Source of the DNA: Alphaproteobacteria bacterium
GTDB taxonomy: Bacteria > Pseudomonadota > Alphaproteobacteria > UBA828
Assembly (NCBI GenBank): GCA_965220745.1
Contig: CBDCQT010000013.1
Coordinates: 1,017,339-1,081,338 of the forward strand
Reading direction: 5' to 3'
DNA length: 64,000 nt
Below the pieces are notes generated by a model. The model saw only the letters and a program-made list of their open reading frames with translations. It ran no database searches and was not told the origin of the DNA. Shown piece after piece: positions 1 to 64,000 of the stretch; position 1 is the first letter of the stretch; each line of letters opens with the position of its first letter. A program made the position numbers and the translations under genes.

Positions 1-209
1 GGCGCGAGGTTCACGATGATCCGCCTTGCCGGCAGCGCGAGCCCGAGACCGGCGAGCGCGCCGCGCACCCGCTCCCGGCTTTCCGCCACCGCCTTGTCAG
101 GGAGACCAACCACCATGAACGCGGGCATGCCCCCGCCGATATGTACCTGCACGTCGACCGGCAACGCCTCGATGCCCTGGAAGGCGACGGTCTCGACGTG
201 GGCAACCAT
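1..209 (-). CDS. comM: YifB/ComM Mg-chelatase-like AAA+ ATPase, N-terminal part (runs off window)
   Basis: Manual translation from ATG at 209: MVAHVETVAFQGIEALPVDVQVHIGGGMPAFMVVGLPDKAVAESRERVRGAL...IIVNLAP, the typical ComM N-terminus; not in the ORF track. Confidence 0.9.
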   Translation of the reverse strand, partial: MVAHVETVAFQGIEALPVDVQVHIGGGMPAFMVVGLPDKAVAESRERVRGALAGLGLALPARRIIVNLA

Positions 210-362
210 GGGGCAACTCTGGACTGACCCACCCGCTCGATGACTAGCGGGCGCACATGCTCGTCCGGTTTCATATCAGAATCGGTATGATCGCGCAGCC
301 TCCACGGAAGGCGGGTGTGTTCGATGCTGGTCCGGCGGCGGGGCGGGGGCTATGCTCGCGCC

Positions 363-1064
363 ATGCCCGGGACCGTCGAACGCTGGGGCGCAAGCACCGA
401 TCTCGCCGTGCTGGACCGGCTGGTGCCGGTGCACGGTCATTCGCTCATCGATGTCGGTTGCGGCGGCGGCGCGCTGGCCCGTGCGCTGGCCGAGCGCGGC
501 GCCACGGTGCTGGGCGTCGAGCCGGACCCGGTTCAGGCGAAGCGCAATCGCGAGGCCCCGGAGACCGAGGCCGTGACCTTCGTCGAGGGGCGGGCCGAGT
601 TGCTTCCGGCCGACGACGGTTCGGTCGACGGGGTGATCTTCGGGCGCTCCCTGCATCACGTGCCGCAAGCCGCCATGCGCCCCGCGCTCACCGAGGCGCT
701 CCGCGTGCTCGCGCCGGGCGGCTTCGTCTACGTGATGGAGCCGGTGATGGAGGGGCCGTTCTCGGCGGTCATCAAGCCCTTCCACGACGAGACCGAGGTC
801 CGCGCCCAGGCGCGCGAGGCGGTGTGCGAGGCGGAGCCCCTCTTCGCCCGCGCGCGCGAGGTCCACTACGACATCGAGCGCCGATTCGAGAGCCACGACG
901 AGTTCGTCGAGCTCTTCTCCGGCCTCTCCTACAACAGCTATGGCGCCGATGCGGTGCGGAGCGAGACCGTGAAGCGCCTGTTCGAGGCCGGCCGCACGGA
1001 CGCCGGCGATTACGCCTTCGTGCAACCGATGCGGGTCGACCTGCTCTTCGCCGACTCCGAATGA
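363..1064 (+). CDS. Class I SAM-dependent methyltransferase
   Basis: IDVGCGGG motif I, SLHHV and LAPGG motifs; stop overlaps the nnr start (ATGA). Confidence 0.85.
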   Translation: MPGTVERWGASTDLAVLDRLVPVHGHSLIDVGCGGGALARALAERGATVLGVEPDPVQAKRNREAPETEAVTFVEGRAELLPADDGSVDGVIFGRSLHHVPQAAMRPALTEALRVLAPGGFVYVMEPVMEGPFSAVIKPFHDETEVRAQAREAVCEAEPLFARAREVHYDIERRFESHDEFVELFSGLSYNSYGADAVRSETVKRLFEAGRTDAGDYAFVQPMRVDLLFADSE

Positions 1065-2521
1065 GCGACGCCGGCGCTCTCGCGCTCATTTCCGTTGCCG
1101 AGATGTATGCGGCCGACGCGGCGGCGGCACGCGCGGGCACGCCGGGGCTCACGCTGATGGAGAACGCCGGACGGGCAGTGGCGGACGCCATCGTGCGGCG
1201 CTGGGGGACGCGACCGGTGGCGGTGCTCTGCGGCCCCGGCAACAACGGCGGGGACGGGTTCGTCGTCGCGCGGCTGCTGGCGGAGGCCGGCTGGCCGGTG
1301 CGGCTCGGGCTCCTGGGCGCCCGAGAACGCCTCAAGGGCGACGCTGCAGCCATGGCCGAACGGTGGGAGCACCCGGTCGAACCGCTCGATCCGGCGCTGC
1401 TCGGGGGCGAGCCGCTGGTGGTCGATGCGCTGTTCGGCGCCGGGTTGACGCGGCCGCTGGAGGGCGTGGCACTGGCGCTCGCCGAATCCTGCGCCGGGCG
1501 CGATCTGCCCTGCGTCGCGGTCGACATCCCGAGCGGCGTGCACGGCGATACCGGCGAGGTCCTGGGTGGGTCGTTCGAGGCTGCGGTGACCGTGACCTTC
1601 GGCCGGCGCAAGTACGGGCACCTTCTGTTGCCGGGGCGCGCGCGTGCCGGCGAAGTGGTGGTTGCCGATATCGGCATTCCGGCGGCGGCGATCGACGAGC
1701 TGGCGCTTTGGGTGCACGAGAACGCGCCGCCGCTCTGGCGAGAGCTGCTGCCCTACCCCGAAGCAACCGATCACAAGTACAGCCGAGGCCATGCCCTCGT
1801 GGTGGGCGGCGACGGCGCGCATTCCGGCGCGGCGCGGCTCGCGGCGCGCGCGGCGCTCCGCGTGGGCGCCGGTCTGGTCACGGTCCACGCGCCCGAAGCT
1901 GCGTTGCCCGTCTATGCGTCCCAGTTAACCGCCGTCATGGTGGCGTCCCTGGACGATCTGGGGGCGGCGCTTGCCGACGAGCGCCGCAACGCGCTACTGA
2001 TCGGCCCCGGCTGCGGCGTGAGCCCCGCGACCCGCGCGCAGACGCTCCAGGCACTCGGCGCGGGGAAACGCTGCGTGCTGGACGCCGATGCGCTCACCGC
2101 GTTTCAGGAGGAGCCGGCCGCGCTCTTCGCGGCGCTCGGGCCCGGTGCGGTGCTGACCCCGCACGAGGGGGAATACCGGCGTCTCTTCGCCCACGAGGGC
2201 GACAAGCTCTCCCGTGCCCGTGCCGCAGCGGCGGAATGCGGGGCCGTGGTGGTTTTGAAAGGCGCGGATTCCGTGATCGCGGCGCCCGACGGCCGCGCGG
2301 CGATCAATGCCAATGCGCCGCCGACGCTGGCGACCGCGGGCTCGGGCGATGTCCTGGCCGGCTTCATCCTCGGCCTGCTGGCGCAGGGGATGCCGACGTT
2401 CGAGGCTGCCGCTGCGGGAGTTTGGCTGCACGGCGCCGCGGCGGCCGCCTTCGGCCCCGGTTTGATCGCCGAGGACCTGAGCGAATCGCTGCCGAGAGTG
2501 CTGCGAAATCTGAGACTATGA
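1061..2521 (+). CDS. nnr: Bifunctional NAD(P)H-hydrate epimerase/dehydratase
   Basis: LMENAG, CGPGNNGGDG, DALFGAG, HKYSRG, LTPHEGE, LATAGSGDVLAG. Confidence 0.95.
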   Translation: MSDAGALALISVAEMYAADAAAARAGTPGLTLMENAGRAVADAIVRRWGTRPVAVLCGPGNNGGDGFVVARLLAEAGWPVRLGLLGARERLKGDAAAMAERWEHPVEPLDPALLGGEPLVVDALFGAGLTRPLEGVALALAESCAGRDLPCVAVDIPSGVHGDTGEVLGGSFEAAVTVTFGRRKYGHLLLPGRARAGEVVVADIGIPAAAIDELALWVHENAPPLWRELLPYPEATDHKYSRGHALVVGGDGAHSGAARLAARAALRVGAGLVTVHAPEAALPVYASQLTAVMVASLDDLGAALADERRNALLIGPGCGVSPATRAQTLQALGAGKRCVLDADALTAFQEEPAALFAALGPGAVLTPHEGEYRRLFAHEGDKLSRARAAAAECGAVVVLKGADSVIAAPDGRAAINANAPPTLATAGSGDVLAGFILGLLAQGMPTFEAAAAGVWLHGAAAAAFGPGLIAEDLSESLPRVLRNLRL

Positions 2522-2720
2522 GCAGAGGACGGCTCGAGCGGTACAGGAGCACCGAGGCCGACGGTACGCGCCATGCCTTCCATGAAATTTTATTTATAAA
2601 TTTTAACAGGTAGGGGTGAGCGCCGAACAAGGGTAGTGCTCGTGCACGCTTATATTTGACAGCCTCGGAGAACGTGGTCATGGTTGACAAAACCGTGAAT
2701 AAGGGGACAGGGACCCGGCT

Positions 2721-4151
2721 ATGCGGCAGGAGTATAGAAGTACACGCGGAATAGTACCGAAGCTTACTTTCGCAGGCCTTTCGCCCTTCAGATTCACCGG
2801 CAGATCCCGCTGGCGGACCGTCGGTCTGGTCCTCGTCCTCACGCTCTCGCTCGTGTTCGTGGTGCCGCAGGCCTACGCCGCGGTCACCGCCGAGACGCAG
2901 TTCATCCTCAACAGCTTCTCGTTCCTCATCTGGGGCGCGCTGGTGATGTGGATGTGCGCCGGCTTCACCATGCTGGAAGCCGGATCGGTCCGCACCAAGA
3001 ACGCGTCCGTCATCTGCCTCAAGAACATCGGCCTCTATTCCATCGCCGGCCTCACCTACTACCTGGTCGGTTACAACCTCATGTACGTCGATGTGGTGAG
3101 CTGGGTCGGATCGTTCGCGCTGCCCTATTCGACGACGCCCGAGGAGATCGCTCTGCTCGGCGGCGACGAAGCCGCGGCCGAGGCGGTCATAGAGGGCGGC
3201 TATTCCACGATGTCCGACTGGTTCTTCCAGATGGTGTTCGTGGCGACCACCGCCTCGATCGTCTCGGGCACCTTGGCCGAACGCGTGAAGCTCTGGTCGT
3301 TCTTCATTTTCATCGCGCTGCTGACCGCCTTCATCTATCCGGTGATCGGCTCCTGGACCTGGGGCGGCGGCTGGCTCTCCCAGATGGGGTTCCAGGACTT
3401 CGCCGGGTCCACGATCGTGCATTCGACCGGCGGCTGGGCGGCTCTCGCCGGCGCCATGATCGTCGGCGCACGGAAGGGCAAGTTCCGCGCCGATGGCAGC
3501 GTCAAGGTGACGTCGCCTTCCAACGTGCCGGCGGTGACGCTCGGGGTCTTCATCCTCTGGCTCGGCTGGTTTGGGTTCAACGGGGGCTCGCAACTCGCGC
3601 TGAGCGGGGCGATCGACGCGGTGGCGTTGAGCAACATCCTGGCCAACACCAACCTCGCGGCGGCGGCCGGCGTGCTCGCGGCGATCACACTCTCGCGGCC
3701 GATCATGGGTCGTGTCGACCTGATCACCAGCCTGAACGGCGCCATCGCCGGCCTGGTGGCGATCACCGCCGGACCCGACATCGTCGATCACTACTTCGCG
3801 GTCATCATCGGTGCGATCGGCGGCGCGATCGTCGTGCTCGGCGTGAAGCTCCTCGAGATTGTCAAGGTGGACGATGTCGTCGGCGCGGTTCCGGCGCATC
3901 TCTTCGCCGGGGTGTGGGGGACGCTCGCAGTCTGCATTGCGGCCGGCGGCGACCCCGGCGTGCAGATCATCGGTATCCTCGCGATCGGCGCCTTCGTCTT
4001 CGGCACCTCGTACCTGGCGTGGTTCATCCTCGACAAGTCCCCGCTCCGGGCGCGGATCCCAGAGGCGCACGAGGAGCTTGGTCAGGATGCGGCGGAGCTC
4101 GGCATTGAGTCTTACCCGGAATTCGTGCTAATGCCCGAAACAGACGACTGA
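2721..4151 (+). CDS. amtB: Ammonium transporter (Amt family)
   Basis: GFTMLEAG, FFQMVF, DFAGSTIVH, WFGFNGGS, DDVVGAVPAH (twin His intact); N-terminal signal-like segment; exact start uncertain. Confidence 0.93.
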   Translation: MRQEYRSTRGIVPKLTFAGLSPFRFTGRSRWRTVGLVLVLTLSLVFVVPQAYAAVTAETQFILNSFSFLIWGALVMWMCAGFTMLEAGSVRTKNASVICLKNIGLYSIAGLTYYLVGYNLMYVDVVSWVGSFALPYSTTPEEIALLGGDEAAAEAVIEGGYSTMSDWFFQMVFVATTASIVSGTLAERVKLWSFFIFIALLTAFIYPVIGSWTWGGGWLSQMGFQDFAGSTIVHSTGGWAALAGAMIVGARKGKFRADGSVKVTSPSNVPAVTLGVFILWLGWFGFNGGSQLALSGAIDAVALSNILANTNLAAAAGVLAAITLSRPIMGRVDLITSLNGAIAGLVAITAGPDIVDHYFAVIIGAIGGAIVVLGVKLLEIVKVDDVVGAVPAHLFAGVWGTLAVCIAAGGDPGVQIIGILAIGAFVFGTSYLAWFILDKSPLRARIPEAHEELGQDAAELGIESYPEFVLMPETDD

Positions 4152-4273
4152 CGCCGTCGCGCCACGGTGTGCGGGGAGGGCCGCGGCGCTTTGGAATCCA
4201 CGCGAGTTAGAGTGTGGCGCGCCCCCAAACAAGGTATATGATCGTACCAGCACGGTCTTAGGAGACGACGGCG

Positions 4274-4612
4274 ATGGAGTTGACGATCGAACGCGGCGAT
4301 AACGCCCTGACCGCCAGCGTGAATGGGCGCATCGACAGCACCAATGCCCGTGATTTCGAGGAAGCGATCCGAACCAAGATCGAAGACGGCGACCGCGCCG
4401 TGATCATGGACTTCGAGAACCTCTCCTACATCAGCAGTGCGGGGCTCCGGGCCGTGCTGATGACCGCCAAGACCCTGTGGAAGCGGGACGCCAAGTTTGC
4501 ACTTTGCTCGCTCTCGGGCCCGGTCAAGGAAGTGTTCGAGATCAGCGGCTTCGACAAGATCATCCCGATCCACGATACCCGAGAAGGGGCGCTGAGCTCA
4601 CTCGACAATTAG
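4274..4612 (+). CDS. STAS-domain anti-sigma-factor antagonist
   Basis: GRIDSTNA, LSYISSAGLR (phospho-Ser motif), EVFEISGF; AGGAG RBS. Confidence 0.9.
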   Translation: MELTIERGDNALTASVNGRIDSTNARDFEEAIRTKIEDGDRAVIMDFENLSYISSAGLRAVLMTAKTLWKRDAKFALCSLSGPVKEVFEISGFDKIIPIHDTREGALSSLDN

Positions 4613-5248
4613 CGCCCTCCGCAGACGGGCCATCAGCCCGTCGGCAGTTACGATACCTGAAGGAGAGATCGCCACGCCTGCGGCGCGCAGCATGCGCGCC
4701 GTCCATGTGTTGCACGTGTTGAACAGGTGGAATTCGCCGCGGGCATTGTAGAAGTGGCTGCCGGGGTAGAGACCGCGAGAGACGGACGCGGCACGGCCGC
4801 CGGCGGGGCGTTCGAACTCCGCCGCAAGCGCCTCGACCAGATTGAGAAATCCCGCCTCGGTTAGCGGCACGGCGACGACCTCGCGGCTGGAACCGCCGTC
4901 TCTCGGCGCGGCCGCGAGCCCGGCCATGTGCATGACCGCGGGCGTGGGCACGAGCGCCGCAGAGAGAGTCATCCCGATGGTCTTCTCCTTCGCCGGGTAG
5001 TAGACGCGGTCCCCCCACCCGAACTCGAGATACGCGGCGCCGGGAAAGTCCGCCGCCTCGGGGAGCAGGCCGGTGTCGGCGAGCGCGGGCGCCGGCACGA
5101 CGATCGCCGTATGCCAGCCGTTGCTGGCGACCTGGATGACGTGGGTGCGCGGTGCGTCGTTGTCAGCTGGTGGGGGCGGCGCGGTTTCGCAGGTGGCAAG
5201 CCAGAGGGCGCAGAGCGCGAGCGCCGGCCCGATCAGCCAGCGCCTCAC
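4598..5248 (-). CDS. DUF2459-like exported/lipoprotein
   Basis: SNGWHTAIVVP, FGWGDR, FHLFNTCNTW motifs; signal peptide with LATC; GTG start chosen. Confidence 0.75.
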   Translation of the reverse strand: MRRWLIGPALALCALWLATCETAPPPPADNDAPRTHVIQVASNGWHTAIVVPAPALADTGLLPEAADFPGAAYLEFGWGDRVYYPAKEKTIGMTLSAALVPTPAVMHMAGLAAAPRDGGSSREVVAVPLTEAGFLNLVEALAAEFERPAGGRAASVSRGLYPGSHFYNARGEFHLFNTCNTWTARMLRAAGVAISPSGIVTADGLMARLRRALIVE

Positions 5249-5274
5249 GGTGCGCCTCCCGCCGGCGATCCCTG

Positions 5275-6318
<1,044 letters not shown>

Positions 6319-6420
6319 TTCTCTTCTCCCGTGATGCGCGGCGAGGGAAGCCACGTCGTGACTGTGGGGAGATAGGCCAGTTCTGCTACAATCGCCAGAG
6401 AACAAATTGGGGAGGAGACC

Positions 6421-7569
6421 ATGGGCAACATGTGGAACAGTGACCCGCGCGGCTGGCGCCTGTCACGACGCGGATTCATGAAGGGTGCGACCGCGCTCGC
6501 CGGCACGGCAGCGCTCTCCAGCACCTTCGCGGGCCGGAATGCCGGGGCGCAGGAAAATACGCTCACTTATCTGAGCTGGCCGGGCCATGCCGACCCGTTC
6601 ATCGTCGAGCCCTTCGAGCAGGAGCACGGCGTCAAGGTTGTCGGCAAGGAGTATGTCGGCGGCGAGCAGATGCTGGCGCTGGTCAACCAGTCGCCGCCCG
6701 GCACCTACGACGTCATCCTGTCCGACCGGGAGTACATCGTGCAGCTGCGCGATGCCGGCTTCATCGACAAGATGAACCCGGCCGATTATCCGTTCGACGA
6801 CTTCTGGCCCGAGTTCCAGCAGCTCGAAGGCCACTGGCTCGACGGCGACCTCTATTCGGTGATGGTGGACTTCGGCTATCTCGGCCTCGTCCACAACACC
6901 GACCACCTGAGCGAGGCCGACTGCAGCAGCTACGGCGTGATGTGGGAAGACCGGGTGAAGGGCAAGGTCGGCCACTTCGACTGGTACCTGCCGACCATGG
7001 GCTGCCTTAGCCTCTATAACGGCAACAAGGACCCGTTCAACATCGACGATGCGGCGTTCGACAAGCTGCGCGATACCACCTTCTCGCTGGCGCCGCAGCT
7101 CGCCGGCTTCTACGCCATGGCCGACGTGTTCACCTCGATGACCAACCAGGACGCCTGGGTCATGCCCGGTATCGGCGAGTGGATCTCGATCATCCTGCAT
7201 CGGGGCGGTCTGCCGATCACCACCACCATCCCGGACGAGGGCGGCATCCAGTGGACCGAGTCGTGCTCGATCGGTCTCGGCTCCGAGAAGCAGGACCTAG
7301 CTGCGAAGTTTATCCAGTACCTGGCCAGTCCCGAGGGGCAGTGGCGCATTGCCGCCAAGCCGTCCTACAACGCCTCGATCCCGAACAAGAAGGGCTGGGA
7401 GGCGCTCAACGAGAACGATCCCGAGTTGTCCGAGCTGCTGCGGCACCGGTTCGACAAGCGGAACGTCATGGACGAGTACAAGGACGGCAAGATCCAGCTT
7501 CGCAAGACGCCCGTGCAGCAGTCGATCGACGACTGGACTGAGGTCTGGAACGAGTACAAGAACATTTAG
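6421..7569 (+). CDS. PotD/PotF-family ABC substrate-binding protein (Tat-exported)
   Basis: SRRGFMK twin-arginine motif; PDEGGIQW..., KFIQYLASPEGQ; GGAGG RBS. Confidence 0.85.
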   Translation: MGNMWNSDPRGWRLSRRGFMKGATALAGTAALSSTFAGRNAGAQENTLTYLSWPGHADPFIVEPFEQEHGVKVVGKEYVGGEQMLALVNQSPPGTYDVILSDREYIVQLRDAGFIDKMNPADYPFDDFWPEFQQLEGHWLDGDLYSVMVDFGYLGLVHNTDHLSEADCSSYGVMWEDRVKGKVGHFDWYLPTMGCLSLYNGNKDPFNIDDAAFDKLRDTTFSLAPQLAGFYAMADVFTSMTNQDAWVMPGIGEWISIILHRGGLPITTTIPDEGGIQWTESCSIGLGSEKQDLAAKFIQYLASPEGQWRIAAKPSYNASIPNKKGWEALNENDPELSELLRHRFDKRNVMDEYKDGKIQLRKTPVQQSIDDWTEVWNEYKNI

Positions 7570-7577
7570 CGTCAAGC

Positions 7578-7601
7578 GGGGGCCGTGCGTGCGCGGCCCC
7601 C
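7578..7601 (+). terminator. GC hairpin after the SBP gene (terminator or mRNA-stabilising stem)
   Basis: GGGGGCCG...CGGCCCCC inverted repeat immediately after the stop. Confidence 0.5.
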
Positions 7602-7633
7602 TAACTTTCGGGTGCCCGTACACGACCTAATTC

Positions 7634-8530
7634 ATGGCTGTCGCCGAGACTGAAGGCGTAACGGCCTCCGCCGGCCGCAACGCCCCTCGGCCCGACGGTT
7701 ATGCGCTCTTCTGGGGCCTGCCGCTCGCGCTCTGGCAGGGGATGTTCTTCCTCGCCCCGCTCGCCTTCCTTGTCGTGATGACCTTCTGGTCGGTGAAGAA
7801 TTTTCGGCTCGAGCCGGACTTCGACACCGTCAACTGGGTCAGGATGTGGAGCAAGGGCTATGTCGTGGACACCTACCTGCGCACGCTCGGCTACGCCGTG
7901 CTCGCGGCCGTGGTGTGCAGCGTCCTGGCCTTCCCCGCGGCTTATGCGCTCGCCTTCAAGGTTTCGCCCGCGACACGGCGCCTCGGAGTGTTCCTGCTCA
8001 TCACGCCGTTCTTCACCAGCTACGTCGTGCGCGTCTATTCGTGGCAAGCGGTGATCTCCGACAACGGCATCCTGAACACGGTCTTTGCTTTCCTCGGCTT
8101 CGGCCCGGTGGAGATGCTGAACACGCTGTTCGGCACCGTGGTCGGCTACATGACGCTCTGCCTGCCGCTGGTGATCCTGCTCCAGCTCTTCAGCCTGGCG
8201 AACGTCGACCGCAGCCTGATCGAGGCCGCCCACAACCTCGGCTGCGGGCGGATCAGGACCATCTTCCTGGTGATCATTCCTTCGGCCAAGGTGGGCCTGA
8301 TCCTGGCCGCGACCTTCACCTTCATCCTCTGCTTCGGCGACTTCGTGAGCCCGGTCAGCCTCGGTGGGAGCAAGCCGCCCACGCTCAGCATCCTGATCGT
8401 GGACACGGTGAAGCAGGGCAACCACTGGCCGCGCGCTGCGGTGGTGGCGGTGACCATGGTGGCGACGCTCATCGTGGTCGCTTTTACCGCGCTCTACTTC
8501 GCCTACGGCCACGGGCGGGCGCGGCGATGA
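7634..8530 (+). CDS. ABC transporter permease (PotB-like)
   Basis: Multi-TM; PFFTSYVVR, EAAHNLG (EAA motif), FGDF. Confidence 0.9.
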   Translation: MAVAETEGVTASAGRNAPRPDGYALFWGLPLALWQGMFFLAPLAFLVVMTFWSVKNFRLEPDFDTVNWVRMWSKGYVVDTYLRTLGYAVLAAVVCSVLAFPAAYALAFKVSPATRRLGVFLLITPFFTSYVVRVYSWQAVISDNGILNTVFAFLGFGPVEMLNTLFGTVVGYMTLCLPLVILLQLFSLANVDRSLIEAAHNLGCGRIRTIFLVIIPSAKVGLILAATFTFILCFGDFVSPVSLGGSKPPTLSILIVDTVKQGNHWPRAAVVAVTMVATLIVVAFTALYFAYGHGRARR

Positions 8531-9336
8531 GGCTCGACCGCATCATCCGCGGCTCGCTGCTGGGCTACGTCTTCCTGGCGCTCGGCTTCGTGTTCGTGCC
8601 GATCGTGATCAGCTTCATCTTCTCCTTCAACGAGGGGCGCTTCCCGGTCCTGCCGATCGAGAACTTCTCCACGGTCTGGTACGAGGCGATCTGGAACGAG
8701 GCGCCGGTGCCGCGCGCTTTCCGCTTCAGCGTCATCGTGGGCCTCTCGGTCGCGGCCATCTCCACGTTCATCGGCTTCGCGACCGCGTACACCGACTTCC
8801 GCTACCGCTTCTTCGGCAAGAACGTCTACCTCGCGCTCGCCCTGCTGCCGCCGACGATTCCGGTACTGATCCTGGGGCTCGTGATGCTGATGTTCCTGGG
8901 CCGCGTGAGCCTGGTGGGCGAGCTGCACTCTGTGATCTTCTCCCACGTGGTCTACTGCACACCCTTCGCCATGGCGCTGATCCGGCTCAGGCTCTCGCAG
9001 ATGGACCCAGACCTGGAGCGGGCTGCCTGGAACCTGGGCGCCAACAACTGGCGGGGGATGCTGTTCGTGATCCTGCCCTTCACCATGCCGTCGATCTTCG
9101 CTGCGCTATTCCTCACGGCGGCGGTGTCGTTCGACGAGTTCATGATCGCGTTCTTCGTCGGCGGCGTGAACGAGACCCTGCCGGTGCGCGTGCTCAACAT
9201 GATGCAGGGTCAGGTGAGCCCCCGGATCAATGCGGTCGGCAGCGTGGTGTTCGCCGTGTCGATCACGCTCGTTATTCTGGCGCAGGTCTTCTTGCTGACC
9301 CGCCGCGGCACCGGCCGCCTCAAGGCACCGGTGTAG
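8527..9336 (+). CDS. ABC transporter permease (PotC-like)
   Basis: MRLDRIIR start with ATGA overlap; LERAAWNLGA, SFDEF, TLPV, SPRINA. Confidence 0.9.
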   Translation: MRLDRIIRGSLLGYVFLALGFVFVPIVISFIFSFNEGRFPVLPIENFSTVWYEAIWNEAPVPRAFRFSVIVGLSVAAISTFIGFATAYTDFRYRFFGKNVYLALALLPPTIPVLILGLVMLMFLGRVSLVGELHSVIFSHVVYCTPFAMALIRLRLSQMDPDLERAAWNLGANNWRGMLFVILPFTMPSIFAALFLTAAVSFDEFMIAFFVGGVNETLPVRVLNMMQGQVSPRINAVGSVVFAVSITLVILAQVFLLTRRGTGRLKAPV

Positions 9337-9360
9337 GGGGGACGGTCGTGCATGGTCCGC

Positions 9361-9403
9361 TTGACTTCGTTACCTTACTGCATTACGATTATGGTAAGGC
9401 AAC
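9361..9403 (+). promoter_or_regulatory. Sigma70-like promoter with overlapping inverted-repeat operator of the TA cassette
   Basis: TTGACT(9361)-17 bp-TACGAT(9384); inverted repeat GTTACCTTAC / GTAAGGCAAC (9/10). Confidence 0.7.
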
Positions 9404-9418
9404 AGGCGGAGATACGAC

Positions 9419-9661
9419 ATGTACGTGAAGATCACGTCGAAGCGCCAAGTCACGTTTCCAGCCCGCGTGCTGGAGGCGCTGGGCGTGAAACCTGGCGACC
9501 AGCTGGAGTTGCAGGAGAGCTCGAGCGGCTTCCTGCTGCGCCCTCGGCGCATCGATTCTGATCGCCTCGCGCCACTGCGCGGCAAACTTCGGCGCGGACA
9601 AGGCTCCTTCGACATCGAACGTGTTCGCGAGGGGGCTCATGACCCAGCGCTTCGGGATTGA
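9419..9661 (+). CDS. AbrB/MazE/SpoVT-type antitoxin
   Basis: MYVKITSKRQVTFPARVLEALGVKPGDQL swapped-hairpin signature; overlaps the PIN gene. Confidence 0.88.
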   Translation: MYVKITSKRQVTFPARVLEALGVKPGDQLELQESSSGFLLRPRRIDSDRLAPLRGKLRRGQGSFDIERVREGAHDPALRD

Positions 9662-10037
9662 TACTTCGATCCTCGTGCGACTGCTGACGGGCGATCCCGA
9701 ACTCGAATTCGCGCGCTGCAAACAGCGGCTGACCACTTTGATCGAAGACGACGGCGCCGAGGTTTTCGCCTCCAATCAGGTGATCGGAGAAGCCTACGTG
9801 GCGGTGCAGCATCACTACGGCGTCTCCAAGGCGGACTGTCGCTCCGGCCTCACGGCCGTGCTGCGGAGTGGCCTCGTGGCCCCACTCGGCGGTGACGCCA
9901 CGCTGGAGATCCTTGGTCAAACCGGCGGCGCCGGTTTGCTCGATCGCCTTATCGCCGCGGGCTATGCCAGGGCCGGACTGGATGTCCTTACACTCGATCG
10001 AAAGATGGCGGGCCTTGCCGATGCTCGGCTTCTGTGA
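9639..10037 (+). CDS. vapC: PIN-domain (VapC-type) toxin
   Basis: IDTSILVR, VIGEAY, LLDRLIA, LTLDRK acidic PIN motifs. Confidence 0.88.
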   Translation: MTQRFGIDTSILVRLLTGDPELEFARCKQRLTTLIEDDGAEVFASNQVIGEAYVAVQHHYGVSKADCRSGLTAVLRSGLVAPLGGDATLEILGQTGGAGLLDRLIAAGYARAGLDVLTLDRKMAGLADARLL

Positions 10038-10060
10038 CGGCGTCTGCCGAGGCACGCGCG

Positions 10061-11146
10061 ATGGCTGAATCCCTGCTGGAGCTCGATGGCCTGACCAAGC
10101 GCTTCGGCGAGCACGAGGCCGTGAGCGGGATCGACCTGGAGATCGCGGAGGGCGAGTTCGTCGCGCTCATGGGGCCGTCCGGCTGCGGCAAGACCACGAC
10201 GCTGCGCATGATCGCGGGTCTTGAAGAACCGACGAGTGGCGAGGTGCGGCTCGACGGGGAGCGGGTCAACGAGCGCAAGCCCTGGGAGCGCGACACTCCC
10301 ATGGTGTGGCAGAGCCTCGCGCTCTTCCCCTACCTCAGCGTGCGCGGGAACGTGGAGTTCGGCCTCAAGATGCGCAGCATACCGGCCAGGGAACGCCGCG
10401 CGCGGGCGCTCAAATGGCTGGAGCAGGTGGGCATCGCCGATTACGCGAACCGCAACATCGCGCAGCTCTCCGGCGGCGAGCGGCAGCGGGTGGCGCTCGC
10501 CCGCGCGCTGGTGACCGAGCCGCGCATCCTGCTGCTCGACGAGCCGCTGAGCGCGCTCGACGCCCATCTCAGGGTCCGCATGCAGGCGGAGATCACCGAG
10601 TTGCAGCGCCGGCTCGGCATCACCTTCGTTTACGTCACCCACAACCAGTCCGAAGCCTTCGCCATGGCGAGTCGCGTCGTCATCATGGACGCGGGCCGCA
10701 TCCAGCAGATCGGCGCGCCGCGCGAGGTCTACCGCGCGCCAGCCAACCGCTTCGTCGCCGAGTTCGTCGGCACCAACAACATCATCGAAGGGCGCGTGCG
10801 GACGGCCGAGGGCGGGCGCATCGGCGTGGAGTCGGTCCACGGTGACATCCAGGCCGCCGTGCCGTCGGCGCGCGCGCCGGCCGTGGGCGATTCGGTCAAT
10901 CTGGTGGTGAGCGGCGACCGAGTCGCGCTAAACGCGGAGGCGGAGGCACATAACAACGCCGTCACCGGCACCGTAATCAGCGAGGAGTTCATCGGCTCGG
11001 TGGTGACGCTGCACCTCGATGTCGGCGGCGGCGCGGTGTTTCGCGTCCAGAAGCAGGCGCACGAGCTCGACACGATCGATATCACGCCGGGGCAGACGTT
11101 TCACGTGTCCTGGCGGGCGGAGGATACCTATGTGCTGCCGGCGTGA
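10061..11146 (+). CDS. ABC transporter ATP-binding protein (PotA-like, TOBE domain)
   Basis: GPSGCGKT, LSGGERQR, LLLDEP, YVTH, PANRFVAEF. Confidence 0.93.
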   Translation: MAESLLELDGLTKRFGEHEAVSGIDLEIAEGEFVALMGPSGCGKTTTLRMIAGLEEPTSGEVRLDGERVNERKPWERDTPMVWQSLALFPYLSVRGNVEFGLKMRSIPARERRARALKWLEQVGIADYANRNIAQLSGGERQRVALARALVTEPRILLLDEPLSALDAHLRVRMQAEITELQRRLGITFVYVTHNQSEAFAMASRVVIMDAGRIQQIGAPREVYRAPANRFVAEFVGTNNIIEGRVRTAEGGRIGVESVHGDIQAAVPSARAPAVGDSVNLVVSGDRVALNAEAEAHNNAVTGTVISEEFIGSVVTLHLDVGGGAVFRVQKQAHELDTIDITPGQTFHVSWRAEDTYVLPA

Positions 11147-11179
11147 CCGGAAGGCGCCAGAAACGGGGGAGGGGAGTGC

Positions 11180-12706
11180 ATGTCAATACTGATTGAGGGT
11201 GCCACCATCGTCTCGATGGACCCGGAGCACGGAAGCGAGCCGTTTCAGGGCAACATCCTGATCGAGGGCGAGCGTATCGCCGCTGTTGGCGCGACGGGCG
11301 CCGACGTGGAGGCCGACCGGGTGATCTCCGGCGAGGGCAAGCTGGTGATCCCGGGCCTGATCAACGGCCACATCCACACGCCGGAAGCCTTCGCCAAGGG
11401 ACGCTATGACAACATGCCGCTGGAGCTCTGGATGACGCTCGCCTACGGCATCCTCGGCGCGGCCGAGCTTACGCCACGTATGATCTACCTGCGCTCCGCG
11501 CTTTGCGCCATGGACGCGATCAAGACGGGCGTCACGTTCTTCTCCGACGACATTCTCGAATTCCCGCTGCAGTCCATGGAGACCATCGGCGCGGTGTTCC
11601 AGGCCTACGAGGACGTGGGTTTGCGTGCCTCGATCTCGGGCCACGTGATCAACCGCAAGCTGCCCGACACGATCGTCTACTTGAACGACCTTCTGCCGGG
11701 CGATCTCAAGAGCGAGATCGACGAGATGGTGCCGCCGACGGCGGACGAGTTCACCGCGTTTTGCGAGGAGGCGCTCGGCCTCTATCACAACCGGGCCGGC
11801 CGGCTCCGCTTCATGCCGGCACCCTCCGGCCCCCAGCGCTGCACCGAGCCCCTGATGCACGCCGCCGACGAGTTCGCCCGCGCGAACGGGCTGCCCTTTC
11901 ACACCCACATCCTCGAATCGAAGGTGCAGGCGGTCACCGGCCGCGAGCTCTACGGCAAGACCCTGATCCAGTACATGCACGACCTCGGTCTGCTCACCCG
12001 CAACACGACCATCGCGCACGGCATCTGGCTCACCGACGACGACATCGCGCTGATGGGCGAGGCGCGCTGCTCGGTGGTCCACAACGCGCTCTCCAACCTC
12101 AAGCTCGGCTCCGGCATCTGCGCGGTGCGCCGGCTGCTCGATGCGGGCGTCAATCTCGCGTTGGGCTCCGACGGGTTATCCACCAGCGACACGCCGCGCA
12201 TGTTCAGCGTGATGCAGTGCGCGGGCCTGATGCACAACATCTCATCGCCCGACAACGCCTATTGGCTCGACGCCCACGAGGTGCTGCATGCGGCGACCCT
12301 CGGCGGCGCCTACAGCGTGCTCATGGAGGACGAGATCGGTTCGCTGGAGCCCGGCAAGCGCGCCGACCTGTCAATCCTCGACATGCGGACGGCCAACTTC
12401 ACGCCGCTCAACGACGTGCGCAACCACCTCGTCTATTGCGAGAACGGCTCCTCGGTGGAGACGGTGATCGTCAATGGCGAGATCATGGTGGAGGACGGCG
12501 AACTCACGCGGGTCGACGAGGCGGCGCTGATGGACGAGCTGCGCGACATGATGCCAACGATCCAGGCCGATCAGGAGCGGCTGGAGGCCAAGAACAAGGC
12601 GTTCATCCCGCCGCTCGCCGAGGTCTGGCGCCGCTGCGCCGAGACCGATATCGGCATCAACCGCTGGGGCAGCGACAATCAGCCGCGCTGGCCGACCAAC
12701 CGCTAG
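11180..12706 (+). CDS. Metal-dependent amidohydrolase/deaminase (MtaD/AtzA/TrzA-like)
   Basis: PGLINGHIH, HTHILES, IAHGIW, SNLKLGSG, LGSDG, GSLEPGKRAD. Confidence 0.88.
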   Translation: MSILIEGATIVSMDPEHGSEPFQGNILIEGERIAAVGATGADVEADRVISGEGKLVIPGLINGHIHTPEAFAKGRYDNMPLELWMTLAYGILGAAELTPRMIYLRSALCAMDAIKTGVTFFSDDILEFPLQSMETIGAVFQAYEDVGLRASISGHVINRKLPDTIVYLNDLLPGDLKSEIDEMVPPTADEFTAFCEEALGLYHNRAGRLRFMPAPSGPQRCTEPLMHAADEFARANGLPFHTHILESKVQAVTGRELYGKTLIQYMHDLGLLTRNTTIAHGIWLTDDDIALMGEARCSVVHNALSNLKLGSGICAVRRLLDAGVNLALGSDGLSTSDTPRMFSVMQCAGLMHNISSPDNAYWLDAHEVLHAATLGGAYSVLMEDEIGSLEPGKRADLSILDMRTANFTPLNDVRNHLVYCENGSSVETVIVNGEIMVEDGELTRVDEAALMDELRDMMPTIQADQERLEAKNKAFIPPLAEVWRRCAETDIGINRWGSDNQPRWPTNR

Positions 12707-12738
12707 AGGCACCGGCCGAGCGCGAAGAGGAGGCCGCC

Positions 12739-13539
12739 ATGACCCGCCCGGTGCGTGTCGCGGAGATCGACTGGACCGAGTACGACCGGCGCGTGCGGGA
12801 GGAGCAGCCGGTGGTGATCCTCCCGGTGGGCTCGCTGGAGCAGCACGGGCCCCACCTGCCCATGAACTGCGATGCCGCGATCCCGACCGCGCTTGCAGAG
12901 CGGGTCGCGGCACGCACCGGCGATCTGGTCGCGCCTACCCTCTGCTACGGCTACAAGTCGCAGCCGAAGTCCGGCGGCGGCAACCACTTTCCCGGCACCA
13001 CCAGCCTCGACGGCGAGACCCTGATCCGCATGGTCCGCGATATCGTCAGCGAGTTCGCCCGTCACGGCGTGCGCCGCATGGCGGTGGTGGACGGTCACTA
13101 CGAGAACAACATGTTTTTAGTGGAGGGCATCGACCTCGCCCTGCGCGGGCTCCGGCGTGACGGCATCGACGACATGCGGATCGCCAAGATTCCGTACTGG
13201 GAGTACGTCACCCAGGAGACCATGGACGCCGCCTGGCCCGAGGGCTTCCCCGGATGGCCGCTGGAGCATGCCGGCCTGATGGAAACCTCGGTCATGCTGC
13301 ACCTCTATCCGGAGCTCGTGGACATGACGAAGGCGCCCGGCCACCCGCCGGCCGACTTCCCGCTCTACGATATCTATCCGACGGACACCTCGCGGGTGCC
13401 CTGGACCGGCGCGCTCTCGCCTTCAATCGCCGCGACGGCGGAGAAGGGCGAGCGCTTCGTTGCCGACTACGTGGACGGCATGACCGCCGCGCTGATCCAG
13501 ATCTTCGGGTCGAGGCGCCAGGACATCGCGGCGGAATAG
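12739..13539 (+). CDS. crnA: Creatininase (creatinine amidohydrolase)
   Basis: PVGSLEQHGPH...D, YGYKSQPKSGGGNHFPGTTSLDG, GHYEN, GWPLEHAG..ETS; closely resembles Pseudomonas putida creatininase as I recall it. Confidence 0.9.
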   Translation: MTRPVRVAEIDWTEYDRRVREEQPVVILPVGSLEQHGPHLPMNCDAAIPTALAERVAARTGDLVAPTLCYGYKSQPKSGGGNHFPGTTSLDGETLIRMVRDIVSEFARHGVRRMAVVDGHYENNMFLVEGIDLALRGLRRDGIDDMRIAKIPYWEYVTQETMDAAWPEGFPGWPLEHAGLMETSVMLHLYPELVDMTKAPGHPPADFPLYDIYPTDTSRVPWTGALSPSIAATAEKGERFVADYVDGMTAALIQIFGSRRQDIAAE

Positions 13540-13554
13540 AAGGGGACGCCAGCC

Positions 13555-14520
13555 ATGAGCGAGGGCTTCTACGAGCCGGTCAGCGGCATGGACATGCCGC
13601 GCTTCAGCGCGATGCCGACCTTCATGCGGCTCCCCCACGTCACCGACTTCTCGGCCGTGGACATCGCGCTGGTGGGTGTGCCCTGGGACAACGGCACCAC
13701 CAACCGCGCCGGCGCCCGCCACGGCCCGCGCGAGATCCGCAACATGTCGAGCCTGATGCGGCGCACCCATCACACCCTCGGCATCTGCCCCTACGAGCTT
13801 TGCCGGGTGGCCGACTGTGGTGATGCCAGCATCAACCCGATCGACCTGCACGACACGATCGGGCGCATCGAGCGGTTTTTCACTGACCTGCACGCGGCCG
13901 GCGCGGTGCCGCTCTCCGCCGGCGGCGACCACCTGATCACGCTCCCGATCATGCGCGCCATCGCCAGGGACCGGCCGGTCGGCATGATCCACTTCGACGC
14001 CCATTCCGATACCTGGGACAGCTACTTCGGTGGCTACACGATCACCCACGGCACGCTCTTCCGCCGCGCGGTGGAGGAGGGGCTGCTGGACCCCAAGCGC
14101 ACCATCCAGATCGGCATTCGCGGCTCGGTCTACGACCTTCACGACCTGGACTTCGCGCGCGACTCGGGGATGCGTGTCGTCACCATCGAGGAGTACTTCG
14201 ATGTTGGCTGGGAGAAGGTGATTGCCGAGGCTCGCGCCGTGGTCGGCGACGGCCCGACCTACATCAGCTTCGACGTGGACGGGCTCGATCCGGTCTATGC
14301 GCCGGGCACCGGCACGCCCGAAATCGGCGGCTTCTCCACCCACGAGGCGCAACGGATGCTGCGCGCCACGCGCGGGCTCAACCTGGTGGGCGGCGACGTG
14401 GTGGAGGTGGCGCCGCCCTTCGACCCCAGCGGCAACACGGCGCTGGTGGGGGCGACGATGATGTTCGAAATCCTGTGCGTGTTGGCGGAGGCGGTGGCGG
14501 TGGCCGAGGCCAAGAGCTGA
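13555..14520 (+). CDS. Ureohydrolase (agmatinase / 3-guanidinopropionase GpuA-like)
   Basis: GVPWDNGTTNRAGARHGPR, GGDH, DAHSD, SFDVDGLDP, PGTGTPE. Confidence 0.9.
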   Translation: MSEGFYEPVSGMDMPRFSAMPTFMRLPHVTDFSAVDIALVGVPWDNGTTNRAGARHGPREIRNMSSLMRRTHHTLGICPYELCRVADCGDASINPIDLHDTIGRIERFFTDLHAAGAVPLSAGGDHLITLPIMRAIARDRPVGMIHFDAHSDTWDSYFGGYTITHGTLFRRAVEEGLLDPKRTIQIGIRGSVYDLHDLDFARDSGMRVVTIEEYFDVGWEKVIAEARAVVGDGPTYISFDVDGLDPVYAPGTGTPEIGGFSTHEAQRMLRATRGLNLVGGDVVEVAPPFDPSGNTALVGATMMFEILCVLAEAVAVAEAKS

Positions 14521-14534
14521 CCAGGGAGGGGACC

Positions 14535-15005
14535 ATGGATCACGAAGGCTACATGCGGCGCGCCATCGCGCTCTGCGAAGAGAAGATGGCGGCGGAGAAA
14601 GGCGGCTACTGCGCGACGATCATCGTGCGGGACGACGAGGTGATCGGCGAGGGCTGGAACAACGTGGCCGAGAACAGCGACGCCACCGGCCACTGCGAGA
14701 TCAACGCCATTCGCGACGCCGGCAAGCGCACCCGCAATTGGGACCTCTCCGGCTCGACCCTCTACACGACCTGGGAGCCCTGCGTCATGTGCGCGGCGGC
14801 GATCTGGTGGGCGCGAATCGACCAGGTGTTCTACGGCAATCTCCTCTCCCACGCGGCCGATCTCGGCATCGACCTCGCCGGGCTGGACAAAGAGGTCGCG
14901 ACGCCGAGCGAGCAGCGCGGCCGGCCCTACCGGCGCCTGCTGGGCGACGAGACCTACGCCATGTTCAGGGCGTGGTGGGACAGCGGGGACCGCACAACCA
15001 TTTGA
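14535..15005 (+). CDS. Zn-dependent nucleoside/guanine deaminase (CDA superfamily)
   Basis: DATGHCEINAIR and EPCVMC zinc motifs. Confidence 0.88.
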   Translation: MDHEGYMRRAIALCEEKMAAEKGGYCATIIVRDDEVIGEGWNNVAENSDATGHCEINAIRDAGKRTRNWDLSGSTLYTTWEPCVMCAAAIWWARIDQVFYGNLLSHAADLGIDLAGLDKEVATPSEQRGRPYRRLLGDETYAMFRAWWDSGDRTTI

Positions 15006-15011
15006 TGGCGC

Positions 15012-15040
15012 TTGCACCGCTGGAACGGTCGCGCCATATA
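15012..15040 (+). promoter_or_regulatory. Alphaproteobacterial sigma70-type promoter
   Basis: (C)TTGCAC-17 bp-CATATA upstream of the extended-SD small ORF. Confidence 0.65.
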
Positions 15041-15074
15041 CGACGTGTCGTCAACAACGAAAGGAGGTGATCCA

Positions 15075-15149
15075 GTGTCAGACTGTCCTAAACCGCGATC
15101 GGCGGTCATCGTGAGCTGGGTCTCCCCCTGCGATGGGGCCCACGGCTGA
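15075..15149 (+). CDS. 24-aa small ORF with 17-nt extended Shine-Dalgarno (rreB/rreR-like)
   Basis: GAAAGGAGGTGATCCAG (15059-15075) is the reverse complement of the 16S 3' end and runs into GTG; peptide MSDCPKPRSAVIVSWVSPCDGAHG. Confidence 0.7.
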   Translation: MSDCPKPRSAVIVSWVSPCDGAHG

Positions 15150-15185
15150 CGGTGACGACGCGATCTGCGGATCGCGGATTGACGG

Positions 15186-15216
15186 GGAAGGGCCGCCCCA
15201 GCCGGGCGGCCCTTCC
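15186..15216 (+). terminator. 13-bp GC hairpin closing the small transcript
   Basis: GGAAGGGCCGCCC-cagcc-GGGCGGCCCTTCC; weak U-tract. Confidence 0.65.
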
Positions 15217-15230
15217 AACGTTCCGAGCCC

Positions 15231-15770
15231 ATGACTGACGAAGTACCAGAGGGCGCCACACTCGGTGTCATCCCCGCCGGATTCTGGCGGCGGGTCGCGG
15301 CGTGGGTCATCGACACGATCATCGTGCTGGTGGGCGTCTACCTCGTCGGCTCGTTCCTGTGGCCCGACCTGGTGGAGACCACGACGCGCGTCTCGGAGAG
15401 CGATGGCGCGCGGCTGGAGGTGGTGAGCTATGCGCTCTCCTGGCTCGGCTCCATCGTCTTCGGCATCGCGCTCGGTGTCTACACGGCGCTGCAAGAGAGC
15501 AGTCGGGCCCAGGCGACCGTCGGCAAGCGCATGCTGGGGCTCCGGGTCACGGGTCTCGACGGCGGGCGCATCTCGCAGTTCACGGCGATCCTTCGCTGCT
15601 GGCCGCTCTGGCTCCCCGGCCTTATCAGCATGGTCGAGGGCCTGAATTACGTCGTCGGATTTGCGGCCATCGCCGCCTGCATCACGGTCGCTTTCACCCG
15701 CCGCAAGCAGGGCCTGCACGACATGCTGGCGCGCTGTTTGGTGGTGCGCCGGCCGCCGCGTGTCATATAA
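15231..15770 (+). CDS. RDD family membrane protein
   Basis: AGFWRRVAAWVID, QATVGKRMLGLRV, KQGLHDMLA. Confidence 0.9.
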   Translation: MTDEVPEGATLGVIPAGFWRRVAAWVIDTIIVLVGVYLVGSFLWPDLVETTTRVSESDGARLEVVSYALSWLGSIVFGIALGVYTALQESSRAQATVGKRMLGLRVTGLDGGRISQFTAILRCWPLWLPGLISMVEGLNYVVGFAAIAACITVAFTRRKQGLHDMLARCLVVRRPPRVI

Positions 15771-15772
15771 GG
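15693..15772 (+). repeat. 80-bp direct repeat, copy 1 (RDD 3' end)
   Basis: 78/80 identical to 17711-17790. Confidence 0.95.
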
Positions 15773-15861
15773 AAGGCAGCAGACGGTATGGAGAGCTGGA
15801 GGGTCGTACGCATGGGAGGTAGTGAAGGCAGAGGGGTCCCAGCGGCTATCGAGAAAGGGGG

Positions 15862-15911
15862 TTGACGACGTCACTTTTTTGCTTCACGTTCGTGACCTGA
15901 AAAAGTGACGT
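15862..15911 (+). promoter_or_regulatory. -35 box plus nested palindromic operator of the XRE-IrrE module
   Basis: TTGACG at 15862; ACGTCACTTTTT(15868)-20 bp-AAAAAGTGACGT(15900) perfect inverted repeat enclosing TCACG-tt-CGTGA. Confidence 0.7.
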
Positions 15912-15919
15912 GAGGGAAC

Positions 15920-16555
15920 ATGACCTCAGAGATTGTCCGGGATCCACGCTTGGTTGACCGTAGGCTCCGGCAGGACTTCAGTACCAACCGTCAGACGTTC
16001 ATAGAGATTATTGCGGCCGCAGTCGCTGCGAGAGCGCGATGCACGTCCGACTCGCCGAGGTCGGCCGGCTCGTACTATGCGTGGGCAGAAGCGACAGCGA
16101 GGTTGCGCCAGATATTTCGACCGCAGGGCTGGGGCAGGAGTGATGACGAGGGAATCGAGACAATCGTCAACCACGACAGGCGCCTCAAAATTGCCGCACT
16201 CAGCACAGATGAAGGAACTGCTGATGTCAGCCGCCATCCCAAAAACCGGACGGTAAAAGGACCCGCCTCAGAGAGAGTTGTCCATCTGAACAACCAGCTC
16301 GAGTTTTTTGAGCCTGAAGAGATGGGGCCAGCCGTGGAATCCCAGTATTCCATGTGGTATCTGTGCATCTACGACGATGGCAAAAGAGTTCGGGCCGAAC
16401 TATCAAGACCAATCGAGTTCAAAGGCGGATACGTCACGCGGTTTGGCAAACGTATATTTCTTTTGCAAGACGGCGATTGGGAGAAGGTGATCGTAACTAA
16501 ACCGGATGCCGCAACCATACAAAGCAACTTTGAGATTGATGTGCGCCGCAAGTAG
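15920..16555 (+). CDS. Hypothetical protein, putative toxin/effector partner of the XRE-IrrE protein
   Basis: 211-aa lower-GC ORF with GAGGG RBS, 5 bp upstream of the XRE-IrrE gene; no recognised catalytic motif. Confidence 0.7.
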   Translation: MTSEIVRDPRLVDRRLRQDFSTNRQTFIEIIAAAVAARARCTSDSPRSAGSYYAWAEATARLRQIFRPQGWGRSDDEGIETIVNHDRRLKIAALSTDEGTADVSRHPKNRTVKGPASERVVHLNNQLEFFEPEEMGPAVESQYSMWYLCIYDDGKRVRAELSRPIEFKGGYVTRFGKRIFLLQDGDWEKVIVTKPDAATIQSNFEIDVRRK

Positions 16556-16560
16556 TAATC

Positions 16561-17631
16561 ATGTTCAATCCCTCTCGACTTGCTCTTGCGAGGAAACGCC
16601 GCCGATATACTAAGAAAGGGCTAGCCGAAGCGGTTGGAGTGACTCCGCGTTCAGTCCTGCGTTACGAGGCAGGAAAAATTGCGCCAACTAAAGAAGTAAC
16701 AGCACGCCTTTCTCAAATTCTCGACTTTCCAGAGCAGTTTTTTCGAGACGATGACATTGATGAGTTAAACGCGGAGGCCGCTAGCTTTAGAAGCCTTAGC
16801 TCAATTTCGGCAAGGGATCGAGATTCGGCACTGGCGGCTGGTAGTTTGTCTTTCCTGCTTGCGGACTGGGTATTGGAAAAGTTCGATTTGCCCGAGCCAG
16901 ATTTGCTCGATCTTGGCGGTGACACACCGGAAATCGCTTCGCGATCATTGCGGGAATATTGGGGCCTCGGAGAGCGGCCCATCAGCAATATGATACATCT
17001 ATTGGAAGCAAAGGGGGTGCGACTGTTTTCAATAGCAGAAAATACCGCTACTGTTGATGCGTTCTCGGTCTGGAGAGGAGAAACACCGTATATATTTCTG
17101 AATACAATGAAGACAGGGGAACGGAGTCGATATGACGCCGCGCATGAACTGGGGCACCTAGTGTTGCATCGCGAAGGCGGAACCAAAGGGCGAGCGGCCG
17201 AACATGAGGCAAATAATTTTGCGTCAGCTTTCTTGCTACCAGAGGCTGATATCATAGCTACTCTACCTCGCGTTCATACGCTCAATCAGGTCATAGAAGC
17301 AAAAAAGAGATGGTCTGTATCGGTTATGGCTCTTTTGCACCGACTAAGGCGGCTGGAGATAATGTCGGATTGGCAATATCGGATGTTTTGCATTGACGCG
17401 ACACGCCTTGGATACAGGCGCGCTGAACCATTTGGGATTGGCAGAGAGCGTTCAGTCGTGTGGCAAAAAGTGTTGACCATGTTGTGGAACGAGCGTGTTA
17501 CGAAAGCCGATATTGCAGAAGGTCTGCACATCACCCCCGATGAGGCTGAAAACCTTTTGTTCGGACTTACAGGTCAGCCGACCGGGGAACGGGTGGCCGA
17601 AGTCGACTCTGCCGTGAGGTTGGTTCAGTAA
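16561..17631 (+). CDS. XRE HTH fused to ImmA/IrrE Zn-metallopeptidase
   Basis: N-terminal HTH (LAEAVGVTPRSVLRYEAG), FRSL, LLEAKGV, AAHELGHLVLH, EANNFASAFLLP. Confidence 0.92.
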   Translation: MFNPSRLALARKRRRYTKKGLAEAVGVTPRSVLRYEAGKIAPTKEVTARLSQILDFPEQFFRDDDIDELNAEAASFRSLSSISARDRDSALAAGSLSFLLADWVLEKFDLPEPDLLDLGGDTPEIASRSLREYWGLGERPISNMIHLLEAKGVRLFSIAENTATVDAFSVWRGETPYIFLNTMKTGERSRYDAAHELGHLVLHREGGTKGRAAEHEANNFASAFLLPEADIIATLPRVHTLNQVIEAKKRWSVSVMALLHRLRRLEIMSDWQYRMFCIDATRLGYRRAEPFGIGRERSVVWQKVLTMLWNERVTKADIAEGLHITPDEAENLLFGLTGQPTGERVAEVDSAVRLVQ

Positions 17632-17632
17632 T

Positions 17633-17788
17633 TCCACGCTCTTCGGGGAGATTGTTGGATTCGGTTTCCCGACAGGCTTCGCCGCTATCACGGCCTGCCT
17701 GACCGTCGCCTTCACCCGCCGCAAGCAGGGCCTGCACGACATGCTGGCGCGCTGTTTGGTAGTGCGCCAGCCGCCGCGTGTCATATAA
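17633..17788 (+). pseudogene. 3' remnant of a second RDD paralogue
   Basis: Start-less frame STLFGEIVGFGFPTGFAAITACLTVAFTRRKQGLHDMLARCLVVRQPPRVI* aligns with the RDD C-terminus. Confidence 0.85.
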
Positions 17789-17790
17789 GG
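17711..17790 (+). repeat. 80-bp direct repeat, copy 2
   Basis: 78/80 identical to 15693-15772. Confidence 0.95.
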
Positions 17791-17881
17791 GGCGCGCGGA
17801 GGGCACTCGCACCCGCCGGGCTTTTGCGCCATGATCGCGCGCCGGTGAGCGGAGGAGTCGCCGGGGGCAGGGGGCGAAGAT

Positions 17882-18811
17882 ATGGTCGTCGAGCGCGCGA
17901 ACGAGCGGGTCTGCTACTTCAACGGGGAGATCGTCCCGGAGAGCCGGGCCCTGGTCTCCTTCCGCGACAGAAGCTTCCGTTATGGCGACGGCGCCTTCGA
18001 TACCACCCGCACCTTCGGGCACCGCCTGTTCAAGCTGGAAGAGCACATCGTGCGCTTCTACAAGACCCTGCGGTATCTCAGGATCGACCCCGGCATGGCG
18101 CCCTCGGAGATGAAGCGCCACACCGAGGAGGTGCTCGCCCGCAACCTGCACCTGCTCGGGCCGGACGAGGACTACTGGGTGTTCCAGCGCATCTCCCGCG
18201 GTCTCGAGCCGGCGGGCGGCGATTTCCACGGCTCGACCGACCCGGTGCTCATCATCGACTGCACGCCGCTTCCGATCCCCCAGCGCGCCCACTATTTCCG
18301 CGACGGGATTCCGTTGATGGTTCCCTCGAACCGCCGGGCGGCGCCGGATTCGCTCTCCCCCAGGGCAAAGACCCACAACTACCTGAGCCTGTTCGTCGGC
18401 AATGACGAGGTGCGCCGTATCGACCCCAATGCCCTGGCGTTGTTCCTCGACCACAACGGCAATCTCAGCGAGGGCGTCGGCTCCAACATCTTCCTCGTCA
18501 CCGACGATGTGCTCTACACCCCGCAGGACCGCTACGTGCTCAACGGCATCAGCCGCGAGACCGTGCTGGAGCTTGCGGCAGAGGCGGACATCGAGGTGGT
18601 GAAGTGCGACCTCGATCTGTTCGACGCGCACGGTGCCGACGAAGCCTTCATCACGTCGACGAGCTATTGCGTCTGCCCGGTGTCGACCATCAACGGGGTG
18701 CCCTTCGGCGAGCGGAACATCCCCGGCCCGGTGACGGAGCGGCTGATGGGGCTCTACTGCAAGCTCATCGGCTTCGACTTCGTGGGCCAGTACCTCAAGC
18801 ACCTTCACTAG
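17882..18811 (+). CDS. PLP-dependent aminotransferase class IV (IlvE/D-amino-acid transaminase-like)
   Basis: DRSFRYGDGAFDT, HIVRF, PRAKTHNY, SEGVGSNIF, LNGISR, ADEAFITST. Confidence 0.9.
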   Translation: MVVERANERVCYFNGEIVPESRALVSFRDRSFRYGDGAFDTTRTFGHRLFKLEEHIVRFYKTLRYLRIDPGMAPSEMKRHTEEVLARNLHLLGPDEDYWVFQRISRGLEPAGGDFHGSTDPVLIIDCTPLPIPQRAHYFRDGIPLMVPSNRRAAPDSLSPRAKTHNYLSLFVGNDEVRRIDPNALALFLDHNGNLSEGVGSNIFLVTDDVLYTPQDRYVLNGISRETVLELAAEADIEVVKCDLDLFDAHGADEAFITSTSYCVCPVSTINGVPFGERNIPGPVTERLMGLYCKLIGFDFVGQYLKHLH

Positions 18812-18831
18812 TGCGTTAGGAGACCTCGACC

Positions 18832-19800
18832 ATGCTTGAGATCGTCAAGCCGGGACTCGAGACCAGCATTCAGGATTTCCCCGGCCGTGTCGGCTACTGG
18901 AACCAGGGCTTCCCGCCGTCCGGCCCGATGGACATGTGGTCGTTCCGCCTCGCCAACCTCGTGGTCGGCAACGACGAGGGCGCGCCGGGGCTGGAGGCCC
19001 AGTTCATGGGGCCGACGATCAAGTTCCAGCGCGACGGCGTGATCGCCATGACCGGCGCCAACATGCGCCCAATCCTCGACGGGCAGCCGATCCCGATGTG
19101 GGAGAGCGTGGCGGTGGGCGCCGGGCAGACGCTCTTGATGGGGCCGGCGATCGCCGGCGCGCGCGGCTATCTCGCGGTGGCGGGAGGCATCGACGCGCCG
19201 GAGTGGCTGGGCTCGGCGTCCACCTTCCACAAGGCCGGGGTCGGCGGGCTCGACGGCCACGCGGTGCGGGCAGGGCAGGTGCTCCCGGTGAAGGAGGCCG
19301 CCGGCACGCCGGGCCGGCGCATCGCCGATCGCGCGCGGCCGACCTTCCCAGGCGGCAAGACCTGGGAAATTCAGGCGGTGCGGGGGCCGAACGACGACTG
19401 GATCGACGACGCGGGCCACGAGCGCTTCATCGAGACGGCGTGGATGCTGGAGGCCCGGAGCGATCGCACGGGCTATCGTCTGAGCGGGCCGGACTGGACC
19501 TTCACCGAGAAGGCCACGAACAAGGCGCCGGAGCACGGCGACTTCCCCTCCAACATCATCGATCAGGGCTATCCGCTGGGGGCGATCAACCTGGGCGGCC
19601 AGACGCCGATCATCCTGATGAACGACGGCCCCAGCATGGGCGGCTTCATCTGCCCCTACACGGTGCCGTCCGCCGGCTTCTGGAAGCTCGGTCAGATGAA
19701 GCCCAACGAGTACATCAAGTTCCGCGAGGTCTCGGTGGGGGAGGCGCAGCAGCTGCGCCTGGCCCTCGACGAGACCTGCACGCACGACAGCATCGAATAA
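18832..19800 (+). CDS. PxpC / urea-amidolyase carboxyltransferase-family protein
   Basis: PGLETSIQDFPGR, PPSGPMD, ANLVVGN, SDRTGYRL, DGPSMGGF. Confidence 0.88.
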   Translation: MLEIVKPGLETSIQDFPGRVGYWNQGFPPSGPMDMWSFRLANLVVGNDEGAPGLEAQFMGPTIKFQRDGVIAMTGANMRPILDGQPIPMWESVAVGAGQTLLMGPAIAGARGYLAVAGGIDAPEWLGSASTFHKAGVGGLDGHAVRAGQVLPVKEAAGTPGRRIADRARPTFPGGKTWEIQAVRGPNDDWIDDAGHERFIETAWMLEARSDRTGYRLSGPDWTFTEKATNKAPEHGDFPSNIIDQGYPLGAINLGGQTPIILMNDGPSMGGFICPYTVPSAGFWKLGQMKPNEYIKFREVSVGEAQQLRLALDETCTHDSIE

Positions 19801-19814
19801 GAGGAGATCGGTCG

Positions 19815-20030
19815 ATGGCGGAGGAGGTTCTGACCCAGGCGCCGGGCAATGTGTGGAAGGTCCTGGTGAAGGAGGGCGATTCGGTCAAGGCCGGCGACAC
19901 CCTGTTCATCCTCGAGGTGATGAAGACCGAGGTGCCCCACGACGCCGAAGGCGACGGCACGGTCAAGGCGCTCCACGTCAAGGAGGAGGACGCCGTCGAC
20001 GTGGGCCAGCTCGCGGTGGTGATCGAATAG
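19815..20030 (+). CDS. Biotin carboxyl carrier protein (stand-alone)
   Basis: PGNVWKVLVKEGD...LEVMKTE biotinylation motif; GAGGAG RBS. Confidence 0.88.
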   Translation: MAEEVLTQAPGNVWKVLVKEGDSVKAGDTLFILEVMKTEVPHDAEGDGTVKALHVKEEDAVDVGQLAVVIE

Positions 20031-20070
20031 ACCGCGCGCGGGCGGTTTCGCCGGCGGCCGGGGCAGGGGC

Positions 20071-21321
20071 ATGAGGGTCCTGGTGCTCGGCGCCGGGGTG
20101 GTCGGCACCGCCGCGGCTTACTTCCTGAACGAGGCCGGCCACGAGGTCACCGTGGTCGAGCGCCAGTCGGGCGCCGGGCTGGAGACCAGCTTCGCCAACG
20201 GCGGCATCGTCGGCGCCTACAGCTCGCGGCCCTGGGCACACCCCGAAGTGCCCCGCATGCTGATCAAGTGGTTCGGGCGAGAGGATGCGCCCTACCTGTT
20301 CCGCCTGCGCCCGGACCTCGCCCAGTGGCGCTGGGCCGTAAGCTTCCTGCGCCATTGCACGCGGGCGCAGTTTGAGCGCTCCCAGCAGGTCTCGCTCAAG
20401 CTTTCGACCTACAGCTACGAGTGCCTGAAGGCGCTGCGCGAGAAGGAGGGGATCGCCTACGACCAGCGCGCCGAGGGGGTGCTTCACCTCCACCGCGATG
20501 CTTCGTCGCTGGATGCGTCCTACGCCTACGAGACGCGGATGGCGGACGCGCGCTTCCATCCAGAGCGCCTGGATCGCGACCAGATGCTCGCAGCCGAGCC
20601 CGCGCTGCAGCAGACCGCGGACCAGTTCGCGGGCGCCACCTTCTTTCGGAACGACGAATCGGGCGATGCGCACAAGTTCACGGCAGCGCTCGCTGCGGCC
20701 GCAGCCGCGAATGGCGTGACGTTCCGGTTCGGCGAGACGGTGCAGCGGCTGAGCGGCGACCGCCGGCGCGTGACCGGGGCGGAGACCGACAAGGGCGCCA
20801 TCGAGGCCGACGCGGTGGTGATGTGCCTCGCGAGCTACAGCCCGCGCTTCCTCAAGCGCCTCGGCGTGCGGGTGCCGATCTATCCGCTCAAGGGCTACTC
20901 GGTGACGATCCCGACGGCGGGCTACAACGGGGCGCCGACGCGGGCGATCCACGACGGCCACCGGCGCATCGTCATGAGCCGGCTGGGCGACCGGCTGCGC
21001 TGCGCCGGCACCGCCGAGCTGGACGGCCACAACACGACCATCCGCGCCGACCGGGCGAGGGCGACGCTGGACGCGGCGATGGCGGTGTTCCCGAGCTGCG
21101 GCGACCGCACCAAGGCCGAGCGCTGGATCGGCTTCCGCCCGATGACGCCGGACTGCCTGCCGATCATCGGCAAGACGCAGGTTCCGGGGCTCTACCTGGA
21201 TACCGGCCACGGCAGCACCGGCTGGACCTACTCGTCGGGCTCGGGCCGGATCATTGCGGACATCGTCTCGGGCCGGGAGCCTGGCATCGACCTAGCGGGC
21301 CTGCGGCCGGACCGCTTCTAA
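20071..21321 (+). CDS. dadA: D-amino acid dehydrogenase
   Basis: GAGVVG, ETSFANGG, PIYPLKGYS, GFRPMTPD, TGHG..GWT. Confidence 0.85.
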   Translation: MRVLVLGAGVVGTAAAYFLNEAGHEVTVVERQSGAGLETSFANGGIVGAYSSRPWAHPEVPRMLIKWFGREDAPYLFRLRPDLAQWRWAVSFLRHCTRAQFERSQQVSLKLSTYSYECLKALREKEGIAYDQRAEGVLHLHRDASSLDASYAYETRMADARFHPERLDRDQMLAAEPALQQTADQFAGATFFRNDESGDAHKFTAALAAAAAANGVTFRFGETVQRLSGDRRRVTGAETDKGAIEADAVVMCLASYSPRFLKRLGVRVPIYPLKGYSVTIPTAGYNGAPTRAIHDGHRRIVMSRLGDRLRCAGTAELDGHNTTIRADRARATLDAAMAVFPSCGDRTKAERWIGFRPMTPDCLPIIGKTQVPGLYLDTGHGSTGWTYSSGSGRIIADIVSGREPGIDLAGLRPDRF

Positions 21322-21357
21322 CCCGGAGTTCTCAAACGCGATTTAAGGCGCCGCCGG

Positions 21358-24300
21358 TCAGGCGTCGCCGTTCCCCAGCAGGCGATCGTAGTGCCCGGCG
21401 GTGCGGGCCGCGGTCTCGCGCATCGCCTCCTTGAGCGAATCGATGTTGGTTACGTCGCAGGCCCGCTCGATCACGGCGAGCAGAGCCGGCGGTGCCGTCG
21501 CTTCGACGAAGCCCTCTTCCACGGTCAGGCTCAGGATGCCGTGCAGGTTGCGCCATAACGTCGCCGCATCGGCGAGTTCCTGCGCGGCCTCGGGCTCGAT
21601 CAGGCCGTGGCTGCCTGCGGCCTCGAAGACTGCGGCCGAGTCACCGGCGAGAACGCCGTCGATCTCCGCGGCATGCGACAGTTGCAGGTATTGCGCAACG
21701 AATTCCGTATCGAGCAGGCCGCCACGCTTCTGTTCGATCGCCCAGATATCTTCGTCGGCACTCTCGCCCCGCACCTCCTCGCGCAAGGTCACGAGCTGGG
21801 CGGCGAGATCTTCGGGCGGGGGCGCGTTCGCGAGCGCGGTGCGGCGCGCGTCCTCGAAACGCTCTTCCAGATCGCCCTCCGCCCAGACCACCCGCGCGCG
21901 AGCGAGCGCCTGGTGCTGCCAAGCCGGAACGACCGCGCCGAAGTGCTCGATGAAGGCCTCGAGCGAAGTGACGATGGGCCCGGCGTTGCCGGACGGGCGC
22001 GGGCGCATGTCCACGTCGTAGAGCGTGCCCTCGGCCGTCGCTGCCCTGATCGCCGCAACGTAGCGCCGGCTCAGCTGCCCGTAATAGCGATCGGGTGCCA
22101 AGGCCTTGCGTCCGTCAGATTCCGCCGCGTTCGGCGGGTGGTCGTAGACCAGCATGAGGTCGAGCGGCGACGTCACCGTCATTTCCCGACTGCCGAGGCG
22201 GCCCAACGCGACCACGGCGAGTTGGCCGCCGGGGACGCGGCCGTGGGTGGCCGCGAAGGTCTTGGCGACCACGGGCCACGTCGCGCCGAGGCAGGCGTCC
22301 GCGATGTCGGAGAGCGGTGTGGCGGCTTCGACCGGGAAGAGCAGCCCGCGCAGCATGTGCACGCCGATGTGGAAGATCTTGTCGTTGGCCCAGCGCCGCT
22401 CCGCGTCGAGGAAGTCCTGCAGGTCCCGTTCCCGCAGCGCGATGTCGCCGAGCTCGGCCTTCATTTCCTCGGTGCCGAATTCGCGCTGATAAAACACGCG
22501 GACGAGGCCGCGCCGGGCGATGGTGGCGAGTTCCGGCCCTAGGTCGTCGGCGTCCGGCACGTCCAGATCGGAGAACTCGCGGCTCAGCACGCTGTCGAGC
22601 AGCATGGGGCGGTGCTCCAGCCAGCCCGCGAGACGGGGCGCGGAGCCCATGATCTCGGTGATCAGGTCGAACAGCTCGGGATGAGCGGCGAACATCGAGA
22701 AGAGGTGAGAGCCGGCCGGCAGGCGGGCGAGAAAGCCGTCGAAGAGAGCGAGCGCCGAATCGGGATCGGGCCAGGCGGCGAAGAGGTCCAGGATCGTCGG
22801 CAGCAACTCCGCCAGCCGCTCGCGGGCTTCCTCGCCGCGCACGGCCCGGTAGCGCCCCTCGTGCCAGGCCTTGAGCGTCTCGAACGCGCGCTCGGGATGC
22901 GCATAGCCCATGCTGGCCAGGGTCTCCAGCGTGGCATCGCCGTCACCGTCGGGACTGAGGTCGAGGGTGCCGGTCGCGGTGAGCGACGGCTCGTCCTCGA
23001 ACAGCGTCGCGTAGTGACGTTCCACCGTGCGCAGGCGGGCGAGCAGGGTCTCGGTGAAGTCCTCGAGACTGTCGTAGCCGAGGAACGTGGCCACCTGTGC
23101 CACGCCGTCCTCGTCGTCCGGCAGGCTGTGGGTCTGACGGTCGTCCGCCATCTGCAGCCGGTGCTCGACCGTGCGGTGGAAGGTGTAGGCTTCCATCAGC
23201 TCTTCCACCGCTTGACGGCGCATGTGGCCGGCTTCCACCAGGAGGTCGAAGGCCTGCCGCGTCCCGCGCACCCGTAGCGCCGGGTCGCGCCCGCCCCAGA
23301 TGAGTTGCTGAGTCTGGGCCAGGAACTCGATCTCGCGGATACCACCGCGTCCGAGCTTGACGTTGTGGCCGACCACGGCGATCTGACCGATACCGCGGTG
23401 AGCGTCGATCTGGCGCTTGATCGCGCGGATGTTCTGGATTGCGGCGAAGTCGAGATGACGGCGCCAGACGAAGGGCTGCAGCCGCTCGAGGAATCCGTTG
23501 CCGGCCTCGATGTCGCCGGCCACGGGCTTCGCCTTGATCATGGCGGCCCGCTCCCAGTTCTCGCCGGTGGTGGCGTAATAGGCCTCGGCGGCACGGACCG
23601 AGAGGGCCGCGGCGGTCGAGGCGGGGTCGGGGCGGAGGCGGAGGTCGGTGCGGAAGACGTAACCGTCCGCCGTGCGCTCGTCCATGATGGTGACCAGGTG
23701 GCGGGCGAGACGGGCGAAGATCTGCTGCAATCCGTCGCCGCTCGGATCGGACGCGACCTCCTCGTCGAAGAGGACGATGATGTCGACGTCGCTGGAATAG
23801 TTGAGCTCGCCCGCGCCGAGCTTGCCCATGCCGAGGATGATGAGGCCGGAGCCTTGTTCGGGCGCATCGGGGTCCGGGAGCGCGAGCTTGCCGCGATCGT
23901 GCAGGTTCCGCAGCAGGTGGGTGCAGACGGCGCTGAGCGTCACCGAAGCGATGTCGGAGAGCGCGCCGGTGACCCGCTCCAGCGGCCAGACCGCGGCGAT
24001 GTCGGCCATGCCGATGGCGAGGCTGGCGCGGCGCTTCGCCACCCGCAGGCGCTTCATCACCTGCTGCCGCGACTCCTCGCCGAGGGCTCTGGTATCCGCC
24101 GCCAGCGCGCGCGCCGTGGCGTAGGCTGCCTCCGCCCCCTGCTCGATCAGTATTTGCGCGAATTCCTGGTCGGCGGTGAGGCAATGGCTGAGGTAGCGGC
24201 TGTTGCCGAACAGCGCTGCGAGCAGCGCATTGGTGGTGGCGTCGGCTTCGCTCGCCTCGGCGAAAGCGATGAGGCCTTCATCCTCGCTGCGGGCCGCGTT

Positions 24301-24393
24301 CTCGCGCCAGCGCTCCCAGCAGAGCGCAAGCGCCGCTTCGTCCGCAGGCAGGGGAGGCCGGGCCGCCTCCTTCCATTCAGGCGCTATGTTCAC
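21358..24393 (-). CDS. glnE: Glutamine synthetase adenylyltransferase/adenylyl-removase
   Basis: GMGKLGAGELNYSSDVD, FRTDLRLRPD, WERAAMIKA, KLGRGGIREIEF; duplicated architecture with a degenerate second NTase motif. Confidence 0.93.
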   Translation of the reverse strand: MNIAPEWKEAARPPLPADEAALALCWERWRENAARSEDEGLIAFAEASEADATTNALLAALFGNSRYLSHCLTADQEFAQILIEQGAEAAYATARALAADTRALGEESRQQVMKRLRVAKRRASLAIGMADIAAVWPLERVTGALSDIASVTLSAVCTHLLRNLHDRGKLALPDPDAPEQGSGLIILGMGKLGAGELNYSSDVDIIVLFDEEVASDPSGDGLQQIFARLARHLVTIMDERTADGYVFRTDLRLRPDPASTAAALSVRAAEAYYATTGENWERAAMIKAKPVAGDIEAGNGFLERLQPFVWRRHLDFAAIQNIRAIKRQIDAHRGIGQIAVVGHNVKLGRGGIREIEFLAQTQQLIWGGRDPALRVRGTRQAFDLLVEAGHMRRQAVEELMEAYTFHRTVEHRLQMADDRQTHSLPDDEDGVAQVATFLGYDSLEDFTETLLARLRTVERHYATLFEDEPSLTATGTLDLSPDGDGDATLETLASMGYAHPERAFETLKAWHEGRYRAVRGEEARERLAELLPTILDLFAAWPDPDSALALFDGFLARLPAGSHLFSMFAAHPELFDLITEIMGSAPRLAGWLEHRPMLLDSVLSREFSDLDVPDADDLGPELATIARRGLVRVFYQREFGTEEMKAELGDIALRERDLQDFLDAERRWANDKIFHIGVHMLRGLLFPVEAATPLSDIADACLGATWPVVAKTFAATHGRVPGGQLAVVALGRLGSREMTVTSPLDLMLVYDHPPNAAESDGRKALAPDRYYGQLSRRYVAAIRAATAEGTLYDVDMRPRPSGNAGPIVTSLEAFIEHFGAVVPAWQHQALARARVVWAEGDLEERFEDARRTALANAPPPEDLAAQLVTLREEVRGESADEDIWAIEQKRGGLLDTEFVAQYLQLSHAAEIDGVLAGDSAAVFEAAGSHGLIEPEAAQELADAATLWRNLHGILSLTVEEGFVEATAPPALLAVIERACDVTNIDSLKEAMRETAARTAGHYDRLLGNGDA

Positions 24394-24461
24394 GGGCGCT
24401 CTCGGGCCATCATGGGTTGCGCCCCGGATGACGGGGGGCTGGTGAGTGGGAGGAATTCGAC

Positions 24462-25292
24462 ATGCCGAAGGTCATGGCCAACGGAATCAATATGTACTAC
24501 GAGCTGATGGGCAAAGGCGACCCGTTGGCGCTGATCGGCGGCTCGCTTTTCGGGCGGCAGAACTTCGCGATGGTGTGGGAGGGGTTGGCCGAGGAGTTCC
24601 AGCTCATCAGCTACGATCAGCGGGGCTACGGCCAGACCGACCGCCCCCTGATGCGCTACGACCTCGATATCTGGGCCGACGACCTGGCGGCGCTGCTCGA
24701 CGAACTGCAGATCGAACGTGCGCATGTGATGGGCACGTCGGCCGGCGGCATGATCGCGCTGAAGTTCGCGGCGAAGTATCCCGACCGCTGCATCGGCGTG
24801 GTGAGCGACTGTGCCTTTGCCAAGTGCGACACCATGCGGCGCATCATGTTCCGCACCTGGCGCCACATGGCGCAGACCTGGGGCTGCGGGCCCGAATTCG
24901 CCGATCACGTGGTGACGCAGGCGGTCGGCGCGGACTTCCTCGACGGCCCCAACGGCCAGCCCCTGATCGAGATGGTGCGCACCATCGTGGGGCTGAACGC
25001 GGTCGAGACCGTGGTGCAGGCCTGCATCGCCATGGAGGAGATGGACCTGCGCGAGGACTGCAGGAAGATCAGGAACCCGACGCTGGTGATTACCGCCGCC
25101 AAGGACATGCTGACCCCGATGGTGACGGGGCCCGACGGCGCCGGCGCGCAGTGGGTCGTGGACAACGTGCCGGGCTGCGAGGCGATCGTCTACGAGGACA
25201 TCGGCCACGCCGACCTGGTGGAGTGCCCGGAGAAGACCATCGCATCGGCCACCGCCTTCCTCCATCGCGCGAAAGAGCAGGTGCTGGGGTAG
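24462..25292 (+). CDS. Alpha/beta hydrolase (enol-lactonase-like)
   Basis: YDQRGYGQT, GTSAGG nucleophile elbow, C-terminal GH. Confidence 0.85.
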   Translation: MPKVMANGINMYYELMGKGDPLALIGGSLFGRQNFAMVWEGLAEEFQLISYDQRGYGQTDRPLMRYDLDIWADDLAALLDELQIERAHVMGTSAGGMIALKFAAKYPDRCIGVVSDCAFAKCDTMRRIMFRTWRHMAQTWGCGPEFADHVVTQAVGADFLDGPNGQPLIEMVRTIVGLNAVETVVQACIAMEEMDLREDCRKIRNPTLVITAAKDMLTPMVTGPDGAGAQWVVDNVPGCEAIVYEDIGHADLVECPEKTIASATAFLHRAKEQVLG

Positions 25293-25396
25293 GCAGTGCT
25301 GGCGCGGCGCCGATACCGGCTGCGGTCATAACTGCGCTTTCCCGCGCTTGATGCGACGCGCCACGATGTGCATGTTTCGGCCAGAGGGGAAATGCC

Positions 25397-25594
25397 ATGC
25401 GAAAGAAGCTGAACGCATCAGCGCCTGGAAGCCCGAGGTCCAGTTGTCACAGCAAGGCCTCTCCGCCGCTCGCGAACAAGGGAAGCACATCAACCAAGCC
25501 CAAGGCGCTCCGTGTTTCGTCGACTTCCCAGCGTGTGATCGAGAAGACCTCGGTCAAGCGGAGAGAGGCTATGAAGGCGCTGGCAAATCGGTAA
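25397..25594 (+). CDS. Small putative antitoxin partner of Doc
   Basis: 65 aa with GAGGGG RBS; C-terminal ...[11 protein letters not shown] helix of the type seen in Doc antitoxins; overlaps the doc frame. Confidence 0.6.
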   Translation: MRKKLNASAPGSPRSSCHSKASPPLANKGSTSTKPKALRVSSTSQRVIEKTSVKRREAMKALANR

Positions 25595-25973
25595 GAGGCA
25601 TTACCGGGTAACGTGGGCCGATGCGGTTTATGGCCACGAGGAGGCGCTGAAGGATGGCGGCAGACCTGGCCTTCTGAACGAACACGGCATTCTATCCGCG
25701 CTCGCTCGCCCTTATGACGGTTACCATCGACGGATACACGAAAAGGCGGCCGCTCTGATTCACGGCGTCGTCTGCAATCACGGTTTCATAGATGCGAACA
25801 AGCGCACGGCTTTGTACTTGGTCGAGCTATTGGTGCAACGCAGCGGTTATGAATTCGTCGAAACTGACGAAGAAGTCGTCGAAACAATTCTCGCTGTTGC
25901 CAGGGGCGAAGTGGGATACGAAGAACTGACTGACTGGTTCAGCGAACGTATCGTTCGGATCGACCCGAAGTGA
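25587..25973 (+). CDS. doc: Doc/Fic-family toxin (non-canonical start, probably ATC)
   Basis: Manual translation: IGKRHYRVT...SALARP...[24 protein letters not shown]...; Doc motif HxFxDANKR; absent from the ORF track. Confidence 0.85.
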
Positions 25974-26049
25974 CCGGTCCGGTGGCTGGCTTGGGCGGGC
26001 TGTGGTAGACAGCGGCCGATGGAGTCCCCGGCCGGGTGGAGGAGCGACG

Positions 26050-27354
26050 ATGACGACGAACGGCTCCGGTGAGGGACGGCGCGAGAGCGTCGGTGTGCGG
26101 GTCGGCAGCGTCATGATCGGCGGTGGCGCGCCGGTCGTCGTCCAGTCCATGACCAACACCGACACCGAAGACGCCCGCGCCACGGCGGAGCAGGTCAGGG
26201 CGCTGACCGACGCGGGCTCCGAGATCGTGCGCATCACGGTCAACACGCCCGAGGCTGCCGCCGCGGTGCCCGACATTCGCGAGCGGCTGGAGGCGATGGG
26301 CTGCCACGTGCCGCTGGTCGGCGACTTCCACTACAACGGCCACCGGCTGCTCACCGAGTATCCGGCCTGCGCCGAGGCGCTCGCCAAGTACCGGATCAAT
26401 CCGGGCAACGTGGGCTTCCGCGAGAAGCGCGACCGGCAGTTCCAGACCATGATCGAGGTCGCGCTCAAGTACGACCGGCCGGTGCGCATCGGGGTGAATT
26501 GGGGCAGCCTCGACCAGGACCTGCTGGCCGAGCTGATGGACGAGAACGCAGCCCGGCCCGAGCCCAAGGACGCCGCCGGGGTGATGCGCGAGGCGCTGGT
26601 GGAGTCGGGCTTGCGCAGCGCGGCGCTGGCCGAGGAGATCGGACTCGCGCGGGACAAGATCGTGATCTCGGCGAAGGTATCGCAGGTGCAGGACCTGATT
26701 GCGGTCTACGGCGAGCTCGGCGCGCGCAGCGACTATGCGCTCCATCTCGGGCTCACCGAGGCGGGCATGGGCTCCAAGGGCATCGTGGCCTCGACCGCCG
26801 CGCTGTCTGTGCTGCTGCAGCAGGGCATCGGCGACACCATCCGCATCTCGCTCACGCCGGAGCCCGGCGGCGACCGCACCCAGGAGGTGATCGTCGCGCA
26901 GGAGATCCTGCAGACCATGGGCTTCCGCTCCTTCGTGCCGCTGGTGGCGGCGTGCCCCGGCTGCGGGCGCACCACGAGCACGGTGTTTCAGGAGCTCGCC
27001 GAGCGCATCCAGGACTATGTGCGCCGGCAGATGCCGGTCTGGCGCGAGACCTACGAGGGGGTCGAGACCATGCAGCTCGCCGTCATGGGCTGCATCGTCA
27101 ACGGGCCCGGCGAGAGCAAGCATGCCGACATCGGCATCAGCCTGCCGGGGACCGGCGAGGCGCCGGCGGCGCCAGTCTTCATCGACGGCAAGAAGGCGGT
27201 GACGCTGCGCGGTGCGGGCATCGCCGAGGAATTTCAGAAGATCGTCGCCGACTACGTGGCGAGCCGCTATCCACGTCGCGCTGGGGCGAGCGGCGCAGGT
27301 GATGCGGGAGCGGCAGGGGAAGAAGTCAGCTCTGCCCAGCATCCCGACGCCTGA
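26050..27354 (+). CDS. ispG: 4-hydroxy-3-methylbut-2-en-1-yl diphosphate synthase
   Basis: [56 protein letters not shown]. Confidence 0.97.
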
Positions 27355-27395
27355 CACGCCCGCAGCTGCTCTCGCTGCCTCCTTCCGACTCTAGC

Positions 27396-28508
27396 GTGGA
27401 CGCCGCGGCCCTCCAGCCTGCCCGCCGTGGCGGCATCGCGTCAGAACGAGTCGCGCGCCAACGCCACGCCGTCGCCTGCTGGCTGCTCGCGCTCGCCGGC
27501 CTCGTGCTTGCGATGGTCGTGCTCGGCGGGATCACACGCCTCCACCACGCGGGCCTCTCGATCGTGGACTGGCGGCCGCTGGTCGGCGTGCTGCCGCCGT
27601 TCGGCGAGGAGGCATGGCAGGCGCTCTTCGCCGACTACAAGCGCTTCCCCGAGTACCAGGAAATCAACCGGGGCATGACCCTCGACGAGTTCAAGGGAAT
27701 CTTCTGGCTGGAGTATGCGCACCGGCTGCTGGGGCGCATCGTCGGCATCGCCTTCGCGCTGCCCTTCCTCTGGTTCCTGATCCGGCGCGCCTTCGACTGG
27801 CCGCTGGGTCTCAAGGTGCTGGCCATTGGGGTTCTCGGCGGGCTCCAGGGGCTGCTCGGCTGGTACATGGTGCAGAGCGGGCTGGTAGACCGGCCCGACG
27901 TGAGCCCCTACCGGCTTGCCGCCCACCTTGGGCTCGCCGTGGCGATCTACGGCTGCCTCATCTGGGTGGCGCTCGGCCTCCTGACGGGAAGCACGATTGA
28001 GCGCGTCCGCCAGACAGGCCGCTGGCGCGGCGCCGTGTGGGGAGCCACGGGACTGGTGTTCCTGACGATCACCTCGGGCGCCTTCGTCGCCGGCAACGAC
28101 GCGGGCCTCGCCTACAACACGTTTCCGCTGATGGCCGATGCCATCGTGCCGCCGGACATATTCCTGATCGAGCCACTATGGCGGAACTTCTTCGAGACCG
28201 TGCCGCTGGTGCAGCTCGACCACCGCCTGCTGGCGATGCTCACCGCTCTGGTCGTGATCCTGCTCTGGGCCGCTGCGCTACGCTGGCTGGGGCCGACACC
28301 GGCGCGGGTCGCGTTTCACGCGGCGGCAGGGGCAGTGCTCGGCCAGTTCGTGCTCGGGATTGCCACGCTGCTCACCTTCGTGCCGGTGCCGCTGGGCGCG
28401 GCGCATCAGGTGGGCGCGATGGTGGTGTTCACGGCGATTCTGGTCGCGCTTCGCCTGCTGTATCCGGTGCGGGCGGCTCCGCCTCCTGCGCCGCCTTCCG
28501 GCCCTTGA
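27396..28508 (+). CDS. ctaA: Heme A synthase (COX15/CtaA)
   Basis: GGITRL..AGLSI, EYAHRLLGR, GWYMVQSGL, YRLAAHL, AGLAYNTFP, HR, HQ. Confidence 0.93.
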   Translation: MDAAALQPARRGGIASERVARQRHAVACWLLALAGLVLAMVVLGGITRLHHAGLSIVDWRPLVGVLPPFGEEAWQALFADYKRFPEYQEINRGMTLDEFKGIFWLEYAHRLLGRIVGIAFALPFLWFLIRRAFDWPLGLKVLAIGVLGGLQGLLGWYMVQSGLVDRPDVSPYRLAAHLGLAVAIYGCLIWVALGLLTGSTIERVRQTGRWRGAVWGATGLVFLTITSGAFVAGNDAGLAYNTFPLMADAIVPPDIFLIEPLWRNFFETVPLVQLDHRLLAMLTALVVILLWAAALRWLGPTPARVAFHAAAGAVLGQFVLGIATLLTFVPVPLGAAHQVGAMVVFTAILVALRLLYPVRAAPPPAPPSGP

Positions 28509-29193
28509 CGAAGCGCTTGATGAGCCGGGGCATGAAGCCGATCAGGCCGAGCACGGCGAGGCCGAGCAGGGCGTTCTGAACCAGATCGCCGTCGCCGGTG
28601 GCGAGCGAGCGCCCGGCGTGGCCGAGGTAGGCGTATGCCGCCGCGCCCGGCGCCATGAAGACGACCGACGCCAACGCATAGGCCACGAGGCGGATGCGCG
28701 TGAGCCCCAGCGCGTAGTTGAGCGCGTTGAAGGGGATGAAGGGGATCAGCCGGGTCATGGCGACGAAGCGCCAGCCTTCGTCCTCAACGCCCTCGATCAC
28801 CCGTTGCACCCGCGCCGGCGTGCGCGCGGCGATCCAGTCGGCCAGCACGTAGCGAGCGACGAGGAAGGCGATGGTCGCGCCCACCGTCGCGCCGATCAGG
28901 GCGATGAGCGTGCCGACGTAGGGGCCGAAGAGGGCGCCGGCCGCGAGCGTGAACAGCAGGCCGGGCAGGAAGAGCACCGTGGCAAGCACATAGGCGAGGA
29001 AGAAGACCGCCGGCGCCCAGGGGCCGAAGCCGGTGATCCAGGCTTCCAGTGCCGCCGAATCGATACTGTCCCGATTCATCACGGCGACGACGATGCCCGC
29101 GATAACAACGGCCAGCAGCAGAAGGCGCGGCAGCGCCTTGCGCAGGCGCTGGAGGCGGGGGATTTGGGGGGAAGTGCTCACAGTCGTGGTCAT
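28429..29193 (-). CDS. TVP38/TMEM64 (DedA/VTT) membrane protein
   Basis: LFLPG..FTLAAGALFG, RLIPFIPFNALNYALG. Confidence 0.9.
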   Translation of the reverse strand: MTTTVSTSPQIPRLQRLRKALPRLLLLAVVIAGIVVAVMNRDSIDSAALEAWITGFGPWAPAVFFLAYVLATVLFLPGLLFTLAAGALFGPYVGTLIALIGATVGATIAFLVARYVLADWIAARTPARVQRVIEGVEDEGWRFVAMTRLIPFIPFNALNYALGLTRIRLVAYALASVVFMAPGAAAYAYLGHAGRSLATGDGDLVQNALLGLAVLGLIGFMPRLIKRFVKGRKAAQEAEPPAPDTAGEARPESP

Positions 29194-30425
29194 GCGCGAA
29201 CTCCTTCTGCGGCTGGTGCCGCAGCGCGATCGAGACCGAACAGGGGGCGCAGACGCGCGCCGAGCGCCGCGCCGGGAAGGGCGGCCAGCAGCCAGAGCCA
29301 GCCGTGCACGCTGCCTGAGGCGATGCCACTGAAGAGGGCGCCGATGTTGCAGCCGAAGGCCAGCCTGGCGCCGTAGCCGAGCAGAAGGCCGCCGATCACC
29401 GCGCTCGCCACGGCGCCGAGGGTGAGCCGGCTGCGGGAGGCGAAGCGGCCGGCGAGCGCGGCGCCCAGCAGCGCGCCCAGGATCAGGCCCACGTTCATTA
29501 CCGACACGGTGTCGTGTTCCACACCGGCGGCGAGCTTTCGCGCCGGCCCGGGCCACTGCCAGAAGGTCCAGTCGGCGATGCCGAAACCCAGGGCATCGGC
29601 CAGTGAGGCGCCCCAGAGCGCGAAGCCCCAGGTAACGCTCCACGGATGGCCCGCGATCAGCAGCGTCGCGAGGTTGAGGAGCGCCAGGGCGAGTGCGCCC
29701 CAGGCGAGCGGCCAGCCTCCATGCAGCAACCGCTCGCGCCAGTCGCTGCCGCCGCCCCACAGGAGGGGCTCGTGGGTGCCGTGGCGCCGCCGCTCCAGGT
29801 AGAGCGCGCCCAGCACGAGGAGGCCGATGGCGGCAAGCTGAACCGCGAGGCCCGCCGGCCAGCCAAGTGTGTTGGGGATCGAGAGCGCGGCGAGCCGGGG
29901 CTGGTCGAGCCACCAGGGCAGGTGCGCCGTGCCGATCACCGAGCCCGCGATGAAGGCGCCAAGCGTGATCGCCATGCGAAGGCTGCCGGTGCCGGCGCCG
30001 CTCAAGGTGCCGGAGGCGCAGCCGCCGCCGAGCTGCATGCCGATGCCGAACAGGAAGGCCCCGAGCGCAACGGAGACTCCGACGGGCGCCAGCGCGCCGC
30101 CAAGCCCCTGGCCGAACGCGCTGCCGCCGGCGAGCAGCGGCGCGAACGCGATGCTTGCTGCGGCGATCATCAGGAGTTGCGCCCGGACGCCCGCGCCACG
30201 GCGGTCCACCAGAAGCCGTCGGGTCGACGAGGCGAAGCCGAAGAGCGCGTGGTGGAGAGCCAGTCCTGCCAGACCGCCTACGACCAGCAACGCCGCCAAG
30301 CGTCCGTCCACCGTGATCGCGAGCGCGACGATGCCGGCGGCGATCAGTGCTCCCGCCACAGCTATGACCGCGACCTGCGGTCGTGCTGAAGGTATGGCGG
30401 CGGCCGTTGGCATGGCGGTGCTCAT
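29190..30425 (-). CDS. YeeE/YedE sulfur-compound transporter
   Basis: FGFAS, GMQLGGGCASG, GYGARLAFGCNIG. Confidence 0.9.
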   Translation of the reverse strand: MSTAMPTAAAIPSARPQVAVIAVAGALIAAGIVALAITVDGRLAALLVVGGLAGLALHHALFGFASSTRRLLVDRRGAGVRAQLLMIAAASIAFAPLLAGGSAFGQGLGGALAPVGVSVALGAFLFGIGMQLGGGCASGTLSGAGTGSLRMAITLGAFIAGSVIGTAHLPWWLDQPRLAALSIPNTLGWPAGLAVQLAAIGLLVLGALYLERRRHGTHEPLLWGGGSDWRERLLHGGWPLAWGALALALLNLATLLIAGHPWSVTWGFALWGASLADALGFGIADWTFWQWPGPARKLAAGVEHDTVSVMNVGLILGALLGAALAGRFASRSRLTLGAVASAVIGGLLLGYGARLAFGCNIGALFSGIASGSVHGWLWLLAALPGAALGARLRPLFGLDRAAAPAAEGVRA

Positions 30426-30484
30426 GGAATTGACTATTGGGCGCGTGCCGGGCGCGCGCCAATAACATTATCTTGAGGGTGCTA

Positions 30485-31354
30485 TTACCAAACGAACGTC
30501 GAAAGCGCCTTGCTCGGCCTGACCCTCGCCGCCCGACAGGCCTCCTCCAACGCGCGGGCGCTCGGCGCCTCTCCCGGTGCGAGGTCGAGCGCGTCGGCCA
30601 GCAGGCCGCCGGTAATCAGCAGTGAATCGAGGCCGGCGGCGGCAGCGCCCGCGATATCGGTGGCGAGGCCGTCGCCGACCGCAAGCACACGGGCGGGCGG
30701 GAGGCCGAGCGCCGCCAGAGCCAAATCGTAGACCTCGGGGTAGGGCTTGCCGAAGTAGCGCACGCGGCCGCCGAGCTCTTCGTAGCGGGCGGCAAGCGCA
30801 CCGGCGCAGGGCTCCTGGACTCCAAGCCGGATCACGACAAGGTCGGGATTGACGCAAATCATGGGCAGGTCGCGGGTGGCTGCGGCCTGCAGGATCGGCT
30901 CGTGGGCTTCCACCGTGTTGCAACCGTCGTCGAGGCCGATGCCGAGCAGAAATTCCGCCTCAGCGATGTCGCCGACGGGGGCATAGCCCAGACCGTCGAT
31001 CACGTCGTCGGACCAGGGTGGCCCGAGCAGGTGGTAGCGGGTACCGAGCCCGTCAGCAGCGGGGTGCGAGTGGTCGGCAAGGGCCTGCCGCGTGGCATCG
31101 CCCGAAGCGACCACGGCGTCGTAAAGCGCCGCATCGACACCCTTGCCGTCGAGGGTAGTTTCGACCTGATGAGCGAGCCGCGGCGCATTGGAGAGGAACA
31201 CCACCCGCTTGCCGGCCGCGCGCAGCCGGCGCACGCAGGCAACCGCCTCGGGGTAGGCCGGTCCACCCTGATGCATCACGCCCCAGACATCGAGGATATA
31301 GCCGTCATAATCCGCCGCGAGCGCGGCCAGGCCGGGAACGATTGGAATCGTCAT
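30485..31354 (-). CDS. HAD-IIA hydrolase (TIGR01459-like)
   Basis: DVWGV, LSNAPR, CVNPD, GKP, GDGLATDIAGA. Confidence 0.88.
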   Translation of the reverse strand: MTIPIVPGLAALAADYDGYILDVWGVMHQGGPAYPEAVACVRRLRAAGKRVVFLSNAPRLAHQVETTLDGKGVDAALYDAVVASGDATRQALADHSHPAADGLGTRYHLLGPPWSDDVIDGLGYAPVGDIAEAEFLLGIGLDDGCNTVEAHEPILQAAATRDLPMICVNPDLVVIRLGVQEPCAGALAARYEELGGRVRYFGKPYPEVYDLALAALGLPPARVLAVGDGLATDIAGAAAAGLDSLLITGGLLADALDLAPGEAPSARALEEACRAARVRPSKALSTFVW

Positions 31355-31529
31355 CGGGCGCCCTTGTCCCATCCGCCGTGCCGATTTGCAAAGTGCGCCG
31401 GCGGATGGGCGGCGTTTGAGGGATGCACGAAACGCATCGGTGGCCTGCGACGGACGCGGTTTTCCTCTCTCGGGAACCGCTCTAGAGTGTTATGGGCGCG
31501 AGGCCAATGACAGAAAAGGGAGGGTGGTC

Positions 31530-32834
31530 ATGAGAATTCGTCATCTGTTGATCGGAGTCGCCGCGGCAGCGGTGGCCGTCTGGTCGCTTACGACGGCAGC
31601 GCCCGCTGCCGACCCCATCAAAGTCGGTTACATCGGCTCCTTCGATACCGATACCGGAAAGAGCACGATCCGAGGCACCGAGATCGCCATCGAGGAGCTC
31701 AACGCCGCCGGCGGCGTGCTCGGCGGGCGCATGATCGAGCTGGTCATGGCCGATACGCGCGAGGACGTGCAGGAAGGCATCCGGGCCTACGAGTATCTCA
31801 ACGAAGTCGAGAACGTGGACTTCATCATCTCGGGCTGCATCGACGACGTGTCGCTGGGCTGGCTCGAGCGCATGGCGGAGTACCGGACGCCGACCCTCGA
31901 CACCTGGACCTCTTACGTCGGCATCATCGACAAGGTCGTCGAGGAGTACGAGAAGTACAAGATGTACTTCATGAACGTGTCCAACGACTACGCGCTCGCG
32001 ATTCTCTACGTCGACTTCGGCAAGGACGTGCTCGCCAAGAAGATGGGCTGGAAGACCGTGTACGTGCTGCAGGAGGACACTGCGTTCGGCGGCGGCGTGT
32101 ACGAGCTGATCGAGCAGGTGCTGGCACCTGAGGCCGGCATCGAGATCATCGGTCACACCGTCTACGACACCAACACGGTCGACTTCGGGCCGATCTACAA
32201 CAAGGCAGTGGCGGCGGAGCCCGACTTCATCTACTCGATCGCGGCGGTGCGCAGCCAGGTGCCGGCCTCGCAGTACGTGAAGCTCGAGGTGCCGGTGCCG
32301 ATGACCGGGATCAACGTCTCGGCCTTCGCCCGGGAGTTCTGGGACGACACCGGCGGCCTCGGCGGCGGCATCTCGACGCTGAGCCCGGTGCCTTCGATCG
32401 GCTCGGAAATCGACCCGCGTACGCAGGACTTCCTCGACAGGTACGCCGCCAAGTACGGCGATTCGCGGCCGGTCTTCCCGCACTTCAACGGCTTCAACGC
32501 CTACTACGGGATGCTCAACGCCTTCGCCGCGGCCGAGCGCGCTGGCGGCTTCGCGCCGCTCGACGACTGGGTCCGCGAGATGGAGAACGACGACATCGTC
32601 ATCGAGAAGGACGGCGAGATCTGGCTCCGTTACGCCTTCTGGAAGCCGGGCGAGATCGAGCCCCGGACCCAGCGGGAGTACACCCACAACATCAAGTTCG
32701 ACATCAATCCGCCCTATGACGAAGGGGCGCCGTCGATGGTCGTCATCCAGTGGTACTCGGACGGCACGACCAAGGTGGTGTATCCGCCGAAATACGCCAA
32801 CGGCGAGTTCGAGGTGCCGGACTGGTTGAAGTAG
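31530..32834 (+). CDS. Liv-type ABC substrate-binding protein
   Basis: Signal peptide; DPIKVG, AIEELNAAGGVLGGR; precedes LivHMGF-like genes. Confidence 0.85.
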   Translation: MRIRHLLIGVAAAAVAVWSLTTAAPAADPIKVGYIGSFDTDTGKSTIRGTEIAIEELNAAGGVLGGRMIELVMADTREDVQEGIRAYEYLNEVENVDFIISGCIDDVSLGWLERMAEYRTPTLDTWTSYVGIIDKVVEEYEKYKMYFMNVSNDYALAILYVDFGKDVLAKKMGWKTVYVLQEDTAFGGGVYELIEQVLAPEAGIEIIGHTVYDTNTVDFGPIYNKAVAAEPDFIYSIAAVRSQVPASQYVKLEVPVPMTGINVSAFAREFWDDTGGLGGGISTLSPVPSIGSEIDPRTQDFLDRYAAKYGDSRPVFPHFNGFNAYYGMLNAFAAAERAGGFAPLDDWVREMENDDIVIEKDGEIWLRYAFWKPGEIEPRTQREYTHNIKFDINPPYDEGAPSMVVIQWYSDGTTKVVYPPKYANGEFEVPDWLK

Positions 32835-32849
32835 GCGTCGCTATAGTTT

Positions 32850-32878
32850 CCGGGCGCGGCCTCACGGGTCGCGCCCGG
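32850..32878 (+). terminator. GC hairpin after the SBP gene
   Basis: CCGGGCGCGGCC...GGTCGCGCCCGG. Confidence 0.5.
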
Positions 32879-32885
32879 TCTAATT

Positions 32886-32907
32886 TGTCTGTAGCCTGTC
32901 TGTAGCC
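32886..32907. repeat. 11-bp perfect tandem repeat TGTCTGTAGCC x2
   Basis: Seen directly in the intergenic sequence. Confidence 0.8.
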
Positions 32908-32982
32908 GGCCGGAGCAGACCATGTTGGCGCTGCTTCGGCCGCTACACGAATGTCGATTCGACGGCGGGTGAGCCGACCCGG

Positions 32983-33837
32983 ATGGCGCTCCAGATCCTG
33001 ATCCAGGGGTTTGTCCTCAGCGGCCTTTATGCGCTGATTGCCGTCGGTTTCACCATGATCTTCAGCGTGGGCCGGGTGCTGAACCTCGCCTACGGCGTCT
33101 ACATCATGCTCGGCGGCTACATCTACTACGCGGCCCTCCAGGGGGCGGGGCTGCCGGTCTTCGCGAGCTTCATCCTGGCGATACTGGCGGGCGTGACCTT
33201 CGGCCTGCTCACCTACCTGCTCCTGGTCCGCCGGCTGGAAGACAACCCGATCGCGGTCGAGATATCGACGCTGATCCTCGCCGTGGTCATGCAGGCGCTG
33301 ATCGTGGTGATCTTCGGCGCCGCGCCCAAGACCATGTGGCCGGTGATCAGAGGCGTGCTCCGCTTCGAGGGCATCTCGGTCACCATGAACATCCTGCTCG
33401 CCACGGGCGTGAGCTGGATCGTGCTCGGCGGCCTCATGGCCTTTGTGCGCTACACTCACCTCGGCCGCGCGATACGCGCGGTCTCCATGGACCGCAAGGG
33501 CGCGGTGATCTCGGGCATCGAGCCGAGCTTCATCAGCATGGTGACCTGGGCGCTCTCCGGCGCCTTCGGCGCCATCGCCGGGGTCTTCTTCGCGACCTTC
33601 ACCCAGCTCGATTCGCACATGTGGGTGTTTCCGCTCATCATCTCGGTCGCCGTGGTGATCGTCGGCGGCATCGGCAGCATCGTGGGCAGTCTGATCGCGG
33701 CCCACATCATCGGCTTCGTGGAGACCATCACGACCACGATGATCGCGGCCGAGCTGCGCGGCGTCTCCACCATGCTGCTCATCATCCTGGTCCTGCTGAT
33801 CCGGCCCAAGGGCCTGTTCGGCAGGGCGGAGCTCTGA
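32983..33837 (+). CDS. Branched-chain amino acid-type ABC permease (LivH-like)
   Basis: YALIAVGFTMIF..VLNLA, GRAIRAVS, GGIGS, RPKGLFG. Confidence 0.9.
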   Translation: MALQILIQGFVLSGLYALIAVGFTMIFSVGRVLNLAYGVYIMLGGYIYYAALQGAGLPVFASFILAILAGVTFGLLTYLLLVRRLEDNPIAVEISTLILAVVMQALIVVIFGAAPKTMWPVIRGVLRFEGISVTMNILLATGVSWIVLGGLMAFVRYTHLGRAIRAVSMDRKGAVISGIEPSFISMVTWALSGAFGAIAGVFFATFTQLDSHMWVFPLIISVAVVIVGGIGSIVGSLIAAHIIGFVETITTTMIAAELRGVSTMLLIILVLLIRPKGLFGRAEL

Positions 33838-33840
33838 GCC

Positions 33841-34794
33841 GTGGCCATCGACCGCGAGACGCTGCGTTATCTCGGCTGGTGGCTCGCCTTCGGCGTGCTC
33901 ATGTGCCTGCTGCCCTTTGTGGTTGGCACCGGCACGCTGCGCATCCTGATCTTCGCCCACTTCCTGGCGATGTTCGCCATGAGCTGGGATTTTCTCTCTG
34001 GCCGGACGGGCTACATCAGCTTCGGCCACCCCTTCCTGATCGGCATCGCCGGCTACACCACGGCGATCCTCAGCTTCCGCTTCGACGTGCCGATCTACTA
34101 CAGCATTCCGGCGGCGATCGTCGCGACCATGGTGGGCGGCACGCTCTTCTTCCTGCCGGCGCTACGTATCCGTGGCACCTATTTCGCCCTGGTGACGCTC
34201 GCCTTCATGGAGATTCTCTACCAGCTCACCAAGGTGGTGGCGCCCAAGATCACCGGCGGCACGCGGGGCATGTCGGGCCTCGAGTCCATCGTCACCGGCG
34301 CGGTCAACAACTATTACCTGAGCTTCGGAATCATGTTCGTGACCGGCGTGGTGCTCTGGCTGCTCATCCGCACGCGGCTCGGTATCGCGCTGAGCGCCAT
34401 CAGGATGAACGAGGAGGCGGTTCGCAGCACCGGCCACAACACCACCAAGCTCAAGCTCTTCGCCTTCACCGTGAGCGCGGCGGTGTCCGGCATCGGCGGC
34501 GCTTTCTATGTCCACTACATCGGCTCGATTGCGCCGCGCGGCATGTTCGAGATCAACTTCCTCTTCACCATCCTGGTGGCGGCGCTGCTGGGCGGGGCGG
34601 AGACCATCATCGGCCCGATCATGGGCGCCTACTTCCTGACCGTTCTGCTTGAGTATCTCAGGCCGGTGATGCCCGGCATGGAACGCTACCTCCTCTACGG
34701 CGCGATCGCGCTGGTGCTCTACGTGGTCCGGCCCGAGGGCATCTACAGCATCATCGCTGATGCCGGCCGCAAGGTGCAGGAGTGGCGGCGGTGA
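33841..34794 (+). CDS. Branched-chain amino acid-type ABC permease (LivM-like)
   Basis: GYISFGH, RIRGTYFALVTLAF, ITGG..G, AIRMNEEA. Confidence 0.9.
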   Translation: MAIDRETLRYLGWWLAFGVLMCLLPFVVGTGTLRILIFAHFLAMFAMSWDFLSGRTGYISFGHPFLIGIAGYTTAILSFRFDVPIYYSIPAAIVATMVGGTLFFLPALRIRGTYFALVTLAFMEILYQLTKVVAPKITGGTRGMSGLESIVTGAVNNYYLSFGIMFVTGVVLWLLIRTRLGIALSAIRMNEEAVRSTGHNTTKLKLFAFTVSAAVSGIGGAFYVHYIGSIAPRGMFEINFLFTILVAALLGGAETIIGPIMGAYFLTVLLEYLRPVMPGMERYLLYGAIALVLYVVRPEGIYSIIADAGRKVQEWRR

Positions 34795-35534
34795 CGGCGG
34801 CGACAAGCCCGCTGCTGGAGGTACGCGACCTCCACATGACCTTCGGCGGCATCCGCGCCGTGCAGGGGATCTCGTTCCAGGTGGCGGAGGGCGAGACGCT
34901 GGGCCTGATCGGACCCAACGGCGCCGGCAAGACCACCGTCTTCAACATGATCATGGCGGAGCTCAGGCCCACCAGCGGCCAGATCTGGTTCAGGGGCGAG
35001 AACATCACCCGCGTGCCCACTTACGAGCGGGTGAAGCGCGGCATCGCGCGCACCTATCAGGTGCCTCAGCCCTTCGCCGAGATGTCGGTGGGCGCCAACA
35101 TCCGCGTCGGCATGGCGCCGGACGACATCTGGAAGCTGGTCAGCGAGGGGGCGGACCACGCGGCGGAAGCGGACATCGGGCGCAGCGTCGGCTTCTCCGA
35201 CGAGCAGATCGACATGCTGCCGAGCGAGCTCGCCATGGGCGACCTGCGCCGGCTGGAGATGGCGCGCAACGTCGCCGTCGCGCCCACGCTGCTGCTGCTG
35301 GACGAGGTCTTCGCCGGCCTGACGCTGCGCGAGATCGGCCAGATTTCCGAGCTTCTGGTCGAGAAGAAGCAAAGAGACGGGCTCACCTACATCATCGTGA
35401 GCCACGACCTGCGCGCGCTCGCACCGCTGGTCGACCGGGTGATCGTGATGTCCTTCGGCGAGATCATTGCGGAGGGCACCTTCGACGACGTGGTGCGCGA
35501 CGAGGCGGTGCGCGACGCCTACCTCGGGCAATAG
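34791..35534 (+). CDS. ABC ATP-binding protein (LivG-like)
   Basis: FGGIRAV, GPNGAGKTT, LLLDE, SHD, VRDAYLG. Confidence 0.9.
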   Translation: MTAATSPLLEVRDLHMTFGGIRAVQGISFQVAEGETLGLIGPNGAGKTTVFNMIMAELRPTSGQIWFRGENITRVPTYERVKRGIARTYQVPQPFAEMSVGANIRVGMAPDDIWKLVSEGADHAAEADIGRSVGFSDEQIDMLPSELAMGDLRRLEMARNVAVAPTLLLLDEVFAGLTLREIGQISELLVEKKQRDGLTYIIVSHDLRALAPLVDRVIVMSFGEIIAEGTFDDVVRDEAVRDAYLGQ

Positions 35535-35555
35535 GAGCGGGGAGGGGAGACGACC

Positions 35556-36260
35556 GTGGCGCTGCTGAGCATCGGCGAGCTCGACGTCTTCTACGGCCGC
35601 GCGCAGGCGCTGCACGGCGTCTCGCTCGAGGTGGAAGCGGGGCAGATCGTCGCAGTCGTCGGCCCCAATGGCGCCGGCAAGTCGACGCTGCTCGACTCGA
35701 TCATCGGGCTCACCCGGCGGCGCGGCCGGATCGAGTTCGAGGGGCGCGACATCAGCCGCATGGCGCCGGCGCGGATCGTCCGCCTCGGCATCGGCTACGC
35801 GCCGGAGCGCGGCAACCTCTTCCCCTTCATGGGGGTGAAGGAGAACCTGCTGGTCGGCGCCTACCGCAAGCGCGATGCGATCGAGGAGAATCTCAAGACC
35901 GTCTTCGACCTCTTCCCGCGCCTGGAGGAACGTCAGAAACAGGAGACAGCGACTCAATCAGGCGGCGAGCGCCAGATGGCCTCGCTCGGCAGGGCGCTGA
36001 TGTCGAGCCCCAAGCTCCTGATGGTGGACGAGCCGACGCTTGGCCTCGCCCCCAAGGTGTGCCTCGACATCGCCGCCGTTCTCAGGGACTGCAACGAGCG
36101 GCTCGGTCTCACGATAATCATCACCGAGCAGAACGCGAACTTCGCCATGAGCCTTGCGCAGGAGGTCTACCTGCTGGAGACCGGCCACATGGGCGAGAAG
36201 CGGACGCCGGAAGAGCTGCGCGAATCCGCCGACATCGCGGCGGCCTACTTCGGCGATTGA
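35556..36260 (+). CDS. ABC ATP-binding protein (LivF-like)
   Basis: GPNGAGKST, LFPRLEER, SGGERQM, DEPTLGLAP, EQN. Confidence 0.9.
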   Translation: MALLSIGELDVFYGRAQALHGVSLEVEAGQIVAVVGPNGAGKSTLLDSIIGLTRRRGRIEFEGRDISRMAPARIVRLGIGYAPERGNLFPFMGVKENLLVGAYRKRDAIEENLKTVFDLFPRLEERQKQETATQSGGERQMASLGRALMSSPKLLMVDEPTLGLAPKVCLDIAAVLRDCNERLGLTIIITEQNANFAMSLAQEVYLLETGHMGEKRTPEELRESADIAAAYFGD

Positions 36261-36295
36261 GGGCCGGGCAGCGGCAAGAAAAACCGATGGACCGC

Positions 36296-36886
36296 TTATT
36301 TGGCTTCGGATTTCTTCTGCTTGGCGATCAGTTTCTCTTCAGGCGTCCTGCCCCGGCCGACATGAAATCGGTCGACGAATAGAGGTCTCTTCGATCCCTC
36401 CCGGTACCAGCTCATCACCATCGGCACGCCTGCCATCCTGAACAGGCCGATCTGAGGGCAGCGGCGATCGGTTTCCTTGGCGAGCTCCTTCACTCGCTCC
36501 GTCTTCTCGCGGGTCTTCACATGGAGATCGAAATTGATCTGCTCGTACTTGGGCTGCAGGTGAAGATCGAAAAAGAAGCCGCGGATATCGATGAGAGAGC
36601 GGATATCGGTCCTCAGATCCTGATACTTGAAGCCCTGATCGCGGGCCACCACGGCGATGGTGATCGAGGTGCAGGAGGCGAGAGCGCAGAGCTGAGCGTG
36701 GACCGGGGTCCAGCCGCGTGATTTCCCCTGAAGATCGGGTGGATCGCCGATGTCGAAGCCCTCGGGCTCGTCGAACATGATGGAAGGCTGGCCGTCGAAG
36801 TAGCCCTCCACGCGCATGTGCTCGAAGGACTTCGTGCTCACGTCCGAGATGCCGATGTAATCCGGATAGCGCGCTTCCCGTTCCAT
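36296..36886 (-). CDS. OsmC/Ohr-like protein
   Basis: DEP...G.TP...ALASC and distal RRCP cysteine pair. Confidence 0.7.
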   Translation of the reverse strand: MEREARYPDYIGISDVSTKSFEHMRVEGYFDGQPSIMFDEPEGFDIGDPPDLQGKSRGWTPVHAQLCALASCTSITIAVVARDQGFKYQDLRTDIRSLIDIRGFFFDLHLQPKYEQINFDLHVKTREKTERVKELAKETDRRCPQIGLFRMAGVPMVMSWYREGSKRPLFVDRFHVGRGRTPEEKLIAKQKKSEAK

Positions 36887-36962
36887 GGGGTGCTCCCTTA
36901 ATCCCGTTCGTACAGTCGTACACGGCGCTCAGGCTGCCGATATCCGCGCTGTCGGGGTCCCC

Positions 36963-38795
36963 CTAACGGCGGCCGAAGAGGCGCTCGATATCGGCGAGCT
37001 TGAGCTCCACGTAGGTGGGCCGGCCGTGGTTGCACTGGCCGGCGTGAGGGGTCGCCTCCATCTGGCGCAGGAGCGCGTTCATCTCGTCGGCATTGAGCCG
37101 GCGGCCGGCGCGGACGCTGCCGTGGCAGGCGAGGGTGCTGCACACGTCACCGAGACGCTGGCGCAGCGTCGTCGCGTCGTCCCAGTCCGCGAGCTCGTCG
37201 GCAAGGTCGCGCACCAGGCTCTGCGTATCGCCGTTGCCGATGAGCGCCGGCACCTCGCGCACTACCACGGCGCCCGGCCCGAAACGCTCCAGCACCAGGC
37301 CGAGATCGGCGAACTCGCCCGCTCGCGCTTCCAGCCTGCCCACTGCCGTCTCGTCGAGCTCGATCACTTCCGGGATCAGCAGGATCTGGCGCTGGATGCC
37401 GGAATCGGCGAGCGCGGCCTTCATGCGCTCGTAGACGATGCGCTCGTGGGCGGCGTGCTGGTCGACGATGACGATGCCGTCCTCGGTCTGCGCCACGACG
37501 TAGGTGCCGTGCACCTGCCCGCGGGCGACGCCCAGGGGATAGGCGACGGGTGGGCCGTCCCCAGCCTCGACCGCCGGCGGGATGGCCTCGTCGGCCGGCG
37601 GCGGGCTCTCGATCCGGGCAGAGGGCGCGTCCAGCGGCGCCTGGTAACGGGTCTGGGCCTCGGCGAGCAACGGTGCGTGTGAGGGCGGCGGCGCGCCATA
37701 ACCCCGATTCGCCGCAGGGCCTTTGCGAGCGCCGCCGCTCCCCTGCGGCCTCATGGCGGCGAGGGTGTCGTCGGCGACCGTGGTCGCGGCGTGATGGCCG
37801 GCGGCGGCGAGCGCCCGCTTGAGTGAGCCCACGATGAGCCCGCGCACCAGCGCGGCATCGCGGAAGCGGACCTCAGCCTTGGTCGGATGGACGTTGACGT
37901 CCACCATGTCGGGCGGGAGATCGACGAAGAGCGCCGCCATGGGATGGCGCCCGCGATGCAGCAGGTCGGCGTAGGCCGCGCGCACGGCGCCGTGCAGCAG
38001 GCGGTCGCGCACCGGCCGGCCGTTGACGAAGAGGTACTGGTGCTGCGCGCTGGCGCGGTTGAGGGTGGGCAGCGCCGCGTAGCCGGTGAGCCGCACGCCC
38101 TCGCGCTCGGCATCGATGGGGAGCGCGTTCTGGGCGAAGTCGCGGCCCATGACCAGCGCGAGGCGCGCGAGGCGCCCGGCCGGCGCATCTTCGTGGGGCT
38201 CGTCGCGCAGCAGCGTGCGGCTGCCGTCGACCAGGGTGAAGCCGATAGTCGGATGGCACATGGCGAGGCGGTTTACGACATCAGCGGCGTGGCCCGACTC
38301 GGTGCGTGGCGCCTTGAGGAACTTGAGCCGTGCCGGCGTGGCATAGAAGAGGTCCGCCACCGTCACCGTGGTCCCCTGCGGGCGGGCGGCGGGCGTGGGG
38401 GCGCCCGGCTCGCCGCCGGCGGCTTCGATGGACCAGGCGTTGTCCGACCCGGCAGCGCGGCTCGCGAGCGTGAGCCGGCTGACCGCGGCAATGGAGGGCA
38501 GCGCCTCGCCGCGGAAGCCGAGGGTCGCGATGGACCAGAGATCGCCGTCCTCGGCGAGCTTGGAGGTGGCGTGGCGGGCGAGCGCCAGCGGCAGCTCGTC
38601 GCGGCCCATGCCGCGGCCGTCGTCGGCGACCCGGATCAGGCGGCGCCCGCTCTCCTCCAGCGTGATCTCGATGGAGCGTGCGCCCGCGTCGATGGCGTTC
38701 TCGACCAGCTCCTTGACCACGGACGCCGGCCGCTCGATCACCTCGCCGGCCGCGATGCGGTTGATCACGCCTTCGGGCAGGAGACGGATCGTCAT
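36963..38795 (-). CDS. mutL: DNA mismatch repair endonuclease MutL
   Basis: [54 protein letters not shown]. Confidence 0.97.
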
Positions 38796-40090
38796 GGCTC
38801 GGACTCCAGGTCGCGGCGCGCCAGTTCCTTGCCTCGCTCCACCGCCGGCTGGTCGAAGGGATCGACGCCGAGCAGGTGCGCGGCCACCACCGTCTCTAGC
38901 ATGAAGTGCATCATCAGGGCACCGACGGCGCGTGCGTCGGCCGCCGGGACGCTGAGGCGGCGCACTGGCCGGCCGGCGTCGGTCAACATCGTGGCCGTGG
39001 CCCGCGCCTGGGCCGCGATCAAATCGCCCAAGCGGTGCCCACCCAGGTAGCCCGCACCGATCGCGTCGGCCAAGGCGGCGTCCACCCTGCGGGGTGCAGT
39101 CTCCGGCGCTTGGAGGATCGTAAAGAGGTTGCCGCCGGGGCCGTCCAGGAAGAGCTGCAATTGGCTGTGCTGGTCCACCGGGCCGGGGGCCAAGATCGGG
39201 GTCGAGCCCTGCCCGTCCTTGCCGAGGGATTCGGCCCAGAGCTGCCGGTACCACAGCCCAAAGTGATAGAGGTTTGGGCCATAGGGCATCAGCACCACGC
39301 TGGCCGCCGGCCAGGCTTGCATGGCGGCGACCGCGAGCGCGGCGCCCATCGCGGGCGCCGAGTCTTCGGGCGTGGGCGCCTCCAGAGCCGCGCTGAGCAC
39401 CGCCTGCGCGCCGTCGCGGGCGGCCGTGCCGTCCACCCCGGCGAACATCGCCGGCAGCAGCCCGACCAGGGAGAGTGCCGAGAACCGGCCGCCGAGCGCC
39501 GGGTCATGATCGAGGACCGCGAGCCCAAAGCGCGCGGCGAGGCGGCGCAAGGGACTCTCGCCAGGCCGGGTGATGACGGCGGCCACGTTGACGGGCTCCG
39601 TACCGCCCAGCACGAGCAGCGCCTGCGCGAGAGTCTCGGCGGTGGCGCCCGATTTCGAGATGACCAGGAACCCGGTGCTGTCGAGGTCCGACCCGCTCAA
39701 CACCCGATCGAGGCGGTCGCCGTCGCCGTTATCCAGAAACAGCAGCCGTTCGCTCTCCGGGCCGGTGGCGGCGAGTGCCTGACCGCCCAGGTTGGCGCCG
39801 CCGGTGCCGAGGACGACGAGGCGGCGAAAGCGGGCGCGCCAGTCGCCGGCCAGTGCCAACAGCGCAGCGAGGTCGTCACGCGCATCGGCGTACGCGAGGA
39901 AGGGCAGCGTTCCGGCCGCGCGTGCGCGCCGCAAGTCGGCAAGCACACGCCCTGCCTCGGGCAACAGCCCGTCGAGCGCGTCTCGCGCGATCCCGCCGGG
40001 CCCGACGGCCTCGGCGAGGCAAGTCGTGATGTCCTGATGCAAGGCCGGCGCGACGGTGGACGGCGCTCCCTCGCAGCCCTGCCGGGTCAT
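38792..40090 (-). CDS. pgi: Glucose-6-phosphate isomerase
   Basis: [44 protein letters not shown]. Confidence 0.9.
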
Positions 40091-40687
40091 TTAGAAGAGG
40101 TCTTCGAGAAGCGCCTTCTCGCGCCGCTTGATTGTCGGCGTCTCACCCGCCGTCACGGGTTCGCCCGCTTCGATGTTCTCGCGCAGCCGCTCGGCCTCGG
40201 CGTCCGCGTCGACCACCTCGCCCGGCGGCTGCTCTTCCCGCCAGAACATGAGGGATTCGACGAAGCTCTCGTCCTCCGAGGCGTAGCCCGAGAACTCGCG
40301 GTCGACGATCCGCCGGATGTTCGGGTCCACGTCGGCCGCGCCCGCTCGCTCGATGAAGGCGGTCTCGCCGCTCGTCGCGGTCGCGCTCTCGGCAGAACCG
40401 GCGCCGGACTCCTGCAACAGGACACTCTCGGCCTGCTCGCGTACCGAGGCCTCGTTGGCGTTGGGTGCGCCGGGCCGGGGCGGGCGCAAGGTGAGGTCGG
40501 GGGGCAGCGTGAGCGGCGCGCTGCGCACGACTGCGAACTCGTCCGGCGCATTCTTGCCCAGGCCGAAGGCGCTGCCGATGTTATCGCAGGCGGAGAGCGA
40601 CGCCACCAGCGCGAGCGCGCCGAGGCCCGCCGCAATACCGCGGCCAACGCCCCAATGCCGGATTGTTCGGTGTGCCCCTTGCCTCAT
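40091..40687 (-). CDS. DUF3035 lipoprotein
   Basis: LSAC lipobox; PDEFAVV..APL..PP..LRPP.PG; conserved position after lspA. Confidence 0.85.
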   Translation of the reverse strand: MRQGAHRTIRHWGVGRGIAAGLGALALVASLSACDNIGSAFGLGKNAPDEFAVVRSAPLTLPPDLTLRPPRPGAPNANEASVREQAESVLLQESGAGSAESATATSGETAFIERAGAADVDPNIRRIVDREFSGYASEDESFVESLMFWREEQPPGEVVDADAEAERLRENIEAGEPVTAGETPTIKRREKALLEDLF

Positions 40688-41163
40688 GACTCACTTCTAG
40701 GCGCTTTCCGCGGCTTCATCAAGAAGCTGTGGACGATCAGCATGACGACGCCAACGCTGATCGCGGAATCCGCAAGGTTGAAGGCCGGCCAGTGATAGCC
40801 GCCGCCGTGAAAGTCGAGGAAGTCGATGACCCAGCCGAGGCGCAGTCGGTCGACCACGTTGCCGATCGCGCCGCCGATGACGAGACCGAGCGCGCAGCCC
40901 TGCCAACGGGAGCGGCTGCGATGCAGCCAGACTCCGAGCCCGACGGAAATCGCAAGGGCAAGGCCCACGATCAGCAGCATGCCGGCGCCCTCACTCTGGA
41001 ACAGGCCGAAGCTGATGCCCTTGTTCTCGGCGGGAACGAGATTGAAGAAGGAGGTCACCTCGATGCGCCGGAGCGGGTCCCACAGCGCGTCACGCGCGGC
41101 CCACTTGGTGATCTGATCGGCGGCAATGGCGGCGGCCGCGACTGCCAGTCCGAGGCGGAGCAC
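40684..41163 (-). CDS. lspA: Lipoprotein signal peptidase II
   Basis: DQITK, NKGISFG, GGAIGNVVDR, VIDF, WPAFNLADS. Confidence 0.95.
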   Translation of the reverse strand: MLRLGLAVAAAAIAADQITKWAARDALWDPLRRIEVTSFFNLVPAENKGISFGLFQSEGAGMLLIVGLALAISVGLGVWLHRSRSRWQGCALGLVIGGAIGNVVDRLRLGWVIDFLDFHGGGYHWPAFNLADSAISVGVVMLIVHSFLMKPRKAPRSES

Positions 41164-41198
41164 GGCCGCCGTTCCCGAGCCCGGCGCCGCGCAGCCGG

Positions 41199-44069
41199 CT
41201 AGGCGGCTGCCGGGCGGGCAGCCTCGACGGCGCCGATGCAGCGCCCGCAAATGTCCGGATAGCGCTCGTCGCGACCGACCTCGGGCAGGAGCCGCCAGCA
41301 GCGCGCGCACTTCTGGTGCTCGGCAGGCGCGAACAGCACGCCGACTTCGGGCACCTCGGGCAGCGTGACGAGACTGTTCCCATCGGGCGCCTCGCTCCAC
41401 GGCGCGATGGACGCCTCGGAGGTGATGAAGAGCGTCGCGCAATCGTCGTCCTCGAAGGCGAGCGCGTCGCGGTAGCGTTCGTGCACGAACACCGTGGGCG
41501 CCGCCTCCAGCGAAGAGCCGATGATCTTGGCGGCGCGAGCCTCTTCCAGCGCCTTGGTGACGACGCGGCGCACCGCGCGCATGCGCCCGATGCGCTCGGC
41601 CAGCGCGTCGTCCTGCCACTCGGCCGGCAGCGCTGGGAAGACGCGCAGGTGCACGCTGGTGTCGTCCGGGTAGCGGGCGAGCCAGGCTTCTTCCGTCGTG
41701 AAGCAGATGAAGGGCGCGAGCCAGGCGGTCAGGCAGTCGAACAACCGATCGAGCACGGTGCGCACGGCGCGCCGGCGGGTCGAATGCGCCGGGTCGCAAT
41801 AGAGCGAGTCCTTGCGGACGTCGAAGTAGAAGGCCGAGAGATCGACCGCGCAGAAGTGGTGCAGCGCCACGAACATCTCGTGGAAGGCGAAGTCTTCGCA
41901 CCAGCGGCGGACGTCCCGGTCGAGACCGTGAAGCCGGTGCAGCACCCAGCGCTCCAGCGCGGGCAGTGAATCCGCCGGCAGGCGCTCGCCGGCGTGGAAG
42001 TCTGCGAGGTTGCCCAAGAGATAACGCAGCGTGTTGCGCAGCCGCCGGTAGGAATCGACCTGGTGGCGCAGGATCTCGTCGCTGATCCTGAGATCTTCGG
42101 CGTAGTCCGTGCTCACCACCCAGAGACGGAGGATGTCGGCGCCGTAGCGTTCGTTCACCTGATGCGGCGCGATGACGTTGCCGAGCGATTTCGACATCTT
42201 GCGCCCTTCGCCGTCGACCACGAAGCCATGGGTGAGCACGGCGTCGTAGGGCGCGCGGCCGCGGGTGCCGCAGGATTCGAGCAGCGAGCTGTGGAACCAG
42301 CCCCGGTGCTGGTCCGAGCCTTCGAGGTAGAGCGATGCCGGCCACATCAGCTCCGGCCGCTGCTCCAGGACGAAGCTGTGGGTGGTGCCGCTTTCGAACC
42401 AGACGTCGAGAATGTCGGTGACCTTGTCGTAAGCGTCCGGGTCGTATTCCGGTGCGAGGAAGCGCGCCTTGTCACTGGTGAACCAGGCGTCGGCGCCTTC
42501 CTGCTCGACCACGGCGGCGATGCGCTCGACCACCTGCGGGTCGCGCAGCGGCATGCCATCCTCGCGCGAGACGAAGACCGTGATCGGCACGCCCCAGACG
42601 CGCTGGCGCGAGAGCACCCAGTCGGGCCGGGTCTCGATCATGGAGCGGATGCGGGCGCGGCCCGTCGGCGGCACCCAGCGCACGTTGTCGATGGCGTTGA
42701 GCGCGGTGCTGCGGAGACCGGTCGTCTCCATGCTGATGAACCACTGGCTCGTGTTGCGGAAGATCAGCGGCGCCTTGGAGCGCCAGGAGTGGGGATAGGA
42801 GTGCACCAGCTCGCCGCGTGCGAGCAGCCTGCCGGAGTCGGCCAGCGCGTCGGCGATCTCGCCGTTCACTTTGTAGACGTGCTTGCCGGCGAAGCCCGGT
42901 ACGTGATCGTAGAAGCAGCCGTCGTCGTCCACCGTGGCGGGGGTCTCGATCGGCTGGCCATCGCCGCCGCCCGCAGCGAGGCCCACGTTGTAGAGTGCGA
43001 CCGCCTCGAAATCCTCGGCGCCGTGGCCCGGCGCGATATGGACAAAGCCGGTGCCCTGCTCGGTGGTGACGTGATCGGCGGGGATCAGCGGCACCGGGAA
43101 GTCATAGCCCCTGCCGCGCAAGGGGTGGGCGCAGACGGTGCCGGCGAAGGCGGTGCCGGGGAGATCGGAGGCGATCACCCGGTGGCCGGTGATTCCGCTC
43201 TCGGCACAAAGGGTGGGTGCCAGCTCCTCGGCGGCGGCGATGCGGGCGCCGGGCGTCACTGCCGCGCCGTCCGCGACCTCGGTCACTTCCAACACCACGT
43301 AGCGCACCGCCTCGCCGTAGGCGATGCAGCGGTTGCCGGGGATGGTCCAGGGAGTCGTCGTCCAGATGACGATTGCGGCGCTGTCGAGGGCTTCCAGCGG
43401 GCTCTCGATGACCGGGAAGGCGACGGTGATCACCACCGACTTGTGGTCGTGGTACTCGATTTCGGCCTCGGCCAGCGCCGTCTTCTCGACCGGCGACCAC
43501 ATCACCGGCCGCGCACCCAGGTAGAGGCTACCGTCGACCAGGAAGCGCCCGAGCTCGCGCACGATCTGCGCCTCGGCCGCGTAGTTCATGGTGGTGTAGG
43601 GATCGTCCCAGTCGCCGATCACGCCCAGGCGCTTGAACTCGTTGCGCTGCACGTCGATCCAGTGCTCGGCGAAGGCACGGCAGTCGGCACGGAACTCGCT
43701 GACCGGGACGGAATCCTTGTCACGGCCCTCCTTGCGGTAGGCCTGCTCCACCTGCCACTCGATGGGCAGGCCGTGGCAGTCCCAGCCCGGCACGTAGACC
43801 GAATCCTTGCCCAGCATCTGCTGGGAGCGGACGACGACATCCTTCAGGATCTTGTTCAGCGCGGTGCCGAGGTGAAGGTGGCCGTTGGCGTAGGGCGGGC
43901 CATCGTGCAGCACGAACTTGGGGCGCCCGGCCGAGTCCTCCCGCAAGCGATCGTAGAGGCCGATCTCCTCCCAGCGTGCGGCCATCGCCGGCTCGCGTTC
44001 GGGCAGTCGCGCCTTCATGGGGAAGGCGGTGCGCGGCATGAGGACGGTATCGCGGTAGTCGGTGGTCAT
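41199..44069 (-). CDS. ileS: Isoleucine--tRNA ligase (type 1)
   Basis: HDGPPYANGHLHLGT, GWDCHGLPIE, WTTTPWT, KMSKS, C-terminal CARC...CGRC. Confidence 0.97.
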   Translation of the reverse strand: MTTDYRDTVLMPRTAFPMKARLPEREPAMAARWEEIGLYDRLREDSAGRPKFVLHDGPPYANGHLHLGTALNKILKDVVVRSQQMLGKDSVYVPGWDCHGLPIEWQVEQAYRKEGRDKDSVPVSEFRADCRAFAEHWIDVQRNEFKRLGVIGDWDDPYTTMNYAAEAQIVRELGRFLVDGSLYLGARPVMWSPVEKTALAEAEIEYHDHKSVVITVAFPVIESPLEALDSAAIVIWTTTPWTIPGNRCIAYGEAVRYVVLEVTEVADGAAVTPGARIAAAEELAPTLCAESGITGHRVIASDLPGTAFAGTVCAHPLRGRGYDFPVPLIPADHVTTEQGTGFVHIAPGHGAEDFEAVALYNVGLAAGGGDGQPIETPATVDDDGCFYDHVPGFAGKHVYKVNGEIADALADSGRLLARGELVHSYPHSWRSKAPLIFRNTSQWFISMETTGLRSTALNAIDNVRWVPPTGRARIRSMIETRPDWVLSRQRVWGVPITVFVSREDGMPLRDPQVVERIAAVVEQEGADAWFTSDKARFLAPEYDPDAYDKVTDILDVWFESGTTHSFVLEQRPELMWPASLYLEGSDQHRGWFHSSLLESCGTRGRAPYDAVLTHGFVVDGEGRKMSKSLGNVIAPHQVNERYGADILRLWVVSTDYAEDLRISDEILRHQVDSYRRLRNTLRYLLGNLADFHAGERLPADSLPALERWVLHRLHGLDRDVRRWCEDFAFHEMFVALHHFCAVDLSAFYFDVRKDSLYCDPAHSTRRRAVRTVLDRLFDCLTAWLAPFICFTTEEAWLARYPDDTSVHLRVFPALPAEWQDDALAERIGRMRAVRRVVTKALEEARAAKIIGSSLEAAPTVFVHERYRDALAFEDDDCATLFITSEASIAPWSEAPDGNSLVTLPEVPEVGVLFAPAEHQKCARCWRLLPEVGRDERYPDICGRCIGAVEAARPAAA

Positions 44070-45052
44070 GAGCGGGCCTGGCGGCGGGGCAGGACGGCGG
44101 ACTCGTCGGCGTCCGGCGCGGGCAGGCGGGCGAGGATGGCGCGGGCGGTGTCGCAGTCGTCGGCGATCTGCGCCTTCAGCGCGTCGATGCCGTCGAAGCG
44201 GCGCTCGGGCCGCACACGGTCGGCGAAGGCGGCGCGCAGCCGCTTGCCGTAAAGATCGGCGGCGTAATCGAAGATGTGCACTTCGAGAAGGTCCTCCGTC
44301 TTGTCGAAGGTCGGCCGGCGGCCGAGATTGGCCACCGCCGGGTACCAGTGTTCGTCGCCGTCGGGCTGGGCCCAGAGCGCGTAGACGCCGCGCGCCGGGT
44401 GCAGGATGCCGGCGCAGCGCAGATTGGCGGTGGGGAAGCCGATGGTCCGGCCGCGCCGGTCGCCCGCGATGACGTGCCCGTCGATCTCCCAATAACGGCC
44501 GAGCACCTCGGGCAGCGCGGCGACCTCGCCGTCCGACAGCAGGCGCCGGGCCCGGCTCGCCGAATGGACTTCTTCGCCCGTGCCCGCCGCCTCGATGCTG
44601 GTCACGCCGACCCCGAGCGAGCCGCCCACCTCGGTGAGCAGTTCCACTGTGCCGGCGCGCCCGCGGCCGAAGGCGAAGTCGTGGCCGACCACGACGTGGC
44701 GGGCGCCGATGCCCGCCGCCACCACGTCCGCGACGAACGACGCAGGCTCGCGCGCCGCAAAGGCGCGGTCGAAGCGTGCGACGTAGAGAAAGTCGATGCC
44801 GAGGGTATCGAGTTGGCGGGCCTTGACCCGGAACGGCGTGAGTCTGAAGGGCTCCTCCGGGGTGGCGAGCACCTGGCGCGGGTGGGGCTCGAAGGTGAGC
44901 ACGGCGAGCGGCGCGCCGAGGGCACGGGCGATGCGCCGGCCTTCCTCGATGACCGCGCGATGGCCCAGGTGGACGCCATCGAAATTGCCGATGGCGACCA
45001 CCGCGCCCCGTGCGTCTGCGGGCGTGCTTTGCCAATGTCGAACGATGCGCAT
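44066..45052 (-). CDS. ribF: Riboflavin kinase/FAD synthetase
   Basis: GNFDGVHLGH, TFEPHP, GRTIGFPTAN, LYGK, RPERRF. Confidence 0.96.
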   Translation of the reverse strand: MRIVRHWQSTPADARGAVVAIGNFDGVHLGHRAVIEEGRRIARALGAPLAVLTFEPHPRQVLATPEEPFRLTPFRVKARQLDTLGIDFLYVARFDRAFAAREPASFVADVVAAGIGARHVVVGHDFAFGRGRAGTVELLTEVGGSLGVGVTSIEAAGTGEEVHSASRARRLLSDGEVAALPEVLGRYWEIDGHVIAGDRRGRTIGFPTANLRCAGILHPARGVYALWAQPDGDEHWYPAVANLGRRPTFDKTEDLLEVHIFDYAADLYGKRLRAAFADRVRPERRFDGIDALKAQIADDCDTARAILARLPAPDADESAVLPRRQARS

Positions 45053-45143
45053 GGGCGCGTTTACCCCAATCCGAGCGGGCGGGAGAATAGCCGCGGCGCT
45101 CAGGCGCGTCGATGGGTGTTGAGTTAATTTGGGGCGCGGCGCC

Positions 45144-45794
45144 TCACCACATGCGCAGGCCCACCAGCAGGACGTGCTGGGTCATATCGCCGTAATCGTT
45201 GAGGTCGCCGGTCTTGATGTAGCGGTAACCGACATGCCAGCCCTGGAAGTGGGCGCCCAGGCCGATCTGATAGGCGAATTCTGTGTCCGTCCCGTCGCCA
45301 CTGCCTTGAAGAGCGTTTTGTGCCCTATCGACAATTCGGTGGCTGGTGTCGGCGAACAGCATGCCGGCACCGCCGCCGCCATAGATGCCCCAGGTCGTGC
45401 CGGCGCCGAGGTCGATCCAGGAGTTCAGCATCACCCCATAGGTGCGGACATCGCCGGAGACCGAGGCGCTGATCGCCTGCTCCTGTTGCTCGCTTCCCGA
45501 GGCCGTGTCGATGTCGAAGAACACCTCGGCCTCGGCCCGAAGCATCTCGGTGAGCCCCATGCCCATGACACCACTGATGCGAAAATTGGTGTCGTTGTAG
45601 CTCGGAGACGCGATGTCGGCGCAGCTGCCGTTGTTACACCCCTCGAACTCCGACAGCTTGCCGGGCAGATCGAAGTCGAACAGCCCGACATCGATGCCGA
45701 AGTAGAGACCGGCCTGTTCGGCCTGGCTTGGGGCGGACAACGCTGCCAGGGCCACGAAGGCGCTCCCGGCCACGGCTGACAGAATTGCTCTCAT
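45144..45794 (-). CDS. Outer-membrane beta-barrel protein (Omp/opacity-like)
   Basis: Signal peptide, alternating beta strands, YGGGGAG, FAYQIGLG, VGYRY, terminal aromatic residue. Confidence 0.75.
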   Translation of the reverse strand: MRAILSAVAGSAFVALAALSAPSQAEQAGLYFGIDVGLFDFDLPGKLSEFEGCNNGSCADIASPSYNDTNFRISGVMGMGLTEMLRAEAEVFFDIDTASGSEQQEQAISASVSGDVRTYGVMLNSWIDLGAGTTWGIYGGGGAGMLFADTSHRIVDRAQNALQGSGDGTDTEFAYQIGLGAHFQGWHVGYRYIKTGDLNDYGDMTQHVLLVGLRMW

Positions 45795-45925
45795 TCCGAT
45801 TCCCCTCGTGCAGCGGGCCGAGCGATTGCGACTCGGCGGAAGACAGCGCCCCGACGTTCCACGCGTGCGGCGCGCGCGTCAATACGGTCGTCTGCCGAGA
45901 CGCCGACGAGAGGGGGAGAGAAGGG

Positions 45926-45950
45926 GAGGGGGCGCTGGCCGCGCCCCCTC
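45926..45950 (-). terminator. Hairpin terminator after SBP copy 2
   Basis: GAGGGGGCGC-tggcc-GCGCCCCCTC. Confidence 0.6.
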
Positions 45951-45961
45951 TGAGTACCGGA

Positions 45962-47377
45962 TCAGTCGAACGGATAAGCCGCCGGCTTCGAGGCCCACTC
46001 CATGTAGGCCTCGCGCTGATTGTCGACGCCCACCTTCTCGGTGAGCGCGTCCCACGCAGAAGCCACACCGTCGAGCTCCTCCTGCGGGTCGGCACCGCCC
46101 ATCACCGCCTGAAGCCCGATCGCCAGCGCATCTTCGTACGCGAAGGTGTTGATGATCGAGAGATCGAGCAGGCCCGAGACCGCGCCTGCCTGTAGCGCAT
46201 CGAGGTACTCCTTCGCATCAGGCCAGAGCGACTGGTACTCCGGCGACGAGAAGTGCGACTTGCGGAAGGGATCGCGCAGCGTGTAGGGCAGCTGCACCCG
46301 CTGGCCGCTGATGTCGATGCTGTTGATCCACTGGATGTAGAGGTAGGCCGCGTCCTTGTTCTTGCTGTCGGACGAGACCGCCATCGAGAACCCGGCGGCA
46401 AGCTGCGGATGGCCGCCCGGCGGCAGCGCATAGCCCACATTGCCCGCAACCACCGACGGCGGCACCCACTGCATGGCGATGTCGTCGGTGCCGTAGCCCG
46501 CCGACCAGCGGCCGACCGGCGGCCACCACTGGGTCATGGCGATCTGGCCGGCGTTGAAGGCGGCGAGCGACTCGATCGCGCCCCACTGCTCGACACCCGG
46601 CGGCATGGTGGTGTTGTCCTTGACCATGCCGGCGAGCGCCTTGACGCAGCCGGGGCCGTTGATCGTCGCCTTCATGGTCTCGGCGTCGAAGAACTTGCAG
46701 CCCTCGTTGCGTGCCCGCTCCTGATAGAAGTAGTGGAGCAGACCGCGCACTCGCATGAAGCCCGCGCCGTAGACCTCGGGCGCCTTGGCGTCGGTGATCG
46801 CCTTGCTGACCTCGTAGAATTCGTCCCACGTGGTCGGCACCGCAAGGCCCATCTCCTCGAAGATGTCCTTGCGGTAATAGAGAATCAGCACGTCGCCATC
46901 GTCTGGGAAGCCGTAGATGGTGTCGCCGATCCGCATCTGGTTCTCGCGATAAACGTCGCCAATGTCCTCCAGCTCCTCGCGGTAGCCGTATTTGTCGACG
47001 TACTCGTCGAGCGGTTCGACCGCGCCGGCGCGCACCATGTCGCCCATCCAGGCGGGCACCACGCTCAGCACGTCATAGGCGCCGGTCCCGGCGCGATGTT
47101 CCTGAAGCATCTTCGGGAACATCTCGTTCACCTGGGATTCGATCACGTTGACCTTGATCCCGGTGAGCTCCTCCCACTTCGGGCCGGAGAAGTTCTGCGG
47201 GCCGAGCGACTGGAGCCCGGCCTCCCAGATCACGTTGATCTCGGTGCCGGCGTATTGTTTGGCCTCGCGCACCGAGATCTCGGCGGCACTCTCGGCCCAG
47301 GCGGCGCCTGTGCCTGCGCCGAGCAGCGCGAGCGCGGTGAGACCGCCCATCATTGACCGCATTGTTCCCATTGCCAT
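45962..47377 (-). CDS. Carbohydrate-type ABC substrate-binding protein, copy 2
   Basis: Signal peptide; WEELTGIKVN, LYYRKDIF, PTTWDEF; paralogue of 47460-48875. Confidence 0.88.
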   Translation of the reverse strand: MAMGTMRSMMGGLTALALLGAGTGAAWAESAAEISVREAKQYAGTEINVIWEAGLQSLGPQNFSGPKWEELTGIKVNVIESQVNEMFPKMLQEHRAGTGAYDVLSVVPAWMGDMVRAGAVEPLDEYVDKYGYREELEDIGDVYRENQMRIGDTIYGFPDDGDVLILYYRKDIFEEMGLAVPTTWDEFYEVSKAITDAKAPEVYGAGFMRVRGLLHYFYQERARNEGCKFFDAETMKATINGPGCVKALAGMVKDNTTMPPGVEQWGAIESLAAFNAGQIAMTQWWPPVGRWSAGYGTDDIAMQWVPPSVVAGNVGYALPPGGHPQLAAGFSMAVSSDSKNKDAAYLYIQWINSIDISGQRVQLPYTLRDPFRKSHFSSPEYQSLWPDAKEYLDALQAGAVSGLLDLSIINTFAYEDALAIGLQAVMGGADPQEELDGVASAWDALTEKVGVDNQREAYMEWASKPAAYPFD

Positions 47378-47420
47378 TGTTGCCCTCCCTTCGTGCGGCG
47401 CGACGGCGCCGGAAAACAAA

Positions 47421-47446
47421 TGGGGAGGGAACGATGTCCCTCCCCA
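47421..47446 (-). terminator. Rho-independent terminator-like hairpin between the SBP copies
   Basis: TGGGGAGGGA-6 nt-TCCCTCCCCA followed by TTTGTTTT on the minus strand. Confidence 0.65.
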
Positions 47447-47459
47447 AAGAACTCCGGGA

Positions 47460-48875
47460 TCAGTCGCCCGGATAGGCTGCAGGCTTGGAGGCCCACTCCA
47501 TGTAGGCCTCGCGCTGCGCATCGACGCCCACCTTCTCGGTGAGCGCGTCCCACTTGTCGGCGACGCCGTCGAGCTCCTCTTGCGGATCGCCACCGGACAT
47601 CACCGACTGCAGCCCGGCCGCGAGCGCGTCGATGTACGCGAAGGTGTTGATGATCGACAGATCGAGCAGGCCCGAGACCGCGCCCTTCTCAGCCGCTTCG
47701 AGATAGTACTTCGCGTCCGGCCAGCGCGACTGGTACTCCGGCGACGAGAAGTGCGACTTGCGGAAGGGATCGCGCAGCGCGTAGGGCAGCTGCACCCGCT
47801 GGTGGCTGATGTCGATGCTGTTGATCCACTGGATGTAGAGGTAGGCCGCATCCTTGTTCTTGCTGCTGGACGAGACCGCCATGGCGAACCCGGCAGCGAG
47901 CTGCGGATGGCCGCCCGGCGGCAGTGCGTAGCCCACCTTGCCCGCGACCACCGACGGCGGCACCCACTGCATGGCGATGTCGTCGGTGCCGTAGCCCGCC
48001 GACCAGCGGCCGACCGGCGGCCACGACTGGAGCATGGCAGACTGGCCGGCGTTGAAGGCGGCCAGCGTCTCGACGAAGCCCCACACCTCGATGCCGGGCG
48101 GCATGGTCGTGTTGTCCTTGACCATGTCGGCGAGCGCCTTGACGCAGCCGGGGCCGTTGATCGTCGCCTGCATGGTCTCGGCGTCGAAGAACTTGCAGCC
48201 CTCGACCCGCGCCCGCTCCTGGTAGAAATACTGTAGGAGGCCGCGCGCGCGCATGAAAGCCGAGCCGTACATGTCCGGCGCCTTGGCGTCGGTGATCGCC
48301 TTGCTGACCTCGTAGAACTCGTCCCACGTGGTCGGCACCGAGAGGCCCATCTCCTCGAAGACGTCCTTGCGGTAGTAGAGGATGAACACGTCGCCATCAT
48401 CCGGGAAGCCGTAGATGGTGTCGCCGATCCGCATCTGGTTCTCGCGATAGACGTCGCCGATATCGTCGAGTTCCGCCCGGTAGCCGTACTTGTCGACGTA
48501 GTCGTCGAGTGGTTCGACCGCACCGGCACGCACCATGTCACCCATCCAGGCGGGCACCACGTTCAGGACGTCATAGGCGCCGGTGCCGCCCCGGTGCTCC
48601 TGCATCATCTTGGGGAACATCTCGTCATGCTGGGCTTCGATGATGTTCACCTTGATCCCGGTGAGCTCCTCCCACTTCGGGCCGGAGAAGTTCTGCGGAC
48701 CCAGCGCCTGCAGCCCGGCTTCCCAGAAGACGTTGATGGTGGTGCCGGAATACTTCTGGGCCTCGCGCACTGCGATCTCGGCAGCGCTCTCCGCCCAGGC
48801 GGCGCTTGACCCCACGCCGAGCAGTGCGAGCGCGGCGAGCCCGCCGATTGCGGACCGTATAGACATGGTTGCCAT
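47460..48875 (-). CDS. Carbohydrate-type ABC substrate-binding protein, copy 1
   Basis: Same motifs as copy 2; GGGAGG RBS. Confidence 0.88.
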   Translation of the reverse strand: MATMSIRSAIGGLAALALLGVGSSAAWAESAAEIAVREAQKYSGTTINVFWEAGLQALGPQNFSGPKWEELTGIKVNIIEAQHDEMFPKMMQEHRGGTGAYDVLNVVPAWMGDMVRAGAVEPLDDYVDKYGYRAELDDIGDVYRENQMRIGDTIYGFPDDGDVFILYYRKDVFEEMGLSVPTTWDEFYEVSKAITDAKAPDMYGSAFMRARGLLQYFYQERARVEGCKFFDAETMQATINGPGCVKALADMVKDNTTMPPGIEVWGFVETLAAFNAGQSAMLQSWPPVGRWSAGYGTDDIAMQWVPPSVVAGKVGYALPPGGHPQLAAGFAMAVSSSSKNKDAAYLYIQWINSIDISHQRVQLPYALRDPFRKSHFSSPEYQSRWPDAKYYLEAAEKGAVSGLLDLSIINTFAYIDALAAGLQSVMSGGDPQEELDGVADKWDALTEKVGVDAQREAYMEWASKPAAYPGD

Positions 48876-48923
48876 TGATGGCCTCCCCTTGTTCAGCGCG
48901 GCGGCGCCGCGCTCTCCTCCAAA

Positions 48924-49730
48924 CTAACGCTGGCCAGCGACGCCTGTACGCGGTCCGCGACAGGCCTTGCGCAGCGCGGCAATGCCCTCCGCGACACCGC
49001 GCTGAACCAGCCAACTGTCGCCAGAATAGCATAGGAAATCGAAGCCCAGATCATGCAGCGCCAGGCCGGTTTCGGTGTCGTCGTAGATGCGGCCGAGCGA
49101 CTTGCCGTGTTGCGCGCAGGCGGCAGCGACGCGCTGCATCGCCGCCTGGAACTTCGGGTGGTCGAACTTCGCCGGGATGCCCATGGAGACCGACAGGTCG
49201 AAATGGCCGATCCAGATGCCGTCGACTCCCTTGAGCGCGGCGGTCGCCTCGATGTCGTCAATTGCTTCAGGCGTTTCGACCTTTGGGAAAAAGACCACGT
49301 CCCGGTTGGCGGCGCGGAGCGCGGGCGCCGCCGGGCGCTGATGGTAGCGGTCGTGGGCGATGCCGACGGCGACGCCCCGCGCACCCTTCGGCGCGTAGCG
49401 CACGTGATCGAGGATGGCGCGGGCCTCGGCGGCGCTGCCGACCTTGGCCGGCTGGATGCCGTCCGCCCCCATGTCGAGCGCACGGGCGACCATGTCGTAG
49501 TCGCCGCCGACGGTGGAGACGATCACAGGCAGGTCGGCCGCCTGGTAGAAGCGCAGCATTCGCTTGAGCTGGTCGTAGCCGAAACCGGAGTGCTCCAGGT
49601 CGAGGAGCGCATACTCGCAGCCGGCAGCCTTGAGGATCTGCCCCATGCCGGGGCTGTCGAACTCGATCACGAACGTGCCGAACTTGGGCCGCTTGGTGCC
49701 CATCATGGCGCGCAGCGCAGGACTCGGCAT
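48924..49730 (-). CDS. HpcH/HpaI aldolase-family protein (atypical active site)
   Basis: DLEHSG, ALDMGA, YAPKGARG, VET, GHFDLS. Confidence 0.85.
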   Translation of the reverse strand: MPSPALRAMMGTKRPKFGTFVIEFDSPGMGQILKAAGCEYALLDLEHSGFGYDQLKRMLRFYQAADLPVIVSTVGGDYDMVARALDMGADGIQPAKVGSAAEARAILDHVRYAPKGARGVAVGIAHDRYHQRPAAPALRAANRDVVFFPKVETPEAIDDIEATAALKGVDGIWIGHFDLSVSMGIPAKFDHPKFQAAMQRVAAACAQHGKSLGRIYDDTETGLALHDLGFDFLCYSGDSWLVQRGVAEGIAALRKACRGPRTGVAGQR

Positions 49731-49734
49731 CCGC

Positions 49735-50526
49735 CTATCCCTTCCGCCGGCCGGCGAGCGCCGCCTTCAGATCGTCGATGCCGTGGCGCAGCGTCTCCCG
49801 CATCAGCCAGACATCGCCGGAGTAGCAGATCATGTCGTAGCCCTTGTGGTAGGCGGCGATGCCGCTCTCGACACTCATGACGAGGCAGCCGAAGGACTTC
49901 TTGTTCTTGACGCAGGCGCGCGCGACCCGCTCCTCCGCCGCAATGACATCGGGGTGGTCGAGCTGGCCGGGAACGCCGAGGGAGGTGCTCAGGTCGGAAT
50001 GTCCGATCCAGATGCCGTCGACTCCGTCCGTGGCGGCGATTGCTTCCACGTTTTCAATGCCCTGCCGGGTCTCGACGATCAGGAACACGGCAACCCGGCG
50101 GTTGGCGGCGCGCAGCTTGGTCACCGGGGCTCCGGGCGCGTAGCGGTCGTGGGCGACGCCGAGCGCCACTCCGCGATGCCCGTGCGGCGGATACTTCGCG
50201 TGCGCCACGATGCGCGCGGCCTCCTCACCCGAGCCCACCATCGGCAGCAGAATCGCTTCAGCGCCCATGTCGAGCGCACGGGCGATATGGTGATAGTGGC
50301 GGGACGGTGGGCGCACGATGGTCGGCAGCTCCGCCGCCTCCATGTAGCGCAGGACCTGCTTCACCGTGTCGAAGCCGAAGCCGGAGTGCTCCATGTCGAG
50401 GAAGACGAACTGGGCGCCGGCGGCCTTGAGGATGTAGCCAATGCCGGGCGAGGCCAGCTCGATGACCAGCGTGCCGAACTTGGCCCGCCGGGTCCCCGCC
50501 ATCTCCTTCAACGTGCTCAACGCCAC
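49735..50526 (-). CDS. HpcH/HpaI aldolase-family protein
   Basis: DMEHSG, IVRPP, ALDMGA, KYPPHGHRG, VET, GHSDLS; GTG start chosen. Confidence 0.88.
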   Translation of the reverse strand: MALSTLKEMAGTRRAKFGTLVIELASPGIGYILKAAGAQFVFLDMEHSGFGFDTVKQVLRYMEAAELPTIVRPPSRHYHHIARALDMGAEAILLPMVGSGEEAARIVAHAKYPPHGHRGVALGVAHDRYAPGAPVTKLRAANRRVAVFLIVETRQGIENVEAIAATDGVDGIWIGHSDLSTSLGVPGQLDHPDVIAAEERVARACVKNKKSFGCLVMSVESGIAAYHKGYDMICYSGDVWLMRETLRHGIDDLKAALAGRRKG

Positions 50527-50814
50527 CCGCAGTCTCCGCTCCGGCCCGTGTGATACGCCGGTCGGCACGCGATTCCGCCAGCGCGGGCCGCATGTTAGCA
50601 GCAATGGCGCGGTCCGCCGAATCGGTATAGGAACGCGGCCTGATGATGCGCTCGGGGTCGCTTGTTCGTTATCGGCGCCGGGTGGCGTGCGCGACGCGGG
50701 TGGGCTCGTATGGGGATCGAAGAAAAATAACAGTCTGTTCACTTTTCTTATGCTTCCATAACAATTTCTTCACAGTTGTCATAACATCCGGGTAGCTCAG
50801 ACAGGGAGAGCGCC

Positions 50815-51873
50815 ATGGCCGCCTCGGTCAGTCGAGTGATGACGACCATTTCTGCTGCCGCGTTGCTGGGGGGTGTTCTCTCAGCTTGTAGCGACGATCC
50901 TCCGGACGATTCCGTTGTCGTTGGCGGCTTCGTCGCCAGCCCGTTGGGGTCCTGGTATGCGGATGGCGGCCAGGACACGTTGGCAAATCTGGAGGGCCTG
51001 GCGTTCTCGCCGCTTTCCGTTCATGTCAGACGGGACTACGCGGAAGATACGAGGGGCGTGTCATCGCCGGAAGACGACAGCGCCTATATCGAGTCCATCG
51101 TGAGAACCAGCACGGGAAAGATCGTCGTCAGTTATGTCTTGGAGGGCGAGAGAGCGAGTATTGATTTCGACACGAGTGAGGTTGCGTCATACGATAGCAT
51201 TTTCGGCGAGACGACCCATGACGACCATCGATACGCTGTGCAGCTCTACTCCAATCTCGGCACTGCCGACGCTCCCACAACGCGGGATTATGTGGCCACC
51301 GCACGGTGGTACACGTTCGAGCAGAGGCCCGGTGTTAACCCATACGATGGAGTGGTTTACGAGTTTTTCGGCACCTACGGTGTAAGGACGCCGTCCGAGC
51401 CTCTGTCGGCGCTGGGCAGTGCCAGCTATGAAGGAAACATCCTGGGCAACATTTGGGATACAGGCAATCCCAGCCGCCGTACCGGTAGTGAGCTCCTGGA
51501 AGGATCCTTGTCCCTCAGTGCGGACTTGGATAACGGGGAGATTGGCGGACAAGTCACCGACTTTACTCGGTTCGACCGAGACGCGACTGATTTGGGCAGG
51601 CAGCCTCTCGCGGATACGAACGTGATCGAAATTACGGGCAGCATCATGGATGGCCGCTTTACCGCCGACTGGGAAGGCCACGACAGCGGCGGCACGCCTG
51701 CCGAACACAGCATTGGTGGATTCACGGGAACCATGCTGGGCGAGTTCTACGGCCCCGCCGGTGAGGAGGTGGGCGGCGTGCTGCGCGGCCATCGCGACGC
51801 GACCACCACGACGCCCAAGCAGATCTTCAACGGGTTCTTCAGCGCCGGCAGGGAACCGGAAGTAGGGCAATAG
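50815..51873 (+). CDS. Surface lipoprotein with a TbpB-like C-terminal beta-barrel
   Basis: LSAC lipobox; GSASYEG, LSADLDNGEIGG, GEFYGPAGEEVGG; lower GC. Confidence 0.7.
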   Translation: MAASVSRVMTTISAAALLGGVLSACSDDPPDDSVVVGGFVASPLGSWYADGGQDTLANLEGLAFSPLSVHVRRDYAEDTRGVSSPEDDSAYIESIVRTSTGKIVVSYVLEGERASIDFDTSEVASYDSIFGETTHDDHRYAVQLYSNLGTADAPTTRDYVATARWYTFEQRPGVNPYDGVVYEFFGTYGVRTPSEPLSALGSASYEGNILGNIWDTGNPSRRTGSELLEGSLSLSADLDNGEIGGQVTDFTRFDRDATDLGRQPLADTNVIEITGSIMDGRFTADWEGHDSGGTPAEHSIGGFTGTMLGEFYGPAGEEVGGVLRGHRDATTTTPKQIFNGFFSAGREPEVGQ

Positions 51874-52180
51874 GCGCGGCGCGGTCGGCTTCTGACAACG
51901 TTCCTGTCTTTGGGGATGGCTCCAATCAGCCCACGGGAGCGCAACGCAGAAGCGAGAAACGCAGCCTGTCGGCAACGACCTTGCATTTTGCAGATGTTCC
52001 TGTTATATTCTCTTCACATCGAGTCGTGGAGATGCGCATGGGGAACCAGCCGAAGTGCAGGCCGGACGCTAGGCTGTGGGCCGTACGCTCCAAATCCGAC
52101 TGCATTAGCAGGTGCAGAGCGTCGCAATGCAACAAGGACAGTATTCTGGGTGAGTGCGGTGGGCGGCCGGGAGGAGCGAC

Positions 52181-53095
52181 ATGAATGCACCGTCCTTCGT
52201 GGTGCCGGCGTTAAAGGGGGCGGCTCCAACAACATCCGAGCAATCCAAGGAGCAGACCAGATGTGGCGATCAATCCGTAATCGCCTGCGAGGACAATCGT
52301 ATATTCTTGCGCTCACTGCCGGACGAGAGCATGAAGCTCATCGTTACGTCACCGCCATATAATTTAGGGAAACGCTACGAGGCTAGAGCACCACTAGATG
52401 TCTACGTCGAAGCACAACGATATGTGATCGCTGAGTGCGTCAGGCTGTTGCATCCTCGCGGTTCGATATGTTGGCAAGTCGGTAACTATGTCGAAAACGG
52501 CGAGATCATACCGCTCGATAGCATCCTCTATCCTGTGTTCCGCGCTCAGGGACTAAAGCTTCGTAATCGGATTGTCTGGCATTTCGGACATGGACTCCAT
52601 TGCACGAAGCGCCTTTCGGGTCGCTATGAGACGATCAACTGGTGGACCAAAGAGACCTCTTATACTTGGAATCTTGATGAGATAAGAGTGCCGTCCAAAT
52701 ATCCGAACAAACGCCACTTCAAAGGGCCGAACGCTGGTAAGTTGTCAGGGAACCCAAAAGGAAAGAACCCGAGCGACGTTTGGGCCTTCCCAAACGTAAA
52801 GAACAATCACGTTGAAAAGACCATTCATCCATGCCAATTCCCAGTTGAGCTTGTGGAACGCCTTGTATTGTCGATGACGGATGCGGGCGACACGGTTCTC
52901 GATCCCTATATGGGTGTCGGCTCCACGATCATTGCGGCCCTCAAGCATGGTCGCGTGGCTTACGGGTGCGATATCGTACCTTCATACGTGGAAATCGCAC
53001 GCCAGCGGGTGGAGCAGTTGCGTGCAGGTACTTTGCAAACGCGGCCCATGGGCAAACCCGTCTACGACCCCGCACTGCCTAACGGTGGCCATTAA
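52181..53095 (+). CDS. Site-specific DNA methyltransferase, beta class (probably m4C)
   Basis: TSPPY (motif IV) precedes HPCQFP and DPYMGVGST (motif I); TAATG overlap with the REase. Confidence 0.92.
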   Translation: MNAPSFVVPALKGAAPTTSEQSKEQTRCGDQSVIACEDNRIFLRSLPDESMKLIVTSPPYNLGKRYEARAPLDVYVEAQRYVIAECVRLLHPRGSICWQVGNYVENGEIIPLDSILYPVFRAQGLKLRNRIVWHFGHGLHCTKRLSGRYETINWWTKETSYTWNLDEIRVPSKYPNKRHFKGPNAGKLSGNPKGKNPSDVWAFPNVKNNHVEKTIHPCQFPVELVERLVLSMTDAGDTVLDPYMGVGSTIIAALKHGRVAYGCDIVPSYVEIARQRVEQLRAGTLQTRPMGKPVYDPALPNGGH

Positions 53096-53706
53096 TGCAA
53101 ATTGCGGCTCTTTATTCGCATCTGAATGGAGAAGAATACCTAATTGTTCACCGCCAAGACCTTTGGAACGAGGTGAAGTCCGTAATCGCAAAAGTCGATG
53201 CGGGGGCTTGTCGAACCAAAGTTTCCGGGGAAAAGAGTCGAGAAGGGCGAACGCTGTATTCTCCGATAGATATGAATCAAGCATTCAAGAAACGGTTTAA
53301 GCGGCGCGGATGGCGTGAGCGCCGAAACACCTTCTGGGTGACGGCGGACGAGAAACTCCTACGAGGTATCCATGGGTTAGGGGAAGCGGAACAAAAGGCG
53401 GCAATCGAGGACGCTGGACTTGAGCCTATCATGTCCTATAACCAGACCGATTTCGTAAAGGACCGAGTGGCGGTTGAGGTCCAATTCGGCAAATACTCCT
53501 TCGTCGCTCACGACCTTTTCGTCAAGCACCTCAGCTTCTACGTCTCGGATATCATCGATGTGGGGATCGAGATCCTACCAATGAAGGAGTTGGAGCGTAA
53601 CATGTCGTCAGGCGTGCCGTACTATGAGCGCGACCTGCTCAACGTTGTTCGTCAAGGGCGAGGTGTTCCGGCGGTTCCCTTAGTGCTCGTCGGAGTCACA
53701 CCGTAG
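53095..53706 (+). CDS. BglII/BstYI-family type II restriction endonuclease
   Basis: NQTDFVKDRVAVEVQFGK (D...ExQ) motif, DVGIEI. Confidence 0.88.
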   Translation: MQIAALYSHLNGEEYLIVHRQDLWNEVKSVIAKVDAGACRTKVSGEKSREGRTLYSPIDMNQAFKKRFKRRGWRERRNTFWVTADEKLLRGIHGLGEAEQKAAIEDAGLEPIMSYNQTDFVKDRVAVEVQFGKYSFVAHDLFVKHLSFYVSDIIDVGIEILPMKELERNMSSGVPYYERDLLNVVRQGRGVPAVPLVLVGVTP

Positions 53707-54388
53707 TCGACTTGAGAGCCACCACGACCTCGTCCGCGGTCATTACGTCGCCAAATTGCTGGATGATGGTCTCCAGCGCGTTGCGGTGCTCCTCGTCGGT
53801 GAGGGCAGCGCAGCAGTCGGCGAGCATCACGGTCTTGAAGTCGAGCATCATGGCGTCGCGCGCGGTGGATTCGCAGCAGACGTCGGTCTTGGTGCCGCCG
53901 ATCAGCAGCGTGTCGATGCTTCGGCCCCGCACCATCGTCTCCAGCGATGAGGAGCCCGCGATCAGCGCGCTGTAGCGGTTCTTGAAGAGGACCGTGTCAT
54001 CGTCTGCGACCTCCAGCTCCGGCCAGAGCTGTTGGCCGTCCGCGCCCGGCGCGAGCCCGGCGATGGTGCGCGCCCGCGCTTCGTCGGAGACGAAATGGTC
54101 GAAGAAGCCCGGCCAGTCCGACGCGCCGTGGCGGCTCGTATTCGCGTGGGCCACCCAGTAGATGGGGACGCCCAGCGCCCTGAGCCGCGCGTTGAGCCCG
54201 TTGATCTGCGGCACGATGGCGCGCGCCATCGGCACCTCCACCGGGGCGCCCGGCGCGAGGAATGTCACCTGCATGTCGATGTAGACCGCCGCGGTGCACG
54301 CGGGATCGAGCCGCTCGAAGAGGCGCATCCGCCCGCGCCGCTTCACGACCCGTTCGACGATCTCCTGACGGATGGCAATATCGTGCAT
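53696..54388 (-). CDS. Cysteine hydrolase (isochorismatase family)
   Basis: IDMQ, KNRYSA, GTKTDVCCESTARDA (D-K-C triad). Confidence 0.9.
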   Translation of the reverse strand: MHDIAIRQEIVERVVKRRGRMRLFERLDPACTAAVYIDMQVTFLAPGAPVEVPMARAIVPQINGLNARLRALGVPIYWVAHANTSRHGASDWPGFFDHFVSDEARARTIAGLAPGADGQQLWPELEVADDDTVLFKNRYSALIAGSSSLETMVRGRSIDTLLIGGTKTDVCCESTARDAMMLDFKTVMLADCCAALTDEEHRNALETIIQQFGDVMTADEVVVALKSTTV

Positions 54389-54458
54389 GTGGTTGCTTAC
54401 CTGCCGGGCCTACACGGCGAATTGCTGGTAGTCCGCACTACCTTGTCCCGAATCCGAC

Positions 54459-54869
54459 TTACACCCAACTTTGTACCGTCAGTTCCTCGAACTCACGAAA
54501 ATCGTCCATGTTCGAGGTGACCAGCGTCAAACCGTTGACGCACGCGATCGCTGCAATCTGGCTATCGACGAACGGCGGTGTCTTGCCCGCCGCGACGAGC
54601 CTCGCGCGCTCCCTGGCGTGCCAGTCGGCTGCCTCACGGTCATAGTCGAGCACCGGGAAAGTTTGCAGCACCACGGTCTCGATGTAGCGCTCGACCGCAT
54701 CCCGGCGGCGCGAGGGCGGCAGCCTGTCGCACCCGAACCGCAGCTCGTGCCAGACCGGAGACGGAATTGCGATCTCTCCGTCGTACTGCCGCAGCCGGCG
54801 CATGACGCTGGCGGCCGGTTGGGGTCGCAGCGGCTCCGACACGACGTTGGTGTCGAGCAAGTAAAGCAC
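54459..54869 (-). CDS. vapC: PIN-domain (VapC-type) toxin
   Basis: YLLDTNVVSE, WHEL.FG, DSQIAAIA, LVTSN..DF. Confidence 0.92.
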   Translation of the reverse strand: MLYLLDTNVVSEPLRPQPAASVMRRLRQYDGEIAIPSPVWHELRFGCDRLPPSRRRDAVERYIETVVLQTFPVLDYDREAADWHARERARLVAAGKTPPFVDSQIAAIACVNGLTLVTSNMDDFREFEELTVQSWV

Positions 54870-54874
54870 CGGCG

Positions 54875-55102
54875 TTACAACCGAACATCGCGCCCTTGTG
54901 CTTCTTTGCGGATGCTCCCGAATAGCTCGCCGGGGTCAAGCGCGAGCGCTGCGAGGTCCATTTCGTCCGTGAAGTCTCGATATGCCGCGACGAAGCCTTG
55001 GCGGCTCGGCGTGGACGGCTCGCCACTCTCGCGACCGCTCAGGTCGGTTCGCCGATTCGGCTGGGGTCCGACTGCGTCAGCCTGCGACCGTCGTATGCCC
55101 AT
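54875..55102 (-). CDS. Putative antitoxin (acidic C-terminus; no clear DNA-binding domain)
   Basis: Small ORF 5 bp upstream of vapC ending ...DPGELFGSIRKEAQGRDVRL; GGAGG RBS. Confidence 0.6.
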   Translation of the reverse strand: MGIRRSQADAVGPQPNRRTDLSGRESGEPSTPSRQGFVAAYRDFTDEMDLAALALDPGELFGSIRKEAQGRDVRL

Positions 55103-55201
55103 TGTGCCCTCCACGAACTAGACAAGCTGCAGCTTCGCCGGTCTTGCGAAGCGTATCAGTTGGGACCACCAGAACGCAGCGCACGCTCGGCCCCAGAAAG
55201 C

Positions 55202-55480
55202 CTACACCCGCACGATGTCAGTGAGGAAGGGGTCGCCCGCGAGTGCCGATTCGGTGTCGAGCAGGGCACCACAGCCGGGGCAGAAGAAACGCCGCAGCAG
55301 GACCCGCTCGGCATTGGTGTAGGGATTGCCGCCGGCGCCCTGCATCGGCTGCTCGTCGAGCCTGGCGGATGCTTTCCAAGGTTGCCCGGCCGGCCCCAGG
55401 ACATGACCGCAGGCCGCACATGCGATGGCACGGTCTTCGTTCACCACGAGCGTGGCGGAGATGCGGGTTGTGTTATTCAT
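55202..55480 (-). CDS. Acetone carboxylase gamma-subunit-like protein
   Basis: CAACGH...WK...LRRFFCPGCG.LLDTE zinc-ribbon; follows hyuA/hyuB. Confidence 0.8.
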   Translation of the reverse strand: MNNTTRISATLVVNEDRAIACAACGHVLGPAGQPWKASARLDEQPMQGAGGNPYTNAERVLLRRFFCPGCGALLDTESALAGDPFLTDIVRV

Positions 55481-55505
55481 GCTCCCTCAGTCGCCGCGCG
55501 TTCGC

Positions 55506-57341
55506 TCATTCAGCCGCTACTGCTGTCGGCGCGGCGAGTCGGGCGGTGCGCAGAGCATCGCGGCGCGTCGCGGTCGCTGTCTCGTCCACCGCGCCGTTGG
55601 CCATCACCACGCCGTAGACCGAGGCGGCCACTTCCGCCGAGACCATGCCGGCCTCGATGTCGGCCTGCACCCGTGCGGGCTCGCGCTCCAGCGGGTCGCC
55701 GAAACCGCCGCCGCCGTCCGAGCGGACGTAGAGCGCGTCCTCGCCCTTGAGCGGGAAGACGCCCCACGAAATCGTCTCCGCCTCGCCGGTCATCTCGTCG
55801 AGAGAGGTGGGGAAGGGGTTGACGTTGCGCCCGGCCTCGCTTGCGCGGTTGTTGTGGACCCAGCGGTAGGCGCAGGGCGCGCCGGCGTAGCCGCCGCCCA
55901 GCCCCTCGCTCATGGAGAACTCGGTGCCCTTGCCGGAGACCACGTAGTTGATGCCGCCCTCGGGCGAATCGTGCTGCACCAGGGCGAACTCGAGGGCGTT
56001 GCCGCCGCGCCAGCGCCCCGGCCCGCCGGTATCCGGCCGCGCGCGGCGGAAGAGGTAGCGCACCGGGAAGGTCGCTTCGGTGGTCTCGACGTTGGCCATG
56101 CGGCCGATGGGGTTGGGAATCTCGCCGCCGACATCGATACCGTCGGCCCAAGTGCGCGCCCCGCCGGCGCCGCCAAACGTCTCGGTCAGGATGCCGATGG
56201 CCTCCTGCCGGCGCTGGTTGAGGCCGAACATGAAGATGGCGAAGTGGCTGCCGTGCCAGACCGCCGTCGCCTCCTCGGCGTACTTTTCGCTCGCCGACAG
56301 CATCTTGGCGATGCAGGTGCAGGCGGCGTTGTTGACCGACTGGATGGTGCCCACGGTCGCGAGCGAGACCGGCGCCGGCCGCGTGCAGTTCACGACCGAG
56401 CCTTCGGGCGCGATCATCCTGATCGGCCTGAGCACGCCGTCGTTCCAGGTGATGTCGTAGCAGAGGAGGGGGAAGAGGGGGGCAAAGAAGCCGCCCCACG
56501 AGGCCCAGTAGGTGCAGTTGATGCCGTAGTGCGACTGCGGGCTGGAGCCGGTGAAGTCGAAGGTGAGCTCATCGCCCTCCTTGGTCATGGCGAGCAGCAC
56601 CCGGCAGGTCTCGCCCTCGATGTCGAAATACTGCCGCGCCTCCCAGCGGCCGTCCGGCAGTTCCCGCAGGCGCTTGCGGAGCAGAGTCTCCGACTGGTCG
56701 ACCAGGGCTCCGCAGGCTTCGTCCACCGGGCCCGCTCCGTACTTGTCGATCAGCGCGCCCATGCGCTCCCGCGCCACGTTATTGGCCGCGATCATGGAGG
56801 AGAGGTCGAGCGCCACCATCTCCGGCGCCCGGACCATGTTGAGCAGCGTGTCCATCACGTCGCGGCGCATCTCGCCGCCTTCCACCAGCTTGATGCCGGG
56901 CGAGCTGAAGCCCTCGGTGAAGATGTCGCGCGAATCCGGGCTGAAGCCGCCGGGCACCATGGCGCCGATGTCGTAGACGTGGACGAAGCAGGCGCTCCAC
57001 GCGACCAGCCGGCCCTCATGGTGGATCGGCGCCACGAGGTAGATGTCGGAGGTGTGCAGCGCCGCGGTGTAGGGGCAGTTGGTGAGGAACACGTCGCCTT
57101 CGCCGATATCGCCCTCGAAGCGGCGGATGACGGCCTTACACGCCTCGGCGGCGCTGGTCAGGTGGTGGAGGAAGCCAACGCCGCCCATGAGCAGCGAGCC
57201 GTCCGCGCGGTAGAGGGAGACCATGAGGTCGTGGCCCTCGTTGGTGATCGCGCTGCCCGAGACGTGCTTGAGCGTGATCACCGCCTCGTCGATGACGCGG
57301 AAGAGCCGGTGGCGGATGATGGAGAAGGTGATCGGGTCCAT
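55506..57341 (-). CDS. Hydantoinase B/oxoprolinase-family subunit
   Basis: MDPITFSII, NCPY...HTSD, HVYDIG, GGPGRWRGG, GGGGFGDPLER. Confidence 0.9.
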   Translation of the reverse strand: MDPITFSIIRHRLFRVIDEAVITLKHVSGSAITNEGHDLMVSLYRADGSLLMGGVGFLHHLTSAAEACKAVIRRFEGDIGEGDVFLTNCPYTAALHTSDIYLVAPIHHEGRLVAWSACFVHVYDIGAMVPGGFSPDSRDIFTEGFSSPGIKLVEGGEMRRDVMDTLLNMVRAPEMVALDLSSMIAANNVARERMGALIDKYGAGPVDEACGALVDQSETLLRKRLRELPDGRWEARQYFDIEGETCRVLLAMTKEGDELTFDFTGSSPQSHYGINCTYWASWGGFFAPLFPLLCYDITWNDGVLRPIRMIAPEGSVVNCTRPAPVSLATVGTIQSVNNAACTCIAKMLSASEKYAEEATAVWHGSHFAIFMFGLNQRRQEAIGILTETFGGAGGARTWADGIDVGGEIPNPIGRMANVETTEATFPVRYLFRRARPDTGGPGRWRGGNALEFALVQHDSPEGGINYVVSGKGTEFSMSEGLGGGYAGAPCAYRWVHNNRASEAGRNVNPFPTSLDEMTGEAETISWGVFPLKGEDALYVRSDGGGGFGDPLEREPARVQADIEAGMVSAEVAASVYGVVMANGAVDETATATRRDALRTARLAAPTAVAAE

Positions 57342-57349
57342 GGCGGGCC

Positions 57350-59470
57350 TCAGCCGAGCTCGATGGAGATGTTGCGGTAGGCGTCCATCCGGCCGGACTG
57401 GCCGGCCTGGACGACGATGGTCGTGATCGGGGTGTGGATCACGGCCGGGCCGGCGATGACGTTGCCGGGCGCGAGCTTCTCGAAGTCGTAGATGTCCGCT
57501 GGAGCGAATCCGCCTTCCGCCTCCACGAAGATGTCGCGCTTGCCGATTTGCGCCGCGTCGGGGTCGGAGCCGTCCAGCGCCGCCCGCTCGATGCGGGGCC
57601 GCTCCACCATGCCGCGCGCGGTGAGGCGGAACATCGTCATCTCCATGCCGGCGGCGCGGTAGGCCGAGCCCTTGCCGAACTTGCGCTCGTAGAGCGCCTC
57701 GAAGTCCGCCGCGAGCCGGCCGACGGCGTCGTCGTCCATCGGCCCACCGCCCGCGACCGGCGTCGTTACCTCGTGTACCTGGCGTCCGTAGCGCAAGTCG
57801 ATCGACCAGTCGAGGGCGATCGCGTCGTCGGCGAAGCCTTCGGCGGCAAGCTGTTCGCGGGCGCGGGCCATCATGGGTACATAGATCTCGTCGATTTCTG
57901 CGGCCGGGCTCGGAACGGGGAGCGTCTTGGTGACAGTGTACTCGTGCACGATATCGGCCGAGAGCAGGCCGAAGGCGGCGTTCACCGAGGCGGTGTAGGG
58001 CACCACGATCCGCTTGACGCCGAGCTCCGCGCCGAACACGCCGCAGAGCAGACCGCAGGTGCCGCCGAAGGCGTGTAGCACGAAGTCTCTTGGATCGAGC
58101 CCGCGCTCGACCGTGATCTCGTGAATCAGGTCGGTGATCTGCGCTGCGGCGATGCGGTAGATGCCGATGGCGGCGTCTTCCACGCTCATGCCGAGCGGTT
58201 GCGCGACCTTCTCCGCGAAGACCCGCCGCGCCGCCTCGGCATCGAGGGCGATGGTGCCGCCGAGGAAGGTGCCGGGGTCCATGTAGCCCACCAGCAGCAT
58301 GACATCGGTGAGCGTGGGCTCCTCGCCGCCGAGACCGTAGCAGACCGGGCCGGGTCTTGCGCCGGCGCTCGACGGGCCCACGCCCGGCACGCCGGTGGCC
58401 GGATCCAGCGCGACAATGCTGCCGCCGCCGGCGCCGATGGAGACCACCTCGATCTTGGGCGCGACGTAGTGGTAGCGGTCGACCATGGGCTCGCGGGCAT
58501 AGTCGATGGCGCCGCCCTGGATCACGCCCACCTTGAAGGTGGTGCCCCCCATGTCGCAGGCGATGATGTCGTCGTCTTCCATGAGCCGGCCGAGATGGCG
58601 GCTGCCGATGACGCCTGCGGCGGGCCCGCATTCGAGCATGCCCACGGCGCGCTCGGCCGCTTCCTCCGCCGGCAGCAGGCCGCCATAGCCCTGCATCACG
58701 AGCAGCGGCCCGTCGTAGCCCCGCGCCTGCAGCAACGCCTGCAGGCTGTTGATGTATTCGCTCGCGATACGCCCCGCGTAGGCGTTGATGACGGTCGTGG
58801 ACGTGCGCTCGTACTCGCCCGGCACCGGCGCGATCTCGCTGGAGAGCGTGACGTAGGCGCCGGGGGCGATCTCGCGGATCAGCTCGCCCACCCGCTGCTC
58901 GTGGGTGGCGTTGTAGAAGGACCAGAGGAAGGAGACCGCGAGCGCCTCGATCTCTTCATCCTCGACCAGCGAGCGGATCGCCTGACGCACCGCGTCTTCG
59001 TCCAGCGCGCGCAGCACGGCGCCCTTGTAGTCCACCCGCTCCGGCACGCCCCTGGTCTTTGCGCGGGGCACCAGCGGCGGAGCGCGGTCGGTCGCCACCG
59101 GGTGCTTGATGCCGTCCTCGGTGAGGCCGGCCCAGCGGCCGTAGGCGCCGCGGGTGATGACCAGCGTGTCCTCGAAGCCTTCGGTGGTGATGAGGCCGGT
59201 CCTGGCGCCCGAGCGGGTGAACAGCGTGTTGTCCACGACCGTCGAGCCGTGCATGAAGAGCGCCGTCCGCGCCAGCAGCGCGTCCGTGGAGAGGCCGATG
59301 CCCTCCGCCGCAGCGCTGACAGCGGCGAGCACGCCGTCCGCGAAATCGGGCGGGGTTGAGAGCGCCTTGCCGAGACGCACCGGCTCGCCGGCGGCGAACA
59401 GCACCGCGTCGGTACAGGTGCCGCCGACGTCGGTTGCGACGACGTAGCGGGCGTCGCCTGTTGCGCTCAT
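57350..59470 (-). CDS. Hydantoinase A/oxoprolinase-family ATPase subunit
   Basis: DVGGTCTD, EYERTSTT, GPAAG, DMGGTTF, IGAGGGS, GPVCYG.GG. Confidence 0.92.
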   Translation of the reverse strand: MSATGDARYVVATDVGGTCTDAVLFAAGEPVRLGKALSTPPDFADGVLAAVSAAAEGIGLSTDALLARTALFMHGSTVVDNTLFTRSGARTGLITTEGFEDTLVITRGAYGRWAGLTEDGIKHPVATDRAPPLVPRAKTRGVPERVDYKGAVLRALDEDAVRQAIRSLVEDEEIEALAVSFLWSFYNATHEQRVGELIREIAPGAYVTLSSEIAPVPGEYERTSTTVINAYAGRIASEYINSLQALLQARGYDGPLLVMQGYGGLLPAEEAAERAVGMLECGPAAGVIGSRHLGRLMEDDDIIACDMGGTTFKVGVIQGGAIDYAREPMVDRYHYVAPKIEVVSIGAGGGSIVALDPATGVPGVGPSSAGARPGPVCYGLGGEEPTLTDVMLLVGYMDPGTFLGGTIALDAEAARRVFAEKVAQPLGMSVEDAAIGIYRIAAAQITDLIHEITVERGLDPRDFVLHAFGGTCGLLCGVFGAELGVKRIVVPYTASVNAAFGLLSADIVHEYTVTKTLPVPSPAAEIDEIYVPMMARAREQLAAEGFADDAIALDWSIDLRYGRQVHEVTTPVAGGGPMDDDAVGRLAADFEALYERKFGKGSAYRAAGMEMTMFRLTARGMVERPRIERAALDGSDPDAAQIGKRDIFVEAEGGFAPADIYDFEKLAPGNVIAGPAVIHTPITTIVVQAGQSGRMDAYRNISIELG

Positions 59471-59570
59471 CCCGTGCCTTTCCTCTGCCGGCCGCCATCT
59501 TGCGCGGCAAGCGGGCGAACGCAAGCCGGCAACCGCTGGACACGGGGCGAAGATGGTGTATCGAACGTGT

Positions 59571-59849
59571 ATGTCACGCACCAACGTAGACATCGACGAC
59601 GACGCCTGCGCAGAGGTCATGCGCCGCTACCGGCTGACGACGAAGCGGGAGGCGATCAACTACGCGCTGCGCACCCTCGCGGCGAAGCCGCTCAGCGTCG
59701 ACGAGGCCCGCCGGCTGCGTGGCTCTGGGTGGGAGGGCAATCTGGACGAATTGCGTGCCGACCTCGCCGATGCCGCCGTCCTCCACAGGGACTCGGACTT
59801 CGACACGCTGGCGCGCCATGCGGGTCTGATAGTCGATCGTCAGCGCTAG
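59571..59849 (+). CDS. vapB: VapB antitoxin fused in frame to a VapC C-terminal remnant
   Basis: MSRTNVDIDD...TKREAINYALR...GSGWEGNLDELR (mycobacterial VapB11-like) followed by VLHRDSDFDTLARH. Confidence 0.8.
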   Translation: MSRTNVDIDDDACAEVMRRYRLTTKREAINYALRTLAAKPLSVDEARRLRGSGWEGNLDELRADLADAAVLHRDSDFDTLARHAGLIVDRQR

Positions 59850-59867
59850 GCGGGGGCGGTCGCCAGT

Positions 59868-60284
59868 TTAGCGTTCACCCAGACTCTCGACGCGTTCGCG
59901 CCAGGGCGAGCGGCGGACCTTGTTGGCGAAGGCGCGATCCGCGGTGACCACCCGCGTCCCTTCGTCTTCAGCAAGGGCGAGGTATTGGCAATCGTAAACG
60001 GGATGCCCCAAGACGCATGCCATTTCGAACGCCGTCTCGTGCAACTGGCCCGACGGAACGAGTATCTTGAACCACTGAGGAAGAGCCGCGAGGAACGCCT
60101 GCGCATGTGAGAGAGGAACGGTCTCGCCCGATACTCTTCGCCAAGCCGCGTTCGCACATTCGACGAGGATCATGTCGGGAGCGGCGAAGGCTTCGCCGGA
60201 CTCCGCCAAAGTACGTGCCTCAACCGAAAGCGGCTCCTCGAAGAACCACTTGCAGGCGACGCTTGCATCAATCACCAGGATCAT
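59868..60284 (-). CDS. vapC: PIN-domain (VapC-type) toxin
   Basis: VIDASVACKW, APD...ECANA, VYDCQYLALA, VVTAD. Confidence 0.92.
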   Translation of the reverse strand: MILVIDASVACKWFFEEPLSVEARTLAESGEAFAAPDMILVECANAAWRRVSGETVPLSHAQAFLAALPQWFKILVPSGQLHETAFEMACVLGHPVYDCQYLALAEDEGTRVVTADRAFANKVRRSPWRERVESLGER

Positions 60285-60790
60285 CGGCTGTCGCGGTCCT
60301 GGCGAATCAGGGTCACACTGTCTTCCAGGGGGCCGGCGGTCATGGCGCGGATGCGATCAGCCTCCGCAATCAGGTCTCTTCGCTCCGGACCCGCGGCGCG
60401 CGTCAAAATCCCTCTGAGCTCCTGTTCCAGAGAGTGGCCCTTGCGCCGTGCCTTTCGCTTCAGTGCGTCGACGACCGCCGTATCCAACTTTCGTACAATC
60501 ACCTGCGAATGCTCCTCGTCGGTGAGTTTTTGAGGCGGAGGGGGACTGAGGTAGGTCCGCCTAAATTTGACTATCTCTTCGTCGAGGCGGGGCGGTTCGG
60601 TCGTCCAGCCCGCACCCATCCAAGTCAGCGCCTGCACATGTGTGCTGTCGTTCCCCCACCACGATCTGTGCCGTCGCGCGCTGGGGGGAAGGGGAGCATC
60701 GATGATTGCCTCAATCTGAGAGAATGTCAGCGTGCACCCGTTTTCCGTCTGGGCCGACAAGTAGCGTTCCAATGGGTCGTACTTGGCCAT
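60281..60790 (-). CDS. Unknown-function domain fused to a FitA/Arc-like RHH antitoxin
   Basis: MAKYDPL...FSQIE...LPPSA...WWGN...W..AGW, proline linker, then QVIVRKLD..VVDALK.KA...GHSLEQELR; ATGA overlap with vapC. Confidence 0.8.
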   Translation of the reverse strand: MAKYDPLERYLSAQTENGCTLTFSQIEAIIDAPLPPSARRHRSWWGNDSTHVQALTWMGAGWTTEPPRLDEEIVKFRRTYLSPPPPQKLTDEEHSQVIVRKLDTAVVDALKRKARRKGHSLEQELRGILTRAAGPERRDLIAEADRIRAMTAGPLEDSVTLIRQDRDSR

Positions 60791-60955
60791 CGAGAATACC
60801 CGAGGGATTGTAACTAAAGGGATGATAGCATAGATGTCCCTTTTTTCAAGTCGCGATGTGAGTCGAGTGGCAATTGGCGATGGCGGCGGGCGGCGGGGAG
60901 GGGTAGCATTCACGCAGGGAATAAGGCCCGCAAGGCTCGGGCAAGGGGGGCACCA

Positions 60956-61441
60956 ATGAGAAGACGAGCGTGGATCGCGGGCGCAGTAGCGGTGGCGCTG
61001 GCGCTGGCGGTATTCGCCGGCTCGGGCGCAGCAAGCGCCCAGCAGGATCACTCGGGCGCGATCAAGGCCCGCATCGCGTACATGCAGCTCAACGGCTTCT
61101 TCATGGGCCAGCTCGCAGCGATCGCGAAGGGGCAGGTGCCTTATGACGCGGCGCAGGCCACAGGCGTTGCCAAGAGCCTGCTCGCGCTGTCCACCATGGA
61201 CGCAGGCGCGATGTGGCCGCCGGGCTCCGACAACCAGGCTGTTCCGGGCAAGACTCGGGCCTTGCCCGAAATCTGGACCACCTTCCCGGCGGTGATGGAG
61301 AAGGCCAACGCTCTCACCGTGGCGCTGGAGGCGATGGTCGTGGCGACCGGGACCGATCTCGCCAGCCTACAGGGTGCCTTCGGTCCGGTCGGCGCAGGCT
61401 GCGGTGGTTGTCACCGCTCCTTCCGCGCCGAGAAATTCTGA
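60956..61441 (+). CDS. Cytochrome c'/c556 (class II)
   Basis: Signal peptide, AIKARIAYM, ALPEIW, C-terminal CGGCH. Confidence 0.9.
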   Translation: MRRRAWIAGAVAVALALAVFAGSGAASAQQDHSGAIKARIAYMQLNGFFMGQLAAIAKGQVPYDAAQATGVAKSLLALSTMDAGAMWPPGSDNQAVPGKTRALPEIWTTFPAVMEKANALTVALEAMVVATGTDLASLQGAFGPVGAGCGGCHRSFRAEKF

Positions 61442-61453
61442 CGCGGGAGTTTG

Positions 61454-62278
61454 TTAACCGCCTGACGGCCAGACGAGCGGGAATTCGGGGTCGTCGAGGG
61501 GATCGCCGTCGCGCAGCCGCCGGTGCACCTCCGGGAAGGGCGGCGAGACCTCGCCGGGGCGCACCTTGAAGCGGACGTCATCGCCGACCCAGCGGTGAAC
61601 GAAGGCGCGGCGCCGCGCCGACGCCGATTCGTTGCCCGCCGCCCCATGGACGGTGAGGAAGTGGAAGGCGATGGCGTCGCCCGGCGCCATGTCGAAAGAC
61701 GCGATCTCGTAGTCGTCCCGGCGCCCGTCAATGTCCGGCATGGTATCGAGCGCCTCGCCCTCGCGCTGATAGTCCACGCCGATGAACTTCCTCGGCATGA
61801 ACGACTTGCCCCAGCGGTGCGAGCCCACGACGAGCTCCAGGCACATCGGACGGGAGACGGGATCGAGCGCGGTCCAGAAGCTCACGCACTGTGTCCCGTC
61901 GATGCAGTAGTAAGGCAGATCGTGGTGCCAGGGCGTGCGCGATTCGGTACGCGGTTCCTTCACCAGCACGTGCTCGTGGAAGAAGCGCGCCGTGCCCGAG
62001 CCCATGAGCCGGGCTGCGAGCGCCGCCGCGTGGGAGTGGTACACGAAGTCGCGGTATTCGGGCACGCGCGCCCAGTTGCAGTAGTCGCCGAAGAAGTAGC
62101 CCTTCGAGCCCTCCGGCTCGTACTCGCGCGTGTAGGGGCCGGGGGTGCGCATGTTGCGCTCGACACCGGCGCGCAGGGGGTCGAGCCAGTCCGCGAACGC
62201 GCCTTCGAGGTGAACCACGCCGTCGCGCTTAAAGCGCTCGGCGGTGGTGCTATCGATGCCGGTGTCCGCGGTGCTCAT
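61454..62278 (-). CDS. Phytanoyl-CoA dioxygenase family Fe(II)/2OG enzyme
   Basis: TPWHHD, GSH.W, PGD...FH..TVH, RRRA. Confidence 0.88.
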   Translation of the reverse strand: MSTADTGIDSTTAERFKRDGVVHLEGAFADWLDPLRAGVERNMRTPGPYTREYEPEGSKGYFFGDYCNWARVPEYRDFVYHSHAAALAARLMGSGTARFFHEHVLVKEPRTESRTPWHHDLPYYCIDGTQCVSFWTALDPVSRPMCLELVVGSHRWGKSFMPRKFIGVDYQREGEALDTMPDIDGRRDDYEIASFDMAPGDAIAFHFLTVHGAAGNESASARRRAFVHRWVGDDVRFKVRPGEVSPPFPEVHRRLRDGDPLDDPEFPLVWPSGG

Positions 62279-62306
62279 GCGCGCCTCAGGCCCGACCGCG
62301 CCAAGC

Positions 62307-63233
62307 TCAGAAGGCGACCTGATCGCCGCCCTTGAGACCCAGCATCTCGCGCGCCTCGGCGGGCGTCGCCACCTCCAGCGAGAGCTCCTCGACGATGCGC
62401 CTGGCCTTGGCGACCTGGGCGGCGTTGGAGGGCGCGAGCTCGCCCTTGCCGAGGAAGAGGCTGTCCTCCAGCCCGACGCGGATGTTGCCGCCCATCATCG
62501 CGCCCATGGTGACGAAGCTCATCTGGTGGCGGCCGGCGGCCAGGATCGACCAGCGGTAGTCGTCGCCGAACAGCTTGTTCGCGATGCGGCGCATGTGCAT
62601 CAGGTTCTCGTGGTCGGCGCCGATGCCGCCCAGGATGCCGAAGATGGTCTGCACGAAGAGCGGCGGCTTGACCAGGCCGCGGTCCACGAAATGGGCCAGG
62701 TTGTAGAGGTGGCCGACGTCGTAGCACTCGAACTCGAAGCGCACGCCGTGGCCCTCACCCAAATCCTTCATAATATATTCGATGTCCTTGAAGGTATTTC
62801 GGAAAATGAAGTCCTTCGTGCCCTCCAGATGGGGCTTCTCCCAGTCGTACTTGAACTCCTTGTAGCGGTTCAGCATCGGGTAGATGCCGAAGTTCATGGA
62901 GCCCATGTTGAGCGAGGTCATCTCCGGGCTTGCGCGGCGCGGCGCGGCGAGGCGCTCGTCGAGCGACATGCCGAGCCCGCCGCCGGTGGTGATGTTGATG
63001 ACCGCGTCCGACTGCTGCTTGATGCGCGGCAGGAAGGCCATGAACACGTCCGGATCGGGCGTGGGCCGGCCGTCGTTCGGGTCGCGGGCGTGGAGGTGGA
63101 GGATCGAAGCGCCGGCCTCGGCTGCCGCCACGCCGTCGGCCGCGATCTCGTCCGGCGTGATCGGCAGGTGCGGCGACATGGTGGGGGTATGGATAGACCC
63201 CGTGACCGCGCAGGTGATGATGACTTTGCTCAT
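62307..63233 (-). CDS. 3-keto-5-aminohexanoate cleavage (BKACE) family protein
   Basis: ITCAVTG, HLHARDP, ITTGG, SLNMGSMN, RVGLEDS. Confidence 0.92.
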   Translation of the reverse strand: MSKVIITCAVTGSIHTPTMSPHLPITPDEIAADGVAAAEAGASILHLHARDPNDGRPTPDPDVFMAFLPRIKQQSDAVINITTGGGLGMSLDERLAAPRRASPEMTSLNMGSMNFGIYPMLNRYKEFKYDWEKPHLEGTKDFIFRNTFKDIEYIMKDLGEGHGVRFEFECYDVGHLYNLAHFVDRGLVKPPLFVQTIFGILGGIGADHENLMHMRRIANKLFGDDYRWSILAAGRHQMSFVTMGAMMGGNIRVGLEDSLFLGKGELAPSNAAQVAKARRIVEELSLEVATPAEAREMLGLKGGDQVAF

Positions 63234-63457
63234 GGCCCGTGGCCTCCCGCTCATGTTCGCCGCGCCGCGCCGGCGGCTGCCAAGGTTCTAACCGCCCGCA
63301 ACGGGCCTCGACAAGCGCGGCATTTGTCGCTCACGGCAGCCGGCCTGCGGCCGGCGCCTCCGTGTCGCGCGTCCACGCGCGCGGGCGCGCGATGGCGCCG
63401 CAGGAGCGGCGGGCAGCGGTCGCGGCCTGTCGCGCATCCGTCAAAGACGGACGCGCT

Positions 63458-64000
63458 CTAAAGCAGGGTGCGCAACAGCTCGTGGAGGGCGGCCTTGCGC
63501 TCGAAGCCGGCACCCAGCGTGTCGCCGAGGCGGACCCGGCCGTCTTCGACCGGAGTCTCGTCGGCGAAGCCGCCGAAGGGCTGAAACACGCCAGGATAGG
63601 ATTCGCAGCCGCCGAGCGAGAGGCCGCCGGCGACGGAGAGTGCCAGCAGGTTGCCACCGTGGGGCAGGAAGCGGCGCGGCGACCAGCCTTCCTCCGCCAT
63701 CATGGCGACGATATCGATGGTCTCGCCCACGCCATAGGCCAAGGCGGGGTCGAACTGCACGTAGTCGATCTCGGGCCGCATCCCGCCGAAGCGGAGCAGG
63801 TTGCGCGCGTCCTGCAGCGAGAGCAGGTTCTCGCCGGTCGCGATGGGGTCGGGGTAGGTCGCGACCACCGCCGCGTTGAGCGAGAAATCCAGCGGGTCGC
63901 CCGGCTCCTCGTACCAGGCCAGGCCGTATGGGACGAGGGCGCCCGCGTAGCGGCGCGCGGTCCGCTCATCGAAGCGGCCGTTGGCATCCACCGCGAGCCG
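63458..64000 (-). CDS. Mandelate racemase/muconate lactonising enzyme family (D-tartrate dehydratase-like), C-terminal part
   Basis: VDANGRF, WYEEPGDPLD, ATGENL, QFDPAL.YG, PHGG, ESYP.VFQPFGGF. Confidence 0.85.
   Translation of the reverse strand, partial: RLAVDANGRFDERTARRYAGALVPYGLAWYEEPGDPLDFSLNAAVVATYPDPIATGENLLSLQDARNLLRFGGMRPEIDYVQFDPALAYGVGETIDIVAMMAEEGWSPRRFLPHGGNLLALSVAGGLSLGGCESYPGVFQPFGGFADETPVEDGRVRLGDTLGAGFERKAALHELLRTLL

Follow-up and report, generated by a model that had tools for sequence, protein, structure and literature searches.

The element described here, found in an alphaproteobacterial genome of the UBA828 lineage, is probably (we would put it at roughly four chances in five) a stand-alone gene whose product is a small mRNA of about 170 nt, of the rre type and, to judge from its sequence, a diverged relative of the Caulobacter small RNA CC2171. 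The sequence anatomy of the element, its conservation and its homology to a known class are matters of observation. All coordinates are those of the window, by which we mean the whole stretch of 64,000 nucleotides that was analysed.

The rre and CC2171 RNAs bind ribosomes and are widespread in the class, and the copy in the window introduces no new principle. It is a diverged form carried by a whole genus and missed by the Rfam cut-off. In addition, in its class the open frame and the position of the stop are conserved and the amino-acid sequence is not, which limits the range of experiments by which the function could be found.

Anatomy of the element and its match to the 16S rRNA gene

The features of the element and its two flanking genes are collected in Table 1. 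A preliminary description of this DNA had listed a GTG start, an open frame of 24 codons, a small hairpin and a 13-bp terminal stem, and all of them are present as claimed. Position 15012, at which that description began, is the start of the -35-like box TTGCAC (15012-15017) and not the 5' end of the RNA, which is expected at about 15047. The distance from AGGAGG to GTG is 7 nt, and the G at 15075 is at the same time the last base of the 17-mer and the first base of the start codon. Hairpin P4 aligned to a hairpin of the Rfam model RF01867. The predicted RNA fold of the stretch has a z value of -4.28 and was better than those of all 200 of 200 shuffles.

Table 1. Features of the element and of the genes on either side of it (window coordinates).
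Feature	Position	Strand	Details
Cytidine/deoxycytidylate-type deaminase gene, upstream	14475..15005	+	Pfam PF00383, E 9.4e-24
Promoter-like element	15011..15040	+	-35-like CTTGCA/TTGCAC 15011-15017, 17-nt spacer, -10-like CCATAT/CATATA 15034-15040; putative function
Predicted small transcript, ~170 nt	15047..15220	+	Both ends putative: 5' set by the -10 box, 3' by the terminator stem
Extended Shine-Dalgarno, 17 nt, GAAAGGAGGTGATCCAG	15059..15075	+	Exact complement of own 16S gene 3' end
sORF, 24 codons, MSDCPKPRSAVIVSWVSPCDGAHG	15075..15149	+	GTG 15075-15077, TGA 15147-15149
P1 long-range helix, 5' strand (within codons 3-5)	15083..15087	+	Partner 15181-15185; outer helix of the Rfam model
Hairpin P2 (codons 6-11)	15092..15106	+	Consensus fold, 16 genus sequences
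Compound hairpin P3 (codons 12-24 and stop codon)	15108..15153	+	Consensus fold and single-sequence fold
Hairpin P4	15159..15176	+	7-bp stem CGCGATC 15159-15165 / GATCGCG 15170-15176, 4-nt loop TGCG
P1 long-range helix, 3' strand	15181..15185	+	Immediately 5' of terminator
Terminator-like stem, 13 bp, G+C-rich	15186..15216	+	Arms 15186-15198 and 15204-15216, 5-nt loop, without T-run
RDD-family membrane protein gene	15231..15770	+	Pfam PF06271, E 5.9e-25

The most conspicuous component of the element is the extended Shine-Dalgarno sequence. As had been claimed, the 17-mer is the reverse complement of the 3' end of the genome's own 16S gene, at 17 of 17 positions (L001, 1499-1515). This gene was located by the 14-nt core in the only assembled rRNA operon and confirmed with Rfam. 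It shares 91% identity with the 16S of an unclassified alphaproteobacterial MAG and 84-87% with those of Ancylobacter, Psychromarinibacter, Brevundimonas and, over a partial sequence, Falsiroseomonas. The exact 14-nt core has two sites in the 4.8-Mb assembly, the 16S gene and the element; the flanks of the 17-mer diverge from the 16S sequence on both sides, so that the element is not a 16S fragment. The Rfam small-subunit model ends at L001 1514, and if the mature 16S 3' end lies there the pairing would extend over 16 nt and not 17. Paired with the 16S tail, the 17-mer is predicted to form a duplex of 17 bp and -32.4 kcal/mol (AGGAGG alone, -9.2), and the predicted cost of opening the 17-mer from the folded RNA is about 7.1 kcal/mol. 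Within the predicted fold of the window RNA the core AGGA is mostly paired (probability of being unpaired 0.08-0.21), and, of the bases that precede the 17-mer or lie at its 5' edge, some (such as 15056-15057 and 15061) are predicted to be unpaired. This modelled pattern, with a 5' edge less paired than the core, would resemble the "seed" model put forward for rreB (Hahn et al., 2016; PMC5711450, accessible part of the text).

Conservation, neighbouring genes and transcript data

A search for the 19-mer (the 17-mer plus TG), allowing up to one mismatch, found one copy each in 16 of the 20 other genomes of the genus. With the RF01867 model the element was found in 17 of them, the gain being G013, whose copy has a 1-base insertion ahead of the GTG. 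In the incomplete genome G010 (62% complete) a contig opens with the 3' half of the RNA, with the RDD gene adjoining, which brings the total to 18 of 20, all at the same site. Every one of the 18 full-length copies in the genus (G013 included) has an sORF of 24 codons, and P4, the terminator and the promoter-like element are almost invariant across them. Two genomes that are complete single contigs, G016 and G017, gave no match by either the pattern or the RF01867 model, and the RNA may thus be dispensable.

Chance has to be considered for a motif of this kind, or an assembly-derived piece of 16S rDNA, as 17 shuffled versions of the window out of 100 contained a 14-mer with up to two mismatches. 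The match is, however, exact over 17 nt with flanks that are not 16S, the reversed-pattern control gave no matches in 41 genomes and none in 401, and the syntenic genomes include single-contig assemblies. We regard such an origin as hardly credible; the genus-wide syntenic conservation excludes the chance or artefactual match that the preliminary description had named as its possible refutation.

Beyond the genus, a copy was present in two of the four other genera tested within the same family. One of these, G022 (a 1.6-Mb, A+T-rich genome), has a canonical CC2171-type copy at L146 1501-1668 (60.7 bits), in which a frame of 25 codons opens with ATG and the 17-mer deviates at one position (GGTGGTCC). 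When genomes were sampled evenly across the class, 46 of 400 others carried the 19-mer with up to one mismatch or, counted by genus, 40 of 295 genera including that of the window.

The immediate surroundings of the element are constant within the genus. In each of the 18 loci compared within the genus (that of the window included) the RNA is followed by the RDD gene, and in 17 of them it is preceded by the deaminase gene, which in one of these 17 is matched by a short piece of 47% identity only. Further away in the window, a gene at 16561-17631 encodes an N-terminal helix-turn-helix and a Peptidase_M78 (IrrE-like) domain, and the 211-aa ORF ahead of it (15920-16555) matched no Pfam family. On the other side, two long ORFs, 11180-12706 and 11503-13539, overlap in different frames; the creatininase domain of the latter is confined to its C-terminal part (residues 420-663).

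The proximity of the RDD gene suggests another reading, in which the element is mainly a 5' leader or attenuator acting in cis and ribosome docking sets the read-through of the stem at 15186-15216 into that gene. The gene starts 14 nt past this stem, no promoter is visible between the two (15217-15233) and one of its own would not fit; it accompanies the RNA throughout the genus loci and in G010 as well, the stem is devoid of a T-run, and one RNA-library contig of a relative (15050-15366) crosses it. Where the RNA is missing, in G016 and G017 (L167 and L168), the RDD homologue overlaps the stop of a different upstream gene, with which it is probably co-transcribed. Against this, neither the RDD nor the deaminase gene was found beside the RNA in any of the 6 loci examined outside the genus (1.5-kb flanks), and the genomic context of rre genes varies between lineages (Hahn et al., 2016; PMC5711450, accessible part). 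Since the context of the RNA is not conserved outside the genus, leading the RDD gene cannot be the function of the family as a whole. The stem, moreover, is 13 bp long and G+C-rich, single transcripts cannot be demonstrated by assembled contigs, and the homologues of the element are discrete small RNAs on Northern blots: rreB in B. japonicum (PMC5711450, accessible part) and CC2171 in Methylorubrum extorquens, with expression of CC2171 in Caulobacter cited in the same preprint (bioRxiv 10.1101/2022.01.24.477521, as far as its accessible text goes). A role mainly as leader of the RDD gene is for these reasons improbable, and we continue with the reading of the element as a small mRNA gene in its own right.

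As for the promoter that had been announced in the preliminary description, a CTTGC...GCGCCATATAC promoter-like element is kept in 17 of the 17 genus loci compared, but a generic scan for sigma-70 promoters and terminators between 14400 and 15800 called neither. The lack of a call is explained by a -10 box that does not have the letters required by the scan and by a stem that has no T-run; with the scan empty, the promoter assignment rests on conservation. In 12 RNA runs just 5-9% of the sampled words of the stretch were present. Assembled contigs of relatives, at 90-96% identity, lie over the RNA in three of the four runs compared (X1, X2 and X8, not X3). The RNA-library contigs over the element span 15011-15169, 15050-15366 and 15095-15241; one begins 5' of the expected start of the RNA and another extends into the RDD gene. 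Assembled contigs carry no information on transcript ends, strand or single transcripts, and as the neighbouring genes are also covered by contigs of this kind, neither a transcript nor its ends are demonstrated by them.

Constraint on the RNA and on the open frame

The diversity of the peptides was examined in 136 elements, namely at least 116 loci with the exact 19-mer (one genome per species) and 20 loci of relatives. Among the matches listed, 16 encode an rreB-like peptide of 14 aa, 24 an rreR-like peptide of 18 aa, 81 a peptide of 21-30 aa of the form 'MS[H/D]C..PRS....W...' and 15 other peptides. The peptide of the window falls in the largest of these classes (81 of 136 among the matches listed, 21-30 codons) and not in the 14-aa or the 18-aa class. 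Again among the matches listed, record titles in this class include Caulobacter, Brevundimonas, Phenylobacterium, Methylobacterium, Bosea, Ancylobacter, Microvirga, Acetobacteraceae, Rhizomicrobium, Dongiaceae and Sphingomonadaceae, and the nearest RNAs beyond the genus come from Ancylobacter, where the peptides likewise begin with MSD. The earlier idea of a lineage-specific variant with a longer peptide has therefore to be abandoned, as the class spans Caulobacter, Methylobacterium, Ancylobacter and others and is the most widespread one among the matches listed. By sequence comparison, this 21-30-aa class corresponds to the CC2171 family of Rfam.

Some matches carry titles from outside the Alphaproteobacteria. 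Four MAG contigs labelled Burkholderiales, Bordetella or Nitrosomonadales (L042, L047, L117 and L137) have the same 17-mer and GTG at about 301-319, preceded by a shared TGCTACACT box and a CAACCAC leader and followed by a frame of 24-26 codons beginning with MRD or MRE and then a terminator with a T-run. They look like a separate rre-like class outside the Alphaproteobacteria. The exact 19-mer also appears under the titles Streptomyces (L069), Phycisphaerales (L040 and L106), Bdellovibrionota (L059), Methylomirabilis (L093) and Parcubacteria (L110). L059 (an ORF of more than 100 aa) and L069 (51 aa) may be ordinary genes with a long Shine-Dalgarno sequence, and L110, whose peptide is of a typical alphaproteobacterial kind, may come from a contig that was binned wrongly.

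Among the matches listed, codons 2-4 of the class are fixed at the nucleotide level (TCT in 71 of 80, CAT in 59 of 80 with CAC never, TGT in 57 of 80), and this despite the G+C-rich genomes, which points to a constraint on the RNA. The bases of these codons form the 5' strand of P1, and the 3' strand of P1 is the conserved segment before the terminator. Pairing was assessed in 55 class members among the matches listed, in P1, a small GGA/UCC hairpin and the terminator, the MAFFT alignment being unreliable in the middle of the RNA. For P1 and the terminator, 89.6% of cells are paired, vs. 26-56% in slid controls, and doubly changed cells number 52 vs. 13.6 in shuffles, a value reached in 0 of 500 shuffles. 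The two parts of P1 are paired in 83.5% and 92.0% of cells, with changes on both sides, and nine stem pairs of the terminator show changes on both sides. One such change, from U-A to C-G in P1, is specific to the genus of the window and turns His3 into Asp3. The consensus fold built from the genus only (P2 included) has a double change in 1 of 45 pairs, variation too small for a covariation test.

The open frame itself is also maintained. Among the matches listed, TGG is in frame in 65 of the 70 sORFs that hold the CTGG anchor once, at six different in-frame distances, and of the 16 distinct gap runs that a frame-blind alignment of the nucleotides contains, 13 have lengths divisible by 3. The first stop in frame 0 lies at codons 21-30 (interquartile range 23-25) and may be any of the three stop codons (TGA 47, TAA 18, TAG 13), whereas the stops in frames +1 and +2 are scattered. 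These figures are to be read with the definition of the class in mind, which demanded 20-30 codons and left two more MS-starting sORFs (18 and 43 codons) outside, and the frame and pairing counts are not independent, the sequences being related. The conservation of the frame is not absolute, as three loci depart from the register of the anchor: in L024 one extra nucleotide follows codon 5 and the peptide, of 27 aa, is a different one, and in Brevundimonas L061 and L105 the CTGG is one base off frame with the 21-codon frame kept.

A constant frame and stop, together with sORFs conserved within clades in the rre genes (Hahn et al., 2016; PMC5711450, accessible part), are what would be expected if the product were the 24-aa peptide, for instance a metal- or redox-active micropeptide with two cysteines, the RNA features merely tuning its expression. 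The amino-acid sequence does not behave in this way. The two cysteines highlighted in the preliminary description are indeed there in the window, but several genus genomes have Y or S in place of Cys4 and S, W or L in place of Cys19. Variable sites in the 17 genus copies of the sORF number 9/14/10 by codon position (entropy 4.4/11.3/6.4), the second position being the most variable, unlike the RDD gene of the same genomes, used as a coding control, with 54/50/82. Among the codons that differ, the real frame has no larger a share of synonymous changes than the other frames, either in the class (0.102 vs. 0.153 and 0.126, among the matches listed) or within the genus (0.174 vs. 0.169 and 0.347). 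Pfam and NCBIfam scans of the 24-aa peptide returned no family, and the RreB and RreR peptides are unstructured in solution (PMC5711450, accessible part). With the nucleotide-level fixation of codons 2-4 added, a functional micropeptide seems to us quite unlikely. The comparison of related genomes proposed in the preliminary description thus gave two answers, a motif present in 18 of the 20 other genomes of the genus and a peptide sequence with no sign of selection of the protein type. These observations taken together suggest, on the grounds of sequence comparison, that what is under selection is the RNA, the open frame and the position of the stop rather than the sequence of the peptide.

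For the small mRNA, the experiments on rreB and the anatomy of the element suggest the following sequence of events as the most likely. A housekeeping-type promoter would give rise to an extensively folded RNA. Pairing with the free 3' tail of the 16S rRNA in the 30S subunit would be seeded by the A-rich bases on the 5' side of the 17-mer, and the duplex would then extend to 16-17 bp, reaching the first base of the GUG. A duplex of this length would dock the RNA very tightly on the 30S. Initiation would presumably be inefficient owing to the over-long duplex, the GUG start and the location of P1 8 nt past the start codon, where accommodation of the mRNA in the 30S channel would have to compete with the fold. 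Occasional translation of the 24-codon frame would unwind the fold and probably trigger the decay of the RNA. A more tentative proposal, to which we give a minority chance, is that throughout the CC2171 class the peptide is a by-product and that what is kept is an RNA occupying the entire anti-Shine-Dalgarno tail in a fraction of the 30S subunits, with a frame of about 21-30 codons whose stop is fixed within the fold. Were this so, rare translation would strip the RNA from the ribosome and destroy it, and the element would be a self-clearing ligand of the ribosome or a gauge of free 30S, not a protein gene.

Comparison with CC2171, rreB and rreR

At a relaxed Rfam threshold, RF01867 (Caulobacter sRNA CC2171) matched the window at 15052-15213 with 64.8 bits (E 1.9e-12), over positions 1-159 of the 159 of the model. 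The gathering cut-off is 75 bits, so by Rfam's rule the element is a diverged relative of CC2171 and not a member. The window and the 17 positive genomes of the genus all score below this cut-off (50.8-68.2 bits), and standard annotation would consequently miss the element in the whole genus. G038, from another family of the class, scored 90.5 bits and, in a control set of 14 genomes, Caulobacter vibrioides was above the cut-off. Thermus thermophilus gave a signal below the cut-off in the same set.

The consensus of RF01867 opens with the same leader, 17-mer and GUG as the window, and the order of P1, inner hairpins and terminator is the same. The Caulobacter and Caulobacteraceae loci L056, L073 and L074 share the 'MS.C..PRS..W' peptide class of the window. 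The differences are that codon 3 is GAC or GAA in the genus of the window vs. the near-invariant CAT, that P1 of the window has 5 of the 7 pairs of the model, with a compensating C-G, and that the Rfam entry is a non-coding sRNA whereas a conserved open frame is carried. The literatures on the CC2171 sRNA and on the rre mRNAs appear to describe one family. A search for follow-up work on rreB/rreR or for the function of CC2171 returned only the 2016 paper, the articles citing it, and listings or Northern validation of CC2171. The accessible part of the text of PMC5711450 contains no mention of CC2171 or Rfam; the extended alignments in its supplements, which lie outside that part, may already show the same peptide class.

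The rre genes themselves were described as rreB in Bradyrhizobiaceae, with a 14-aa peptide, and rreR in the Rhodobacter/Roseobacter group (Rhodobacterales), with 18 aa (Hahn et al., 2016; PMC5711450, on whose accessible part the whole of this comparison draws). Overproduction of rreB left growth unchanged, from which Hahn et al. (PMC5711450) concluded that simple ribosome recruitment is not its major function, and turning the start codon into a stop codon stabilised the RNA. The unchanged growth argues against plain sequestration of ribosomes, the possible role that the preliminary description had suggested for the element. Co-sedimentation with the 30S, weak translation and start-codon-dependent decay have been demonstrated for rreB only. 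The 14-aa peptide of rreB is unrelated to that of the window and the genomic context is not the same, and the 18-aa peptide of rreR has no sequence relation to it either. The architecture for which the preliminary description had invoked rreB and rreR is, on the other hand, borne out. The element shares with rreB a 17-nt complement of the 16S 3' end that closes on the G of the GTG, the 7-nt spacing between AGGAGG and the start, and a small ORF. Its predicted transcript would also match rreB in size (about 165-175 nt) and in having a promoter and a terminator to itself. With rreR it has in common the architecture of the ribosome-binding site and the organisation as a small stand-alone gene.
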